Source: Candidatus Latescibacterota bacterium
GTDB lineage: Bacteria; Latescibacterota; UBA2968; SICM01
Length of the DNA stretch: 64,000 nucleotides
Direction: 5' to 3'
NCBI GenBank assembly: GCA_965217865.1
Contig: CBDCJO010000002.1
Span: 4,576,001-4,640,000, forward strand
Position 1 is the first letter of the stretch, and the number at the start of each line of letters is the position of its first letter. Below the pieces are notes generated by a model. It did not search any database. It saw only the letters and a program-made list of their open reading frames with translations, and had not been told where the DNA came from. Shown one piece after another: positions 1-64,000 of this stretch. Position numbers and translations under genes: made by a program.

Positions 1-242
1 CGTGAGACGTGAGACGGGAAAGGCCCTTCCGCCCCTCCTGAATACAGAATACAGGAGATAGAATACAGAAGAAGACTAAAAAAAAACGAGGGGTCAGAGG
101 CCAGAGGTCAGGGAAAAGACAAACCGTGAAACGTGAAACGGGGAAGGTGAGTAGCAGTAGCAGTAGCAGTGGAAGTGGCAGGAAAGGCAAAAGCAGGGGT
201 CGGGGATGTGGGATGGTAAAAAATGAAGTCGAAGCCCGTATG

Positions 243-268
243 GTAGGAGCCGTCTCCTGGCGGCGAAT
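243..268 (+). repeat. REP-like short palindrome (GTAG-type)
   Basis: GTAGGA-GCCG-tctcctgg-CGGC-GAAT: GTAG head followed by a short GC stem, intergenic. Confidence 0.4.
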
Positions 269-278
269 ATGAGAAAGA

Positions 279-346
279 ACGTGAAGCGTATCTCGCGAAG
301 CGGAAATCCAAGACCATCCTGGGCTACTGCGAGATGCGCTTCATGT
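279..346. repeat. Dispersed palindromic element, copy 1 (copy 2 at 32249-32319)
   Basis: Arms ACGTGAAGCGTATCTCGC (279-296) and GCGAGATGCGCTTCATGT (329-346); the same arms recur at 32249 and 32303. Confidence 0.7.
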
Positions 347-365
347 TTTACCATCACATTGGCCA

Positions 366-1496
366 TTGAAGAATACTTGTGACGTTGCGATTATCGGGGG
401 TGGTGCCGCGGGATGCGCGGTTGCGTATTATCTCGCGAAGGCAGGCGTACGGGCGACGATCGTTGAGCGGGAAGGTGTGGGCCTCCAGGCATCCGGATAT
501 TCCGCGGGAGGTCTTCATCCGCTGCAGGGCGCGGGCATCCCAGGTTCCATGGGTCCGATGGCGATCGCATCGTTTCGGATGCATCTGGATTTGTGGGATC
601 AGCTCAAGGCGGAGTCGGACCTGGATTTCAAGCCCGAACGAATCGCAAGGGTGGAGGTGGCCTTCGAAGATTCGGACCTGCCGAATCTTGAAGAGACTCT
701 GAAGGTGTGCGAGTCGACCGATGGATTTTCCGCCCGCTGGATGGATGATCGCGAGCTGCGCGACCTGGAGCCCAGGCTGTCCCCGCGGGTCATCCGGGGG
801 CTCCATACCTTCGGAGACGCAGCCCTCAACAGTCTGGACTACACGGTCGCACTTTCAAGAGCGGCGGAAGGGCTCGGGACGGTGATCCGAAAAGGGATCG
901 TGAACGGGCTGAAAAAGTCGGACGCTTATGTTACGGGTCTCACCCTGGAGGACGGCGAGCTTTTATGCGATCGGGTGGTGGTGGCTGCGGGACCCTGGTC
1001 CGCGCGGGCTGGGGGGTGGCTGGCCATTCCCATACCTGTATCTCCCCAGAAGGGGGAGATTCTTCGAATGGAGGTTCCGGGGGGCCCGCTCCCGTGTGAT
1101 TTTTCATCCCCTGCCATCAACCTGTTCCGCAGGCCGGACGGTCTGGCGTGGATCGGAGCCACCGAAGAGCTTCGGGGATTCGACACCAGTCCCAGCGCGT
1201 GGGCCCGGCAGTTCCTTCTGGATAGGGCGACCCGTCTCGTGCCTGCAATGGCCGATGCCAGGCTGGTGAAGCATACGGCCTGTCTTCGACCCCTTACTTC
1301 CGACCGGATGCCGATCATCGGGAAGGCCCCGGGATGGGAAAACGTCTACCTGGCCACGGGTGCGGGAAAGAAGGGGATCCTGATCAGCCCGGGAATGGGG
1401 AAGGCCATCGCGGACCTGATAACCACAGGGGAGACGCGTATCCCGATCGAGCCCTTCTCTCCCGATCGCTTCAGGGGTGTCGATAGCGTCAGTTAA
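366..1496 (+). CDS. FAD-dependent oxidoreductase, glycine oxidase (ThiO/DAO) family
   Basis: N-terminal IIGGGAAG Rossmann motif, ASGYSAG, LRP..DRMPIIG, C-terminal FSPDRF; TTG start. Confidence 0.85.
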   Translation: MKNTCDVAIIGGGAAGCAVAYYLAKAGVRATIVEREGVGLQASGYSAGGLHPLQGAGIPGSMGPMAIASFRMHLDLWDQLKAESDLDFKPERIARVEVAFEDSDLPNLEETLKVCESTDGFSARWMDDRELRDLEPRLSPRVIRGLHTFGDAALNSLDYTVALSRAAEGLGTVIRKGIVNGLKKSDAYVTGLTLEDGELLCDRVVVAAGPWSARAGGWLAIPIPVSPQKGEILRMEVPGGPLPCDFSSPAINLFRRPDGLAWIGATEELRGFDTSPSAWARQFLLDRATRLVPAMADARLVKHTACLRPLTSDRMPIIGKAPGWENVYLATGAGKKGILISPGMGKAIADLITTGETRIPIEPFSPDRFRGVDSVS

Positions 1497-1528
1497 CGAA
1501 CCCGAAAAACTTAAATAGATCCGGGGCT

Positions 1529-2332
1529 TCAGGTTCCGGTGCTTTGATATCGCTTCAAGCCGGCCTTCCACAGCAATACGGCGATGGAAAACATGCTCAA
1601 TCCCACAATGGGACCCATAAACTGGATGTAGGGATGAAAAAGGAGAATATCGTTCTTCTGGAGGAAATATTGCGCGGGATAGAAATTGATGAAGGCATAG
1701 GGAATGATGAATGTCAGGATGAATTGGATAAACTTGGGGTAGATCGAAATCGGGTACTGCACGAAATCCCGCATCCCCCAGATGAAGAAGCCCACGAAGG
1801 ACTCGGCCCTCACCAGCCAAAAGCTGGCAACGGAGGTATAGACAATAAACGATACCTGAATCATCCAGGCCGAGAGAATCGCGACAAGAAGCCAGAGCCA
1901 TGAAAAAAAGGTAAATGAGATCGAGAGGTTGCTCAAAGCGAACCCGATCACCGTAGAGCTGATCAGGATATGCGCAAAATGTCCGTATCTGAACCGCTTA
2001 ATGATGAAGTAGAGAGAAACACTCATCGGGCGAATTAGAAACTCATCGAACTCCCCGGATTGCACATATTCCCCCAAGCGCATGAATGAGCTCCAGGTAC
2101 AGAGGGCCGCCATTCCGTATGCGAGCATATTCATACCCAGAAGCAAGAGTACTTCATAAGCCCTCCAGTTTCCGATATGCTCAAAACGATCGATGACAAC
2201 CCATACGACAAACATTTCGCCCCCGTACAAGAATATCATGCCGATAATGCCCACGAAAAAAGCCGCCCGATATTCAGCCAGGTGTTGTGCCCACAAACTG
2301 CCAAACCGGAAGAACATGGTGATGCTGTGCAT
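1529..2332 (-). CDS. ABC-2 family transporter permease (DUF990/ABC2_membrane_6), intact duplicate
   Basis: 267 aa hydrophobic protein, EYRAAF, GEFDEFLIRP, YPISIYP, C-terminal RYQSTG. Confidence 0.88.
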   Translation of the reverse strand: MHSITMFFRFGSLWAQHLAEYRAAFFVGIIGMIFLYGGEMFVVWVVIDRFEHIGNWRAYEVLLLLGMNMLAYGMAALCTWSSFMRLGEYVQSGEFDEFLIRPMSVSLYFIIKRFRYGHFAHILISSTVIGFALSNLSISFTFFSWLWLLVAILSAWMIQVSFIVYTSVASFWLVRAESFVGFFIWGMRDFVQYPISIYPKFIQFILTFIIPYAFINFYPAQYFLQKNDILLFHPYIQFMGPIVGLSMFSIAVLLWKAGLKRYQSTGT

Positions 2333-2479
2333 CCCTTATCCTCCTTGCACAACCGTTTTTCGTATGGTCTTCGACCAGACGAATCGTTCGACAAGAACCC
2401 TTTCTGCAATCCACGCCAAAAGGGGTGTCGATGGCGTCAGTTAACGAACCCGAAAAAATTAAAGGTGAAATCCATGCCT

Positions 2480-3252
2480 TCAGGTGCCGGTGCTTTGATA
2501 TCGCTTCAAGCCGGCCTTCCACAGCAGCACGGCGATGGAAAACATGCTCAATCCCACAATGGGACCCATAAACTGGATATATGGATGGAACAGAAGAACA
2601 TCGTTCTTCTGAAGGCATAGGGAATGATGAATGTCAGGATGAATTGGATAAACTTGGGATATATCGAAATCGGGTACTGCACGAAGTTGCGCATCCCCCA
2701 GACGAAGAAGCTCACGAAGGACTCCGCCCTCACCAGCCAAAAGCTCGCAACGGCGGTATAGACAATAAACGATACCTGAATCATCGAGGCCGAGAGAATC
2801 GCGACAAGAAGCCAGAACCATTTAAAAAGCGTAAACGAGATCGAGAGGTTGCTCAGAGCGAATCCGATCACCGTGGAGCTGATCAGGATATGTGCAAGAT
2901 GTCCGTATCTGAACCGCTTAATGATGAAGTAGAGAGAAACACTCATCGGGCGAATCAGAAACTCATCGAACTCGCCGGATTGGACATATTCCCCCAACCG
3001 CGAGAATGAGCTCCAGGTAAAGAGGCCCGCCATCCCGTATGCGAGCATATTCATACCAAGAAGCAACAGCACTTCATAGGCCCTCCAGTTTCCGATATGC
3101 TCAAAACGATCGATGACAATCCAGACGACGAACATTTCGCCCCCGAACAGGAATATCATACCGATAGTTCCCACGAAAAAAGCCGCCCGATATTCAGCCA
3201 GGTGTTGTGCCCATAGACTGGCAAACCGGAAGAACATGGTGATGCTGTGCAT
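2480..3252 (-). pseudogene. ABC-2 permease duplicate, frameshifted by a 31-bp deletion near 2610
   Basis: Relative to copy 1 lacks GAGGAAATATTGCGCGGGATAGAAATTGATG; the C-terminus KRYQSTGT is in another frame (ORF 2480..2821). Confidence 0.85.
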
Positions 3253-3255
3253 TCC

Positions 3256-4047
3256 CTATCCTCCTTGCACAACCGTTTTTCTTATCGCTTTCGACCAGAC
3301 GAATCGCTCGATAAGAACCATTCCCGCAATCCACGCAAGCTGCAGAAGGCATAGAGATGGCAGATCCTCCACGGGGACTTTTCCGAGGTAAACGGCTGCG
3401 GGCAAGAAATAAAGAAACTGATACGGAAGCCATTGGGCTATGGTATTGATGTAGGCCGGAAAGAACCAGAGCGGGACGATTCGCCCCGCAAAGATCGTAC
3501 TGAAGATTGTATTCAGGGAGTTGGGATGTGCAGCGGATATAACCCAGAACACTGTCGTCCCAAGCGTGAACTGAATGTAGTAATTCAAAACGACGGCTCC
3601 CAAGGTCATGAACACGAACCCGATACCGTGAGCGGTGCTGGCAGGGGATTTCATTCCGAACAGGAATATGCTCAAAATCAAAATAGGTGTCAGGCCCGTA
3701 AGGATCTCTCCAATCGATTTGCCTATGTTCTCCGCAAACTTAGCTGATTTATACGATACCGGACGGATCAGTTTCATGCCGATATCCCCGTATCGCACGT
3801 CCCTTTCTATGGCATAGATGAAGCCTGCCCGTGTGAACGCATCGACGATGCGCACGACCAGCACATAGGTGATCATTTCGGGCAGATTGATCCCGGCCAC
3901 ATCTCCCTTCCCGGCATAGAGTGCTTTCCAGATCGAAATCTGAATCAGGATCAGAAAGAACCCGCTCAGGAAGGCGAATAACCAGTTCGCGCGGTAGGCC
4001 ATGGACTGTTGGAGCTGGCGTTTTGTCAGCTCAACGAAGTAACGCAT
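3256..4047 (-). CDS. ABC-2 family transporter permease (partner subunit)
   Basis: MAYRANW, GDIGMKLIRP, PLWFFP, C-terminal VVQGG typical of the first DUF990 permease. Confidence 0.88.
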   Translation of the reverse strand: MRYFVELTKRQLQQSMAYRANWLFAFLSGFFLILIQISIWKALYAGKGDVAGINLPEMITYVLVVRIVDAFTRAGFIYAIERDVRYGDIGMKLIRPVSYKSAKFAENIGKSIGEILTGLTPILILSIFLFGMKSPASTAHGIGFVFMTLGAVVLNYYIQFTLGTTVFWVISAAHPNSLNTIFSTIFAGRIVPLWFFPAYINTIAQWLPYQFLYFLPAAVYLGKVPVEDLPSLCLLQLAWIAGMVLIERFVWSKAIRKTVVQGG

Positions 4048-4065
4048 TTCTGCTTTTTCCTTAGA

Positions 4066-5124
4066 TCAACGGCTGCTTTTGAACGTTCCGGGCATCCACG
4101 CGGACTCCTGCTCGACAAACTCCTGATCGCTCCCACGCGAGATGCCCGTCTTTTCATAGATATTCCGAACGATCTCTTCAACGCTGGTTTCCCGAAAGGT
4201 CAGGTCCCGGATCTGATGTGTCCCCACGATTTTCTGAATGACCCCGACGATCGAGACCTGATTGCGGTTGAATTCGATCCATTTTATCGATCCCTCTTCT
4301 TTAGTCACCTGCGATCCTTCCGGGGGGCTGAATTGATCCGGTTCTGACTCGAATTCTACTGTCAGCGTGACTTTCCCTCCAAAACGGTTCTTGATATCCT
4401 CCAGATCACCGTCCCAGATGATCCTTCCCCGATCGATCATGAGAAGCCGTCTGCACACCTGTTCGACATCGTTCATGTCGTGTGTCGTGAGGATGATCGT
4501 CACGCGCAAGTCTTTGTTCACCGACCGTAGGAACCGTCGGATTCGCTCCTTGGCGACGACATCCAATCCGATAGTCGGCTCGTCGAGGTAAACGATGTCC
4601 GGACCGTGGAGAAAGGCCCCTGCCAGTTCACACCGCATCTTCTGGCCGAGACTGAGCTGGCGCACGGGCCGATCCATGAACGACTCCATTTCGAGGAGTT
4701 CGACGAACATATCCAGGTTCTTCTTAAAGAGATCCTCCGGCACCCGGTAGAGATGCCGCGCGAGATGGAAAGATTCTATCGCGGGGATGTCCCACATCAG
4801 CTGCGTGCGCTGACCGAACACCACGCCCATCCGCCTGGCATTTTCCACCCGTTCTTTCCATGGAATCCTGCCTCTGACCGTTACCGTTCCCGAGGTCGGG
4901 ACCAGGATGCCGGTGAGGACTTTCAGGGTGGTCGATTTGCCTGCGCCGTTCGGACCCACATATCCGATCAGTTCCCCCTCCTCGATCGTAAAATCGACCC
5001 CATCCAGGGCCTTGACGATCGAACGCTGCCGATCGAAAAGGTCCCGAAGGGCACCGGTCAACCCCCTGCGATGTTTATACACCTCGTAATTCTTGACCAG
5101 GTCCTTCACTTCAATTAAGGCCAT
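4066..5124 (-). CDS. ABC transporter ATP-binding protein
   Basis: Walker A GPNGAGKST, signature LSLGQKMR, Walker B YLDEPT, H-loop TTH. Confidence 0.95.
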   Translation of the reverse strand: MALIEVKDLVKNYEVYKHRRGLTGALRDLFDRQRSIVKALDGVDFTIEEGELIGYVGPNGAGKSTTLKVLTGILVPTSGTVTVRGRIPWKERVENARRMGVVFGQRTQLMWDIPAIESFHLARHLYRVPEDLFKKNLDMFVELLEMESFMDRPVRQLSLGQKMRCELAGAFLHGPDIVYLDEPTIGLDVVAKERIRRFLRSVNKDLRVTIILTTHDMNDVEQVCRRLLMIDRGRIIWDGDLEDIKNRFGGKVTLTVEFESEPDQFSPPEGSQVTKEEGSIKWIEFNRNQVSIVGVIQKIVGTHQIRDLTFRETSVEEIVRNIYEKTGISRGSDQEFVEQESAWMPGTFKSSR

Positions 5125-5199
5125 CTGTTTCTCCGTGGTTTTTCGCGGCGCAGGAAAGATTGGCTTACCGGCCGGGCAAGATAAAAATCCGGTTTATCC

Positions 5200-6123
5200 T
5201 TAGGCGGGACGCGTTCGCGAAGTTCCGAATACTTCTTCCAGCTTCACCCGCACTTCATCGAGCAGACCCGCATCGGGCGGGGGATAGGGGGGGCCCATCC
5301 GGTTGTTCGGATAGAGTCCCTGGAGCTGTACGGCGGATTTCAGGACGCAATGCCAGTTTCGATCGATCGCCCACTGCATCCAGGGTTCTTCATAGCGGAA
5401 GACCATCTGCCAGGCCCCGTCGATGTCCCCTTTGATCAGGATTTCGTAAAACTGAAGGGGGATATCGGGCCGAAATGGGGCGATCGGACACAGATAAGCC
5501 GGAGATCCGATCTGGTATCCGAATACGAAGTTACGCATCTGGCCCCCGGAGATCACACCGAATTGCTGCTCTCGGGTCGCCCTTATCAGGTCGTAATAGT
5601 CCTTGAAGGCGTCTCCATCGTTCTTCATCCCGACGATGTTTTGACGCTCTGCCAGCCGAGAAACGACCTCCGGGTGGAACGGGGGTTCCCGGGTGCTCCA
5701 GAGCAACAGGGGAATATCGCTGCCACCTTCGATCTGATCAAAGTATCTCTCCATCATCTCCCGGGTCCGGGGAAATCCGGTGTGGATCTGGACCTTGACG
5801 GCATCGGCCCCGACGGCGTCTGCGTGCTTCAGAAAATCCCTGGCTTTAGCGGGTTTCCAGAAGGCGGTGGAGGCGATAAAGAGAGAGCGGCCCGCGTTTG
5901 CTTCAGCGACCGAAGCGGTCACGTCCCAGAGCTCTTCATCACTCATGCAGTAAAATTCACTGCTTCCGTAAGTCAGGAGGAGGACAGGCACCTTCTCGAC
6001 ACATAACCAGTCGACATAATTCCGAACTGCAGAATGGTTTATGGTTCCGTCGTCGTTGAAACAGATGTTTAGGGGGACCACAGGTCCCTTCATGCGGGAA
6101 AGGACGTTTTCAGATCTGGTCAT
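5200..6123 (-). CDS. Dihydrodipicolinate synthase (DapA)-family aldolase/lyase
   Basis: F..DGTIN, GSSEF, Schiff-base Lys in VGMKND; start set at MTRSENV (6123) because the longer ORF runs through a heptamer repeat. Confidence 0.85.
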   Translation of the reverse strand: MTRSENVLSRMKGPVVPLNICFNDDGTINHSAVRNYVDWLCVEKVPVLLLTYGSSEFYCMSDEELWDVTASVAEANAGRSLFIASTAFWKPAKARDFLKHADAVGADAVKVQIHTGFPRTREMMERYFDQIEGGSDIPLLLWSTREPPFHPEVVSRLAERQNIVGMKNDGDAFKDYYDLIRATREQQFGVISGGQMRNFVFGYQIGSPAYLCPIAPFRPDIPLQFYEILIKGDIDGAWQMVFRYEEPWMQWAIDRNWHCVLKSAVQLQGLYPNNRMGPPYPPPDAGLLDEVRVKLEEVFGTSRTRPA

Positions 6124-6520
6124 AAAGGGCTCCAAAGGGAAAGGTGAAATCCAGAGGTCAGAGGTCGGGGGAAATTGAAGATCGAAAATTGAAGATTGAA
6201 GATTGAAGATCCTCCTAGTTTTTGGTGGAGAGCGAGGTTCTGTGAGGCGACGCATCAGCGGGCCAACGGTCCGCGATCCGAGCGTCAGGGAGCGTTTTCG
6301 ATCTTTTGTGCTGAACACTAGATGAATCAGGATACGGGACAGGGATTAGGGGATGTGAAATTATCGCGGCCCTTCAGGCCGCAAGATGCTATTGCTTTCC
6401 AAGGACCCAGGGCGGTGCCCTGGGTTGAGGGACATCGCGCCGTTGGCGCTGGAGAAGAATCGATCAAATTTAGCGGTTTGCGGGCCCCCGGTCCAAGCCT
6501 TTTGTGATAAAAAAAGTTGC

Positions 6521-6549
6521 TTGACTTTAGGGGGTCAAGATCATATCTT
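6521..6549 (+). promoter_or_regulatory. sigma70-type promoter
   Basis: TTGACT-17 bp-TATCTT with an A-tract upstream. Confidence 0.6.
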
Positions 6550-6555
6550 GTCCGG

Positions 6556-6750
6556 ATAAATTTATCGAATATCGTGGGCAAAGGCAGGGGAAAAGGTGAA
6601 ACCGATTCGTCTCGAGTCCAGCAATCCCGGAGTGCGGCACGGAGGGTTGGATGCTGCTAAGGAGGCCCCCAACAGGGGATCGCCCGGCGGATTTTGTGTT
6701 TTTCCATGGATTTCGGAGCCCGCCATTGAGTCCACGGCGGGTTTTTTTTT
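6556..6750 (+). ncRNA. Candidate orphan small RNA (~195 nt), family unassigned
   Basis: Bounded by the promoter and a strong intrinsic terminator; no RBS-led ORF; 5' and 3' ends can pair. Confidence 0.4.
6718..6750 (+). terminator. Rho-independent terminator
   Basis: GCCCGCC-attgagtccac-GGCGGGT stem followed by a T-run (T9 at 6742-6750). Confidence 0.8.
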
Positions 6751-6924
6751 AGCGAACTGTTGAGTAGGGAAGTGTGGGCCTGATGATCTCCTTCCGCATC
6801 TCCGTACTTCCAACGTATATCGGTAGGGAGGAGGGACAGGATGTCCCGAAGGGATAAAAAAATTCCGCAATAATGCGATTCTTCGTTTATTGCGGAATCG
6901 AATTGGGTTCATACCCAACGCGTT

Positions 6925-7506
6925 TTACACCAGGTCACAGGCCTCGGCCGGCATCCAATGGGCGTCCTTTCCGTCCCATTTGACATTACAGCCGAGGGGA
7001 TTGGTCACCGGGTGGCTCACGGGGGCACCCGAAAGGTGCTCCTTCAGGGTGTTGTCGAGATCATTGACGGAAATCTTATCCGATTCCTTCGGATTATCCA
7101 CCCCTCGACCGGTGTAGATGAGTTTTCGATCCACGTCGAATACGAAAAAATGCGGCGTTCTGAGTGCCCCGTAGGCCAGGGCGACTTCCTGAGTCTTGTC
7201 GTGAAGGTAGAGCCAAGGAAAATGGTGGGTCCTCATCCGCTCGACCATATGCCCAAAGCTGTCGTTTGGGTGGGTGTTTTCGCTGTTGGAATTGATCATC
7301 ACAAATTTAACACCCTGTGGGAGGAACTGCTCGACGGTTTTTCGGGTGCCTTCGTCCGATCCGATGACATACGGACAGTGGTTGCAGGTGAATGAAACGA
7401 CCAGGACCCTGGAATCGTCGAAATCGGATAATTTGTAGCTCCTGCCGTCCGTCGCAGGCAGGTCGAAATCGGGTGCCTTCTCTCCGACATGCAATGTAAA
7501 CGCCAT
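6925..7506 (-). CDS. Thioredoxin-fold protein (AhpC/TSA, PRX-like1 type)
   Basis: [33 protein letters not shown]; RBS AAAGGAG. Confidence 0.9.
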
Positions 7507-7646
7507 GATCGACTCCTTTGAAGATTGTAGACTGAAGATTAATGATTTAGGTAATTAGCAGATTAAGGCTTGACTTTCAGTCCCTTTTTGGTTATATTAA
7601 GTGTAATGAAAACAATTAACTTAACCAAAAAAAGGGAGATAGGAAA

Positions 7647-8531
7647 ATGAACTTGTTGACGGCGATTGAAAAGTTCCCGACGCAGGAATCATGCATTGAG
7701 CATCTTGAGCGGGTAAGGTTCAGAGATGATCCGTTTTGTCCGCTGTGTGGGGCGGTTGGTGAGTGTGCCAGAAAGAAAGAGGGAACTCTTGTGGGGCGTT
7801 GGAACTGCCATGCCTGCGGGTCCAGCTTCAACGTTCTTTCGGGGACAATGTTTCAGGGTACGCATCTTCCGCTCCAGAAGTGGTTTATGGCAATCGCCTT
7901 GATCATCAACGCCAAGAAGAGCCTGTCCAGCTGCCAGCTTGCCCGGGACCTGAACCTTAACCAACGATCTGCATGGTATGTGCAACAGCGGATTCGCGCC
8001 GAGATGGCGACGAGGCAGGGGAAGATATTATTGCGAGGGATCGTCGAGGCAGACGAGACCTACGTTGGAGGCAAGCCACGGAAACGGAACAAGCGGTCAG
8101 GCGGTGGCAGCGCTCCCAGGGGGCGCGGAACCCGCAAGACTCCGGTTATAGGAGCCGTTGAGCGTGGAGGGAAGGTAGTTGCCCGTGTGGCGGACGATCT
8201 GTCTGGTAAGGGGGTTCTGGCCTTCGTCAAGCAGGCGATAGACCCTTCGGAAGAATCTGTGCTTATTACGGACGAATTCAGTTCCTACAGCGCAGTAAGG
8301 CAAATCATGAGTCATGCGGTGATCCACCACGCCAGGCATTACGCGGACGGTGATATACACACCAACACGATCGAAGGCGTGTGGTCCCTGCTCAAGAGAG
8401 CGTGGTACGGTTCACATCATCACTACACGAAGCGTTATACGCCGCTCTACGTGGCCGAAGCCTGCTACAAATACAACAACCGAAAAAACAAGCGGACGTT
8501 TGATACGTTCATGAAAGGGTGCTTCGCATAG
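7647..8531 (+). CDS. IS1595-family transposase A (intact)
   Basis: N-terminal Zn finger CPLC..CHAC, HTH, catalytic VEADET / LITDE / TNTIEGVW (ISXO2-like). Confidence 0.95.
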   Translation: MNLLTAIEKFPTQESCIEHLERVRFRDDPFCPLCGAVGECARKKEGTLVGRWNCHACGSSFNVLSGTMFQGTHLPLQKWFMAIALIINAKKSLSSCQLARDLNLNQRSAWYVQQRIRAEMATRQGKILLRGIVEADETYVGGKPRKRNKRSGGGSAPRGRGTRKTPVIGAVERGGKVVARVADDLSGKGVLAFVKQAIDPSEESVLITDEFSSYSAVRQIMSHAVIHHARHYADGDIHTNTIEGVWSLLKRAWYGSHHHYTKRYTPLYVAEACYKYNNRKNKRTFDTFMKGCFA

Positions 8532-8616
8532 CTTAAATTTGGAGGTTAAGTCAATGACCAATATTGAAATAATCAACAAGACGAAGACACAGGACCCGTC
8601 CATCAAAAATATTGGG

Positions 8617-8814
8617 TCAAACGTCTTCGTCACAATCGTTGATCGTCACGACAAGAGCCTGAGTTCCAATTATGATCGAGATCTCCGATCCGTCGGAAAT
8701 CAGGTTCATTGAAACAACACCATATTCCCCACAATAGATCGAGATTCGGCATGGCTTCGAGGACTCGCTTTTCAATCTTAAAACTGATCCTGGTTCGGCA
8801 TTGAAAGATGCCAT
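8617..8814 (-). CDS. Small hypothetical cargo protein of element A (65 aa)
   Basis: ATG with GGAG RBS directly downstream of the HExxH gene, same strand. Confidence 0.4.
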   Translation of the reverse strand: MASFNAEPGSVLRLKSESSKPCRISIYCGEYGVVSMNLISDGSEISIIIGTQALVVTINDCDEDV

Positions 8815-10053
8815 TTGGGTCTCCAGTAGACGCCCCCGCGTACATTTTTACCTCATTCCATCTGTGCCTGTTAATGCCGGTTTACTTGCTGGGTAGTATC
8901 CGAAGCGCCCGGCAATCTCCGCCACGTATTTTTGCCACATGGACGGCGTCCTTAGATACCAGCCATGAAGGTACGTCCCAAAATCCTGATTCTGGTTCCA
9001 TGAAACCGGTCCTTGAATATTCAGATAGCGGACAGCGTTCCACGCCTCCGGGTTGGTCTCGAAAATATCAATCAGATTGTGGGCGATCATATCGTTGGAT
9101 CTTCGGAGGTAAGGATTTTCCGATAATCCGGGAAGTCGCGCCTCAAACCACGCCCTGAATTGTGCCGCATCCATTCTCTGGCCGGGGATATTTTGTTCTG
9201 CATAGGGCAGGAGACGATTCATCATAGAATGAAGATACCATGTCGTGTTTTGGCTTGGAACATATACGTTGAGAACAGCGCCTGCCAAGATCTTCTCATG
9301 TATCTTCCTCAAAACGTACAATGAGGCCATACTTGATAGAGATTCATCAAACCATTTATTCGGTCCGCTTCGCACCTGATAATAGTTACTCATCAAGTGA
9401 CCATATTCATGGGCGAACTGAAAGACGTTTTGCTCGACATTAGTATTTTCCGTGTCTAACCAGATCACGTAAGAACCGGTTGGGGTGCGTGAGTATAGAA
9501 CTTTCGGACCCTCCGGTTCGACATGCCGAACGACTATATCAGAATCGAGAGCATAAATCAGTGGTTCTGACAAGGTTTTCTGAACACTCTTACAGACCGC
9601 TTGAACAAGTTCAACTGGTTGGCGCCATCCTCCAGGTTCGACGGTGATCGATGGCAATAACTTGGGACGAGTACGAGTGGGAGGAGATCCATCTCTATAA
9701 ACCGTTTCAATGATTGGCGCTGAAGGAGTAACAAGAACCGTTGTGTCTCTTACTACAAAGGTATCCAGAACCACATTATCGACGAACGTTGTATCTCTTA
9801 CCAGAAGGGTATCCAGAACCACACGATCGACGATCGTTGTATCTCTTACTACAACGGTATCAACTTCAACGGATTCAGGGTCGAAGATCTCCCCGCCCGA
9901 CTTTCCGAAATTGGAAGAAAATATGAAGAAGTCTTCAAGGTTTACCTCGCCGTTACCGTCCAGATCGCCGATCAGCCTTTCCTGAGCCGTTGCGGCCGCA
10001 AGCCATGTAACTACAAAAAAAACAGGGATTGCGTAGTTCGGGGCTTATAGGGC

Positions 10054-11670
10054 TTAAGCATTTAAGCGAAGCTCGGGCTGTTTCATGCCTCTTCCCACCA
10101 CGGCCGGAGTATCGAATTTCTTTCCCTCAAGAATTTCGTGGACGTTCAGCATCTGAAGGCGGGGATAGGCTGCGCTACCGATTTTCACGTCTCCCGCTCT
10201 GGCCATGAGGCGGTGAAAGTTGCGGGTTTTTGTCTCCCCCAAGGGATCCATGATAATCAACCCGGCCATCATTGCAAGGTCGTTGTCCAGGACCCCGCAT
10301 AAGGCGCGGAGGTCCCGAATCGATACGTTTTGTCCGCCCTTTACCTCAATGGCCATGTTATGCAAATCTCGTTTTCCTGGGCAATCGAAATACAATCGCC
10401 CATCGATCCCGCCGTCCGCCGTCCGCTTCGTGGTTACAAAACCATCTACTTCCTCAGTGGCCCATTTTTGAAAATGATAAGTGTCCCGTTCCCACAGGTC
10501 TTTCGCCCCTTCGGTGTTACGGGGCACACCTTCGATTTTGTAGTCTTGACCTTCGACCAGGCCCAGCTTGTCACGCAGCCTAAAAGCTGCTACGCGCTTG
10601 ATGGCATGTATGGCTATGTCAATACCTATCCACCGGCGTTTGAGTCTGTGGGCCGCTTCCAGCGTTGTAGCGCACCCACAAAAGGGATCGAATACGACAT
10701 CTCCATCAATGGAGCTGGCCTTGATGATGCGTTCAAGGAGTGCGAGCGGTTTCTGTGTGGCGTAGCCCATCCGTTCGGAAGACGTATTGGGAATTCTCCG
10801 TATATCGGTCCATATGTTTTGCAGTTGCTTGCCAGGTGCTTCATCCATATAGACCTTTAAGCCGTCCATGCGTGGCGTTCCGTCTCGCTTGGTCTGTATA
10901 CGTCCTTCTTCCCACCAAGATTCAAGTTGTTCGCGTCGATAACCCCAACAGCGCGTATTGCCGGGCCTTGTTCCTCGCCATTCAAATCTATCACGACCGG
11001 AAGTCGGCGCAGTCAAGTCGTCAAGTCTATATTTTCGTCCAGTGCTGTCAACATGTCGAAATCGGCCCAATTGCGCCTCTCCATAAGGCTGATATTGTGG
11101 ATTCCAGGTTGTAGTCCGGGAGTTTGAGTAGTACAATATGATGTCCGCAACATTACCGTATTTCCTGGCGTTGTTATGGCTTTCGGTCCTTTGCCAAGTG
11201 ATTTCATTTCTGAAATTCTGATGTCTGAAAATACCGTCCATCATGACTTTGATGTAGTGGGATGCGGTCGGATCACAATGCAGGTAAATCGAACCTGTTG
11301 GCTTCAGGATGCTTTTCATGTGGAGTAGGCGTTCAACCATATACGAGAGGTAGGCCAGCAAGCGGGGTTGTGTTTCTCTCAAGGCTTTCATCCACAGGTG
11401 CCAGAAAGCAGCTATGCTGTCATCAACACCGGATTCCCGCATTAATACAGGCATGGTTCTGATCGCTCGTTCACGCTCTTCATCCAGCGTCCATAGATCA
11501 CAGAAGGCATCAATCTGGTCCGGCAATGGTCGGCCCGTCCCATCCTTATAGATCGCATTGTAAGCCCGGTTGGAGTTGAATGGGGGATCGAGATAAATCA
11601 GGTCTACGCTGTCTTTCTTCATATATTCCTGCATGACCGTCAGGCAGTCGCCGTAATAGAGTTTGTTCAC
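10054..11670 (-). CDS. Beta-class N6A/N4C DNA methyltransferase fused to a C-terminal Mrr-like PD-(D/E)xK domain
   Basis: DPPF motif IV before DPFCGCAT motif I; C-terminal DGGIDG...IEVKGG; GTG start overlaps the TGA of transposase B (GTGA). Confidence 0.88.
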   Translation of the reverse strand: MNKLYYGDCLTVMQEYMKKDSVDLIYLDPPFNSNRAYNAIYKDGTGRPLPDQIDAFCDLWTLDEERERAIRTMPVLMRESGVDDSIAAFWHLWMKALRETQPRLLAYLSYMVERLLHMKSILKPTGSIYLHCDPTASHYIKVMMDGIFRHQNFRNEITWQRTESHNNARKYGNVADIILYYSNSRTTTWNPQYQPYGEAQLGRFRHVDSTGRKYRLDDLTAPTSGRDRFEWRGTRPGNTRCWGYRREQLESWWEEGRIQTKRDGTPRMDGLKVYMDEAPGKQLQNIWTDIRRIPNTSSERMGYATQKPLALLERIIKASSIDGDVVFDPFCGCATTLEAAHRLKRRWIGIDIAIHAIKRVAAFRLRDKLGLVEGQDYKIEGVPRNTEGAKDLWERDTYHFQKWATEEVDGFVTTKRTADGGIDGRLYFDCPGKRDLHNMAIEVKGGQNVSIRDLRALCGVLDNDLAMMAGLIIMDPLGETKTRNFHRLMARAGDVKIGSAAYPRLQMLNVHEILEGKKFDTPAVVGRGMKQPELRLNA

Positions 11671-11952
11671 GCAAAGCACCCCCGAATGAAGGCGCCGAAC
11701 GTGTTGTCGTTCTTTCTGTTGTTGTACTTGTAGCAGGTTTCGGCAACAAAGAGGGGCATGAACTTCCTGGTATAGTGGTGATGCGAACCATACCAGGCAC
11801 GCTTGAGCAAAGACCAGACTCCTTCAATCGTGTTGGTGTGGATGGAGCCATTGACATAGGTTTCCGAGTGCTTGACAACCGAATGCCTGAATGTCTTTTG
11901 AATTGGTGATTATGCACTTGACTAAGGTTGGCAGGTTTGGTAAATTGATGGG

Positions 11953-12471
11953 ATGGAATGGAAAAGTGTTTTTCGGAACCCGCTTTGCGCCTTGTCGGTG
12001 CTGGCTATGTTCGCAGGTTTACTGGTCGATTTTCAGGGGGCGGCGTCTAAAATGGCACGAGCTATTCCCCTAATAGAAGCCTTACTGCCATTGATAGCCC
12101 TTGGGGGGGTTACGTTCTTTGGGTTGTGGTCAATATGGGCGGTTCCATCATTCTTCTGGGCGCGTCGCCCTGCTGCCAAGTTTGGAACAAATTACTATTT
12201 CATAGTGAAATGCCGCAATGCCGTTGAAGGTCGCATTATCGGCATATTGGACAACAATTCTCACTTGTATGCCGGAATGACGGAACTTTCCAATACGTTG
12301 AGTCGATTCCGAATCCAATGTCCCAATATAAATCCTGACGATAAATATTACGCAGTAGTATGGTTCAACTTTCTTGCACAATTAGCGCCATTGGCACGGC
12401 ACGATGATTTGTACAATGCACGCAAACTTGGATTACGGGGAAATGAATCACATGACCGAACCCAACTTTAA
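11953..12471 (+). CDS. Hypothetical membrane protein (2 N-terminal hydrophobic helices), cargo of C
   Basis: 172-aa ORF with lower GC; ATG lies 6 nt after a -10 box (probably leaderless). Confidence 0.7.
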   Translation: MEWKSVFRNPLCALSVLAMFAGLLVDFQGAASKMARAIPLIEALLPLIALGGVTFFGLWSIWAVPSFFWARRPAAKFGTNYYFIVKCRNAVEGRIIGILDNNSHLYAGMTELSNTLSRFRIQCPNINPDDKYYAVVWFNFLAQLAPLARHDDLYNARKLGLRGNESHDRTQL

Positions 12472-13621
12472 GAACCGCACGATATGGACGGGCGACAACC
12501 TGGACATCATGCGTGGCATGAACTCCGAAAGCGTTGATCTGATCTACCTTGATCCGCCCTTCAACTCCAATCGCACCTACTCCGCGCCCGTAGGAAGCAA
12601 GGCGGCGGGGGCTGCCTTCAAGGATTCATGGTCGTTATCCGATTTGGATGTTGCCTGGATGGGGATCATTGCCGACAAACATCCGGGCATGTATAAGGTT
12701 CTGGAAGCGTCTGGCGTCGCTCACGGAAAAGGGATGCAATCCTATCTTTGCATGATGGGTGTCCGAATCCTTGAAATGCATCGTCTCTTGAAGCCTGCGG
12801 GGAGCATCTATCTTCATTGCGATCCCACGGCCAGTCACTACCTCAAGCTGCTTATGGACGCGGTATTCGGGCAGGAAAATTTTCGGAGTGAGATCACGTG
12901 GCGCCGTACCAATGCGAAAGGATTGGCGTTCAAGAGCTACCCGAACAACGCTGACTTTCTGTTGTACTACAGCAAAGCCGAATCTTTTACGTGGAATCGT
13001 CCATTTCGCTCCCATGATCCGACCTATTTAAAAAAATTTTACCGACATGTTGATCCAAAAACCGGACGGCGCTATCTACTCGACAATCTGGCGAACCCGA
13101 ACTCGGATCGCCCTAATTTGACATACGAGTTTCTCGGAGTAACCAGAGTTTGGCGTTGGACACGAAAACGAATGCAGAAAGCCTACGAACAGGGTCTCGT
13201 TGTGCAGCAACGTCCGGGTGCAGTTCCAAGACTCAAAAGGTATTTGGATGAGATGAAAGGCGCCCCGGTTGATACGATTTGGGACGATGTAAAGCCAGTA
13301 CAGGCTCAATCCGGGGAGCGCATCGGCTATCCCACCCAGAAGCCCCTTGTCCTCCTGAACAGGATCATCCAGGCAAGCAGCGACATCAACGATATGGTCA
13401 TGGACCCATTCTGCGGATGCGCAACGACCTGCGTGTCGGCGGACAAGCTGAACCGCCAATGGGTCGGAATAGACATCTCGCATAAAGCTTCCGAGCTTGT
13501 CAACATGAGACTTCAATCGGAATTGGGAGACCTTTATCATTCCCGCCTGGTTGCGGTCCGAACCGACGTTGTATCTATTCTGAGATAACAAGAGAAAAGC
13601 AGATAAAGGTCCAAGCAAGAT

Positions 13622-14653
13622 TCAGGCAGCCTTGTGGATGGTCTGGGATGTTCTTTGCCGATTGATTTCTATGCGGCGCTGCCGAGCCTCCTCCTTTCGA
13701 CCTTGTCGGTGGTGAAGAATCTTTTGATGCTGGCCTTTATGCCTCTGAAGAGGCGTGACATACTGTATTGCCCCGTGATAGCGTTCGGCGTTGTAGCTGT
13801 GAATGAAGGAATCAATCAGGCCTTCCAGTTGATGGAATGTGAAGATGTCCTGGAAGCGCAGCCAGTCGTATTTGAATGTCCGGAAAAAGGCTTCGATCCA
13901 GGCGTTGTCCGTGGGTGTTTGATATCGGGCAAACAGCTGCGAGATGCCCAGGTCCTTGAAGAATTGGGCCATCGATTTGGCCTTCATCTGAGATCCGTGA
14001 TCTGAGAGGGCTGTCAAGCTTATGGGCCCAGTGTCCAGGTCCAGCAGTCCTTCGTTGGCAAGGGCTTGATCCCAGGCCTGTTTGACCTGCTCCACGGTCG
14101 CGTTGAAGGAGAGCTTCCATCCTACGATCTTCCTGGAATACACGTCGAGAATGGCGGTAAAATACAGGAACAAACCGAAAAATGGGATGTAGGTCAGGTC
14201 CCAGCTCCAGACCTGATTAGGACCTTCAGGTTTGACCTGGGGCTTGCTCTGCTTGACCGGCGTCCTCACCTGTTTCCTGCGTGCCAGACGTTCTTTCCTG
14301 GCCTGTCGGTAGAAGCTGGAGGCCGAGGCCTGCACTACCCCCTTCTCTGAGGCTACCACCGCCAGCTGATGGGGAGGCAGATCGGCATAGGTCTCATCCC
14401 TTAAGAGGGCCGGGATTTGCTCTTTCTCCTCCCTCAGCAATCCGTGTGGGGCCTCATCAGGGGCGGGCCCGGGCTTCCCATCCAAAAGCGGGTCCGACAC
14501 CCCATCCAGCTTCTCTTCTCGATCTCGCCGGCTCCAGGCACAATACCGCTGGAGGGGAAGCTGTAGGATCTCGCAAGAACGGGTGAGTTTCACCCCTTTC
14601 TCCTTGGCCCGATGGACCATTAAGAGGATCTCGCGTTTGACCTCAGCTTGCAC
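13622..14653 (-). CDS. IS3 transposase OrfB (rve/DDE)
   Basis: WSWDLT, SDHGSQ, DNAWIEAFF, YNAERYH; probably made as OrfAB by -1 frameshift at A8G (14693-14701). Confidence 0.92.
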   Translation of the reverse strand: MQAEVKREILLMVHRAKEKGVKLTRSCEILQLPLQRYCAWSRRDREEKLDGVSDPLLDGKPGPAPDEAPHGLLREEKEQIPALLRDETYADLPPHQLAVVASEKGVVQASASSFYRQARKERLARRKQVRTPVKQSKPQVKPEGPNQVWSWDLTYIPFFGLFLYFTAILDVYSRKIVGWKLSFNATVEQVKQAWDQALANEGLLDLDTGPISLTALSDHGSQMKAKSMAQFFKDLGISQLFARYQTPTDNAWIEAFFRTFKYDWLRFQDIFTFHQLEGLIDSFIHSYNAERYHGAIQYVTPLQRHKGQHQKILHHRQGRKEEARQRRIEINRQRTSQTIHKAA

Positions 14654-14676
14654 CCGGTGGCCCTTGATCGGGCCTG

Positions 14677-15012
14677 TCAGATCCCATTCACACTTTTTTT
14701 TAGCAGGGAAAGTTCCACAGATTGCTCAATGATCGTTTGCTCCAGGCGTGCCCGCTCTTTGCGCAGCTGCTCCACCTCCTCAGCCGATACCATCGGCTTG
14801 CGGCTCCGGCGACCCTTGAACTCCTTGAGGGCCCCGGACTTGACCGACTCACGAATACGCTTTAGATCCGAGGAATGAATGCCCCATTTCCGCAGCACCT
14901 GTGCAATGGGAACATCTCCCCGGCTGGCTTCAAGGAAAATCTCATACTTCTGTTCCGGGGACAAGCTCCTGCGCTTCTTGACCGGGTCACTGTTTGAGGA
15001 CAGTTGCTCCAT
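14677..15012 (-). CDS. IS3 transposase OrfA (HTH)
   Basis: SPEQKYEI..IAQVLRKWGI HTH plus coiled coil; RBS AGGAGG. Confidence 0.88.
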   Translation of the reverse strand: MEQLSSNSDPVKKRRSLSPEQKYEIFLEASRGDVPIAQVLRKWGIHSSDLKRIRESVKSGALKEFKGRRSRKPMVSAEEVEQLRKERARLEQTIIEQSVELSLLKKSVNGI

Positions 15013-15399
15013 CTTTACTCCTCCTGTGAGGTCAGGGATATCCCAAAATATGTATCCCTTCTCAACCCTACAGGCAACCAGGATCTTGCTTCGACCTTGC
15101 CCCCGTTTTTTCGGGCGATCTCAGACAAAAGATAACGTTCCAAAGCGCACTGACTTGGGCGAACTTCCCGATTACCGAACGTACAAGCATATCCTGTTCG
15201 GCAAGCAGGAAGGAGTATGCGGTGGTTGTCGTTCAACGTTCCAGTTCAGGAACTTCACGGTGGATCATATCGTACCCAAAATCAAAGGAGGAACCAACCA
15301 CCAAGACAACCTGCAACTGCTCTGCGGAGCCTGTAACAGCTTGAAAGGTGATAGGCCGCAAGCCTATCTGGTGGCGAGATTGAAAGGCTTGGCCACACC

Positions 15400-16293
15400 T
15401 TAGGCCGCCGTCAGGTTCCGGTACGTGATGTTGTCCGTGTTCATGATCCGGCGAAGCGTATCGTGGAACAGGCGAGGATTGTTACGATTGTTGAACCTCC
15501 ATTCAAGCTCTTCAAGATAACGGTCCATATGCTTAGTGCTCATCTTGTGAAACGTCCCTACGATGGAACGCTTGAACAGGGACCAGACGCCCTCGACGCT
15601 GTTGGTGTGCACGTCGCCGACAACCCATTGCTCTTCGGAATGCCTGACGGTTTCATGACGGGTGTCATGGTCCTCGACTCCGAGATAGGATTTCAACTCG
15701 TCCGTGTAAATGGCTTCCGCTTCGTCCTTGACGGTTCGCCGGATAAAGTCATGAAGCGTCTGGCGTCTGACGTTGGAGATGCGCTCGATTCGGATGTTTC
15801 CGCCCCTCTGGACGGCCCCTGCGATCCAGGTTTTGTTTCCCTTGTAGGCGCGCCCCTTGTTCTTTGTCCTGCCTCCTACAAGCGTTTCGTCCACTTCCAC
15901 GACGCCGAGCAGCGTCGGCCCCTCAAACGGATCGTTGCCCATAGCCTTCCGGATTCTGTGGCAGAGATACCAGGCCGACCGGTAGGCGACGCCGAGCGTT
16001 CGTTGAAGTTGAAGCGCGGAGATGCCTTTTTTGGATTCGCACATCAGGTAGATCGCCAGGAACCATTTGCGAAGCGGCAGATGAGAATCATGCATGATGG
16101 TCCCGGACATAACGCTGAACTGGTACTCGCATGACCGGCATTCCCACAGGTTGTAATCGTGAAGCTCGTTTACCCCCGTGTCTCCGCAGCGCGTGCAACA
16201 TACGCCGTTCGGCCAGCGGATGCGCTCAAGGGCTTCCCTGCACTTCCCGTCATTGCCGAACCGGTCAATCAAGGAGATAATATTGACGTCCAT
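15400..16293 (-). CDS. IS1595-family transposase C (intact)
   Basis: CTRC..CRSC Zn finger, VEVDET / IYTDE / TNSVEGVW, RYLEELEWRFN; RBS AGGAG. Confidence 0.95.
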   Translation of the reverse strand: MDVNIISLIDRFGNDGKCREALERIRWPNGVCCTRCGDTGVNELHDYNLWECRSCEYQFSVMSGTIMHDSHLPLRKWFLAIYLMCESKKGISALQLQRTLGVAYRSAWYLCHRIRKAMGNDPFEGPTLLGVVEVDETLVGGRTKNKGRAYKGNKTWIAGAVQRGGNIRIERISNVRRQTLHDFIRRTVKDEAEAIYTDELKSYLGVEDHDTRHETVRHSEEQWVVGDVHTNSVEGVWSLFKRSIVGTFHKMSTKHMDRYLEELEWRFNNRNNPRLFHDTLRRIMNTDNITYRNLTAA

Positions 16294-16444
16294 GGATCAC
16301 ACTCCTAAGAAGAAGAAGAAATTGCCTAAGGATTTCGCCGAGCGGACCGACCACGAGCTCATGGAGCTGCTTTTCGGAAAACAGGTCATGAAAGCCGTTG
16401 ACAAGATCGTCGATGACCGGTCACAAGACTTTGACAGTAAGTAA
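16292..16444 (+). CDS. Possible small basic protein (50 aa) divergent from transposase C
   Basis: MDHTPKKKKKLPKDFAERTDHELMELLFGK...; its ATG overlaps the transposase start codon (CATG). Confidence 0.35.
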   Translation: MDHTPKKKKKLPKDFAERTDHELMELLFGKQVMKAVDKIVDDRSQDFDSK

Positions 16445-17782
16445 GTAACGTCGTCCATAGACTTAATATAACAATATTCTTATCCTTAGTCAAGTGCATA
16501 ATAACCTTTGAATTGCGTTGTAGGATTTGAATTCATCTGTCACCAGCAAGGAGCCGTCGGGCTTGACGGTCTTTTTGATGAACGCCATGACGCCTTTGCC
16601 CGAAAGGTCGTCTGTGACCCGGGCAACAACGTTTCCACCACGTTCAACGGCGCCTATAACCGGCGTTTTCTTTGTTCCTCTGCCTCTCGGGCGGGGGGGG
16701 GGTAGATGATCTCTTTCTGCCACCGACGTAGGTCTCGTCCGCTTCAACAATACCTTGCAGCAACAGAAAACCCTCTTTGCGTGCCATTTCCGCCCGTATG
16801 CGTTGTTGCATATACCAGGCCGACTTGTGATTCATTCCAAGGTCACGGCCCAACTGGTGGCTCGACAGGCTCTTCTTGGCGTGCATGACAAGTCCGATGG
16901 CAAAGAACCAGTCCTGCAACTGAAGCTTGGTGTTCTGGAAAATCGTGCCGGAAAGCACATTAAAACTGGCCTTGCATGAATGGCAGTTCCAACGTCCGAT
17001 TCTGTTGCCATCGGCTTTGCGGGCCACGTGGCCAACAACACCGCAGAGCGGGCAGTAAGGCTCATCACCAAAACGGACCTTTTCGAGATGCCTGATGCAC
17101 GATTCTTGATTGGGGAACCGCGCGAAGATTTGATGAATGGTCATTGCAACAACTCCTTTGTGGGGCTTGATGTTTGGTTGCCGAATGCTTATAATATAAG
17201 CAATCCAACCCCGATTGTCAAGCCCCAATCTACGCAATCCCAAAAAACAGATACTATAATTAAAACTTTCCGCATTTATCCCACCTCCTTGATGAGTAGT
17301 TTTGGCACCTGCCAAAAGAAGGTGCCGGGTAGAACCACCAATCACGCAGAGAGATGATGCGGGAAGGGTCCTGCTTATTCGCCGAACCGGGTTGCAAGGC
17401 CGGCTCTGGTGTTGTTGGCTATTATATTCGGCAGGCTACCCGACATGCGGGACTGCCTGATTGGTGGTACGTGGAATATAACCAACTCAGGACCGAAAGT
17501 CAAGCCTTAATCTGCTAATTGCGATGATTTATAGTCGAACCACCAGTTTTCCTGATGGCTCTTATTTATCTCGATTATCCTAAATATATAAATAAAGCCC
17601 CAGGAGAAGAATCAAGGGTTCTTGCCGGGAATCCTCCTGCCGGATTTGGATTCGATTCGTGACTTGACATCAACACCATGATTGGGTATCGTAGTGAATA
17701 TATTGTGTCTTCCATACGAAGCACCACATGTCCTTGTATTGGGTCGGTTGTGTAGTATGAAATCCCCTGGAAGAGGTCCCGC

Positions 17783-20700
17783 ATGAAAGGTCCGATCGGA
17801 TTGCCCCCCAAGCAAGGGCTTTACGATCCTCGCCACGAGCGCGATGCCTGTGGTATAGGCTTTGTCGTGAATATCCACGGGGAGAAGTCCCACCAGCTCG
17901 TGTGTCAGGCCCTTTCCGCCCTGAATTGTCTGAGCCATCGGGGCGCCCGGGGGTGTGAGGCGAACACGGGTGACGGCGCAGGTATCCTGCTGCAGGTTCC
18001 CCACAAATTTCTCCGGAAGGCCTGCCAAGAGATCGGCATAAAGCTCCCCGATCCGGGATCCTTCGGGGTGGGGATGGTTTTTCTTCCTCCGGACCGGGAC
18101 GAACGCCGACGATGCGAAGAGGTCTTTGAAGGGATTGTCGATGCGGAAGGCCAAAAGCTTTTGGGCTGGCGTGACGTTCCAAAGGGGGATGCCGATCTCG
18201 GGGCGACGGCTATGTCGTGCGAGCCCTTTATTCGGCAGATTTTCATCGGCCGGAACCCGAACCTCCAGGATGAAATGGCCTTTGAGCGAAAGCTCTATGT
18301 GATTCGAAAACGCGCTGAGAAGGCCATCCGTTATGAAGGCGACCTCCCGGGAGGCGGTTTTTTCTACGTCCCCAGCCTTTCATGTCGGACGATCATCTAT
18401 AAGGGAATGCTCACATCCCAACAGGTCGGAGAGTTCTACGCGGACTTGAAAGATCCGCTTATGGAAACCGGGCTGGCTTTGATCCATTCCCGGTTCAGCA
18501 CGAATACCTTTCCCTCGTGGGAGCTTTCCCATCCCTATCGCTACATGATTCACAACGGAGAGATCAATACCCTGCGGGGCAATACAAACTGGATGTATAC
18601 ACGCCAGGCCATGCTCTCCTCAGATCTGTTCGGAAGCGACATCGAAAAGCTCTTTCCGATCATCCAGGAGGACGGGAGCGACTCGGCCAAATTCGACAAC
18701 TGTCTGGAGTTTTTGAGCCTGGGCGGCCGCTCTCTGCCGCACGCGGTGATGATGATGATCCCGGAACCCTGGGAGAATCACGAGCAAATGAGCGATGAGA
18801 AAAAGGCCTTCTATGAGTACCACAGCTGCCTTATGGAACCGTGGGACGGTCCCGCTTCGATCGCTTTTACGGACGGCATCCGGGTCGGGGCCGTGCTCGA
18901 CCGGAACGGATTGCGTCCCTCTCGCTATTACGTGACAAAGGACGATCTGGTGATCATGGCCTCCGAGGTGGGTGTTCTGGATGTGCCCCCGGAGCGGGTG
19001 CTTCACAAGGGAAGGCTCCAGCCGGGCAGGATGTTCCTCGTCGACACGGAGGAAGGCGGGATCATCAGCGATGAGGCGTTGAAGCATCGGATCGCGGAGG
19101 AGCATCCCTATCGCCTGTGGCTTGACGAGCACCTGGTGGACTTTGAAAAGATTCCCGACGTTCCTCACCAGGATTCTGAATTAGACCACGAGACGGTTCT
19201 GCAGCGACAGCAGGTCTTCGGCTATACGTTCGAAGACCTACGTGTGAACATCGGCCCCATGGCCACGGATGCGATCATGCCGCTCGGGTCGATGGGGAAC
19301 GATGCGCCGCTTGCAGCCCTTTCCGACCAATCGCACCTGCTCTACAACTACTTCAAACAACTGTTCGCGCAGGTCACGAACCCTCCGATCGATCCGATCC
19401 GAGAGGAGCTCATCACAGCGACCGAGACCACTCTAGGATCGGAGCGCAATCTCCTGAACCCAGAGCCGGAGAGCTGCCGACAGATCCGGCTCAAGACCCC
19501 GATCCTCAAGGATGAGGAACTGGAGAAGCTTCGTCGCATCGACAGGCCGGGATTCAAGGCCGGGACCCTGTCGATCACCTTTAAGGTCGCGGACGGAGAG
19601 GCAGGGCTCGAAATCGGTCTGGAAAGGCTTTTCAAGGCGGCCGACCGGGCGATCGATGAGGGGGTGAACATCCTGATCCTGTCGGATAAAGCCTTCGATC
19701 GGGAAAAGGCACCGATTCCGGCCCTCCTGGCGGTCTCGGGTCTTCATCACCATCTGATCCGGGAGGGGAAACGCACCCGGGTGGGCCTGGTGCTCGAATC
19801 CGGGGAGCCGAGGGAGGTCCACCACTTCTGCCTGCTGTTGAGCTACGGGGCTCAGGCCATCAACCCATACATGGTCTACGAGAGCCTGAGGGACATGATC
19901 CGGGAGGGCTTGTTAACCGACCTGACCTTTGAGGAGGCCGTGAAGGGTTACAACAAGGCCGGGATGAAGGGTGTGGTCAAGGTTATGTCGAAGATGGGGA
20001 TCTCCACATTCAAGTCTTATCGGGGGGCACAGATCTTCGAGGCCGTGGGGATCAAACAGGCCGTGATCGACAAGTACTTCACCTGGACCGATTCCCGGGT
20101 GGAAGGTGTCGGCCTGGATACGATCGCCGTGGAGGCGCAAAATCGGCACGAGAGAGCATTTCCGAAAATCCCTGTGAACGGCAACACCCTGGATGTCGGG
20201 GGACTGTACCAGTGGCGTCAGGACGGCGAGCATCATATGTTCAACCCCCAGACCGTGCACAAGCTCCAGCTGGCGTGCCGCACGAACAACTACGATGTCT
20301 TCAAGGAATACGCGGAGCTGATCAATGATCAGTCCGTTAAACTCGGTACGCTGCGCGGCCTCCTGGACCTGAAGTATGCCCCGGAGCCGATTCCGATCGA
20401 GGAGGTGGAACCCGTTGAATCGATCTGTCGACGATTCAAGAGCGGCGCCATGTCCTACGGTTCGATCAGCAAGGAGGCACACGAGACCCTGGCGATTGCG
20501 ATGAACCGAATCGGCGGCAAGAGCAACACCGGGGAGGGGGGTGAGGACCCCGCACGCTACACCCTGGACCCCAATGGAGATTCGCGCAACAGCGCAATCA
20601 AACAGGTCGCTTCGGGTCGTTTCGGCGTCACCACCAACTATCTGGTAAACGCCAAGGAGCTTCAGATCAAAATGGCGCAGGGGGCAAAGCCCGGCGAGGG

Positions 20701-22390
20701 CGGAGAGCTGCCCGGGCGGAAGGTCTACCCCTGGATCGCCAAGGTAAGATTCTCCACGCCGGGAGTGGGTCTGATCTCACCCCCACCGCACCACGACATC
20801 TATTCGATCGAAGATCTGGCACAGTTGATACACGATCTCAAGAACGCCAATCATCACGCCCGGATCAACGTCAAGCTGGTTTCCGAGGTCGGCGTCGGGG
20901 TGATCGCAGCGGGTGTGGCCAAAGGCCACGCGGACGTGGTTCTGATCAGCGGACTCGACGGCGGAACCGGCGCCTCCCCTCAGACGAGCATCAAACACGC
21001 GGGTTTACCGTGGGAGCTGGGTCTTGCGGAAACCCATCAGGTGCTGGTCCTGAACAACCTGCGGAGCCGGATCGTGGTGGAGACCGACGGCCAATTGAAA
21101 ACCGGCCGGGACGTTGTGGTCGCAACGCTTCTCGGTGCGGAGGAGTTCGGGTTTGCCACGGCCCCGCTGGTCGCTCTGGGTTGCATCATGATGCGTGTCT
21201 GCCACCTGGATACCTGTCCGGTCGGTGTGGCGACGCAGAATCCTGAGCTCCGAAAGAAGTTCACGGGTGATCCCCAGCACGCGGTCAATTTCATGCAGTT
21301 CATCGCCCGGAATATGCGCGAGATCATGGCCCGGCTCGGATTCCGGACGATCAACGAGATGATCGGGCGCTCGGACCGGCTGGAACCGAGGAAGGCCATA
21401 GCCCACTGGAAGGCCCGGGGTTTGGATTTCTCGAAGATCCTCTACCAACCCGACGTCGGTCCTGAGGTGGGCCGCTACTGTCAGATCCCACAGGATCACG
21501 GCCTGGACATGGCGCTTGACAACCGGGTGCTTCTAGATCTGTGCAAACCCGCTCTTGAGCGGGGCGAGCAGGTCAAGGCGGAAGTTCCTATCCGGAATAC
21601 CGATCGTGTGGTCGGCACGATCCTGGGCAGTGAAATCACCCGCCGATTCGGTCCGGACGGCTTGCCGGAGGACACCATCCATCTGAATTTAAAGGGGTCA
21701 GCGGGCCAGAGTTTCGGGGCCTTCATACCCCTCGGTTTAACCCTCGAACTGGAGGGAGACGCGAATGACTACTTCGGCAAAGGGCTTTCGGGCGGGAAGC
21801 TCATCCTATATCCACCCGAGGGATCGACGTTCAAACCCGAAGAGAACATCATCGTTGGGAACGTGGCTTTTTACGGGGCCACGTCTGGGGAGGCCTACAT
21901 CTGCGGGATGGCCGGAGAGCGGTTCTGTGTCCGGAACAGCGGGGTGCGGGCGGTGATCGAATCGGTGGGGGACCATGGATGCGAGTATATGACCGGCGGC
22001 CGGGTCGTGGTCCTCGGCGCGACGGGAAGAAATTTCGGCGCCGGGATGTCGGGTGGAATCGCGTATGTTCTGGACGAGTCAGGGGAATTCACCGTCCACT
22101 GCAACCGGGAAACGGTCGAGATCGAGCGCCTGGAAGAGGAGGATGAGATCGAAGAGGTCAGGGGGATGATCCATTGCCACGTAGAGTACACCAGGAGCGA
22201 ACTGGGACGACGCGTTCTTGCCAAATGGGGGGAGACGACCTCGAACTTCGTGAAGGTCATGCCGAAAGACTACAAACGGATGCTGGAGGCCCTCAAGCGG
22301 GCGGAGGAGGCTGGATTGAGCGGGGATGAAGCGGTGATGGTGGCCTTCGAGGAAAACAAGAGCGATCTCGCACGGGTCAGTGGGAACTAG
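17783..22390 (+). CDS. gltB: Glutamate synthase large subunit
   Basis: ERDACGIG amidotransferase N-terminus, [20 protein letters not shown], 3Fe-4[19 protein letters not shown]-terminal domain. Confidence 0.98.
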
Positions 22391-22443
22391 GGAAGGAAAT
22401 GAAAATGAAAAATACGAAGTGCAAAGTGTAAAATAGGATTCAG

Positions 22444-23928
22444 ATGGGCAAGCCGACTGGATTTATCGAGTACAGACGCGAACTTCCCGCCGATCGTCCC
22501 CCCGAAAAGCGGATACACGATTGGAAGGAGTTTCACCTCCACCTTCCGGAGGAGAAACTGAGGCAGCAGGGTGCGCGCTGTATGGACTGCGGGATTCCCT
22601 TCTGCCATACGGGGACGTTGATCAACAACATGGCATCGGGATGCCCGGTCAACAACCTGATCCCGGAATGGAACGACTTGGTCTACAAGGGGCTATGGAG
22701 AGAAGCCCTGGAACGCCTGCTCAAGACCAACAACTTCCCGGAGTTCACCGGACGGGTTTGCCCCGCGCCCTGCGAAGGCTCGTGCGTCCTTGGCATCGAT
22801 CAACCTCCGGTGACGATCAAGAATATCGAGTGCTCGATCATCGACAAGGGTTTCGAGGAAGGCTGGGTGGCACCGGAGCCGCCGGAGAAACGGACGGGAA
22901 AAAAGGTGGCCATTGTGGGGTCCGGCCCGTCCGGCCTGGCGTGCGCCGCACAGCTCAACCGGGCCGGCCATCTGGTGACGGTCTACGAGCGGGCGGACCG
23001 GATCGGCGGGCTTCTGATGTACGGAATTCCGAACATGAAGCTGGACAAGTCGATCGTTCAACGCCGGGTCGACCTGATGGCTGAAGAAGGCGTCACGTTC
23101 GTGACGAATACGGAGATCGGTAAGGATATTCCGGGGAATCAGATCGTGGACGAATTCGACGCGGTTGTCCTTTGCGGCGGGGCGACCAAGCCCAACGACC
23201 TTCCCATCGAGGGACGGGAGCTCAAAGGCATCCTCTTCGCCATGAAATTCCTCCACGCCAATACTAAGAGTCTTCTGGATTCCGGACACAAGGATGGAAA
23301 CTACCTCTCCGCTGCCGACAAACACGTGATTGTGATCGGAGGAGGCGACACTGGGACGGACTGCGTCGGGACATCGATGCGACACCAGTGCAGGTCCCTG
23401 ACCCAGTTCGAAATCCTGGCCAGGCCCCCGGACGAACGGGCCTCGGACAACCCGTGGCCGGAATGGCCCAAGGTCTACCTGCTCGATTACGGCCAGGCGG
23501 AGGCCAAGGCGCGGTTCGGAGATGATCCGCGGCGTTACCTGATTATGACCCAGAAATTCGTAGGGGACGCCAACGGACACGTCAAGGAACTGCACACGGT
23601 CAACGCAGAGTGGACGAAGGGGGACAACGGACGGGCTTTCCCGAAGGCGGTTCCGGGGACGGAAAAGGTCTGGCCGGCCGACCTGGTGCTGTTGTCTATG
23701 GGTTTTCGCGGACCCGAGGACACGGTCCTTCAACAGCTCAACGTGGACCGGGACGAACGTTCCAACGCCAAGGCCGAGTACGGCCGGTTCGCCACGAATG
23801 TTGAGGGGGTTTTCGCGGCAGGCGATATGCGTCGTGGGCAGAGCCTGATCGTCTGGGCGATTCACGAAGGGCGGGCTGCGGCCAGGGAATGCGATCGGTA
23901 CCTGATGGGCTCGACCAGCCTGCCTTAA
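22444..23928 (+). CDS. gltD: Glutamate synthase small subunit
   Basis: [48 protein letters not shown]. Confidence 0.97.
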
Positions 23929-24054
23929 ACAGGTCCGGTGTCGCATTAAAAAGCATATCGGAGAAGTGGGGACCTTTTATTTTTAGTGAAATCCCTTCTT
24001 CTCCTTTTATTTTAGGGGGGAGGGAACGGGAGGGAATCTCAAAAAGAAAATGAA

Positions 24055-24085
<31 letters not shown>

Positions 24086-24106
24086 GGTGGGAAAGTCCGG
24101 TTGGGT

Positions 24107-24853
24107 TCACACCGAAAGATATCCTCCATCGACGGCAAGGGTATGACCCGTTACCATGCTGGAGGCCTCCGATGCCAGGAATATGGCCGCGCCGACCACC
24201 TCCTCCGGCTTACCGAGACGCCCCATCGGGGTCCGGCTCGTAAAATAATCGATCGAATCGGGACGGACCCTTCTTGTCAGAGGAGTGTCGAAAAGAGAAG
24301 GCGCGATCGCGTTCACCTGAACGTTTTTGGTGGCCAGCTCCAGTGCGAAGGATCGGGTCAGCTGCGCCACGCCTCCCTTGGCGGCGAGATAAGCCACGCT
24401 TTCCGGGTAGGCGACGAAAGCGCCGATCGAAGCCAGGTTGATGATTTTTCCCCGTCCACGTTCGGCCATGTGCCGTCCCACGATCTGCATGGTCAGGAAC
24501 GTCCCCTTGAGGTTGACCTCGATGACCCTGTCCCAGTCGGACTCCTCGTAATCCAGGACAGTCCCCCTGATTCCGATTCCCGCGGAGTTTACGAGAATAT
24601 CGATCGATTCCCGTTCACGAAGCACTTCGGCCACCGATTTCTCGATCTCCGATCGGTTGGATACATCCATTCGCAAGGCCAGGGCTCGGCCGCCATCCTT
24701 CAGGATAACCTCGACGGTTTCCCGGGCGGCTTCCAGGGAGATGTCCGTTACGGTGACGCCTGCACCAGCGGCCGCGAAGCCGGAGGCAATTTCAGCCCCG
24801 AGGCCGCTTCCGCCTCCCGTAACCAGGGCCGTTCGACCGTTCAGGTCGAACAT
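24107..24853 (-). CDS. SDR family oxidoreductase (gluconate 5-dehydrogenase/KduD-like)
   Basis: [22 protein letters not shown]; alternative start 24871. Confidence 0.9.
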
Positions 24854-25013
24854 TTTCGATCCTTTATCCATTTGCAGGAACTTAACCTTAGCGAGGGGTG
24901 TAAGATTGAAGAGACTCGCGAAATAAATAAAACCCGGACAACGATGTCAAGATGACTTTGCCGAGTCTGAAATCGATATACGGACATAGATTGCACTTCG
25001 TGAGAGGAAAACC

Positions 25014-25814
25014 ATGCAGAACCTAAAGCTAGTCTCCGGGGGTGAGATGCCGATCCTCGGGTTGGGGACATGGGATCTTCGGGGGGAGGGCGCAAAGCAG
25101 GCGATCAAGGAGGCCCTCGCCATGGGCTACACACATATCGATACCGCGTGGATGTACAAAAATCAGCGAGAAATCGGGGAGGCCTTGCGGGAAGCGAAGG
25201 TGGACCGATCAGGCCTGTTTATCACGTCCAAGGTATGGCATACGCACCTTCACTTCGAGGGTGTTTTGGAACAACTGGAGGAGACCATCCGGGACCTCCG
25301 GACGCCGTATGTGGACCTCTTTCTGGTCCACTGGCCCAACCGGGCGGTGCCGATGGAGGAGACCTTCGGTGCACTTCAAAGGATCTTCGAGGAAGGAAAA
25401 GCCCGGAGTATCGGGGTGAGCAATTTCGAGGTCGATCACCTCGAGGAGGCGCGGTCGGTTTCTAAGATCCCGATCAGCGTGAATCAGATCAAGTATCATC
25501 CGGGGGCAGAACAGCGGGACGTGCTGCAGTGGTGTCAGGACCACGATGTGGGGGTCACAGCGTATTCCCCGCTGGGCAAGAAGGGCATCCTCAAAGATTC
25601 GACACTCCTGGAAATCGGGAGGGGACGTGGAAAGACGATTGCGCAGGTCGCCTTGAGGTGGCTGGTTCAGAAGGGGATGGTCGTGATTCCCAAGGCGAGT
25701 TCAAGGGCGCATCTGCAGGAGAATATGGACCTGTTCGACTGGGCGCTGTCCGGTGCGGAGATGGAACGGATAGACGGCATTCGCCGCGGGTGGGTTCGCA
25801 GGCTTTTACGCTGA
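25014..25814 (+). CDS. Aldo/keto reductase
   Basis: LGLGTW, DTAWMY, TSKVW, DLFLVHWP, IGVSNF, AYSPLG, IPKAS. Confidence 0.93.
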   Translation: MQNLKLVSGGEMPILGLGTWDLRGEGAKQAIKEALAMGYTHIDTAWMYKNQREIGEALREAKVDRSGLFITSKVWHTHLHFEGVLEQLEETIRDLRTPYVDLFLVHWPNRAVPMEETFGALQRIFEEGKARSIGVSNFEVDHLEEARSVSKIPISVNQIKYHPGAEQRDVLQWCQDHDVGVTAYSPLGKKGILKDSTLLEIGRGRGKTIAQVALRWLVQKGMVVIPKASSRAHLQENMDLFDWALSGAEMERIDGIRRGWVRRLLR

Positions 25815-25977
25815 TTCGTCGAGATTAGGAAAAGGCAGTAGCAGGAAAGGCAAAGGCAGGGGAGAAATTGAAGATTGAAAATTGAAGAATATTGAAGCGA
25901 GATCAATAAGACCACAAGAAAGTCCTGAGTTGTTCAAATATTCAATTTTCCGATGTTCAATATTCAATAGAGTGAGC

Positions 25978-26970
25978 ATGAGGGTATTCATTACCGGAGG
26001 AACCGGGTTCATCGGAACGCACCTTATCGAACGATTCGCCCGATCCGGACACGACATCACGTGCCTGGTCAGGGAGTCGAGCGATACGGGGAAGATCAAA
26101 GGGATCGGGGCCGAAATGGTCACCGGGGATATCCGGAACATGGAATCCCTGCTCGACGGGATGAAGGGGGCCGACTGGGTGGTCAACCTGGCCAATGTCT
26201 ACTCCTTCTGGGAGCCCCGAAGTCAGGTTTATTCGGAAGTCAATGTCGAAGGCACCCGAAATCTGATGGCGTGTTCTTTGGCCGTCGGGGTCTCCAAGGT
26301 GTTACACGTAAGCTCAATGGCGGTCTTCGGCAAACCCAGGGATTGTCCGTTCACCGAAAAGAGTCCGGTGGGTCCGGTTCGGTTTAGCGAATACGCAAGG
26401 ACCAAATACGAGGGAGAACGGGTAGCCTGGACATTCCATCAAGAAAAGGGACTTCCGCTGGTCGTCTTATATCCCGGGGGCATCCTCGGTCCGGGAGACC
26501 CAAAGGCCAGCGGCCAGTACATCCAGAACCTGATTCATCGCCGGATGCCGTGCACCGTGTGTAACGATTCAATCATCACGTGGGTGGGCGTGAAGGATGT
26601 GGCCGAAGCCATCGTGAGGGCATTGGAGAAGGAGGACAATGTCGGTGAGAAATATCTGGTAGGGAAACAACGACTCTCGATCAAAGAGATGAACGAGATG
26701 GTGAGCGAAATCTCAGGGGTCGACTTGCCCAAGGCGCATCTTCCGGATCGTCTGGTCACACCGATTTCACGGTTCCTGACCTGGTGGGCGGATCTGATAG
26801 GAAGACCGCCCGGGTGGGGAATGGCGGCTGATCAGATTCGGACGATGAGAATGGGATTCAGTGGGGATGGGAGCAAGGCGGAAAGGGAACTGGGAATCAC
26901 CTACACCCCCATTCGGAAGGCCATGGCGGATGCGATCGCTTCGTATAAAAAAAAAGAATATGGAATATAG
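25978..26970 (+). CDS. NAD-dependent epimerase/dehydratase (HpnA/DFR-like extended SDR)
   Basis: MRVFITGGTGFIG, VNVEGT, YARTK. Confidence 0.9.
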   Translation: MRVFITGGTGFIGTHLIERFARSGHDITCLVRESSDTGKIKGIGAEMVTGDIRNMESLLDGMKGADWVVNLANVYSFWEPRSQVYSEVNVEGTRNLMACSLAVGVSKVLHVSSMAVFGKPRDCPFTEKSPVGPVRFSEYARTKYEGERVAWTFHQEKGLPLVVLYPGGILGPGDPKASGQYIQNLIHRRMPCTVCNDSIITWVGVKDVAEAIVRALEKEDNVGEKYLVGKQRLSIKEMNEMVSEISGVDLPKAHLPDRLVTPISRFLTWWADLIGRPPGWGMAADQIRTMRMGFSGDGSKAERELGITYTPIRKAMADAIASYKKKEYGI

Positions 26971-27347
26971 AATACAGAAGGCAGAATACAGAAGGAAAGA
27001 CAGAGATCGAAGTTCAGAGAAATGGAGAATAGAGGAAGTCAAAAAGAATGTAGAATATAGAATACAGAATGAAAAGACAGAGATCGTAGGTCAGGGAAAG
27101 GAGTAAACAGGAGTCAGGGGCGAGAATCCGGAGTAGGGCAAAGGAGGGATCTGTGGATCAGCATTCAGGAAATTGCACGGTTTTGATTTCTCCTGACTCC
27201 TGTATTCTGTATTCCGGTGGGGTGGGCCTATAGGCGGGAGAAGGGGATACGGGGGATGAGGGCGTTGAACGAAAATCCGAACTATCGAAAGAACATCCTT
27301 GACGATTAACAGAAAACCCGACCGACGTGGAAAGGGGTTAAAATCGT

Positions 27348-28352
27348 ATGTCATGCAATGAGAAAATCGCAGTAGAAGTATTTCGGGTTGAAGAAATTCC
27401 GTTGGGAACCAAGGGGCGTTTCCATCTGGTCATCGACAATATGCCGGATGGAGGGGATCTCCTCTTTCCCGCTTTGATCGTCCGAGGAAGACGTCCCGGA
27501 AAAACCCTCCTGGTCACGGGTGGAACCCATGGAGACGAATATGAAGGGGTGGTGGCCATCCAGGATGTCTTCGAGAGTCTAGACCCTTCGGTATTGGAAG
27601 GAACCTTTTTCGGGATCCCTGTCCTGAACGCACCTGCTTTTATAGCTGCCCAACGCGAAGGCGTGTGGGACCATCTCAACCTTGCCCGGGTCTTCCCCGG
27701 AAGCTCCACGGGCAGTCCCACACAGCGCATTGCGCACGCATTTCAGGAGTTTGTAGTGGATCAGGCCGACCTCTACCTGGACATTCACAGCGCGGGGTCC
27801 CAAAACGTTATCCAGGATCTTGCCGGGTATCAGATCCGGGAAGGCGAACTGGGGGAGATTCAGAGAAAAGCTGCCTTTGCTTTCGGGTTCGATCTCGTGT
27901 GGGGTACCGCCCCCTCGTCCGGCCGAACCCTGAACGCGGCCGCGGATAAGGGGGTCCCGTCGATCTATGTGGAAATGAGGGGAAGCGGACAATGCAGGCC
28001 CGAGGATCTGGAGAAAGCCAGGAGCGGCATCAAAAATGTTTTGAGCTTTCTGGGGATCGTCGAAGGACCTTTTCCCAGGGATCCTCCCCGCCTGTTCGTG
28101 GAAGACCCATCTCCCGGATCCGGCCATCTCCAGACGGGACATCCCAGTCCCACATCAGGAATCTTCGTATCTTCGGTTGGCCTCTGGGATCCTGTGTCGA
28201 AGGGGCAAAAACTGGGGGAGATCCGTGGTCCTGACGGGACTCCACTTGCCCGGGTGGAGAGCTTGCTTGAAGGCCGGGTGCTCTGTTTGAGAGTCCGACC
28301 GCGGGTGTTTTCAGGCGACTTTCTGGCCTTCGTGCTGGAAGGGGTGGACTGA
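27348..28352 (+). CDS. Succinylglutamate desuccinylase/aspartoacylase family (M14) protein
   Basis: GTHGDE, NLARVFPG, DIHS, catalytic VE, C-terminal biotinyl-like hairpin. Confidence 0.88.
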   Translation: MSCNEKIAVEVFRVEEIPLGTKGRFHLVIDNMPDGGDLLFPALIVRGRRPGKTLLVTGGTHGDEYEGVVAIQDVFESLDPSVLEGTFFGIPVLNAPAFIAAQREGVWDHLNLARVFPGSSTGSPTQRIAHAFQEFVVDQADLYLDIHSAGSQNVIQDLAGYQIREGELGEIQRKAAFAFGFDLVWGTAPSSGRTLNAAADKGVPSIYVEMRGSGQCRPEDLEKARSGIKNVLSFLGIVEGPFPRDPPRLFVEDPSPGSGHLQTGHPSPTSGIFVSSVGLWDPVSKGQKLGEIRGPDGTPLARVESLLEGRVLCLRVRPRVFSGDFLAFVLEGVD

Positions 28353-28394
28353 GTATAGCAAGCGAATGAATGAACGAAGGAAAGCAAAGACACA

Positions 28395-30336
28395 TTGGGT
28401 GAGCCTTCGCTAAACGACAGTTCAGGGGTGACGATAAAGGCGGTTTTTACGGGAACGATCCTGAGCGTCCTACTCGCTTTTCTCGCCGTCCTTCAACAGG
28501 CGCTCGGGGTCGGAGGAGGGGAGGAGATCGGATTCGCCGATGGATTCGGGACGGGGGCCCTGTTCTTTCTGTTTGCGCTGATATGTTTAAACACATGAAT
28601 GCTACGGCTAGGGATCATCAAAAGTGGATTAAGCCCTCAGGAGCTTCTCGTCGTTTTCTCCATGCTGCTGATGGTTACGGCGGTGGCCACGGGGGGGCTC
28701 GTGATCTACCTGCTGCCCCATATTTCAGGTTTCAGCCACTTTGCCTCTCCAGAGAACAAGTGGCAGGAGATCGTGCTTCCGCATCTACCCGACGGCCTAA
28801 CCATAGAAGGGGGGGGCGCCACAAAGGGATTTTTCGAAGGGCTTGGCCCAGGAATCTCCATGCCGTTTCAGGCCTGGTTGGGTCCTCTGTGCGCCTGGGG
28901 CGTATTGCTGGGGGCTTTTTATTTTTCCATGATCTCGATCCTGGTCATCCTGCGAAAGCGATGGTTCGAACAGGAGCGGCTTCCTTTCCCCGTCGCCCAG
29001 GTGCCCCTTGCCCTTGTACACGATGAAGCGGGACGACCGCTGAACAACGGGCTTTTCTGGATGGGATTTGCCTTTCCAGGTCTGACAGAACTGACGGTGA
29101 TTCTTCACAGGCTATTTCCAGTCCTCTCTCCCATCCACCTTTACTATTACACCCGCATTTACCGCAACTCGATCGGTTTTTTCATCCGGGCACATTATTC
29201 CCTGATCGGGGTCGGTTACCTGGTATCTCTCGAGGTCCTGAGCAGCATCCTCCTTTTCACCTTCCTCGCACATTTCCAGATCTTTCTGATCGTATTCTCG
29301 GGGTCAACGATTCCTTACAGCGCCCCTTACCGACCTTACGTGAGTTACACCCAGCTGCACCAGGAAGGGCTAGGGGCTCTGCTCATCCTGGTACTCTTCG
29401 GGATTTATGAAGCCCGCGGTCATTTGCGGGATGTGCTCGGGAAGGCATTGGGCTGGTCCCCCGAGGTGGATGACGACGATGAGCAGGTTTCCTATCGCAC
29501 GGCGGTGATCGGTTTCACGGCCGGGGTGGTTCTTATCTGCTTCTGGCTCCGAATGACCGGGATCTCCTGGTGGGTGGTTCCGATCTTTGTGGCGCTGATG
29601 CTGACGACCTTTCTGGGGGTTACCCGAATCCTGGCTGAGATGGGTTTTATGACTCAGGCCCCCTTGAGTCCGATGCAGGTTTTCATTCATTAAGTCGGAA
29701 CACGTGTCCTGGGTGCTTCGACAACGGTGGGATTTTTCCTCGCGCAGCCCTGGGCTTTCCAGGACGGGGCAACTTGGGCGAACATTAACGGGCCGAGTGT
29801 CATCACAAGTGTATCCACCGCCATGAGAACGACGCACCGATCAAGGGTCAGATCCAGGTCTCATCTCTATGTATTGTTCCTGGCCCTCCTGTTGGGCTCT
29901 GCAGTTGCATCTGTCTCGTTGCTCTATTTTGCGTATTCACGGGGGATCTACGGCTTTGGCGGAAGTTTTTATGTGACCAAGGCGCTCAATTATCATCTGA
30001 ATTATTAGGGGGGGGATCATTTCGGACCCAACGGAAGGTCATCCCGAAAGACTTCTGTGGACGGGAGCCGGTGCCGTGGTCATGGGAATGCTTATTCTGG
30101 CGCGCAAGAAGTTCTTCTGGTGGCCGATTCCACCGGTCGGATATACAGTGGGCACACTTCTCCCTTCCTGGTGGTTCAATGTTCTTGTTGCCTGGTTGAT
30201 CAAACGGAATGTTTTAAAATTCGGGGGTCCGTCACTCTATGGTCAGACCCGTCCTTTTTTCATCGGGCTCGTCATCGGACAGGCCGTGATGGTGAGTCTC
30301 GGCGCACTCATCGGTATGTGGACAGGAAAATTCTAA
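28395..30336 (+). pseudogene. DUF6785/DUF6784-type polytopic membrane protein (putative peptide transporter), disrupted
   Basis: LRKRWFEQERLPFP, TRILAE and WWPIPPVG motifs; in-frame TGA 28596, TAA 29691, TAG 30006 and a frameshift in the G-run near 30010. Confidence 0.8.
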
Positions 30337-30433
30337 TAAGTTCCGAATTAAATCAAAACCGGGGTGAGGTGGGGTTGGCGGCTGGGTCAGAAACCTGGAC
30401 CCGGATCGGAAGATGGGGAAGAGGGGGGTGTGA

Positions 30434-32206
30434 TCAGGCCGGGGGTTTCTGGCGGTTGAGCGCCCGGTTGATCTGTTCGAGAAGCTCTCTCGTCTCGAAA
30501 GGCTTTTGGAGGAGGGTAAGCCCGGCCTGCCGGACGCGTTCCCAGTCCGACCGCTCGTCCGTGTAGCCTGTGATCAGAAGCGCCGCCAGACCTGGCCGTT
30601 CATCCAGAAGCTTGAAGACCAGATCAGTTCCCCGGCCGTCAGGAAGCACAACGTCGCTCAAAATCAGGTCGAAGCGGTGGCCATTGTCCCGTACGGTTTC
30701 CATCGCATCTTCCATTGAGCCGCATGCGTGTACCCGATATCCGTTTTCAACCAGCATCTGTTCCGTGACATTTCGAAGCATCTTCTCGTCCTCCACAAGG
30801 AGGACGAGCTCTCCGTTGCCCCGGTATGAATCCAGCGAGTCCGGATCGATCCCTGGGGCGGGGATCTCAATGCCAAGTTCTAGGACCGGGAGGTGAATCT
30901 CTATGCAGGTTCCCTTTCCAGGCCCAGTCTCCACGGAAATCCACCCTTCGTGGGCTTTAACAATCCCGTAGACTACCGATAACCCCAACCCCGTTCCTTT
31001 TCCCGGGCCCTTGGTTGTGAAAAAAGGTTCGAAGAGGTGTCCCCTGACCTCCTCGTCCATTCCAATCCCCTCGTCGCTGACGGATAGACTGACAAAACGT
31101 CCGGTCCGGGCCTCAGGATAATCCCGGCAGTAGTCCTGATCGATCATGACATTTCTGGTCTGGATGCGAAGGGTCCCTCCCTCGGGCATGGCATCCCGGG
31201 CATTCACGGATAGATTGATGATCACCTGGTCCAGGTTTCCGGGGTCCGCGCTAACGGTCCACAGATCCTCCTCCAGGTCCAGGTGAATCTCGATGTCCTC
31301 TCCAAGGAGGCGATTAAGCATTTTCTGCAGCTCTTTCACCTGGTAGCCCAGATCGGTCGGGCGCAATTCCATCGGCTGACGTCGGCTGAACAACAGCAAT
31401 TGACGTGTCAGCCTGGCCGACCGAAGGGTTGTCTCCCGAACGTGAAGGAGGTTGGTGCGAAGGGGTGAATCATCGGGCAGGGCCCTGAGGGCCAGATCCA
31501 CATATCCCTTGATGATCCCCAGCTGGTTGTTGAAGTCGTGGGCAACTCCTCCGGCCAACTGGCCGACGGCCTGCATTTTCTGGGAGTGTCGGAGTTGCTC
31601 TTCGAGGCGTTTGCGTTCCGTGATATCCTGGATCATCGGGATGACATACAGAATTTTTCCGGATGCGTCCCGGACCGTGGAGACCGCGGTTTGTGCCCAT
31701 ACGATGCGACCGTCCTTCCGAATGTATCGCTTCTCCAACCAGTAGTTATTGCGTTTTCCGCTGTGGAGTTCTTCGGCAAATCGCCGGCTTTCTTCTATGT
31801 CTTCAGCGTGTGTGAAGTCCGTGAACATCATGCTTCGGAATTCATCAGCCGTGTAGCCGAGCATATCCTGGAGTGCCCGATTGGTTTGAACCAATCTTCC
31901 CCCCAGGTCTATGGCCAGGCCGATGGCAGCGAACTCGAACACCGTTCGAAAACGTGCCTCGCTGTCTCGCAAGGCCTCTTCCATCCGCCGCCGCTCTGTG
32001 ATTTCCAGTTGAAGCTGATCCTTGGCTGTTTTTAAATCGGCAGTGCGTTCCTCCACCCTGAGTTCCAGTTTTTGGTGGACTTCGGCCAGTGAGATCTCCA
32101 ATCGCTTTCGATCTTCGGTCTCTCGTTGGAGCCGTTGGCGGTATTCCCGCAACACCTCTTCCAGTTCCGCGGGTCGGCCTTCGAATTCCTCCGTTGTGTC
32201 CAACAT
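30434..32206 (-). CDS. Hybrid sensor histidine kinase (coiled coil-PAS-HisKA-HATPase-REC)
   Basis: AGGVAHDFNN, INLSVNARDA, DEGIG, FFTTK, GTGLGL, C-terminal REC (SDVVLP, LLQKP). Confidence 0.92.
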   Translation of the reverse strand: MLDTTEEFEGRPAELEEVLREYRQRLQRETEDRKRLEISLAEVHQKLELRVEERTADLKTAKDQLQLEITERRRMEEALRDSEARFRTVFEFAAIGLAIDLGGRLVQTNRALQDMLGYTADEFRSMMFTDFTHAEDIEESRRFAEELHSGKRNNYWLEKRYIRKDGRIVWAQTAVSTVRDASGKILYVIPMIQDITERKRLEEQLRHSQKMQAVGQLAGGVAHDFNNQLGIIKGYVDLALRALPDDSPLRTNLLHVRETTLRSARLTRQLLLFSRRQPMELRPTDLGYQVKELQKMLNRLLGEDIEIHLDLEEDLWTVSADPGNLDQVIINLSVNARDAMPEGGTLRIQTRNVMIDQDYCRDYPEARTGRFVSLSVSDEGIGMDEEVRGHLFEPFFTTKGPGKGTGLGLSVVYGIVKAHEGWISVETGPGKGTCIEIHLPVLELGIEIPAPGIDPDSLDSYRGNGELVLLVEDEKMLRNVTEQMLVENGYRVHACGSMEDAMETVRDNGHRFDLILSDVVLPDGRGTDLVFKLLDERPGLAALLITGYTDERSDWERVRQAGLTLLQKPFETRELLEQINRALNRQKPPA

Positions 32207-32248
32207 AACCTCAAAGAGAGGGTGAGACGGCAAATGGAAAACCATAGA

Positions 32249-32319
32249 CGTGAAGCGTATCTCGTAGGTGCGCAGGTTGGTTTTCTTTGCGCTTCACGCT
32301 TCACGAGATACGCTTCACG
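32249..32319. repeat. Dispersed palindromic element, copy 2
   Basis: CGTGAAGCGTATCTCGT ... ACGAGATACGCTTCACG, a perfect 17-bp inverted repeat. Confidence 0.75.
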
Positions 32320-32326
32320 GGTTTAC

Positions 32327-33589
32327 CTACCTGATGGTTGCAGTTCCGGTGGGAAATCCTCCAGCGTTGTTCCCTAAATCATAGGTCACGTGATCCGTCG
32401 CGTTCGACGGGACATCACCGACCAGGGGCTTAAGGGTAAATGGACCGGGTCCGTCATCCGGGAAGGGCTCGATCGAGATGACCCCTTTAGCTCCGCTGAG
32501 ATCCGTGGGGAAGGTCAGGCCGGATGGCGCGTTATTCAGGAAATCCTCGCCGGGAAACGGCGGACCGCCGCCTGTACCGCTGTATGGGGCCGCATCGTCT
32601 GCGGAGGCCGGGTTCGTGAATGTTCCTGTGGTCACCGGGACGCCCCCGATCACCCCCCATCCCTCGTAACGCCACCCGAGGGGAAGTGTGGGGAGCTGCA
32701 GACCCTGTCCCGGACTTCCACCAGATAGATCCAGGAACCAGAGGCCGCTATTTTCGTTCCCGCTCGGATCATCCGTCGGCGTCGCCAAGATGTACTTTCC
32801 AGAGGCCTGGGAGAAATCGTCTCCGAGAGCGGCAGGATGCCCTATGGTCAGGTCGGAGGAAAGGCTTTCAACGCTCCCGGCCAGATAATGGGTATCCGCT
32901 GGGATGGCATCCTTGTCACCATCGGGTTCGATCGTTATGACGATGGCCGTGGTCTGGCTGAGGTCCTTGCGTGTTCTGAACTTACCTTCCGGGATGAGGA
33001 TCCCTCGCATGTTCACCAGATCGCCGTCCGAGTTAACGTTGAACTTTCCTGTCGGTACCGGACCGTCGATGATCGCCCAGCCTTCGTAGTGGAAGCCGTT
33101 GACGAGGGGTTGAATCCCTGCGAAGTTTAAAGTCAGGGTGGAATTGATACGTTCGTTGGAGACGAGTTTGGCACGTCCACCAATCGGCAGGGAGAGGATC
33201 ACCTCGTTACCCGCTTTAACCGGGATGCTCGCCCATTTCGAAAGGACGGTGTTTGTGGAGGTATCGGTTGCCCTCGCGACATAGTAACCGGTGGCCTCGA
33301 TCGCGGGTGTGACCGTGCCGTCGGAATCGGTGGTTCCTTTCAAATTGTAGTCGGCTGACCGACCTGAGATGGACCGAGAGAACCCGACTTCGAGGCCCGA
33401 TGCCGGTTCGCCCCCCAGGGTCACCGTCGCCGTGACGGATGCAGGGAGCCCCGGATTCGTGGAAAACTTGCCCAATCCGGAATTGAGGTCCTTACCGGCC
33501 AGGGGGGCAAGGGGCTGCTGGCCGGTACAACCGAACCCTATCAGCCCAAAGCCGAAAACTGTGATGGGTAGAATCAACCATCTTCTCAT
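32327..33589 (-). CDS. Putative lipoprotein with two YEGW...PVxTGxF repeats (anti-sigma RskA-C-like domains)
   Basis: Signal peptide with lipobox-like GFGC; duplicated YEGW motif; RBS GGAGG. Confidence 0.75.
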   Translation of the reverse strand: MRRWLILPITVFGFGLIGFGCTGQQPLAPLAGKDLNSGLGKFSTNPGLPASVTATVTLGGEPASGLEVGFSRSISGRSADYNLKGTTDSDGTVTPAIEATGYYVARATDTSTNTVLSKWASIPVKAGNEVILSLPIGGRAKLVSNERINSTLTLNFAGIQPLVNGFHYEGWAIIDGPVPTGKFNVNSDGDLVNMRGILIPEGKFRTRKDLSQTTAIVITIEPDGDKDAIPADTHYLAGSVESLSSDLTIGHPAALGDDFSQASGKYILATPTDDPSGNENSGLWFLDLSGGSPGQGLQLPTLPLGWRYEGWGVIGGVPVTTGTFTNPASADDAAPYSGTGGGPPFPGEDFLNNAPSGLTFPTDLSGAKGVISIEPFPDDGPGPFTLKPLVGDVPSNATDHVTYDLGNNAGGFPTGTATIR

Positions 33590-33911
33590 GGTTGCTTCCT
33601 CCTTTCAGTGAAGAAAGAACGATTGCCCTCTTCATTATCTGAGGATGCAGAGAGAAGATGGAAAAACTGTGCCAACCTATACCCGATTGCCACCCGTGGA
33701 GCCGAATATGATATAACCTTTTTGTTTAATGAAGTTAAATAGAATCCGGTTTCGCAGCGAAGATTGACCTATTTTGATCGATAAAGTTTGCAACACCTCA
33801 AATTAAAATCTGTATATTAATTTAGTATTTTATAAACAGAGACTTAACTGATGTGATCTTATTAGCACTGATTTTGAGAATATTAACACACAAACTTTGT
33901 TGTGAAAAAGC

Positions 33912-35293
33912 CTATTTTCTGGAGATGCCATAGAGTTTCATCTTTTCGTAAAAGTGCCTTCGATGGATTCCGGCCCGCCGGGCTGCTTCAGCCACCTGGC
34001 CACCCGCCCGGTCAAGAACGTCTTTCAGATAATGTCGTTCGAATTGCTCCCGGGCTTCTCTAAGGGGCATGTCGTATCGCTCGGTTCCAGCACCGTCAGA
34101 GACGGAAGATGTGATATGCTTCGGCAAGTCAGATATGGCAACGGTATTACCCTGACAGAGCAACTGGGTCTGCTCAAACACATTCTCCAGTTCTCGAACA
34201 TTACCCGGCCATCGGTAGGCCTTGAGCATCATCAAGGCCTCGGCGGTCATCTCCTTAACCGGATTTCCTGTTCGTTGGGAATAGCCCGTCAAGAAGTGGT
34301 TTACAAGCAGGGGAATATCCCCGGTCCGGGCGCGAAGAGGGGGCAGGTCCAGAGTGACGACACTGAGACGATAAAAGAGATCCGGACGAAAGGCCCCTTT
34401 TTCCATCTGATCGCGCAAATCGAGATTCGTGGTCGCGATCAGGCGGAAATCAACCTTCCTCGGCCGGTCGCCTCCGACCCGGAGGATTTCCTTTTCCTGG
34501 ATGGCTCGGAGCAGCTTTACCTGTAAAAGCGGGCTCATCTCTTCGATCTCATCAAGGAAGAGGGTTCCCGCTTCTGCCTGTTCGATGAGGCCTTGTTTTT
34601 GCCGAATCGCCCCTGTGAAGGCCCCTTTCTCGTGCCCGAAAAGTTCACTTTCCAGGATGGTATCGGTGAGGGCTCCACAATTGATCGGCATGAATCCAGA
34701 CTTCCTGCGGGGGCTCCGTTTGTGGATCGCTCTCGCCACCAGCTCCTTTCCTGTGCCAGTCTCTCCTTGGACAAGGACCGTCGCATAGCTGTCTCCCAGC
34801 TTTCGGATCAACCCGTAGATTATCTGCATTTCCTGGCTGACTCCGACAAGCCCTTCAAAGGAACCCTGATGGGATACCTGATCTTCCAGGATGCGCAGTT
34901 TTTCCGACTGCTCCCTGGACTCGAGGGCCTTTTTAAGCACGATTTCCAGGTGATCCAAATCGAGAGGCTTGGTCAGGTAGTCGACTGCCCCTGCATTCAT
35001 GGCCTGTACTGCGGACTCGATCGAGCCATATCCGGTCATGACAATCACCATGACGTTCGGGTTCCGATCCTTGAGTCTTCCCAGGACCTCGATCCCAGGA
35101 CCTCGATCCCGTCCATCTCAGTCATCCAGATGTCCAGCAAGATCAGCTCCGTCGGGTTCTCGGAATAGCGTGTAATTCCCTTTGGACCGTCGTCAGCGGT
35201 TTCGACCTCGAAGCCCAGGTCGGAAAGCGCCTGACTCAGGATGTCCAACATCCGGGGTTCGTCGTCGATCACCAGGATCCGGGGTTTGTTCAT
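33912..35293 (-). pseudogene. NtrC-family sigma54-dependent response regulator, frameshifted by a 14-bp tandem duplication
   Basis: REC + GETGTGKE + GAFTGA + WPGNVRELEN + HTH; CCCAGGACCTCGAT duplicated at 35080-35107. Confidence 0.9.
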
Positions 35294-35601
35294 AAATCCG
35301 CTCAACAAGAAAAGCTCTCAAGGGAAAGACGGAGTCCGGTCACGGAAACTCGAAGTTAATACTGAGAGACTCCTCCAGAAATATACAAATTGATGAATCA
35401 GGAGAACAAGCAAATTAGAGCGATGCCTTCTACGCAAGATGTGTAACAAAATTTTTAATTGTGGCTGAGGAAGCGACACCCAGCGATAGGGGACGTAAGG
35501 GAAAGATTCCACTCGAATCCAAATCTTGAGCGTTCAAAAAAGAATTTTGGTATATTCCAGATTCGACCGAACCCTAAAATAGCTTCATTTACCGGAGTGA
35601 T

Positions 35602-36297
35602 ATGTCAAGAATTCAAGCCCCCAAATCTCAGAGCCTTCGAAAAAAGACAGGAAAGGTCGTCCGTATTCTAGACGATCTCTATGGGACGGAGGTGTGGGGA
35701 GGGGGAACCGATCCTCTGAATACACTCATTAAGACGATTCTGTCCCAGAACACAAACGACCAAAACAGAGACCAGGCATATGCCGGACTGAGAAGCCGGT
35801 TTTCAACCTGGGAAGAGGTTATGGGCGGGAATCTTCGTGCGATTGGACGAGCCATCCGGGTCGGCGGACTCGCGAATCAGAAGGCGAGAAACATCCGAGA
35901 TTTTCTGCGGTGGTTAAAAAGGACGCGGGGTAAGCTCGACCTCAATTTTATCTGCGAGATGGAACCGGAAGAGGCCATCTCCCTTCTCTGCCAACAAAGG
36001 GGGATCGGGGTCAAAACCGCGTGTGTGACGCTGATGTTTGCGTGCGGGAGGGATGTGTTTCCTGTCGATACGCACGTCCATCGGATCAGCCGCCGGTTGG
36101 GTTTGGTTCCGGAGAAATGCACGGCGGAGAAGGCCCACGAACTGCTGTCTCCGCTGATTCCGAAAGGCAAGTCCCTCTCTTTTCACGTCAATCTTATTGA
36201 ATTCGGAAGGGGGATCTGCCGTGCGCGTAATCCTGCCTGCGGTTCATGTCCGCTTCGGGCATCGTGTTTATATGTTAAAGGGAAGGTAAAGGCGTAG
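35602..36297 (+). CDS. Endonuclease III (HhH-GPD) family DNA glycosylase
   Basis: ILSQNT, GIGVKTA, PVDTHVHR, 4Fe-4S CRARNPACGSCPLRASC. Confidence 0.9.
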   Translation: MSRIQAPKSQSLRKKTGKVVRILDDLYGTEVWGGGTDPLNTLIKTILSQNTNDQNRDQAYAGLRSRFSTWEEVMGGNLRAIGRAIRVGGLANQKARNIRDFLRWLKRTRGKLDLNFICEMEPEEAISLLCQQRGIGVKTACVTLMFACGRDVFPVDTHVHRISRRLGLVPEKCTAEKAHELLSPLIPKGKSLSFHVNLIEFGRGICRARNPACGSCPLRASCLYVKGKVKA

Positions 36298-36395
36298 GTT
36301 CGGCTGGATTCACCTGGAAGGGAATCCAGGCAAAAGACGTTCAGAAACGGGGATGTCCACGCGGCTTTGAGGCTAAAGGCGTAACAAACCGGATC

Positions 36396-36530
36396 TCAGC
36401 AGACCGCGAGTTCGTCGAACTCCACGTCGACGGAGTTCTCTCGCGATCTGGTTTCCTGCAAGTTTGAATTCACAACGAGCAAAAAGGCCAAGCTGCACAA
36501 TCCCAAGAGGATAAATTTGAAGAGTTTCAT
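36396..36530 (-). CDS. Small (44 aa) membrane/secreted peptide, absent from the ORF track
   Basis: MKLFKFILLGLCSLAFLLVVNSNLQETRSRENSVDVEFDELAVC*; strong RBS AAAGGAGAGG. Confidence 0.55.
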   Translation of the reverse strand: MKLFKFILLGLCSLAFLLVVNSNLQETRSRENSVDVEFDELAVC

Positions 36531-36820
36531 AGCCTCTCCTTTACTGGATTGATTGGGGCTGTAAGGGATTTAAATGCCGGGCGGGGCATCATCCTTCCAC
36601 TCTGAAACCCAGGAATATCCCTTTATTTAGTATTTTCGGAAACGGGCGGAATTCCTTTAACTTTATTTCAGCAAACCGTGTACCGAATGATAATGAATTG
36701 TTTCAAATCCAATCTTTATGGTCTCCTTTAGTCACATCGATACCTTACTTTTCGACCTGGATGGGACCCTGATCGATTCCTCAAAAGGCGTTGTGGAATG
36801 TTTCAACTATGTTTTCGATA

Positions 36821-37595
36821 GGTGATTATGCACTTGACTAAGGAACAATCCTCGCCTGTTCCACGATACGCTCCGCAGAATCATGAACACGGACAATATC
36901 ACGTACCGGGAATTGGTAGCAGCTTGACTACCAGCACCATATCGGTATGGATCATCCATTTCTGGTTAGACCTCCACGCCTTGTAATCTTTGCCATGGAT
37001 ACGGAGAGTGCCAATTTCCGTGAAAGCTGAAAATTGATTTAGACCTTGGTCGTCGGGGTCAACGTTGATAGGATCGGCCAGATATGCTGGTATGGCGAAC
37101 GCTACGTATGCGTCCTCGTGCTTTGGAATGTGCGCTCTGTCTGATCTTGACGAAATGCTGGTACTCGGGTTCATAAAGTCAGAAGCACCGAATACAGCGT
37201 CTTCTACTCTTAATGCCACATACCAAATTGGCTCAGGTGAATGGCCAATGGATACAGCGTTGTATGCTTCCTCCAGCTGCTCGGTTGATAATTCGCCCTT
37301 CTCCGGCTTAGATATCGGAGAAGGGCGGATGACAGACCATAACCAAGGTCCAAGGAGGACAATCGGCGCTGAAGCGAGCAACGCAACACTTACTCCTAGT
37401 TCCAGATTCAACATGGGCAACCACTCGTTTTTCCACACTTTGATATCATCGCTAACTCCAGCCAATCCAATGGCCCCAGAGCCGACGGCATACAATGCCC
37501 GAAAAACGAAGAAGAACTTAGCCATCTACCCATGATAACCTCTCTTTCTTGGCCCGTCAATATGAAATAGTAACTTAGTCAAGTGCATAATTACC
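36821..37595. mobile_element. Non-autonomous IS1595 derivative (MIC-like, 775 bp) sharing TIRs with element C
   Basis: TIRs at 36821-36843 and 37574-37595; TSD TTTCGATA at 36813-36820 and 37596-37603; last 27 transposase codons at 36844-36927. Confidence 0.93.
36899..37525 (-). CDS. Hypothetical membrane-anchored cargo protein (208 aa)
   Basis: Two N-terminal hydrophobic segments; TTGACG-17-TATCAT promoter ending 6 nt before the ATG. Confidence 0.7.
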   Translation of the reverse strand: MAKFFFVFRALYAVGSGAIGLAGVSDDIKVWKNEWLPMLNLELGVSVALLASAPIVLLGPWLWSVIRPSPISKPEKGELSTEQLEEAYNAVSIGHSPEPIWYVALRVEDAVFGASDFMNPSTSISSRSDRAHIPKHEDAYVAFAIPAYLADPINVDPDDQGLNQFSAFTEIGTLRIHGKDYKAWRSNQKWMIHTDMVLVVKLLPIPGT

Positions 37596-38430
37596 TTTCG
37601 ATAGGATCGGTGTTTCACGTCCCCCTTCAGCAGCGATCATTGAAACCATCGGTTATCCTCTCGACCAGGCGTTTGCGAGATTCACGGACCACGATCCGGG
37701 ACGCTGCTATGATCTGTTTCAGATCAAGGCTCGGGAGGTTATGGTGGACAGCGCGGTTCTTCTGAACGGTGTTCGGGAGACGCTTTCGGACCTTCAGGCC
37801 AAGGGTTACACGCTTGGGATTGCGAGCACTAAGCGCAGTGAACACATCGCGGGAATTCTGGAAAGGCTCGGAGTAATATCCACGATCAAGACGTGGTCGG
37901 GTTCGGACGAGGTCGCCCGAGTCAAACCGGACCCGGAAATTCTTCACCTGACGCTTCAGAAACTGGGGGGTGAGGCCGCCCACTCGGCATACGTGGGCGA
38001 CACCTCCCTGGATGTTCTCGCAGCCCGCTCGGCCGGCATTGTCTCGGTCGCTGTCCTGGGGGGTACGGGTACCCGGGAGGAGCTGATAGCGCATAAGCCG
38101 GATCTGCTTGTCGAGCGTTTCAAGGACCTGATCGATCTATTTTCTTTCAAAGGAGATCAAGAGTGAAGATCTGGCGGCTTCCTGGAAAACAGAGCCGTCG
38201 GTGTGTCCGCGGACATTGGACTTGATCGAGGGGAGGATTCTGGAAGGAGGGGAGGAGATTGTGGCGTTCGACTCCGCCTGACTGGGCGGAGTTCCTGTTT
38301 CAGGATAACACACCTGGCGGAGAGGGGATCTCCGTGTACCACTATTCAGGGCCGAGACCTGGAAACGAAGAATTCGATTATCGAGATGTCAAAGTGAAAG
38401 TCCGGAATCCGGAGCCGGGGTCCGTGGCCA

Positions 38431-39663
38431 CTATTCCATAACGACGCGATAGATTTTCTTTTTTCCCGCGCGCAAGATCAACGGGTCATTGTCCAGGAGT
38501 TCCCTTTTCAAGGACTCCTCCGCGTTCTCAACTCGTCGATCGTTGAGATAGGCCCCTCCCTGTTGGATGAGTCTCCGCGCCTCGCTTTTGGATACATCCA
38601 TGACGTTGGCGAACAGGTTTAAAGCCGTGAGACCGGAATTCAAAAGATCGGAGGATACCCTGAAAGTCGGAAGCTCAGAGATTTCTGAGCCTCCCCCAAA
38701 GGCTGCCCGGGATGCCGCGCGGGCTTTTTCCGCGGCATCGTCCCCGTGTGTGATCCTGGTGGTTTCGAAAGCGAGGACCTCCTTAGCCTTTCGAAGCTCA
38801 GCTCCCTCAAGGGATCCGAGCTGCCGGACCTGTTCCATAGGGAGGAAGGTAAAGAGGCCAAGAAAACGTTCAACATCTGGATCGTCGATGTTGATCCAGT
38901 ACTGGTAGAAATCGTAGGGGGAAAGCCACTGTGCGTCCAACCAGACTGCACCCGCAGCTGTTTTTCCCATCTTTTTTCCGTCGGCGGTGGTGACAAGGGG
39001 AAAAGTAACGGCGTGAACATCTGCCCCTTCGACCCTGCGGATAAGTTCGGTTCCGGCAAGGATATTCCCCCACTGTTCGTCGCCCCCCATCTGGAGTCGG
39101 CATCCATATTTTCGAAACAGGATCAGGTAGTCGTATGCCTGTAGGATTTGATAATTGAACTCAAGGAACGAAAGCCCGGACTCCAACCGGATCCTGTAGG
39201 CCTCAGCGGCGAGCATCCGGTTTACGCTGAAGTGGCGGCCGATTTCCCGGAGGAAGTCAATATAGGAAAGATCAAAAAGCCATTCTGAGTTGTCCAGGGT
39301 GATTGCGTTTGAGTTAAAATCGATGTAGCGGCTGAGTTGTGCTTGAATCTTTTTAATATTTCCTTGTATGGCTTCGGAGGAGAGGAGTTGGCGCAGCTCC
39401 GTCCTACCGCTGGGGTCCCCGACCATCGCGGTCCCACCCCCCAGGATAGCAATGGGCCGGTGTCCGGTTCTCTGGAGTTGGGCGAGGGCCATTATCGGTA
39501 CCAGGTTTCCGACTTGGAGACTTTCAGCCGTCGGGTCGAACCCGTTATAGCAGGTAACAGGGCCGGCGTCAAACATCTCGCGGACGGCTGATTCGTCTGT
39601 AACCTGGCTGATGAATCCCCGTTCCTTAAGGATATCGAAGGCGTTGTTGTGTTTCATGCTCAT
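38431..39663 (-). CDS. tyrS: Tyrosine--tRNA ligase
   Basis: GFDPTA, HIGH-like QVGN, QMGGDEQWGN, KMGKT, C-terminal S4 domain. Confidence 0.96.
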   Translation of the reverse strand: MSMKHNNAFDILKERGFISQVTDESAVREMFDAGPVTCYNGFDPTAESLQVGNLVPIMALAQLQRTGHRPIAILGGGTAMVGDPSGRTELRQLLSSEAIQGNIKKIQAQLSRYIDFNSNAITLDNSEWLFDLSYIDFLREIGRHFSVNRMLAAEAYRIRLESGLSFLEFNYQILQAYDYLILFRKYGCRLQMGGDEQWGNILAGTELIRRVEGADVHAVTFPLVTTADGKKMGKTAAGAVWLDAQWLSPYDFYQYWINIDDPDVERFLGLFTFLPMEQVRQLGSLEGAELRKAKEVLAFETTRITHGDDAAEKARAASRAAFGGGSEISELPTFRVSSDLLNSGLTALNLFANVMDVSKSEARRLIQQGGAYLNDRRVENAEESLKRELLDNDPLILRAGKKKIYRVVME

Positions 39664-39834
39664 CCCTAAACAATGGCTCCGAGGAGAGACGGGGCCACGG
39701 ATAGCAAACCCTTTCTTTTATTCACTTAATTTTGCATATTTTAGGTCAGCCCATTGGGGAAGTCAAGCCCAATCTAAACCGTGTTTGTCCAAGGGGATAA
39801 GATTCGGGATTCCTCTCACTTTCAGGAAACAGAT

Positions 39835-41919
39835 ATGGCTGTCTACAAGCGAATCCTTCTTTATTCGATGATCTCAATCGTCCTGGGATCGGCCCCCCTG
39901 GTGTGGCTTGTCTTCCGCTTCAGCAAAGGGCTCCCTTCGCTATCAAGCCTGGAGCGCGTGGAACCCAAACGCACAACCATCCTATACTCGGCGGATGGAA
40001 AGGTTATCAGGAAATTCGCGGAGCAGTATCGGGAGCCGATCTCTTTCGAAAAACTTCCCCCCCGGGCAATCGATGCCTTGATTGCCCGTGAAGACAGGTC
40101 CTTCTGGAAACATTGGGGGATTTCCCTCTCCGACAACTTTCGCGCAGCGGCCGTCAACCTGATCTCGATGCAACGCAAGCAAGGGGCGAGTACGATCACA
40201 CAGCAGCTTGCCCGAAATCTTTTTTTGACCCTCGATGTAAAGTGGAGCCGAAAAATTCAGGAGGCGATCGTGGCCGTCCTGATTGAGCGGACCTACACCA
40301 AGAAAGAGATCCTGGAGATGTATTTCAATCAGGTCTACTTCGGCCACGGAGTCTACGGCATACAATCCGCGGCGCAACGATTCTTCGGAAAGGATGCCGG
40401 GGATCTCGATCTGCAGGAGTGCGCCGTTCTTGTCGCACTGCTCAAAAACCCAAATCGATACTCTCCGGTAGATTACCCCGACCGGGCGGTTCACTGGCGG
40501 AATGTGGTTCTGAAGTCGATGCTTGATGTCGGGAAGATTTCCGAAGGGGAATATCAGGACGCCATTCAAAAACCCTTGATTTTGACATACCGTAATGAAG
40601 AAACGGGAGAGGCCCCTTATTTCACCGAGCACATCCGACAATACCTGGAAAACACCTATGGCGTGAAAACGCTCTACCAGGACGGGGTTTCGGTTTACAC
40701 ATCGTTGGACAGCCGACTGCAGGAAATCGCAGAGGAGGAACTGATCACAAAGCTCAGGGTGCTCCAATGGCGAGTAAAAGAAGGGGAGACAGGGGCAGCA
40801 TTGGAGATACCCGAAGGGCTCACGGAAGCGGACTCCCTTCGGACCCAGGTGATTCAAGGGGCCCTTGTCGCCCTCGACCCCTCCAGCGGCCATATTCTCG
40901 CGATGGTCGGGGGGAGGGATTTTAACGAGACCCGATTCAATCGTGCCACACAGGCCCTGCGCCAACCCGGATCGTCCTTCAAACCCTTTATCTACACGGC
41001 CGCCATCGATAACGGCTATCGACCAACGGACAAAATCCTGGATACGGCGATCCTGGTCACACAGCATGACGGGACCACTTGGGGACCGGAGAACTATGAG
41101 CAAAATTATATGGGTCCCATCACGATTCGAGAAGCACATGCTCGGTCGAGAAATCTAGCAACCATCCGACTGCTCCAAAAGGTCAATCCGAAGACGGTAA
41201 TCCCTTATGCCCGCAAGATGGGGATAACGACGCCGATCATGCCATTCCTCTCAATGGGCCTGGGGGCCAGCGAGGTCAGGTTGATCGACCTCGTGTCCGC
41301 ATACGGCGTTTTCCCCAATCGGGGGGTCCACGTCGAACCGATATCCATTCTCGAGATTGTTGACAAAGATGGCAATGTGCTGGAAGAACACCCCAGGGGG
41401 AAGGAGACGGAGGCTTTAAAGGCATCCACGGCTGCCGTGATGACAAGCCTGTTGCAGTCTGCGATGGATCAAAGGGCGGGGGGGACCGGACGCTCAGCAC
41501 GGTCCCTTTATAAATTTATGCGGCCTGCAGGTGGGAAAACCGGTACGACAAATAACTACACGGATGCGTGGTTCGTGGGTTTCACCCCGCAGCTTGTCGC
41601 AGGGGTCTGGATCGGGTTTGACGAGAAGATTTCGCTCGGCGAGAAGCAATCGGGGGGTACGGTCGCCTTACCCGTATGGGCCGGATTTATGAAGCGGGCG
41701 CACGAAACACTCGAGTTGGTCGAGGAGGAATTCGAGGTTCCTTCGGGTGTGGTTCGTGTAGAGGTATGCGACGGCCATCCCAACCGGATCGCCTCTCCTT
41801 ACTGCCCCAAGCGATGGGAGGAGATGTTCGTGACGGGCACCGAACCCACTGAGAGCTGTGAATATCATACCGTAGGTTCGGATGGGAGGGAGCGGAGGAA
41901 GAACGAATTACAGTTTTAA
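39835..41919 (+). CDS. Penicillin-binding protein 1A family (transglycosylase/transpeptidase)
   Basis: EDRSFWKHWG, QGASTITQQLARN, SSFK, SRN, KTG motifs. Confidence 0.93.
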   Translation: MAVYKRILLYSMISIVLGSAPLVWLVFRFSKGLPSLSSLERVEPKRTTILYSADGKVIRKFAEQYREPISFEKLPPRAIDALIAREDRSFWKHWGISLSDNFRAAAVNLISMQRKQGASTITQQLARNLFLTLDVKWSRKIQEAIVAVLIERTYTKKEILEMYFNQVYFGHGVYGIQSAAQRFFGKDAGDLDLQECAVLVALLKNPNRYSPVDYPDRAVHWRNVVLKSMLDVGKISEGEYQDAIQKPLILTYRNEETGEAPYFTEHIRQYLENTYGVKTLYQDGVSVYTSLDSRLQEIAEEELITKLRVLQWRVKEGETGAALEIPEGLTEADSLRTQVIQGALVALDPSSGHILAMVGGRDFNETRFNRATQALRQPGSSFKPFIYTAAIDNGYRPTDKILDTAILVTQHDGTTWGPENYEQNYMGPITIREAHARSRNLATIRLLQKVNPKTVIPYARKMGITTPIMPFLSMGLGASEVRLIDLVSAYGVFPNRGVHVEPISILEIVDKDGNVLEEHPRGKETEALKASTAAVMTSLLQSAMDQRAGGTGRSARSLYKFMRPAGGKTGTTNNYTDAWFVGFTPQLVAGVWIGFDEKISLGEKQSGGTVALPVWAGFMKRAHETLELVEEEFEVPSGVVRVEVCDGHPNRIASPYCPKRWEEMFVTGTEPTESCEYHTVGSDGRERRKNELQF

Positions 41920-41959
41920 AAAAGAAACGGAGTATACGCCTACCTAAAAACAGAGGAGC

Positions 41960-42754
41960 ATGATCATGGCAGAATTCGACAACAAAGTGGTTATTGTCAC
42001 TGGGGGCGCCCAGGGCATCGGGAGGGGGATCTGTCTGGGGTTTGCTGAGGAAGGGGCCAGCGTGGTGTGCGCGGATGTGAACGAGGAAACCGGCCGGCAA
42101 ACCGCGGCAGCGAGCGGGAACCTGGAGGGCGAAATACGCTTCGAGAGGGCCGATGTCTCTGAAAGCGACCAGTGCCGGGCGTTGGTGGATTCGGTCTTAT
42201 CGCAGTGGGGTCGGGTAGACGTGCTGTGCAACAACGTTGGCATCCAGCGCCCGGAATCCTACAAGCCGGCGCACGAGCTGCCCGATGAAATGTGGGACCG
42301 CATCATAGACGTGAATCTCAAGAGTTGCTTCCTGATGAGCAAGTGCTGCATCCCGGTGATGCGGGAGCAGGGAGGCGGCGTCATTGTCAACACGGCCAGC
42401 GTGCAGGGCCTGCAATCAATGAAGGGCGTGTCGGCGTACGCGGCCAGCAAGGGCGGGATGCTTTCCCTGACCCGTCAACTTGCACTAGAGTACGCCGAAG
42501 ACAACATCCGGGTGCTGGCAGTCAATCCGGGTACGATCGATACGCCGCTGGTGGACGATGCTGTGAACTTTTCCGGTGGGAACAAGGAAGAACTGGTCAA
42601 GAAGTGGTCAGAGGCGCATCCCGTCGGCCACATTGGAAAACCGTCGGATATCGCCAACGCGTTCCTTTTTCTGGCCAGCGACCGGGCTTCGTTCATCACC
42701 GGTGAGTACCTGTGCGTAGACGGGGGTATGATGGCCCGGGGGTCCTGGGCATAG
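41960..42754 (+). CDS. SDR family oxidoreductase
   Basis: TGGAQGIG, NNVG, YAASK, VDGG. Confidence 0.92.
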   Translation: MIMAEFDNKVVIVTGGAQGIGRGICLGFAEEGASVVCADVNEETGRQTAAASGNLEGEIRFERADVSESDQCRALVDSVLSQWGRVDVLCNNVGIQRPESYKPAHELPDEMWDRIIDVNLKSCFLMSKCCIPVMREQGGGVIVNTASVQGLQSMKGVSAYAASKGGMLSLTRQLALEYAEDNIRVLAVNPGTIDTPLVDDAVNFSGGNKEELVKKWSEAHPVGHIGKPSDIANAFLFLASDRASFITGEYLCVDGGMMARGSWA

Positions 42755-42926
42755 GAGACACCGGCGTAGTAGCTTTCGTTTAGCCTGAACCCCTGGCCGC
42801 CAGAATTGGATTCTCGCCGGGTACCTCACCTGGCGGGAATTTCCTTGAGACCCTTCCGGAAAGCCGTGTAGGAGCATACGGCTTTGCTACTCTTCCCCAT
42901 TTTCAAATGATTGTGTCGCCAATTTC

Positions 42927-42991
42927 ATTAACCTTTCCCGTTAATAACTCTTGACAATTTATCTAAATATAGGTATACTAATGTATACATT
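42927..42991 (+). promoter_or_regulatory. higBA promoter with flanking palindromes (putative antitoxin operators)
   Basis: TTGACA(42951)-17-TATACT(42974); ATTAAC-N7-GTTAAT at 42927-42945; AATGTATACATT at 42980-42991. Confidence 0.7.
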
Positions 42992-43006
42992 GTTGGGTAT
43001 GCTATT

Positions 43007-43348
43007 GTGGATATTGAATTCAATACAAGCAGACTTAGGAGAGATTGCAATGATATAAACCGTGCTCAAAGGCGATGGGGACGGGTCCGTAGTAGGTTGA
43101 TTATGCGTCGGCTTCAGGAACTTCGCGACGTTGATGTTTTAGAGTTCATGAGAAGACTCCCTCAAGCTGATTGCCATGAGTTATTGGGAGATCGGAAAGG
43201 ACAGTTGGCTGTGAACGTGCAGTTTCCCTTTCGCCTTATTTTCAAGATTGCTAATGAGCCTGTACCGGTGAGGGATGATGGTGGAATTGATTGGACGCGA
43301 GTAACTGCTATTAGAATTCTGGAGGTCGTTGATTATCATGGTAGATAG
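43007..43348 (+). CDS. higB: HigB-type (RelE/ParE superfamily) toxin
   Basis: CHELLGDRKGQLAV..FRLIF..IRILEVVDYH pattern; toxin-first arrangement. Confidence 0.85.
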   Translation: MDIEFNTSRLRRDCNDINRAQRRWGRVRSRLIMRRLQELRDVDVLEFMRRLPQADCHELLGDRKGQLAVNVQFPFRLIFKIANEPVPVRDDGGIDWTRVTAIRILEVVDYHGR

Positions 43349-44441
43349 CGCTCCTCGCAATCAGTACGAGCCAAATTATGTGCCTCCTCCGAGCGATACG
43401 CTTCTTGAGACCCTTGAGGCGATTGGGATGTCTCAAGCAGAACTGGCACAGCGGACCGGCAGGCCAAAGAAGACCATCAACGAAATTATCAAAGGGAAAA
43501 CGGAGATAACACCGCAAACAGCTTTACAGTTGGAGCATGTTTTAGGCATACCTGCTAGTTTTTGGAATAATCGGGAGCGCCGTTACCGAGAATTTTTATC
43601 GCGTTTAGAGGAACAAGAACGCCTAAAGAAACAGGTTAAGTGGTTAAAAGACATTCCTGTTAGAGACATGATTAAAGCCGGATGGATTAGAGCTGTTAGG
43701 GATAGGGTGCAGCAACTTCAAGAAGTATTAAACTTCTTTGGAATCTCCTCCTCCGAACATTGGAAAGCGGTGTGGCCAGAGGTCGCTTTTCGTAGATCTC
43801 CTGCCTTTCAAAGCTATCCTGGAGCGGTTTCTGCTTGGCTGCGCATGGGAGAAATAAAAGCTCAGAAGATTGAGTGTGTGCCCTATGATGAGAAGACTTT
43901 TCGAAAAATAATCCATCATCTTCGAAGTTTTACCGTCAGGCGAATCGATGATGTGCATCAAGAAATAGTGGATTTGTGTTCACAGGCAGGTGTGGCCGTA
44001 GTTTTTGTGCCTCAACTACCTAAGACGCGTGTCAGTGGAGCAACTCGGTGGCTTTCTCCCACTAAATCACTTATTCAGCTTAGCCTCCGTTACAGATTTA
44101 ACGACCATTTCTGGTTTACCTTCTTCCACGAGGCTGGCCACATTCTGCGACACAGCAAACGTGATATTTTTATCACTGAAGAAGATGGCCGCGAAAATGC
44201 CCAAGAGAAAGAATCAGATAGGTTTGCCAGCGGTTTTCTGATCCCACCAACGAAGTTTCGGGAGTTTATTCAGTTAGGCTTGTATAAGTCCAGTGATGAG
44301 ATTCAGAAATTTGCAGACGAGATCGGAATTGCTCCTGGCATCGTTGTTGGGAGGCTTCAGCATGACCTCAATTTACCCTGGAATACCCGTTGTAATGCCT
44401 TGAAGATAAAGTTCGTTTGGAAACAGAAAAATGACTCATAA
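43338..44441 (+). CDS. higA: HigA antitoxin HTH fused to an ImmA/IrrE-type metallopeptidase domain
   Basis: PPSDTL..MSQAELAQRTG..INEIIKGK..TALQLE..ASFW; C-terminal FWFTFFHEAGH, E.ESDRFA. Confidence 0.85.
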   Translation: MVDSAPRNQYEPNYVPPPSDTLLETLEAIGMSQAELAQRTGRPKKTINEIIKGKTEITPQTALQLEHVLGIPASFWNNRERRYREFLSRLEEQERLKKQVKWLKDIPVRDMIKAGWIRAVRDRVQQLQEVLNFFGISSSEHWKAVWPEVAFRRSPAFQSYPGAVSAWLRMGEIKAQKIECVPYDEKTFRKIIHHLRSFTVRRIDDVHQEIVDLCSQAGVAVVFVPQLPKTRVSGATRWLSPTKSLIQLSLRYRFNDHFWFTFFHEAGHILRHSKRDIFITEEDGRENAQEKESDRFASGFLIPPTKFREFIQLGLYKSSDEIQKFADEIGIAPGIVVGRLQHDLNLPWNTRCNALKIKFVWKQKNDS

Positions 44442-44566
44442 AATCGTGTGCTTAAAAGACGAGGTTGGGAGAATGATTTTGCAATCAAAGCTTTCTATTG
44501 TTCGAAGCATGAATTCGAATTCGAAGAATAGGTAATCACAACTACACCGAGATTTCGCTTGACGTG

Positions 44567-44972
44567 CTCTGTGTGTCATCCGTAGTTTTTCTGTAGAGTT
44601 TTTGAAAATCCGGGATACGCTAGAACACACCCGAAATGGGGCCATTCTCTCTTTGGAGTGATGTCCTTCAGGTAGCGAGGGCCAAAAAAGGGGACCAGAA
44701 CGGGGGGCATTGCACGGTAGAGGTTAAAGATGGGGCCCCCTTTTCCCATCCGATTCCTCTTTGGTTGATTCCCCTTGACACCCGGATATACTCGTCGTAT
44801 ATTTGGTATAGTCCCCTTATGGGATATAATAAGCCACGTCGGGAAAGGCGTGGCTTTGTGTGTTTATGGAGGCTCTGAATTATCTTGAATCTCTGTGTGT
44901 CATCCGTAGTTTTTCTGTAGAGCTGTTGAAAATCCGGGATACGCTAGAACACACTCGAAATGGGTCCATTCT
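44567..44972 (+). repeat. 82-bp direct repeat (44567-44648 and 44891-44972)
   Basis: CTCTGTGTGTCATCCGTAG...CCATTCT in both copies, 4 mismatches. Confidence 0.9.
44775..44803 (+). promoter_or_regulatory. sigma70-type promoter between the direct repeats
   Basis: TTGACA-17-TATATT. Confidence 0.6.
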
Positions 44973-45010
44973 ATCAGGAAAATCTCAATCCCTTAGAAGG
45001 AGATTGCGGC

Positions 45011-45445
45011 ATGAAGAATAAAGCTCACTATCTTGCGTTGGCTGCCATCTTGCTGACAGGATTTGTGTGGATGGCATGCAGCCAGGAAACCAGTTTGAAT
45101 GCGCCTGGGGATCAGACGGTTCGGTTTGCGGCAAGCAAGCCTGCTCCGAAAGTCGATGTCTGCCACCTGACCGACAACGGTACGTACAAGAAGATCAAGA
45201 TTAGTGGTAACGCGCTGCAGGCGCATCTGAATCACGGTGATGGTGCCCCCGGTGAAGCGGTGCCTGGTGACCCATCAATGGTATTCGCAGCCGACTGCAG
45301 TCCTGTACCAGACACCGACGGCGACGGAGTTCCCGACGACGACGATAACTGCCCGTTGGTGCCTAACGCGGATCAGGCGGATTCGAACAACGACGGAGTG
45401 GGTGATGCGTGTAGTAGTAGTAGTGGTAATGTTGGAAACTTTTAA
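45011..45445 (+). CDS. Lipoprotein with thrombospondin type-3 Ca-binding repeats
   Basis: Lipobox WMAC; KVDVCH..AHLNHGD module; [34 protein letters not shown]. Confidence 0.8.
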
Positions 45446-45674
45446 TCTTTTCATAGTTATGGAAAATCGAAACGTGGAGCACGATTCCCGCTGGATAACT
45501 CATTCGGCGGGAATTTTCTTTGGACCCTTCCGGACCCGTGCTTGATCTCCAAATTGAAGAAAAAAAGGGGTTATCACCGAAGCCCGCGTCAGTATTGGAC
45601 CTGGTTATAACCCCTCTCAAACTTGAGAAGGCAATGGACTTTGTTTTGATGGTGGGGTGATCGGGAAGGGACTT

Positions 45675-46397
45675 TTATCTCTTCAGGAGCCGAACCATCT
45701 CCCGAACGGCTTGTTCCACGCCGACCATCACAGATCTTGCGATGATGGAGTGGCCGATGCTGGCCTCGCGTACTTCGGCTATGGCAACGACATCGTGCAC
45801 GTTCTGGTAGGTGATCCCGTGTCCTAAGCGGGGAAGGAGTCCAAGCCGGTCAGCCTGCATAACCCCCTTACGGATTCGTTCCAACTGGGTGGTTCGAACC
45901 TCCCCCCTGGCATTGGCGTATTCCCCGGTGTGAAGTTCGACCGCCCCGGCACCGATTTTCTTCGCAGCCTTTATCTGATTTTCGTCCGGATCGATAAACA
46001 GGCTCACAGGGATTCCGTCCCTGTTCAGGGTCCGAATCACCCCAGCGATCACCCCCGCATTCCCTTCGGCATCCAGCCCTCCTTCGGTGGTAATCTCCTG
46101 CCTTTTTTCAGGTACCAGGGTCACCTGGTCGGGATGCTCTTTCATGGCGATGGCGACCATTTCTTCTGTGGAAGCCATCTCCAGGTTGAGCTCCAATTTC
46201 ACGGTTTTTTTAAGTAGATGGAGATCCCGATCGTTGATGTGACGTCTATCTTCTCTCAAATGTACTGTGATTCCGTCTGCACCCCCGAGTTCGGCGAGGA
46301 AGGCCGCCGCAACGGGATCCGGTTCGTCGGTTTTTCTGGCCTCTCTCAGGGTGGCTACGTGATCGACGTTGACGCTGAGTCGCACCCTCTCCGTCAT
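45675..46397 (-). CDS. pdxJ: Pyridoxine 5'-phosphate synthase
   Basis: [43 protein letters not shown]. Confidence 0.97.
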
Positions 46398-47362
46398 CTT
46401 AGTCTCTCGATGGCGTGACGGGTCGCAAGCTCCAGGGAGCTTCTCGCGTCGGAAGTCGAGAGCACTGAGAGATGTTGGGAAGCATCCCGGGCATAGTGAT
46501 GAGCCCGCTCGCGCGCGTATTCGATCCCATCATAACGACGGACAAAGTCCACCACCTCGCCCCAGTCCTCCCCGTTTTCAACGCCCGATTCGATCCTGTC
46601 CCGAATCTGTTCTCCCTCCCCGTTGGAACAATTCTCCAAAGCTCTGATCAGGGGCAACGTAAATGTTTTCTCCTTCACGTCGTTCCCGACGGGTTTGCCG
46701 CGGATTGCTGAATCGCCCGTGAAATCCAGGACGTCGTCAGTGATCTGAAATGCGACGCCGAGAAGTTCACCGAAATTGGCCATACCCAGAACCTGTTCCT
46801 CCGAACCCCCTGAAAGGATCGCTCCGACTTCGCAGGAGAGGCAGACCAGGGCAGAGGTTTTCTTACCCACGAGATCCAGATAAACGCCCTCTGAGATCGC
46901 CGAATCTCCGTTTTCGATCTCCAGCAATTCACCTTCAACGATACGTTGGGTCGCGCGGGCGGACGCCTCCATGACCTCCTGTGATCCGAGGGCAACAAGG
47001 ATCTGAAGCGCTTTGGCAAACAAAAAATCTCCCATAAGGACCGATACCTGATTTCCCCAAATGGCGTTGAGGGAAGGGACCCCGCGCCTGGTATCTGCCG
47101 AATCAATGACATCGTCGTGAATAAGGGTCGCCGTATGGAGGAGTTCGATCCCGACTGCGGCGTCGATGACGGGATCCAGATCATTTCCAAGCGCTCTGGC
47201 GGTCAGGAGGGAGAGTGCGGATCTGAATCCGTTTCCCTTTGCTGAGACAAGGTGACCGGACATCCTTTGGACGAGTTTCACTTCGGAATGGAGCGCCGAC
47301 TCCATGCGTTTCTCCAGGAGCCCCATTCCAGGGAGGATAGGCCGGATTATTTGATCCATCAT
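46394..47362 (-). CDS. Polyprenyl diphosphate synthase (IspB/HepT-like)
   Basis: HDDVID..RRG and FQITDDVLD aspartate-rich motifs. Confidence 0.93.
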
Positions 47363-47511
47363 CGCGGGATTTCCCCGATGTACATTAAGTGGGGGGATAA
47401 GCAGGCCGTTTTTTTAAGGACGGATGGTTGAGAGAAGGCAAATCCAGATTGTCACGAGAAATTACCCAAAAAGAAGAATGATGTCAAACAAAATCATAGT
47501 CAAAAGCCCTC

Positions 47512-48387
47512 TCAGCGCCTCCTTGCCAGAACGACTCTTCCGAGTCCCGTCAGGTCGTCTACGTGGGATATGCCCTCGTAGATCAAAGTGTTTCGAATAA
47601 TCTGTTTCACGGGATCGACCCCTGTGTTTCCCACCTCCAGCAGAAGCCATCCGGATGAACGGAGATATTGACCCGCGCAACCTATGAGCCTTCGATAATG
47701 ATCCAGTCCGTCTTCGCCTCCGTGTAGAGCGATTCGAGGTTCGTAAACCCGGACCTCCGGCTGAAGGTCCCTGAATTGGCTATCCGGGATATAGGGTAGA
47801 TTGGATACGATCGCATCAAATAACCCCGGTAGGCGGAAGGGATCAAGCTGATTCCCGACGAGGATGCGGACGCGATCCTCAACGCCGTTTCGACGCGCAT
47901 TGGTTCGTGCGATCCGCACGGCATCCGGGGATATGTCAGTGGCGATGACAACCGCCTCTTGAATTTCGATGGCAAGGCTGACAGCGATGCATCCTGAACC
48001 CGTTCCCACATCGATAATCCTGGGATTTTTCGTTCCAGCGAGGCGGGAAAGTGTTTCCTCCACGAGGATTTCGGTCTCGGGCCTGGGAATGAGCACGGAT
48101 CGGTTAACAAAAAACGGGAGAGACCAGAATTCCGTCTCTCCCGTAAGGTACTGGAGTGGGATGTGCCTGCAACGATCGTCCAGGATCTCCCGGATCCTGG
48201 TCTGCTGGTCTTTTGTGGTCGTGCGGTCCGGTTCGACGTAGAGTTCGACCCGGCTGATCTTAAAGACGAATTCGAGGAGGCGTTCCGCGACGAGGGAAGG
48301 ACTCTCCACACCGGCCTTTTCCAGACGATCGGTGGCAAACTTTAATGCGGCGCGGATGGTATGAAACCTATTCACCGTCCCCGCCAT
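47512..48387 (-). CDS. prmC: Release factor glutamine methyltransferase
   Basis: [28 protein letters not shown] (NPPY variant); follows prfA. Confidence 0.93.
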
Positions 48388-49435
48388 CGGCGTCTCCCCC
48401 CGACACCCGGAGGGCCTCCATAAATTCGTCCAGGTCGCCGTTGAGGACATTCTCAAGCTTGTGGAGCGTGAGCTTGATCCGATGATCGGTCACCCGCCCT
48501 TGCGGGAAGTTATAGGTTCGGATCTTGACGCTCCGGTCGCCTGAACCAACCTGAGCACGACGATCTTCCGATAACTGATCATGTTGTTGCCGTTGAAGCC
48601 TATCCAGAAGACGAGCTCGGAGGACCTTCATGGCCTTCGATTTATTCTTGTGTTGCGACTTCTCGTCCTGGCATTGTACGACCAAACCTGAGGGGATGTG
48701 AGTAATTCGTACCGCCGAATCGGTGGTGTTGACACTCTGGCCTCCAGGGCCTCCGGAACGGAATACATCGATGCGTAAATCTTCCGGGTCAATATTTACT
48801 TCAACCTGGTCAGCTTCCGGGAGAACCACGACCGATGCCGCAGACGTATGGATTCGGCCGCTGGATTCGGTGGCTGGCACCCTCTGAACACGGTGGACCC
48901 CGCTTTCATACTTGAGGGTCCCGAATGTTTTATCCCCGGAAACGGAGAAAATCACCTCTTTGAACCCCCCCCGCTCAGTGGGGCTTAGGCTCAAATTTTC
49001 CTGCTTCCAACCGCGGGACTCTATAAACCGGGAGTACATACGGTGGAGATCGGCTGCAAAAAGGGCGGCTTCTTCACCACCGGTGCCCGCCCGAATTTCG
49101 ATGATGGCGTTTTTCTTGTCAGAGGGGTCTTCCGGGACAAGGAAGCCTTTCAGTTTTTTCTCGAGGGAAAGCTGGGCGGCCTCGAGTTCCTGTGTTTCCG
49201 CCTTGGCCAGATCGACCAACTCTTGATCCGATGAAGTTTTAAGGATTTCTTCGGCCTCCCTGAGGCCTTGAAGGTTCAATTGATATTCCCGATATGCGGA
49301 AACTCCCGGGTCGATGCTATTCCTTTCCCTGATCAACTTCTGATACCTTGTCTGATCTGCGATCACGGCCGGGTCAATCAAAAGACCATCGATCTCGTTG
49401 TGGCGGTTCGAGATCTTTTCAAATTTCTCAAACAC
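48368..49435 (-). CDS. prfA: Peptide chain release factor 1
   Basis: [14 protein letters not shown] anticodon-like motif, [12 protein letters not shown]; GTG start. Confidence 0.97.
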
Positions 49436-49515
49436 GAAGACTTTCCAAATAAAAAAGGTGGTGGACCTGCTGCCGGGAAGGACAGCACAGACCACCACCA
49501 TCAGAGTTGCTGGGT

Positions 49516-49746
49516 TTACCCCTGAGGAACTTCCGCTTCATCGTCTTCGGGAATGCCGTATTTCTTTCGAAACCGCTCAACGCGCCCCGCCGTATCGACC
49601 AGCTTCTGCTTTCCGGTATAGAAGGGGTGACACCGGGAGCAGATCTCTACGTGAAGGTCGGGAACCGTGGAGCGGGTCTCGATGACATTCCCGCAAACAC
49701 ACCGCATCGTGGTCAATTCGTAATTCGGATGAATATCACTTTTCAT
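49516..49746 (-). CDS. rpmE: 50S ribosomal protein L31 (Zn-binding type)
   Basis: [31 protein letters not shown]. Confidence 0.97.
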
Positions 49747-49847
49747 GGCTATCTCGAGTCGAAGTGCGGATTAAAACGGAAGATCAGAATTTTCATTCAT
49801 AGAAAATATAACAACAAAGGACGATAAATCAAAGAGTTTCTATGTCC

Positions 49848-51113
49848 TTATCGATCGACGGGTTCGCTCATGGAGGTGAGGAACTCCTCGTTGGTTTTTG
49901 TCTGGGCTATCCGTTGCAGCACAAATTCCATGGCCTCGGTCGGGGGCATCTGGTTGAGGAGCCTCCGGAGGATCCAGACCCTGTTCAGTTCGTTCTTGAT
50001 GGTCAAAAGCAATTCTTCTTTTCGAGTGCTGGACTGTGTGACGTCGAAGGCCGGAAAAACGCGACGGTTGCTGAGGCGGCGATCGAGCTTGAGCTGCATG
50101 TTGGCCGTTCCGTTGAACTCTTCGAATATGACTTCGTCCATCCTGCTCCCCGTCTCGATCAGCGTTGTGGCGATAATCGTCAAGCTCCCACCCTCTTCGA
50201 TGTTTCTGGCTGCGCCCAGGAATTTACGCGGCCCTAAAAGGGCCGTTGCATCGACGCCGCCCGTGAGGATCCGTCCGCTGTGAGGCGTAACGGTGTTGTG
50301 GGCGCGTGCCAGGCGGGTCAGGCTATCCAGAAGAATCACGACATCGTGTTGATGTTCCACGAGGCGCCTGGCCTTTTCGATAACCATGTCCGCGACCTGA
50401 ACGTGGCGAGTGGCCGGCTCGTCGAATGTGGAGGAGATGACGTCCCCTTTGACTGAGCGCTGCATGTCAGTGACCTCCTCGGGACGTTCGTCGATAAGGA
50501 GGACGATCAGATTGATCTCCGGATGATTTTCCGTGATGCTATGGGAGATCTTCTGAAGGAGCATGGTTTTTCCGGTGAAGGGGGGGGCCACGATCAGACC
50601 TCTCTGACCTTTGCCGATCGGTGAGATCAGGTCCATGATCCGGGTGGAATAATCTTTCGGATCGGACTCGAGTTTTATGCGATCGTCCGGATGGAGGGGG
50701 GTGAGGTTATCGTAAAGGATTTTGTGTTTTGCGACCTCAGGATCTTCAAAGTTGACCGCCTCAACGCGGATAAGGGCAAAATATTTCTCGTCGTTCTTGG
50801 GGGGACGAATCTGGCCGGATACCGTATCCCCCGTTCTCAGGTTGAAGCGCTTCATCTGCGACGGCGAAACGTAGATGTCGTCAGGACCCGGAAGGTAGTT
50901 GTAGTTGGGGGATCTCAGAAAACCGAATCCGTCCTCCAGAATTTCGAGCACACCCTCACCGAATATCAGCCCGCTCTTTTCGGTTTGGGCCTGGAGTACC
51001 GAGAAGATCAACTCTTGTTTACGCAGGCTGCTGTAACGGATATTCAGGCGGGTTGCCAGTTCGGACAATTCCGACATGGTCATGTTTTGCATTTCAGCGA
51101 TGTTCAAATCCAT
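49848..51113 (-). CDS. rho: Transcription termination factor Rho
   Basis: [53 protein letters not shown]. Confidence 0.96.
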
Positions 51114-51343
51114 ATGGGTCGATTGCCTTTTGACGATGATTGGGGTTATGGATGGATGTTTGGATCGCATACTTGAGGATATATAAAATCAACGCGAAGG
51201 TTTTCCGTGTAGCGTGTAGCGTCTCGAATTGTGGGAATGTGCTCGAAAGATGAGGTAGATAAGGGAAGTAGATCTAAGAGAAGATTTAGGAAGAATCTAT
51301 GGTTGGTAACGTTTACTATAGAGAATATGAAGGGATTTGTCAA
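51114..51343 (-). promoter_or_regulatory. rho promoter and C-rich/G-poor 5' leader (putative rut autoregulatory leader)
   Basis: TTGACA(51343)-17-TATAGT(51320); ~195-nt pyrimidine-rich leader. Confidence 0.6.
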
Positions 51344-51445
51344 GGGTTATTTATTGACCGCCGCATCAACAAGAAATCATCGGACCCTGTGATCCCGCAG
51401 GATTCGCGATCTCCTCGTCCCCTCCGGCGCTTTTAAACCTTCATC

Positions 51446-54127
51446 TCAGGAGGATCCGACAGCCCAAATTAAATCCCCTTCAATGCGTTTGAGCCGTTCC
51501 GGATCTTCGATCTTTTTCCCTGAACGGTCCGTCACATAAAAGGCATCTTCTGCCCGATCACCCTGTGTCCCGATCTTCGCCGTATAGATATCGAGCTCAA
51601 GATCGGACAGGGTCCTGGTGATCTTATACATGAGCCCGACAGCATCGGGGGTGAAAAGATCGATGACCGTGTATTTTTCTGATATGTTGTTTTCAAAGAC
51701 CACTCGTGTGGGTGCGGGAAGCGTGTTTTCTCGTTGCCTGGACCATCGGAGCGGTTTCTTTTTGAGCAGAGAGGCCACATCCTCCCGACCTTGAGAGACC
51801 GCGGTGAGCCGTTCCTCGATGCTCTTCTGTTGGTTTTTCGTGATCTTTGCTTTTCCATTCACATCGGTCACCTGAAATATGTCGAGCACAACGCCATCGG
51901 AACGGGTGTAGGCCAGGGCGTTGAAGATGTTGACGTCGTTGAGAGAAAGGATTCCGCATATTTCCGATAGTCGGTAGGGCTTGTCCATCGTGCAGACCGT
52001 GATCTCGGTGAAGACTTCCCCAACGCGAAAATCGATGGCTGCTGGCAGATCTTTCAGAAACCGTATCAGGTTGAGGTGGACTTCGACTCCCCGGGGATCT
52101 ACCGCAGGGATATAACGGTCAGGGAGCCCATCCAGATGATCGGTGACGGTTTTTCTTCCGAACTTCGGTGTGAGGGCTTCCACGATCTTCTGGGCCGCCC
52201 CCTCGTCCCTGGGTACGTGCGTCAGGACCTCGAGCGTCTTGTAGTACAGTTCCCAGAGGAGGTAGCCCTTCCAGGTGGTCCAGGCCGTCCTTGTGACGGC
52301 AGACAGGTCGGCATAGGTGAGCAGATAAAGCATCCGGAGTCGTTCCACGTCCTCAACCTGTCCGGCGAAGTCCGCGATGAGGGTCGGGTCGTTGAGATCC
52401 CTTCGCTGGGCGATATTTGACATCGAAAGATGGTTCTCGACAAGGAACAGGACCATCTGGGCATCGCGTTCGGGGGTCCCGATCCGGTCCAGAAATTCCT
52501 TTGCCATAGCGACTCCGACCTTGGTATGATCGTCCGATCGGGCCGATTTTCCCACGTCGTGCAAAAGGATTCCCAGTATGAGGAGATCCCACCGAAGAAT
52601 TTCTTCGGCCACTCCCCTGAGCAGGGAATCGGCCTCATTCTTTCCTTCAAGCAAGCGCTCAAGGTTTTCGATCGCGAGCAGGGTGTGCTCGTCGGCGGTA
52701 TAGATATGGTAAAGGTTGTACTGAACCAGGCCCGTCAGGGTTCCGAACTCGGGTATATAAGCGCCCAGGACACCCATATCGTGCATCAATCGAAGCGTTT
52801 TTCCGGCCCCGTGTCCTTCCGAGAGGATCCCGAAAAAAAGGTTTCGGGCTTTTTCAGAACAGAGAAGGTTTTCATCGATCAAGGAAAGATGAGCTCGGAT
52901 CTCCTTTTGCAGTTCATCGCTGATGCTCGCGTCAAAGCACTGACCGTTGTGGAAAACGCTCAGGAACCGCGTGGGGTCTTCATTGAAAAAATTGCCAGGA
53001 TTCCGGTTTGGTAGCTGGATCCGGTTCCCGACCAGAAAAGATTTATCGTCCAGTTTTCTCCGACTCAGATAGGAAACCGCCCGACGAACTTTGGTACTCT
53101 GACCGTCGAGACGGGTGCAGATCTGGCTCGAAAGCCGATTGATATTTCGGGCGTGGAGATAGTATTCCCTCATGAACCGCTCCACTCCCAGTTCACCATT
53201 TTTGTCTTTATATCCCAGTCGCTTCGCAACCATGGGTTGGATGTCGTGTTCAAGCACATCAACTCGCTTTTTTGCAGAAAAATGAAGTTCGTTTCTGATG
53301 CGCCACAGAAAGTCCTGGGCCTCCTCATAACTCTGATAGTCCTGGCTCGACACGAGGCCCGCCTCGATGAGCCCCTCCAGGGAGGGCCTCCCCCGGCTTG
53401 CGCGAAGGATCCAGGTCACGGTGTGGATATCCCGCAAACCTCCGGGGCTCTCCTTAATGTTGGGCTCGAGGAGATTAACGGTCATGCCGGCCTGGAGATG
53501 ACGTTTCCGGCGTTCCTCGATCTTGTCGTGGACGAAGGTTGAGGCTTTTGGGCCCAACAGGACCCCTTCCATGGTTTTCTCAAACCTGCTGAAGAGACGA
53601 TAATCGCCCGCGAGGTAACGGCCTTCGAGCATGGCCGTACGAGAGTCCGAATCGCGCCTGGCTTCCTCGATGCATTCTCCTATGGTTCTGGTGCTATGCC
53701 CGACATCGAAGTCGAGGTCCCACAGGAGGTGCAGGATATAACGCGTGATCGGATCCCCCTTCTGGTTCCGGCTATAAAGAAACAGGAGGTCCACATCGGA
53801 CCTTGGATTGAGGACACCCCGACCGTAGCCCCCCTGGGCGATGACCGCGTACCGTTCCACTCGACCTTCATGATCATCCAGCAGGGCCTGGCGATAAGCC
53901 TCCCCGATGATTGTATCGACAGCGGTGGTCCACTCTGCCACGACGTATCCTCCCAATGCCCCCCCTCGATGCATCTCGACGATGCGCGATCTTTCCGACT
54001 CCAGGAAGGATTTGAAGGCCCTGGACCGAAGCGCTTCCAATGCCTCAAGGTCGGCCGCGCCATTAGATTCGCATTCCCTTCGGATGGCATTGAGATTCTG
54101 TCTCAAGTGCATCCCCAAATTGCTCAC
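51446..54127 (-). CDS. glnD: [Protein-PII] uridylyltransferase
   Basis: [38 protein letters not shown] domain, two C-terminal ACT domains. Confidence 0.95.
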
Positions 54128-56494
54128 CCCCGTTTTCTTCCCATACGAGTCCCCTTCGCCTTCCCACCGCCTTTACCCCTGGGTTTCGGGGTAAGAACAA
54201 ATTCAAGGGCAGGTCCAACGGCCTGAACCGGAACAAACCGCATCTGTTTTCTGACTTTTTCCGGTAGCTGTTCGATGTCACCCATGTTGCGCCGGGGCAG
54301 GATAACCGCGGGGATTCCTGCGCGCTGGGCGGCCAGGACCTTTTCCTGGATTCCGCCGACCGGGAGGACCTTCCCACGCAGCGTGATTTCACCCGTCATG
54401 GCCACGTCGCTTCTGGCTGGCCTCCCGGAAAGGAGGGAGGCGATGGCGGCAGCAATGCTGATTCCAGCGGAGGGTCCGTCCTTGGGAACGGCGCCCGCGG
54501 GAAAATGAATGTGGATGTCGATTTCTTCGAAAACCCCCGCATCGATCCCGAGGGACTCGGAGTGGGAGCGGACATAGGTGAGGGCGGCCTGGGCGGATTC
54601 TCGCATGACATCACCCAGTTGTCCGGTGAGGATTACTCGATCCTGACCCCGCATCTGGATGGCTTCGATAAACTGGACCTGGCCCCCAGAGGTGGTGGCG
54701 GCAAGGCCTATGGCGACTCCGGGATCGCGGATGCTTTCTCTTCCGACGTCGAGGTAGCGGCGAGGTCCAAGGAATGTGCGAAGATTGGACGGTTTTACGA
54801 TGGGTTGCATCGACCTTCCCTCGGCCACCCGACGGGCCACCTTTCGGTAGATGGCTCCAATCTCCCGTTCGAGATTGCGAAGGCCCGCTTCCTGAGTGTA
54901 GCATCGAATGAGGGTCCTTGTCGCAGGACGGCCGATGCGGACATTCCGCGGGGTAAGTCCGTGCTCGCGGAGTTGCCTCCGGAACAGATGACGGTGCGCG
55001 ATTTCCACCTTCTCGTCCTCAGTATAACCTCTGATGTCCACCACCTCCAACCTGTCCCGGAGGGCATCGTGAATCGAGCCGAGCAGGTTGGCGGTTGTGA
55101 TGAACATGACCTTTGAGAGATCGAATGTGATGTCCAGGTAGTGGTCGACGAACGTGTGATTCTGCTGGGGGTCCAACACCTCAAGAAGGGCGGCGGCGGG
55201 ATCTCCTCGAAAATCCTGTCCGAGTTTGTCGATCTCATCGAGCATGAAGACCGGATTATTCCGACCCACCCTTCGGATGCCCTGCATGATCCTTCCAGGA
55301 AGAGCCCCGATGTATGTTCGCCGGTGCCCGCGGATGTCCGCTTCATCCCTCACCCCCCCCAAGGATATCCTGACAAACTTGCGGCCGAGGGCCCTTGCGA
55401 TGGATTGGCCCAGAGAGGTCTTTCCCACGCCGGGGGGGCCAACAAAGCAGAGAATCGGACCCCTGGCATCGGGTTTTAGCTGCCGGATCGCAAGGATTTC
55501 CAGGATCCGGTCTTTTACGGCATTCAGGCCGTAGTGGTCTTCATCCAGAATCTTGCGGGCAAAACTGATGTCGATCTGGTCTTCCGTTGAAAGATTCCAC
55601 GGCATGTTCACGAGCCAGTCGAGATAGGTCCGCGAAACGGCGTGGTCCGCTGCAAAGGGGTGCTGCCACCCAAACGCTCCAGTTCCCTCAGGGCTTCTCG
55701 TTGTGCTTCCTCGGGCATCTGCGCAGATTTGATACGATTTCGAAATTCCTCGATCTCCATCTCCCGTTCATCGCTTTGCCCAAGCTCATGTTGCAGGGCC
55801 CGAATCTGCTCGCGGAGATAGTGTTCCCGCTGACTCTTCCCCATCTCGCTTTGAACCTGGTTCTGGATCTTTCTTCCCAGTTCCAGGATCTGCAGCTCCC
55901 TGCTGAGCAGGACGGTCAGCCGCTCAAGTCGGAGCTTGATGTCGATATCCTCGAGCAGTGCTTGTTTCTCCGTGAGGCGGAGATTGAGGTGGAAGGCGAT
56001 GAAATCAGCGAGACGGCCCGGGTCATCCAGGTTGACGGCCAGGACCTTCAACTTCTCGGGGAGATATGAGACAAGGTCCGCCATGGTTTGAAACTGGTTG
56101 GACGCATTGCTGACAAGTGCATCGATCTCCACCCCCGGTTCAATCCTGTCGTTCACACGTTCTACCGAGGCGACCATGTAGGGTTCGGTTTGAACGACCT
56201 CCTTGATGACAATCCTTGAAAGCCCTTCTACGAGAATGCGAAGACTTCCATCCGGTAGCTTCCAAGTCTTATGGATGATGGCCGCCGTCCCGATTCCGAA
56301 AAGGTCGTCGGATGACAGGTCGACGGCATCGGGACTCCTCACGGTTACCATTCCGACAAGGCGGTCACCCAACATGGCATCGTCGATGAGCCGTGAGGAT
56401 AGATTACGGTGTCTCGGAGAGGGAAGATTCCGAGATGTTCCGGGATTTCGATTTTCCCGGTGGCGGCGTCTTGCGTTGGATCGATTTCTGTCAT
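54124..56494 (-). pseudogene. lon: Lon protease, frameshifted twice (near 56390 and 55665)
   Basis: PLRDTVIYP start, [32 protein letters not shown]; pieces lie in different frames. Confidence 0.85.
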
Positions 56495-56560
56495 GGCATA
56501 ATCGCTGGTTAAGGGTTGGTTGGTGGAGTTCGAAAAGACTTTACCGGTTTTTTACACGTG

Positions 56561-57805
56561 TTAATCCACAGGAAAACCTTTGGGCACGACAACGATTCCC
56601 TTTTCCGTTACTTTGAACCGACGCTGGTCCTGGACAGGATCGCACCCGATTCGGCATCCAGGAGGGATGATGACATCCTTGTCGATGATCGCCCGCCTTA
56701 CGTGGGCTTCTCGGCCCACATCCACCCCTTCCATCAAGATGGCATCTTCCACAACCGAATTCTTGTGGACACGGACACCATAAGAAAGTATAGAGCGCTC
56801 GACTCGGCCCCCCGCGAGGATACATCCCCCCGCGATTAGGGAGTTGCGGACGGAATTCCGCCGCTCCTCGCCCCCCTCTTCTTCGATGACCACCTTGGCC
56901 GGAGGATATTGCTCCTGATATGTCCGAAGGGGCCAGGCATTGTCATAGAGGTTGAACATGGGATCCATGGCCACCAGGTCCATGTTGGCTTCCCAATAGG
57001 TATCGATCGTCCCTATATCCCTCCAGTAGTTGACCTTACCCCGGTTTTTATCCTGGAACCGGTATGCGAATACCCGACCCCCGGAAACAAGGTCGGGGAT
57101 GATGTTTCTCCCGAAGTCGTGCGCGGTTTCCCGCTTGGAATCCTCGACCACGGACCGGACGAGGGTCTCGGTCCGGAAGATGTAAACCCCCATAGAGACC
57201 AGAGATCTATCCGGGTTGTCGCGCAGTGGACTGGGGTTGGTCGGTTTCTCTTCAAAACCCAACACGCGGGACGTTTCGTCGATCTCGACCACGCCCAAAT
57301 CCCGAGCCTGGTCGCAGGGCATTTCAACGCAGGCCAGAGTCAGGTCCGCATCCTTCTCCTCGTGATGGGTGAGCATCGGCGTGTAGTCCATTTTGTAGAC
57401 GTGGTCTCCGGAAAGGACCAGGACCTGCCTGGGTCTTTCCTGCTCGAGGGTATAAATGTTCTGGTAGATAGCATCCGCGGTGCCACGGTACCAACTTTCC
57501 CTGGTTCGGTGCTGCGGGGGAATGGTATATAGAAACTCTCCGAGTTCAGGACTGAAAATGTCCCATCCGAGGAGAAGGTGACGATCGAGGGAGATTGATC
57601 TGTACTGGGTCAGGAGGTTGATGCGACGGAGGTTTGAGTTGACGCAGTTAGAAAGGGTAAAGTCTATGATCCGGTAGATCCCGCCGAACGGGACAGCGGG
57701 CTTCGCCCTATCTCTGGTAAGCGGGTAGAGGCGTTCTCCTTGGCCCCCTGCCAGGATCATCGTCAGGGTGGTCCTCAGGAGGGAGATGAGGTCCGTATGA
57801 CGCAT
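56561..57805 (-). CDS. glgC: Glucose-1-phosphate adenylyltransferase
   Basis: ILAGGQGERL, RAKPAVPFGG, WYRGTADA, SGDH, EKP, SMGVY, DFG, YWRDIGT. Confidence 0.97.
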   Translation of the reverse strand: MRHTDLISLLRTTLTMILAGGQGERLYPLTRDRAKPAVPFGGIYRIIDFTLSNCVNSNLRRINLLTQYRSISLDRHLLLGWDIFSPELGEFLYTIPPQHRTRESWYRGTADAIYQNIYTLEQERPRQVLVLSGDHVYKMDYTPMLTHHEEKDADLTLACVEMPCDQARDLGVVEIDETSRVLGFEEKPTNPSPLRDNPDRSLVSMGVYIFRTETLVRSVVEDSKRETAHDFGRNIIPDLVSGGRVFAYRFQDKNRGKVNYWRDIGTIDTYWEANMDLVAMDPMFNLYDNAWPLRTYQEQYPPAKVVIEEEGGEERRNSVRNSLIAGGCILAGGRVERSILSYGVRVHKNSVVEDAILMEGVDVGREAHVRRAIIDKDVIIPPGCRIGCDPVQDQRRFKVTEKGIVVVPKGFPVD

Positions 57806-57808
57806 TCG

Positions 57809-58174
57809 TTACGCCCTTTCCCTTTTATCAAGGGCCAGCTTTATCTCCTTTTTGAGTTCTGTGAGGTCTGAGGACTTGACGACATAGGCATCGGCGGACC
57901 AGCTTGTAAAATTGTCCTTGTAGCTCGTGTAAGCGGTGTTCAGGATGACGGGCAACTGATGCTGCTTGCCCAGGATCCTCCCCATGGCTTCGATCCCGTC
58001 CATTCCGGGCATGCGGATGTCCAGGACGACCAGGTCGGGAGGGTCCTTTTCGACAAGATCGATTGCGTCGTGAGCATTGTGCGTCACGATCACCCGATAA
58101 CCTTCATCACCGAGCTCTTGTTCATATAACATGGCAAGGTTCTTGTCATCATCGACCACGAGAACGGTCATCAT
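57809..58174 (-). CDS. Single-domain response regulator (REC)
   Basis: VLVVDDD, VLDIRMP, NTAY, YVVK; RBS GGAGG. Confidence 0.9.
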   Translation of the reverse strand: MMTVLVVDDDKNLAMLYEQELGDEGYRVIVTHNAHDAIDLVEKDPPDLVVLDIRMPGMDGIEAMGRILGKQHQLPVILNTAYTSYKDNFTSWSADAYVVKSSDLTELKKEIKLALDKRERA

Positions 58175-58249
58175 GCATCCCTCCAAATGAGGATCAAAGG
58201 GTATGGAAGTCTGGCGCGTTTGAAGAGGCGTTCTTTTCGGATACTCCAA

Positions 58250-61200
58250 TCAAGAATCATTCCTTCTGATGGGCAGTCTGATGGTCACGGTCGCACCTGT
58301 GCTCTGTTTGCTCTCAATGGAGATGTTCCCTCCGTGATCCTCGACGATCTTGCGGCTGATGGCCAACCCGAGACCCGAACCGGACGCCTTTGTCGTGAAG
58401 AACGGGTCGAAGATCTGGTTAAGGGTCTCTGAGGGAATCCCGGTTCCCGTATCGGCCACGGACACTTCGACAACTCCTTCGTTTCGGAGGGTGGAAACCT
58501 TCAGACTCCCTCCACCGGGCATGGCCTGAAGGGCATTCTGTATCAGATTCAAAAGTACCTGTTTCATCTGGGCGGGGTCGGCCACGACACCCGGAAGATC
58601 GGGTTCCATCTGTTTCTGTACGAGGACACGGTCTCCGTGAAGGACCCCCTTGAACAGGCCGAAGACGTCCTCTACCAGCTGATTCATATCGGTTGGCTTA
58701 AGATCGGGCGGGGTGGGTCGGGTGAAGCTGAGGGTGTCTGCCAGGAGTTTTTCCAGACGCTCGACCTCTTCGACGACGGCCCGTGCGTTGGCCTGTACGC
58801 GATTTGGTTTGGTCCCTTTGGCGATGGCGCGTGCGAATCCCCCGATGGTGGCCAGGGGGTTGCGGATTTCGTGAGCCATATTGGCGGACATCTCCCCGAC
58901 AACGGCCAGACGCTCTGACTTGAGCAGGTCATCCTGGGCTTGCTGGAGTTTTCGATAGGCCTCTTCCAGCTCCTGAATCTTGTCGGCCAGCTGGGCGTAG
59001 ACCTCCGCGTTCTCAACGGCCATGCCCGCCTGGCTCGCAAAGCTCGTCAGGAGCTGAACGGCTTTGTCTGATATCGGACGACCGCTGTAAAGGTTGTCCG
59101 CGATGACCGCCCCGACGGCTCTCTGCTTGGCGATCAGCGGGACGCAGACGAACTCCGGGGAGTTCAGGAGGTCGCGGAGTTCGGGGTTAACGTCCGGGTT
59201 GTTGAAAGCGTCTTTCACGTGGGTCGAGCTTTTTTCCTCTACAGCTTTGACGATCAAGTTTGAGGACTCCGAAAGGGGTATGTTGATCCGGTGAGCCAAC
59301 CGGGTCATCGGTTGTTCGTCACGTTCGGAAATCCGATCGTAGCCCGTCAGGATATCTTCGATGGTGTCGGTCTGTCCTGCCAGATTCGGGAGGCCTCCTC
59401 GTGGCTTCCCGGGCCGACGCCCATCTTACCCTCGATGACGTTCCGCTGCCGGTCGATCAAGAGCAGGATAGCTCGGTTGAAGCCGAGGGCGGTCCCGGCC
59501 GTCACACAGGTGAGGAGCGCATAAAGAAGCCGATCCAGTTCCAGGATGCCCTGCATCGTCTCGCTTACCTGACGGAGCATCGACAGCTGGTAAGCCTGTT
59601 CGACAATCTCGGTGACGTCCTCGAAAACAACGAGGGCAAGGCGCTCCTGTTCCCTTTCAACAGGTGTGATGAAGACGTTGAAGACCCGGCTCAGAAATTC
59701 CTCGATCCGATGAACGTTCATCAGATTCACCGATTTGCCTTCACGGATTGCCGTTGATATCGGCTTCAGGACATCGTCCCGCAGAAGGATGGAATCCGGG
59801 GCCACCTCGTAGAGGTTCCGGCCCTCCACATCCTCCCGGTCAAGTTCTCTCCGCTCGCAGTAGGCGTGGTTGACGGAGACGATTGTCAAAGCCTTGTCCA
59901 GGAACAGAAGGGGCATCGGAATGGTGTCGATGACGTGTTCATCGAATTCCTTCAGAAATTTCATGTCCTGATAGTGACGGGCGTTCTCGACTGCGTTGGC
60001 GATAAGGCTCGCCAGGATCTCAAGCGAAGTGATGTCGGGTTCATCGAAGGCCGCCGGCCTCTGGCTCTGGACATCGATGGCGCCGATGGTCCGATCCCCC
60101 GACTTGATCGGTACGCAGAGTTCGGATCTCGTTTCCCGTTCTTCGGGGAAGGCCAGAATGCGTCTGGGTTCCATGGCCACATCGTTGGCCAGGAGGACTT
60201 CCCCGTTTAGGGCCACCCATCCCACGATGCCGACGCCCATTTTCTGGCGGTATCCTTCCGATAGGAATTCTCCATAAGCCCCTTCGTGACCCCTGAGAAC
60301 GAGCTCTTCCGTCGTATCATCTAGGATAAAGACACAGACGTCATGGTATTCAAAGTTTCGCTGGATGGACTCTGCGGAGACGTGCATCAAATGGTCCGGG
60401 TCCAGGGTGGAGGAGACCAGCTGGGCGATTTCGCTGACAAGTGTGAGCTGTAGCGAGCGTTTGCGTTCCAACTGCAGGAGGTGAGCGATCTCATTTCGCC
60501 GTCTCACCAGTTCTTTTTCGGATTCGATCCGGTGGCTGATGTCGGAGACGACTCCCATGCTCCCGACGAGGTTACCTGCGTCATCGCGGAGGGGGACGCC
60601 GGAGATGGAGACGGGAATTCTCGTGCCAGACTTGGTGGTCAACGCCACTTCGTAAACGGAGGCGTCCCCATGATTGAAATGGTTTTCCATCTCGGACGCG
60701 GTTTTGTCCATGCTCTCGTTTTTGTAGATTAGAGAGACGTGCTGGTTGAGGGCCTCCTCCTTCGTGTAACCCGTGATCTCCTCCATTCGCCTGTTGAAAA
60801 AAGTGAAGCGGGATTCCCGATCAACTGTGCTGATTCCTTCGTTCATGGTCTGGACCAGAGTGCCATACCGTTCCTCAAAGGCTCGAAGCTCTCCGGTCAG
60901 GCCCCGATAGCGCAGTCTGTAGTATAGATCACTCACGCCGATCACGCTCTCATCGCTGTGGGTTTCGACCAGGGTGCACGCGATGCTCAGGTTTTGTTGG
61001 TCCCCGGGATAGACAGCGATCAGGGTGTCGATGATGGCCCTTTTTAGGGCGATCTGGGCCCTGGAGAGGTCCGCGGCGGTAAGTCCGCTGCTGATGGCCT
61101 CCTGCATCCCGAAACCGCCGACCTTTTCGGACCTGTCCTCCGTGTCTTCGAGGTGGGTGGTGAGGAGGACGAGGAATACCTCGCCGACCTGTCGTTGAAG

Positions 61201-61356
61201 AAGGGGGGAAGGATGGGGGAGTCGGGCGATCCGCCCGATCCATCGCTCCAGGATTTCCTCACGATGGATCTGGAAAAAGTCGATCAGCTCTGCGACAAAA
61301 GGCCAGCTGGCCTCGAAGGCGGATCGGATCTGGATTTTGGGGGATGTATCTGGCAT
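58250..61356 (-). pseudogene. Multi-sensor histidine kinase (PAS/GAF/PAS/GAF-HisKA-HATPase) split by a frameshift near 59375
   Basis: ORF 59347-61356 (sensor part, ends mid-GAF) and ORF 58250-59308 (GAF end, AHEIRNPL, NLIQNA, GSGLGL) are contiguous in shifted frames. Confidence 0.8.
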
Positions 61357-61466
61357 GTGATCGCGTGGTATTGATCGGATCGAGGGTGTTGTTCGGGGTG
61401 AAGGGGCCAGAGGGAGAAAAAAACGGTCTTAAGCTGCGGGGGATGGGTTTGTCCTAACCCTGTCCA

Positions 61467-61495
61467 ATAATAGCAAGTACACTTTGAGATGTCAA
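61467..61495 (-). promoter_or_regulatory. sigma70-type promoter for the kinase-RR-glgC operon
   Basis: TTGACA-17-TATTAT on the minus strand. Confidence 0.55.
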
Positions 61496-61683
61496 GACAA
61501 TATGCTATTCAGAGTCGTCCTTATACTTAGGGATTCGAGAGTTGCCCCGGGACCATGGAGGGGGTATATTTAAAAAAAGGGGGGGGTCAGGATCAAGGGT
61601 ATAGGTTCCATGTTGGGAAGGAAGAAAGCCGGGGAAGGGTTAGGGCGGGCGGATTTATTTAATATCAATAATCCAATTTCTTT

Positions 61684-64000
61684 ATGGACGACACCATCGT
61701 CATCCGTGGGGCGCGAACCCACAACCTCAAAGCGATCGACCTGGATTTGCCCCGGAACCGTCTGGTCGTGATCACGGGTCCGTCCGGATCGGGAAAGTCC
61801 TCCCTGGCCTTCGACACCATCTATGCGGAGGGACACAGGCGATATGTAGAGTCGCTGTCCGCACACGTCCGTCAGGTTCTGGGTCCGATGGAGCGACCCG
61901 ACGCAGACCTGATAGAGGGGCTTTCACCGACGATCGCCATCGGGAGCGGATCACAGGGACGGAATCCGCGGTCGACAGTGGGGACGATCACAGAGATTTA
62001 CGATTTTATTCGTCTGCTATATGCACGCGCGGGTGTGACCCACTGTCCTTCCTGCGGAAAACCGATCGTTCGTCACGCTGTTTCCGAGATGGTGGACGAG
62101 GTCATGTCGCTCCCGGATGGAACCCGAATGATGGTCCTCGCCCCTTTGACCAGAGAGCGGGATGGTGATGATGAAGCGTGGGAAAGGGCGCGGGTTTCCG
62201 GTTATGTGCGCATTCGGGTCGATGGAGAAGTCCACCCCCTTGAAAGCGCACAAGAGTCCGAAGGGGACACGAGCGGAAAGCTGGAAGTCGTCGTGGACCG
62301 GCTCGTCGTGAGGCCGGGCATGGAACGTCGGTTGGCGGACTCGTTCGAGGCGGCCCTCCGCCTGGCGGATGGCATGGTCTCCGTGTCTGTGGTGGATGGG
62401 CAGGAGAGGGTCTTCTCATCCCGACTGATATGTCCCGATTGCTGCGTCGGGATTGGGGAGGTGAACCCCGGGCTCTTCTCATTCAACAGCCCTGGAGGAG
62501 CGTGTCCGGCTTGCGACGGTCTTGGGAAGACCGTGGATCCCAGGCTGGGGGAGTCGGATTCGGAGGATGGGTTCGAGGAACCGTGTTCGGTCTGCGGGGG
62601 GTCTCGCCTCAAGGGAGAAGCGCTGTGTGTCAGGGTCGGGGATAAGAACATTGTAGATCTGTCCAGAATGCCGGTGACCGAGACCAGGGAATTTCTGACG
62701 GGACTTCGTTTCACCGGACGTGCGGAAGCGGTTGCGCAAAACGTCCTGAGCGAAATTCTGGATCGAATCGGCTTCCTGTCCCACATCGGACTCGAGTATC
62801 TCAGCCTGGATCGACGGGCTGAATCCCTCTCAGGGGGAGAACTTCAGCGCATCCGGCTGGCCAATCAAGTAGGGGCAAGGCTTGCGGGGGTTCTGTATGT
62901 GCTGGACGAGCCGACGGTGGGTCTCCATTCAAGGGATACCAGGAGACTTTTAGAGGCGCTGATCGGGTTGCGAGATCGCGGGAACAGCGTCCTGGTTGTC
63001 GAGCACGATCGGGAGGTGATTCAGGCCGCGGACTATGTGGTCGACCTCGGGCCGGGTGCGGGCGACAATGGTGGTCGCGTCATCGCGTCGGGAACTCCGG
63101 ATCAAGTCGCTGAATCGAAAGGCTCCCTAACCGGGGATTATTTGTCCGGCAGGCGGTCGATCCCAACCTCAGGAATAAGGCGAAAGCCCTCCGGTTGGCT
63201 GGTGATCCGGGGAGCGACGGGACATAACCTGAAAGGGATCGACGTCCACATCCCCCTGGGTACATTTGTGTGTGTGACGGGAGTTTCCGGATCCGGAAAA
63301 AGCAGCCTGATCGACGATACCCTTTGTCGGGCGTTGGCCCGGAAGCTTTACCGGGCAAAGGCCCCACCCCTCTCTTACAAAAAGATCGAGGGGCTCAACC
63401 TTGTCGAAAGACTCGTTCGGGTCAATCAGGCCCCGCTGGGAAGGACCCCCAGGTCGAATCCCGCCACTTATGTCGGTCTCTTTGACACGATTCGGAGAGT
63501 TTTTGCTAAGACCCCGGAAGCCAGGGTCAGAGGTTACGGCCCAGGGAGGTTCAGCTTCAATGTGAAGGGGGGCCGTTGCGAGGCGTGTCAGGGGGGTGGG
63601 GTCGTCCAGGTGGAAATGCACTTTTTACCCGATGTCTTCGTGTCGTGCGAGGTCTGTGGGGGGCGTCGTTATAACCGGGAAACGCTCGATGTAAAATATA
63701 AGGGGAGATCCATCTCGGAAATCCTGGATATGACCGTCTCCGTTGCGCTTGAAATTTTTCAGAGGATCCCGATGGCCTGTCGGGTTCTCGAAACCCTATC
63801 CGACGTCGGTTTGGGGTATCTTTGTATCGGTCAGCCCGCGCCCGCTTTGTCCGGAGGAGAAGCGCAGCGGGTGAAGCTGGCTTCGGAACTTGCCAAGGGA
63901 GGAGGCGGGCGAACGCTTTATGTCCTGGATGAGCCGACGACCGGGCTTCATTTTGAGGATATCAGGCTGCTGATCGGGGTGTTGGAACGTCTGGTGGAAC
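61684..64000 (+). CDS. uvrA: Excinuclease ABC subunit A (runs off the window end)
   Basis: GARTHNLK, GPSGSGKSSLAFDTIYAEG, LSGGE, second GVSGSGKS, FSFNVKGGRCEAC, LDEPTTGLH. Confidence 0.95.
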   Translation, partial: MDDTIVIRGARTHNLKAIDLDLPRNRLVVITGPSGSGKSSLAFDTIYAEGHRRYVESLSAHVRQVLGPMERPDADLIEGLSPTIAIGSGSQGRNPRSTVGTITEIYDFIRLLYARAGVTHCPSCGKPIVRHAVSEMVDEVMSLPDGTRMMVLAPLTRERDGDDEAWERARVSGYVRIRVDGEVHPLESAQESEGDTSGKLEVVVDRLVVRPGMERRLADSFEAALRLADGMVSVSVVDGQERVFSSRLICPDCCVGIGEVNPGLFSFNSPGGACPACDGLGKTVDPRLGESDSEDGFEEPCSVCGGSRLKGEALCVRVGDKNIVDLSRMPVTETREFLTGLRFTGRAEAVAQNVLSEILDRIGFLSHIGLEYLSLDRRAESLSGGELQRIRLANQVGARLAGVLYVLDEPTVGLHSRDTRRLLEALIGLRDRGNSVLVVEHDREVIQAADYVVDLGPGAGDNGGRVIASGTPDQVAESKGSLTGDYLSGRRSIPTSGIRRKPSGWLVIRGATGHNLKGIDVHIPLGTFVCVTGVSGSGKSSLIDDTLCRALARKLYRAKAPPLSYKKIEGLNLVERLVRVNQAPLGRTPRSNPATYVGLFDTIRRVFAKTPEARVRGYGPGRFSFNVKGGRCEACQGGGVVQVEMHFLPDVFVSCEVCGGRRYNRETLDVKYKGRSISEILDMTVSVALEIFQRIPMACRVLETLSDVGLGYLCIGQPAPALSGGEAQRVKLASELAKGGGGRTLYVLDEPTTGLHFEDIRLLIGVLERLVE

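Follow-up and report, generated by a model that had tools for sequence, protein, structure and literature searches.

The window, a 64,000-nucleotide stretch of DNA from a Candidatus Latescibacterota bacterium, holds four mobile elements stacked in an intergenic region flanked by divergent genes. This raises the question of how such a stack came about: by chance, by a preference of the elements for one another, or through the travel of a ready-made unit. The left neighbor is a redoxin gene (6925-7506, minus strand, divergent), and the right neighbor (17783-22390, plus strand) is a probable glutamate synthase gene. The four-element nest is genuine, as all target site duplications (TSDs), inverted ends, and un-nested lengths were verified. 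Its outer shell is an IS1595 element, A (7550-17523, plus strand), which encloses a second IS1595 element, B (10025-17241, minus strand), which in turn encloses a third, C (11905-16506, minus strand), with an IS3-family element inside (13570-15134, minus strand). As originally predicted, perfect TSD copies flank each of them: ATGATTTA (8 bp) at 7542-7549 and 17524-17531 for A, AAAAAACA at 10017-10024 and 17242-17249 for B, TTTGAATT at 11897-11904 and 16507-16514 for C, and ACGT (4 bp) at 13566-13569 and 15135-15138 for the IS3 element. The un-nested sizes, when recomputed, agreed exactly with those claimed (A, 2749 bp; B, 2607 bp; C, 3033 bp; IS3, 1565 bp), and the assignment to three IS1595 elements and one IS3, with passenger genes within the IS1595 elements, was also supported. 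Excision of each element with one TSD copy had been said to restore an open frame at every junction. This holds for the A cargo gene, for the C methyltransferase-HNH gene, and for the B frame across the C junction, but not for the B transposase as a whole, where an independent frameshift remains once C is removed. Among the 52 IS1595-type insertions of this genome, an identical 8-mer was shared by unrelated targets in 6 of 2652 comparisons, which is the chance level for a TSD. A, B, and C all have the terminal inverted repeats (IRs) of about 25 bp and the AT-rich 8-bp TSD of IS1595, and Rfam gave zero matches across 7400-17800.

The left IR of A (7550-7598, plus strand) holds an inward sigma-70-like site (TTGACT-17-TATATT), and its right IR (17475-17523, minus strand) has an inward sigma-70-like site directed toward the cargo gene. 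The transposase, an open frame of 294 residues (7647-8531, plus strand), has Zn ribbon and DDE motifs and matches Pfam PF12762/PF12760 and NCBIfam NF033547 above cut-off. An HTNTIEG motif among the IS1595 elements of the stack may point to the ISNwi1 subgroup of IS1595. The ends of A form an imperfect pair (GGT.../CGC...), and damage to the right one was ruled out, since CGC ends are common among identical multi-copy relatives. Because CGC is the usual end in this family, the original prediction of intact ends stands; transposase and ends both look intact in sequence. Insertion of B split the cargo gene of A into a 3' part (8848-10024, minus strand), coding for a dockerin/EF-hand-like motif, short repeats, and an HExxH zincin-like peptidase domain, and the severed first codons (17250-17275, minus strand), which begin a signal-peptide-like stretch. 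Rejoined in silico, the frame comprises 400 codons, and its product is predicted to be secreted. Against Pfam, Peptidase_M78 matched weakly and under cut-off, and a fold search with the domain returned nothing at E<=0.001, its weak matches all being zinc metallopeptidases.

Element B is bounded by 22-bp IRs (10025-10046 and 17220-17241) and has un-nested kin at two other loci (L027, 2610 bp; L030, 2631 bp). Its cargo is an intact 541-residue beta-class DNA methyltransferase (10054-11679, minus strand), the start of which overlaps the stop of the B transposase and the C-terminal domain of which matches Mrr_cat in two homologues (L027 and L069), one of them above cut-off. The transposase is divided into a 3' part (11667-11904, minus strand) and a 5' part (16515-17144, minus strand), the latter matching PF12760 and NF033547 just below cut-off; read through, it is 65% identical to that of A. 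The frameshift lies in a G10 run (16693-16702) and is unlikely to be a sequencing error, since contigs of the public runs X1 and X3 agree with the window. One base fewer, in frame, was seen in one low-depth contig each of X6 and X7. Split and frameshifted, B now appears dead as an autonomous element.

Element C, 4602 bp long with its IS3 insertion, has an open frame for a 297-residue transposase (15400-16293, minus strand; PF12762 and NF033547 above cut-off) that is 36% identical to that of A and 39% to that of B. Its first cargo gene (11953-12471, plus strand) encodes a 172-residue protein with a hydrophobic N-terminal part and no match in Pfam or PADLOC. The second encodes a methyltransferase-HNH fusion, of which the 5' part (12452-13569, plus strand) contains the entire methyltransferase domain and the 3' part (15139-15403, plus strand) the HNH nuclease domain, severed by the IS3 element. 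After excision of IS3, the frame runs on without a break (460 residues from a probable start) and is 73% identical over 455 residues to an intact public homologue. The IS3 element resembles its family in its orfA (14677-15012; weak HTH_Tnp_1 match) and orfB (to 13622; rve integrase core), in an A8G slippery run (about 14693-14701) inside their overlap that is a predicted -1 frameshift signal, in its 4-bp TSD, and in its score of 172.5 bits with profile NF033516 (cut-off, 160); the IS481 profile stayed under its cut-off (113 versus 224). IS3-family elements canonically end in TG...CA. One end of the present element is canonical, whereas the other is TA instead of the usual TG, and its IRs are loosely matched. 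The genome holds 39 copies of full length, 10 of them exact; the TSD measured 4 bp in 17, 5 bp in 3, and 0 to 2 bp in 18, with 1 not scored.

We consider it most probable that the three IS1595 elements, each with its cargo, and the IS3 piled up by chance at AT-rich targets in a repeat-crowded genome. Repeats account for 1.14 of 6.43 Mb (about 18% of the DNA), and the mobile content includes 55 IS1595 transposase loci plus MITEs and 89 full-length IS1182-like copies besides the IS3 elements. IS1595 transposases favor AT-rich 8-bp targets, which are over-represented within IS1595 DNA, where insertions are likely tolerated; each nesting step would be an ordinary DDE transposition. The AT-rich targets ascribed to IS1595 were confirmed (83% AT over 41 sites), and the idea of an AT-rich safe haven fits. 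IS1595-type DNA represents 1.3% of the genome but 3.2% of the target weight, or 5.1% of that weight when long host open reading frames are left out. In the target model, the three stack sites fall within the 97th to 99.8th percentiles, much as ordinary sites do (median 99.6).

Alternatively, IS1595 transposases could actively prefer other IS1595 elements, e.g., by binding related ends or AT-rich end promoters, and so produce an excess of stacks. A GG/CG..AATT..TTGAC end motif is indeed common to all lineages, and B, like the inner element of a nest in another genome (L149), inserted near the outer right end; C, however, inserted in the middle of a transposase gene, distant from the ends. Nesting of IS1595 in IS1595 was found in 2 of 52 complete insertions, both in this stack, and in none of the other 50. 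With one more, partial case (an A-family element within a short IS1595, C2:1262074), the total is 3 of about 75 to 80 IS1595-type insertions, a count that was set by hand, as were the borders of partial elements, against 1.3 to 2.1 expected in a time-ordered simulation with AT-rich target bias (P = 0.15 to 0.36). The original prediction of repeated targeting among IS1595 lineages is thus not supported, at low power: the 95% interval for 3/75 reaches 11% and is therefore compatible with an added preference of two- to three-fold. Under uniform targets, 3/75 is borderline (P = 0.07; time averaged, 0.013). The three-deep IS1595 chain speaks for preference, being rare in simulated genomes (1.3 to 3.4% with AT bias and 0.2% without target bias), but the window was picked for its nesting from a very large scan. 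Moreover, of 205 full-length copies from unrelated IS families, 7 lie in IS1595 DNA, the product of 4 independent events, which is a comparable frequency (Fisher P = 0.61). Ten other genomes were surveyed, two of which had no IS1595. The other eight held about 173 IS1595 elements and 8 close pairs, of which one (L149) is a nest that retains the outer ends and TSD, and another (L064) is probably nested; these counts are a lower bound, since only pairs in which both members keep the DDE domain are detected. The six remaining pairs proved to be inverted duplicates, neighbors, or recombined copies. A candidate fourth case in the present genome, a short IS1595 in a 232-bp MITE (C2:1073947 and 3767449), was dropped, since its surroundings are an IS630-like remnant and its two copies arose within a single larger duplication. 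Self-targeting, tested in this genome, with other IS families as a control, and in the 10 other genomes, showed no excess over AT bias, and we regard it as rather unlikely. The freely accessible literature searched gave no account of three IS1595 elements nested in one another or of self-targeting in this family, and the analysis supplies a measured null for such targeting.

The history of the stack had been called fully reconstructable. The order of containment could be shown, but nesting does not give the timing or place of each step. A second C::IS3 copy, differing by one base and flanked by its own TSD, TAAGAAAT, lies at G000:C2:312143-316744; the inner pair thus likely jumped as a single unit, and two copies with different TSDs argue for transposition of the composite. 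IS3 probably entered C once, with the composite copied afterwards, so that C::IS3 may have entered B ready-made, which leaves the history only partly ordered. Another composite, A-family::IS1182, has two TSD pairs. Both composites measure 4.4 to 4.6 kb and are present in two copies each, which points to the movement of nested units some 4.5 kb long. Whenever an outer element that has kept its ends moves, the element inside would be carried along, the transposase being that of the outer element (C and A) or of a relative.

These composites, together with the apparent integrity of A and about a dozen A-family transposases that could act in trans, also favor assembly of the stack at another place, with arrival or continued travel as one A-driven 10-kb transposon carrying several methylase genes. 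Mobility of the whole stack, as originally proposed, is conceivable in that A could carry it, but no second copy of A, of B, or of the stack was found in this genome or 30 relatives. In addition, related units that have ends and TSD reach about 5 kb at most, two of the four cargo genes are broken, and in one public run a deletion (joint 9915->17323) that takes out B and part of A is a sign of decay. The host site without the stack (joint 7541->17524, 8 shared letters) was recovered from X3 (side 22) and X9 (side 45, depth 13.4), suggesting that A transposed as a unit, and an IS3-free junction (13565->15135) is present in X3 and X6. Clean intermediates at the host site (A lacking B, or B lacking C) were absent from the 8 runs, as would also be expected from the arrival of a ready-made stack; however, the empty alleles differ by further indels and seem to come from diverged strains. 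Travel of the whole stack is, in our view, improbable. An assembly artefact of repeated elements is far less credible. In its favor, the bridge over the B/C-left junction measures 29 letters (in three runs), the IS3 junctions, both identical between the two genomic C copies, are not among the contig pieces listed, the stack is not covered from end to end by any one record, and the assembly may itself derive from some of the runs. Against it, five of the eight junctions (host/A, A/B, C/B, B/A, and A/host) are bridged with at least 31 letters on each side by contigs from runs of two studies, the four exact TSDs come with restored frames, A and B are single copy, and an empty site exists.

For the cargo, the outcome would be a broken peptidase gene in A, a C methylase parted from its HNH nuclease, and a B methylase-nuclease gene left intact but separated from the B promoter by 4.6 kb. 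The stack is also a natural record that IS1595 tolerates large nested cargo and that a 4.6-kb IS-in-IS unit was copied with a fresh TSD. The cargo is a more useful lead than the nesting. B and C cargo combine methyltransferase and nuclease domains in one polypeptide (N6_N4_Mtase plus HNH, with Mrr_cat in the B homologues) and are candidate single-chain restriction-modification enzymes by their domain content; no description of their biochemical activity was found in the papers searched. All nine full-length genomic copies of this methylase subfamily lie within IS1595 elements, and methylase-nuclease cargo also accompanies related transposases in other phyla. An obligate partnership of methyltransferase-HNH genes with IS1595 was ruled out, an IS1595 transposase being found within 1.5 kb in only 11 of 58 methyltransferase loci, some of which overlap and the flanks of which are short. 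It is a doubtful proposition that the IS1595 transporters of this microbial community shuttle methylase-nuclease modules of a single gene, with an exchangeable HNH or Mrr-like nuclease and a variable central region, across phyla, and that these transporters prefer one another as targets and move as whole stacks with several specificities, this 10-kb stack included. Stacks that did move whole and by preference could spread several DNA-methylation patterns together. Named relatives such as Poribacteria, the only clue to the community, suggest a sponge type; no paper on IS1595 transposases in sponge symbionts was found in the literature searched.

Several known systems resemble this stack. Transposon-like restriction-modification units, in which restriction-modification genes lie between imperfect IRs with an 8-bp duplication (Furuta et al. 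2010, PMC2853133), share with B and C the placement of cargo between IRs with an 8-bp TSD. As described there (PMC2853133), an intact transposase is missing from most of those units, which have separate R and M genes or Type IIG genes, whereas in B and C a transposase is present and the cargo is a beta-class methyltransferase fused to an HNH or Mrr-like domain. Nested "Russian doll" transposable elements, named as such in TnCentral (10.1101/2021.05.26.445724), likewise consist of an element within an element, the outer carrying the inner; here, three of the four layers come from one IS family, and the core is without a selected resistance gene. Finally, A, B, and C are new examples of cargo-carrying IS1595 elements, the tIS defined in TnCentral (10.1101/2021.05.26.445724), with methylase-nuclease genes in B and C. 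Each has a passenger gene within the IRs of a single IS, and they are like the examples tISCpe8 and MTnSag1/tISSag10 in their IS1595 DDE transposase, terminal IRs of about 25 bp, 8-bp TSD, AT-rich targets, and passenger beside the transposase (PMC5704250). Unlike the lincosamide resistance carried by the tIS described in that work (PMC5704250), the passengers of the stack are methylase-nuclease fusions and a peptidase, and its three IS1595 elements are nested in one another.

Sequence inspection of the stack (window 7542..17531) showed that each of its four elements, the three nested cargo-carrying IS1595 elements A, B, and C and the IS3 innermost in C, has inverted ends and an exact target duplication (TSD) at its predicted boundaries. 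In silico excision gave un-nested lengths of 2749 bp for A, 2607 bp for B, 3033 bp for C, and 1565 bp for IS3, confirming the four-element nest of the original prediction. The nested structure is real and clean. The ends of A start with unlike bases (GGT versus CGC), as is usual in its family; the IS1595 transposase frames of A and C are open, and the innermost element matches the IS3 profile. An open frame had been claimed at every junction, and this held for the cargo of A and C. Excising B left the A cargo, a HExxH peptidase-like gene, as a single 400-codon frame, and excising IS3 rejoined the two halves of MTase-HNH, the methylase-nuclease fusion carried by C, into a product that shares 73% identity with an intact public homologue across 455 residues. 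The B transposase frame also runs on over the C junction, yet a second, independent defect had been overlooked, a frameshift within a G10 run (16693-16702). At this position, contigs of public runs X1 and X3 match the window, and one low-depth contig each in X6 and X7 is in frame.

Contigs from eight public runs, some of which may be the source of the assembly itself, bridged five of the eight junctions by at least 31 letters and the left B/C junction by 29 letters, and no IS3 junction was among the pieces listed. The empty host site sought in the original prediction was found in X3 and X9, probably in diverged strains, because other indels lie close by. A junction without IS3 was present in X3 and X6, and the joints listed from the eight runs included no clean A-without-B or B-without-C joint. 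In X5, a deletion (window 9915-17323) with four other letters at its joint removes all of B plus flanking A, at a depth similar to that of the nested form.

B lies in a T-run close to the start of the A cargo gene; C interrupts the B transposase midway, and IS3 interrupts the linker separating the methylase and nuclease of C. Most likely, each insertion would have been an ordinary DDE transposition event with an AT-rich 8-mer as its target, and the insertions would have been retained since no host gene was harmed. A and C are probably still mobile, and B cannot move on its own; circular intermediates have been reported for one IS1595 element (PMC5704250).

The source genome harbors a second copy of C carrying IS3 (contig C2:312143-316744), with one base different in 4602 and another 8-bp TSD, and no C without IS3. 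A composite of an A-family element and IS1182 has two TSD pairs, afterwards scrambled between copies. Therefore, these 4.4- to 4.6-kb composites were likely copied whole, and the history is not fully reconstructable as had been proposed; IS3 may already have been inside C when C inserted into B. The two IS1182 composite copies have swapped halves (C2:3356315-3359123, 3581637-3584753, and 3670489-3674882), probably via recombination between IS1182 copies. Movement of the entire stack, also proposed, is possible: the A transposase is open and its ends are normal for its family, but the whole stack, A, and B each occur once in the source genome, and no copy was found in 30 relatives.

Repeated DNA makes up 1.14 of the 6.43 Mb of this genome, which contains 55 IS1595 transposase loci, IS1595-type MITEs, and full copies of IS3 (39) and IS1182-like elements (89). 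The A family has about a dozen copies, with transposases 89 to 95% identical to that of A and varying cargo (MTase-HNH, small unknown proteins, and an HsdR-N-like protein), and Panacea antitoxin-like genes are cargo in other IS1595 lineages. A non-autonomous 775-bp derivative at window 36821-37595 (TSD TTTCGATA) has C-type ends and a 208-aa unknown cargo; the genome contains three copies of it. Five of the six IS1595 ends of the stack contain an inward sigma-70-like site with its -35 box (TTGAC) inside the inverted repeat (window 7570-7598, 17475-17503, 17193-17221, 16465-16493, and 11918-11946); the scan found 19 sites versus 9.3 in shuffles.

The suggestion that IS1595 lineages target one another is unsupported. 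Targets are 83% AT (41 sites outside the stack), and IS1595-type DNA, 1.3% of the genome, accounts for 3.2% of target weight, or 5.1% with long host ORFs excluded. The three IS1595 sites of the stack score like ordinary sites. Only 2 of 52 complete insertions, both in the stack, are IS1595 in IS1595; one partial case brings this to 3 of about 75 to 80, versus 1.3 to 2.1 expected in a time-ordered simulation (P 0.15 to 0.36). Other IS families entering IS1595 DNA were no different (4 independent events among 205 copies, P 0.61), and eight other genomes with about 173 elements gave 8 close pairs, of which 2 (one of them probable) are nested, as a lower bound. Against AT bias alone, a three-deep chain arose in just 1.3 to 3.4% of simulated genomes, 3 of 75 is borderline under uniform targets, and its interval leaves room for a two- to three-fold preference. 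The window was chosen for its nesting in the course of a very large scan, and such selection explains a 1 to 3% event. Among the other genomes, G012 has IS1595 transposase genes as long inverted facing pairs around about 2.5 kb (L152:2366-7236, L153), and G011 has an 1131-bp IS1595-type family of about 56 copies (L149:5082-6212, L155:2145-3275) whose TSD, from flanks inspected and uncounted, is seemingly about 10 bp and GC-richer rather than 8 AT-rich bases.

Un-nested relatives of B (L027, 2610 bp; L030, 2631 bp) share its transposase-methylase layout. Transposase A has relatives in Latescibacterota, Poribacteria, Chloroflexota, Verrucomicrobiota, Acidobacteriota, and one alphaproteobacterium, with the same methylase just downstream in 12 of 61 loci, many of them copies from one genome. 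An IS1595 transposase lies within 1.5 kb at only 11 of 58 loci retrieved by methylase; the link is therefore frequent, not obligate. All nine full-length methylase copies of the source genome lie inside IS1595 elements. Joints in X3, X8, and X9 connect transposase ends with methylase in both orientations.

Two independent lesions lie within 3 codons of each other in the MTase-HNH linker, namely IS3 in C (window 13566-13570) and, in an A-family element, a TAG stop (L016:1108-1116, C2:3671510). Both keep the methylase domain whole and lose the nuclease, in two of the four distinct MTase-HNH elements of the genome, and may reflect selection for nuclease loss with methylation retained. The transposases of the A and C lineages are 36% identical, and their MTase-HNH genes have 74 to 87% DNA identity at both ends around an unalignable middle (window 12452-15403 versus L014, L016, and L017), as would be expected if both cargo and the target-recognition region had been exchanged. 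The A cargo (window 8848-10024 plus 17250-17275) is a member of a small, unnamed family of predicted secreted proteins (24 hits) with dockerin-like and HExxH features; intact paralogues lie outside IS1595 (C1:322747-323882, C2:3263974-3265011), and its confident structural model had no clear match in a structure search. Related elements carry a 1194-aa PA14/C-lectin/beta-helix surface protein (L054:7227-10808), a Type IIG-like restriction-modification enzyme (L034:6908-9730), and a dockerin protein (L053:9320-10414).

Nested elements are commonplace in the literature, and restriction-modification genes in inverted-repeat-bounded units with 8-bp duplications have already been published (PMC2853133). 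The literature searched, whose coverage excluded the main family paper, held no description of an IS1595 triple nest or of IS1595 self-targeting. In the features tested, A, B, and C match IS1595 transporter elements (as defined in TnCentral; properties from PMC5704250) and are new elements of an already known type.

Follow-up and report, generated by a model that had tools for sequence, protein, structure and literature searches.

Nested IS1595 elements in a Latescibacterota genome carry single-chain methyltransferase–nuclease genes with a likely exchangeable recognition segment

The window, a stretch of 64,000 nucleotides from a Candidatus Latescibacterota genome (contig CBDCJO010000002.1, positions 4,576,001 to 4,640,000), contains a four-level nest in which IS1595 element A encloses IS1595 element B, B encloses IS1595 element C, and C encloses an IS3-family element, with a separate target duplication at every level. 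The features of the nest are:

7550..17523, plus strand: outer IS1595 element A, with inverted ends and 8-bp duplication ATGATTTA
7647-8531: transposase A, within element A (NF033547, E=2.2e-53, above cut-off)
Minus strand: cargo gene of A, a secreted-looking protein, interrupted by B
10025..17241, minus strand: IS1595 element B, with inverted ends and duplication AAAAAACA
10054..11670, minus strand: cargo of B, intact, 538 aa, a beta-class DNA methyltransferase plus a PD-(D/E)xK (Mrr-like) domain (Pfam, structure model)
11667..11904, minus strand: 3′ part of transposase B, terminating in a GTGA stop/start overlap
11905..16506, minus strand: IS1595 element C, inserted in transposase B, with ends and duplication TTTGAATT
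11918..11946, plus strand: inward promoter-like site in the end of C, 5′ of the cargo (consensus scan)
11953..12471, plus strand: 172-aa ORF with a hydrophobic N-terminus, overlapping the methyltransferase start
12452-13588, plus strand: methyltransferase part of C's fusion (N6_N4_Mtase, E=7e-39, profile 1-219/221)
13570..15134, minus strand: IS3-family element, inserted in the linker that joins the methyltransferase of C to its HNH domain; duplication ACGT
15140-15403, plus strand: detached HNH domain of C's fusion (HNH_5, E=2.4e-14)
15400..16293, minus strand: transposase C, intact, 297 aa (NF033547, E=7e-61), convergent with the cargo
16298..16444, plus strand: 48-codon ORF, divergent from transposase C
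16507..17147, minus strand: 5′ portion of transposase B, frameshifted within a G run near 16693
16493-16465, 17221-17193 and 17503-17475, minus strand: further promoter-like sites (consensus scan)

Terminal inverted repeats and an 8-bp target duplication are present in A, B and C, and a passenger gene lies inside the ends, as in IS1595 transporter insertion sequences. The arms of B (10025-10046 and 17220-17241) are 22 nt long and 91% complementary; by subtraction, B measures 2607 bp without C, and C 3033 bp without IS3. The sequence-only reading had taken 10025..16506 as the span: the start is that of B, but 16506 is the end of C, and B continues to 17241. Both transposases A and C, 36% identical to each other, score above the NF033547 cut-off. 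Element C and the further elements D and E, whose intact fusion genes lie at G000:C2:654332-653076 (D) and 4039399-4040622 (E), have moved as units, each being found at two sites with differing duplications; the second copy of C, including its IS3 (G000:C2:312143-316744), is 99.98% identical and has another duplication. The IS3-family element scores above the NF033516 cut-off and is present in about 48 copies (48 left-end and 49 right-end genome matches). Element B is single-copy, and a contig of sequencing run X3 spans the joint across the whole of A, with a side of 30 letters.

The cargo of B had been described as an intact beta-class methyltransferase with an Mrr-like PD-(D/E)xK end, and Pfam and the model fold bear this out. 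Its methylase half matches N6_N4_Mtase (E=1.8e-40) and, in a model of pLDDT 85.3, the M.BceJIV/CcrM folds (Z 27). Its tail matches Mrr_cat at E=0.03 for B alone, and 73 of 82 close homologues match at E<=0.05; a PDB sequence search with the tail as query gave no match below E=0.79. The modelled nuclease resembles AspBHI (Z 9.0, rmsd 3.3, 119 aligned), LlaBIII (Z 8.4, rmsd 2.7, 112 aligned) and MspJI (Z 7.2). We confirmed the GTGA overlap of transposase and cargo at 11667-11670, but not a working coupling between them: transposase B is doubly broken, by the insertion of C and by the frameshift, so translational coupling no longer operates at this locus. An in-frame stop, located in the end of C, directly precedes the 3′ part, and the 5′ part scores 73.8 against the NF033547 cut-off of 75, with PF12762 and PF12760 matched. 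A sequencing error is an unlikely source of the frameshift because runs X1 and X3 are identical at the G run; in X6 and X7, single contigs of low depth lack one base of it. The fusion gene of B is thus intact, yet severed from its own promoter and coupling.

In element C, profiles, folds and a frame that stays open when the IS3, together with one duplication, is excised agree with the earlier description of a related methyltransferase joined to an HNH domain and interrupted by IS3. The methyltransferase ORF, which ends at 13588 as had been noted, encodes the whole catalytic domain and the central segment, after which it runs a few residues into IS3 to a stop; judged from these reading frames, the gene at this locus is likely reduced to a methylase-only product. 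The detached HNH domain retains all of CxxC...DH...N...CxxCN. The methyltransferase scaffolds of B and C are just 47% identical, and are therefore distant relatives with no recent swap between them. The 172-aa ORF had no match in Pfam, PADLOC or NCBIfam, while the 48-codon ORF has a 41% identical match adjoining a transposase at another locus (L084).

Both C-terminal nuclease folds held up in the structure check. Foldseek on the two models listed methylase folds only. The HNH model has McrA (Z 6.3) and TagI (Z 5.7) as fold neighbours. The DPPF methylase motif is present in 254 of 257 aligned homologues. HNH residues are kept in 112-116 of 116 rows and the PD-(D/E)xK residues D, D and K in 141/141, with S (86), Q (49) or E (6) at the third position, which is E in B; this conservation is inflated because the rows were chosen by domain profile. 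Among five copies in this genome (10 pairs), dN/dS of the HNH domain is 0.17-0.36. Against a restriction–modification reading stand the possibility that a small HNH domain does no more than nick and the structural matches of both nuclease folds to modification-dependent enzymes (McrA, TagI, AspBHI and MspJI).

A census placed an IS1595 element within 1 kb of the fusion gene at 13 of 79 genome loci, in five phyla; where full flanks were available, 13 of 68 loci had one within 2.5 kb, and one had a match farther out. Inverted ends with a target duplication enclose eight of the 13 IS-linked loci; the corresponding figures are 3 of 82 for loci without an IS and 5 of 300 for windows drawn at random. 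Minimal IS1595 elements of 2.6-3 kb with one methyltransferase–nuclease gene thus form a real family, enriched inside IS boundaries as the sequence-only reading had anticipated; it overstated the genes as IS-borne, since 66 of 79 loci have no IS1595 match and most copies lie outside an IS. These loci, with three complete relatives (G004, G030 and G014) that hold intact fusions without an IS1595 domain match, rule out obligate linkage. Hidden transposase-free ends around the IS-free genes were likewise rejected, their frequency being near random and only one case (L050) convincing. At least 8000 scored candidates passed per query, many of which may share the methylase only. Plasmid matches covered 80% of B's protein in 8 of 13 cases and of the HNH fusion in 0 of 20; no annotated IS1595 adjoins the B-type gene in two plasmid regions inspected.

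No partner methylase or restriction subunit accompanies the fusion gene. Besides one shadow ORF within the transposase, the ORFs of at least 110 aa in element D are the transposase and the fusion only, and B, C, D and E contain no Res helicase-nuclease. The 107 ORFs that neighbour the gene at IS-free loci include one unrelated-looking methyltransferase, one RE_XamI and three tandem fusions, and none matches Type III Res. PADLOC matched its MTase_II/III models and no fused methylase–nuclease model. Most homologues stand alone among housekeeping genes, outside defence islands, which also counts against a restriction–modification reading.

It had been proposed that the family spreads through modular nuclease exchange. 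On a scaffold tree of 257 rows (built with FastTree, with SH-like support, after 23 rows lacking a recognised tail were set aside), 116 HNH and 141 PD-(D/E)xK fusions part with one change, against 85 in shuffles, so that nuclease type tracks the methylase scaffold and ongoing nuclease swapping is rejected. The family has two old branches, the HNH version and the PD-(D/E)xK version. One exception, L129, joins an HNH-clade scaffold inside IS1595 ends to a T5orf172/MUG113 tail, which we take to be GIY-YIG-like.

What varies instead is a central segment of about 80-140 aa, while the remainder of the fusion stays fixed. Scaffold and segment identities are 89% and 15% between C and a further copy, F, 88% and 23% between D and E, and 95-99% and 24-36% in eight of nine pairs within the tandem arrays L103 and L118. 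Among HNH pairs with scaffolds at least 75% identical, segments are less than 30% alike in 320 of 452; DNA identity drops at the borders of the segment, and 14 segment clusters contain both nuclease types. In beta-class enzymes, a segment at this position recognizes DNA. The module swapped across the family is therefore likely, from these alignments, to be the DNA-recognition segment and not the nuclease. Systems in which methylation and cutting share one specificity are described as diversifying likewise in the available parts of PMC4081073, PMC4752239 and PMC3467074.

The architecture overlaps with several known systems. Like the IS1595 transporter elements tISCpe8 and MTnSag1, in the portions of their descriptions at hand (PMC5704250, 10.1101/2021.05.26.445724), these elements have a DDE transposase, ~25-bp inverted ends, an 8-bp duplication, passenger genes and A+T-rich targets. 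The cargo in those portions is a resistance gene, whereas here it is a methylase–nuclease fusion, near-identical transposases of one genome carry differing cargo, and three elements are nested. Restriction–modification genes within IS-like ends (26-65-bp inverted repeats, 8-bp duplication) appeared in 2010 (PMC2853133); in one Neisseria unit, a Type IIG homologue occurs with the remnant of a COG3677 transposase. The units in the part of that report available to us carry conventionally built Type II/IIG genes, in most cases with no intact transposase, and no beta-class fusion is among them.

Type IIC/IIG enzymes such as MmeI, BpuSI and Eco57I similarly place two activities in one chain with one likely, widely diverged specificity module (PMC4081073, in part). 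Here, methylase and nuclease domains occupy one chain by profiles and models, the activities being predicted. The usual Type IIG build has an N-terminal PD-(D/E)xK domain, a gamma-class methylase and a C-terminal specificity module; the present proteins, of 400-540 aa, have a beta-class fold and motif order, with the methylase first, the recognition segment inside it, and a small nuclease last that may also be HNH or GIY-YIG-like. In the accessible text of PMC4081073, described Type IIC enzymes have gamma- or alpha-class methylases, and BtgZI, an exception with the identical domain order, has an alpha-class one. Type III Mod proteins (EcoP15I Mod, H. pylori mod) share the beta-class fold (4zcf, Z 23-24) and a central segment, flanked by conserved motifs, that is exchanged (PMC3467074, in part), but here no Res gene adjoins, the nuclease is fused, and the segment is shorter. 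Unlike Type IV enzymes (Mrr, McrA), which have a reader domain and no methylase, nearly all rows carry the methylase, and no reader family for modified bases matched in profile searches. IscB/OMEGA systems combine RuvC with a guide RNA; here only the HNH part matches (E=6.5e-11, 41.9 bits against a family cut-off of 175), and four loci had no Rfam match and therefore no known guide RNA.

On these findings, B and C are transporter elements of the IS1595 family, and we consider it probable that their cargo is a one-protein restriction–modification enzyme with an exchangeable recognition segment. The methyltransferase half would bind a short site via the central segment and methylate it, most likely at adenine N6. 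Self-methylation would protect the host, and the tethered nuclease would cut unmethylated incoming DNA beside the site. Other beta-class enzymes act as dimers, and the nuclease would probably do so too. Recombination between the flanks of the segment, which are conserved, would be the likely source of new specificities, retargeting methylation and cutting together. The IS would carry the gene to new sites and into other species, and the gene would often persist after the IS is lost. Tentatively, and with confidence a little short of even, we further propose an undescribed single-chain restriction–modification subtype. Its proteins, 400-540 aa long, would combine a beta-class methylase, into which a recognition segment is plugged, with a nuclease of HNH, PD-(D/E)xK or GIY-YIG-like type at the C-terminus. 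IS1595 would have carried the subtype from phylum to phylum, segment exchange would re-target it (with tandem arrays as specificity libraries), and linker lesions would convert it to a methylase-only form. We found no description of a fusion of this build in the literature searched; it may be catalogued in REBASE or ISfinder.

An unlikely alternative is an active, site-specific methylase paired with a nuclease that does no more than nick, or that ensures selfish retention by killing gene-losing cells or by cutting sister DNA left unmethylated; phage defence would then be slight. The resemblance to the IscB HNH, although far below the family cut-off, would suit this explanation, as would the housekeeping neighbours, the intact fusions of the three IS1595-free relatives and the scattering of IS linkage over the tree (20 rows need 15 changes, against 18.7 in shuffles); the decay of many fusion copies in this genome and the missing Rfam match speak against it, and the rapid turnover of the recognition segment would fit an arms race with incoming DNA. 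It is quite improbable that the nuclease is modification-dependent, with the protein marking sites of its own and cutting DNA that bears foreign marks. McrA, TagI, AspBHI and MspJI are among the fold neighbours, and 49 of 141 PD-(D/E)xK tails have the QxK signature, common to Mrr in the part of PMC12707154 available. However, those enzymes are described as having a separate reader domain, whereas here the nuclease directly follows the methylase and a single segment varies; identical folds also occur in FokI, LlaBIII and Cas9.

Improbable, too, is the explanation that nuclease-domain swapping is the main diversifier and that IS3 was selected to disarm the nuclease with methylation kept. L129 is an instance of the former, and C has transposed again since acquiring IS3. 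Five first lesions are grouped at residues 315-335, among them the IS3 insertion of C and, in F, a TAG stop. Even so, lesions downstream of the methylase number 5 of 12 against 24% expected (p=0.14), or 4 of 11 without a copy that also lost the methylase (p=0.26), the IS3 is abundant in the genome, intact D and E copies coexist with broken ones, and the tree holds its single change. The insertion between the two domains thus stands as earlier described, while disarming is possible, without statistical support.

If active, the preferred one-protein enzyme would offer a very small one-gene restriction–modification design with thousands of natural relatives, many perhaps sharing the methylase only, from which new methylases and DNA-cutting enzymes could be drawn. 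Its specificity could be changed by replacing one 80-140-aa segment, which would make the origin of new specificities directly testable. The family would also show an insertion sequence delivering such genes between phyla, an idea already in print from a few cases (PMC2853133, in part). As to expression, RNA runs X21 and X22 contained small shares only (0.11 and 0.08), as diverged contigs. The consensus scan gave 12 promoter-like sites against 6.4 expected, four of them within element ends.

Insertions in the window form a four-level nest, in which IS1595 element A holds IS1595 element B, B holds IS1595 element C, and C holds an IS3-family element:

7550-17523, IS1595 element A, duplication ATGATTTA
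10025-17241, IS1595 element B, inside A, duplication AAAAAACA
11905-16506, IS1595 element C, inside B, duplication TTTGAATT
13570-15134, IS3-family element, inside C, duplication ACGT

B entered the cargo gene of A, C entered the transposase of B, and IS3 entered the cargo gene of C; subtraction of the inner elements gives original lengths of 2607 bp (B) and 3033 bp (C). Public sequencing contigs give some support to earlier states of the nest: one from run X3 joins across all of A (side 30 letters), and runs X3, X6 and X7 contain joints across IS3, in alleles that depart from the window sequence close by and so may represent other copies or strains. The cargo of A (8848-10024 plus 17242-17290, minus strand), split by B near its start, encodes a secreted-looking protein of ~400 aa with 48-nt tandem repeats, a weak Peptidase_M78 match, and paralogues elsewhere in the genome. 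A 48-codon ORF (16298-16444, plus strand) is divergent from the transposase of C, and its counterpart adjoins the transposase at census locus L084.

B and C each carry a beta-class DNA methyltransferase fused to a C-terminal nuclease, of PD-(D/E)xK Mrr-like type in B and HNH type in C. The gene in B is as follows:

11670-10054, cargo ORF of B, 538 aa, its GTG start overlapping the transposase stop

Its product matches N6_N4_Mtase in full and Mrr_cat weakly; among homologues, 73 of 82 match Mrr_cat at E<=0.05. In the structural model (pLDDT 85.3), the methylase fold aligned to beta-class enzymes (M.BceJIV, Z 27.2) and residues 383-520 to AspBHI (Z 9.0), LlaBIII (8.4), FokI and MspJI (7.2), which supports the predicted nuclease fold of this domain. 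In the cargo of C, the methylase half aligns to positions 1-219 of the 221-position profile; the HNH domain, now detached, retains its motifs. The C-type fold was judged on the intact paralogue in element E of the same genome (407 aa; model pLDDT 86.1), in which residues 4-306 resembled M.BceJIV (Z 26.5) and residues 330-407 the HNH domain of Cas9 (Z 8.2, rmsd 2.7, 76 aligned), McrA (6.3) and TagI (5.7), again pointing to the HNH nuclease fold that the sequence-only reading had assigned. That reading also held the cargo of B to be translationally coupled to its transposase. The GTG/stop overlap is present; the transposase, however, is interrupted by C and frameshifted near 16693, its remaining 3' part is preceded by an in-frame stop within the end of C, and a promoter-like site at 17221 now lies 4.6 kb further off. 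Thus, the coupling no longer operates, though the cargo gene is intact.

We propose that the fusion is probably a single-chain restriction-modification enzyme, in which the central segment of the methylase would read the target site, the methylase half would protect self DNA, and the tethered nuclease would cut unmethylated DNA beside the site. According to the accessible part of PMC4081073, described Type IIC methylases are gamma-class with one alpha-class exception, whereas the window fusions are beta-class. The accessible parts of PMC12707154, PMC11754643, PMC6471742, PMC4752239 and PMC8989522 contain no description of a beta-class methylase-nuclease fusion, and a literature search, with enzyme and IS catalogues outside its scope, found none.

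The sequence-only reading had combined diversification by nuclease swapping with disarming by IS3, an account that we consider improbable. In a tree of 280 distinct proteins built from the methylase scaffold alone (central segment and nuclease removed), 116 HNH and 141 PD-(D/E)xK rows were parted by one change (support 98), versus about 85 in shuffles; this count omits 23 rows without a recognised tail, and sampling by likeness to full-length queries was biased against chimeras. The exception was L129 (3933-6723), an IS1595 element in which an HNH-clade scaffold carries a third nuclease type (T5orf172/MUG113) within perfect IS ends. One tree change and one exception indicate that nuclease replacement is rare, and diversification by this route was not borne out. 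IS3 does break the C fusion after the methylase, as had been noted, but disarming beyond chance did not emerge. Among 20 loci examined, 12 had a locatable first lesion (four fragments and four lesion-free loci were excluded). Seven lesions fell within the methylase; the other five (C, F, L007, L070, L110) lie beyond it, all at ~residues 315-335. When the expectation is the 24% of the gene lying downstream, p=0.14; for a narrow window picked after the data were seen, p=0.0002. In L007 the methylase start is missing too, and the L110 shift may sit in a T run. Since the genome holds about 48 IS3 copies, chance suffices for the insertion in C, and the clustering is a lead rather than a result.

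The HNH cysteines plus D, H, N and N are conserved in 112-116 of 116 rows, and PD-(D/E)xK tails keep D, D and K in 141/141, their third position being S, Q or E; HNH dN/dS is 0.17-0.36 across five copies in this genome. As read from these alignments, such conservation shows selection and is not a measure of activity. A nuclease that nicks or serves selfish retention is an unlikely reading of the fusion, albeit the foremost of the alternatives, and modification-dependent cutting is the least probable of them.

For the restriction-modification enzyme that we favor, sequence comparison identifies the putative recognition segment as the mobile part. In beta-class enzymes, the target recognition domain lies at the position of this segment. 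Scaffolds of C and F are 89% identical and their segments 15%; for D and E the values are 88% and 23%. In tandem arrays of three (L103) and four (L118) genes, scaffolds are 95-99% identical and segments 24-36% in 8/9 pairs. DNA identity ends at the segment borders. The 116 HNH rows contain 51 segment clusters, 14 clusters include both nuclease types, and one of the closest segments to that of C (64%) belongs to a PD-(D/E)xK protein. Type III mod genes show the same movement of the recognition domain, according to the accessible part of PMC3467074. The arrays (L103, 1-3700; L118, 3400-9350) are methylase-HNH genes in two Bacteroidota genomes.

IS1595 elements with passenger genes are already known (PMC5704250, 10.1101/2021.05.26.445724, PMC11891212), as are restriction-modification genes inside inverted repeats with 8-bp duplications, in one case with a remnant transposase (PMC2853133), as far as the accessible parts of these sources go. 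From 567 relatives in 4/64 collection parts, an HNH-alignment scan of genome contigs retained the best 79 loci. An IS1595 transposase lay within 1 kb in 13 of them, spanning Pseudomonadota, Chloroflexota, Acidobacteriota, Poribacteria and Rhodothermota, and 8/13 had inverted ends and an 8-bp duplication, allowing one mismatch at most. In controls, for which a wider span was searched, ends plus duplication occurred in 3/82 IS-free loci and 5/300 random windows. With full flanks (n=68), IS1595 lay within 2.5 kb in 13 and beyond in 1; an IS1-like transposase adjoins the gene in two more loci. For the PD-(D/E)xK type, 5/47 intact metagenome loci were IS-linked, both 2.5-kb flanks being present in only 11/47, and two IS-linked loci had ends and duplication. 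This type dominates viral contigs, with IS linkage in 1/65 and 2/41 (overlapping sets). Among relatives, 33 regions were fetched, 27 scored and 6 IS-linked; the complete genomes G004, G030 and G014 hold intact fusions and no PF12762 match. The proposed IS1595 family carrying a single methylase-nuclease gene is therefore real, but most such genes stand alone among unrelated neighbors. Many named hosts belong to what we take to be sponge-symbiont lineages. At L050 (3905-5556), a methylase-HNH gene lies within IS1595-like ends and an 8-bp duplication without a transposase. On viral contigs L305-L353, the PD-(D/E)xK fusion is intact in 41/46 scored, mostly without IS1595.

The genome (assembly 96% complete, 9.3% contamination) has 48 PF12762 matches and, beside several fragments, these IS1595 elements:

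Element D, 2642 bp, two copies, intact methylase-HNH gene
Element E, about 2.9 kb, two copies, intact methylase-HNH gene
Element F, two copies, TAG stop two codons from the IS3 position in C

A second copy of C including IS3, 99.98% identical, occupies another site with another duplication, so C moved after the IS3 insertion. Transposases 89-95% identical to that of A accompany differing cargo; the C transposase is only 36% identical to that of A, yet its cargo scaffold is closest to that of F. From these pairings we infer that cargo passes between IS1595 backbones. The two copies of F have flanking duplications that pair crosswise (G000:C2:3359123, 3584753, 3670489, 3674882), which suggests chromosomal rearrangement via recombination between them. 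A 1804-bp IS1595 (G000:C2:3961658-3963461) retains only the final portion of the HNH gene, yet occurs at three sites. Other IS1595 cargo comprises Panacea/SocA antitoxin-like genes and an HSDR_N nuclease-like gene, the loci being:

G000:C2:4296392-4298617, other-cargo IS1595, three copies
G000:C2:3473579 onward, other-cargo IS1595
G000:C2:5105872-5108110, other-cargo IS1595

A 775-bp cassette that has C-type ends and lacks a transposase (window 36821-37595; G000:C2:3762427-3763201 and 869386-870160) contains one 208-aa ORF (36899-37525, minus strand), and each of its three copies has its own flanking duplication.
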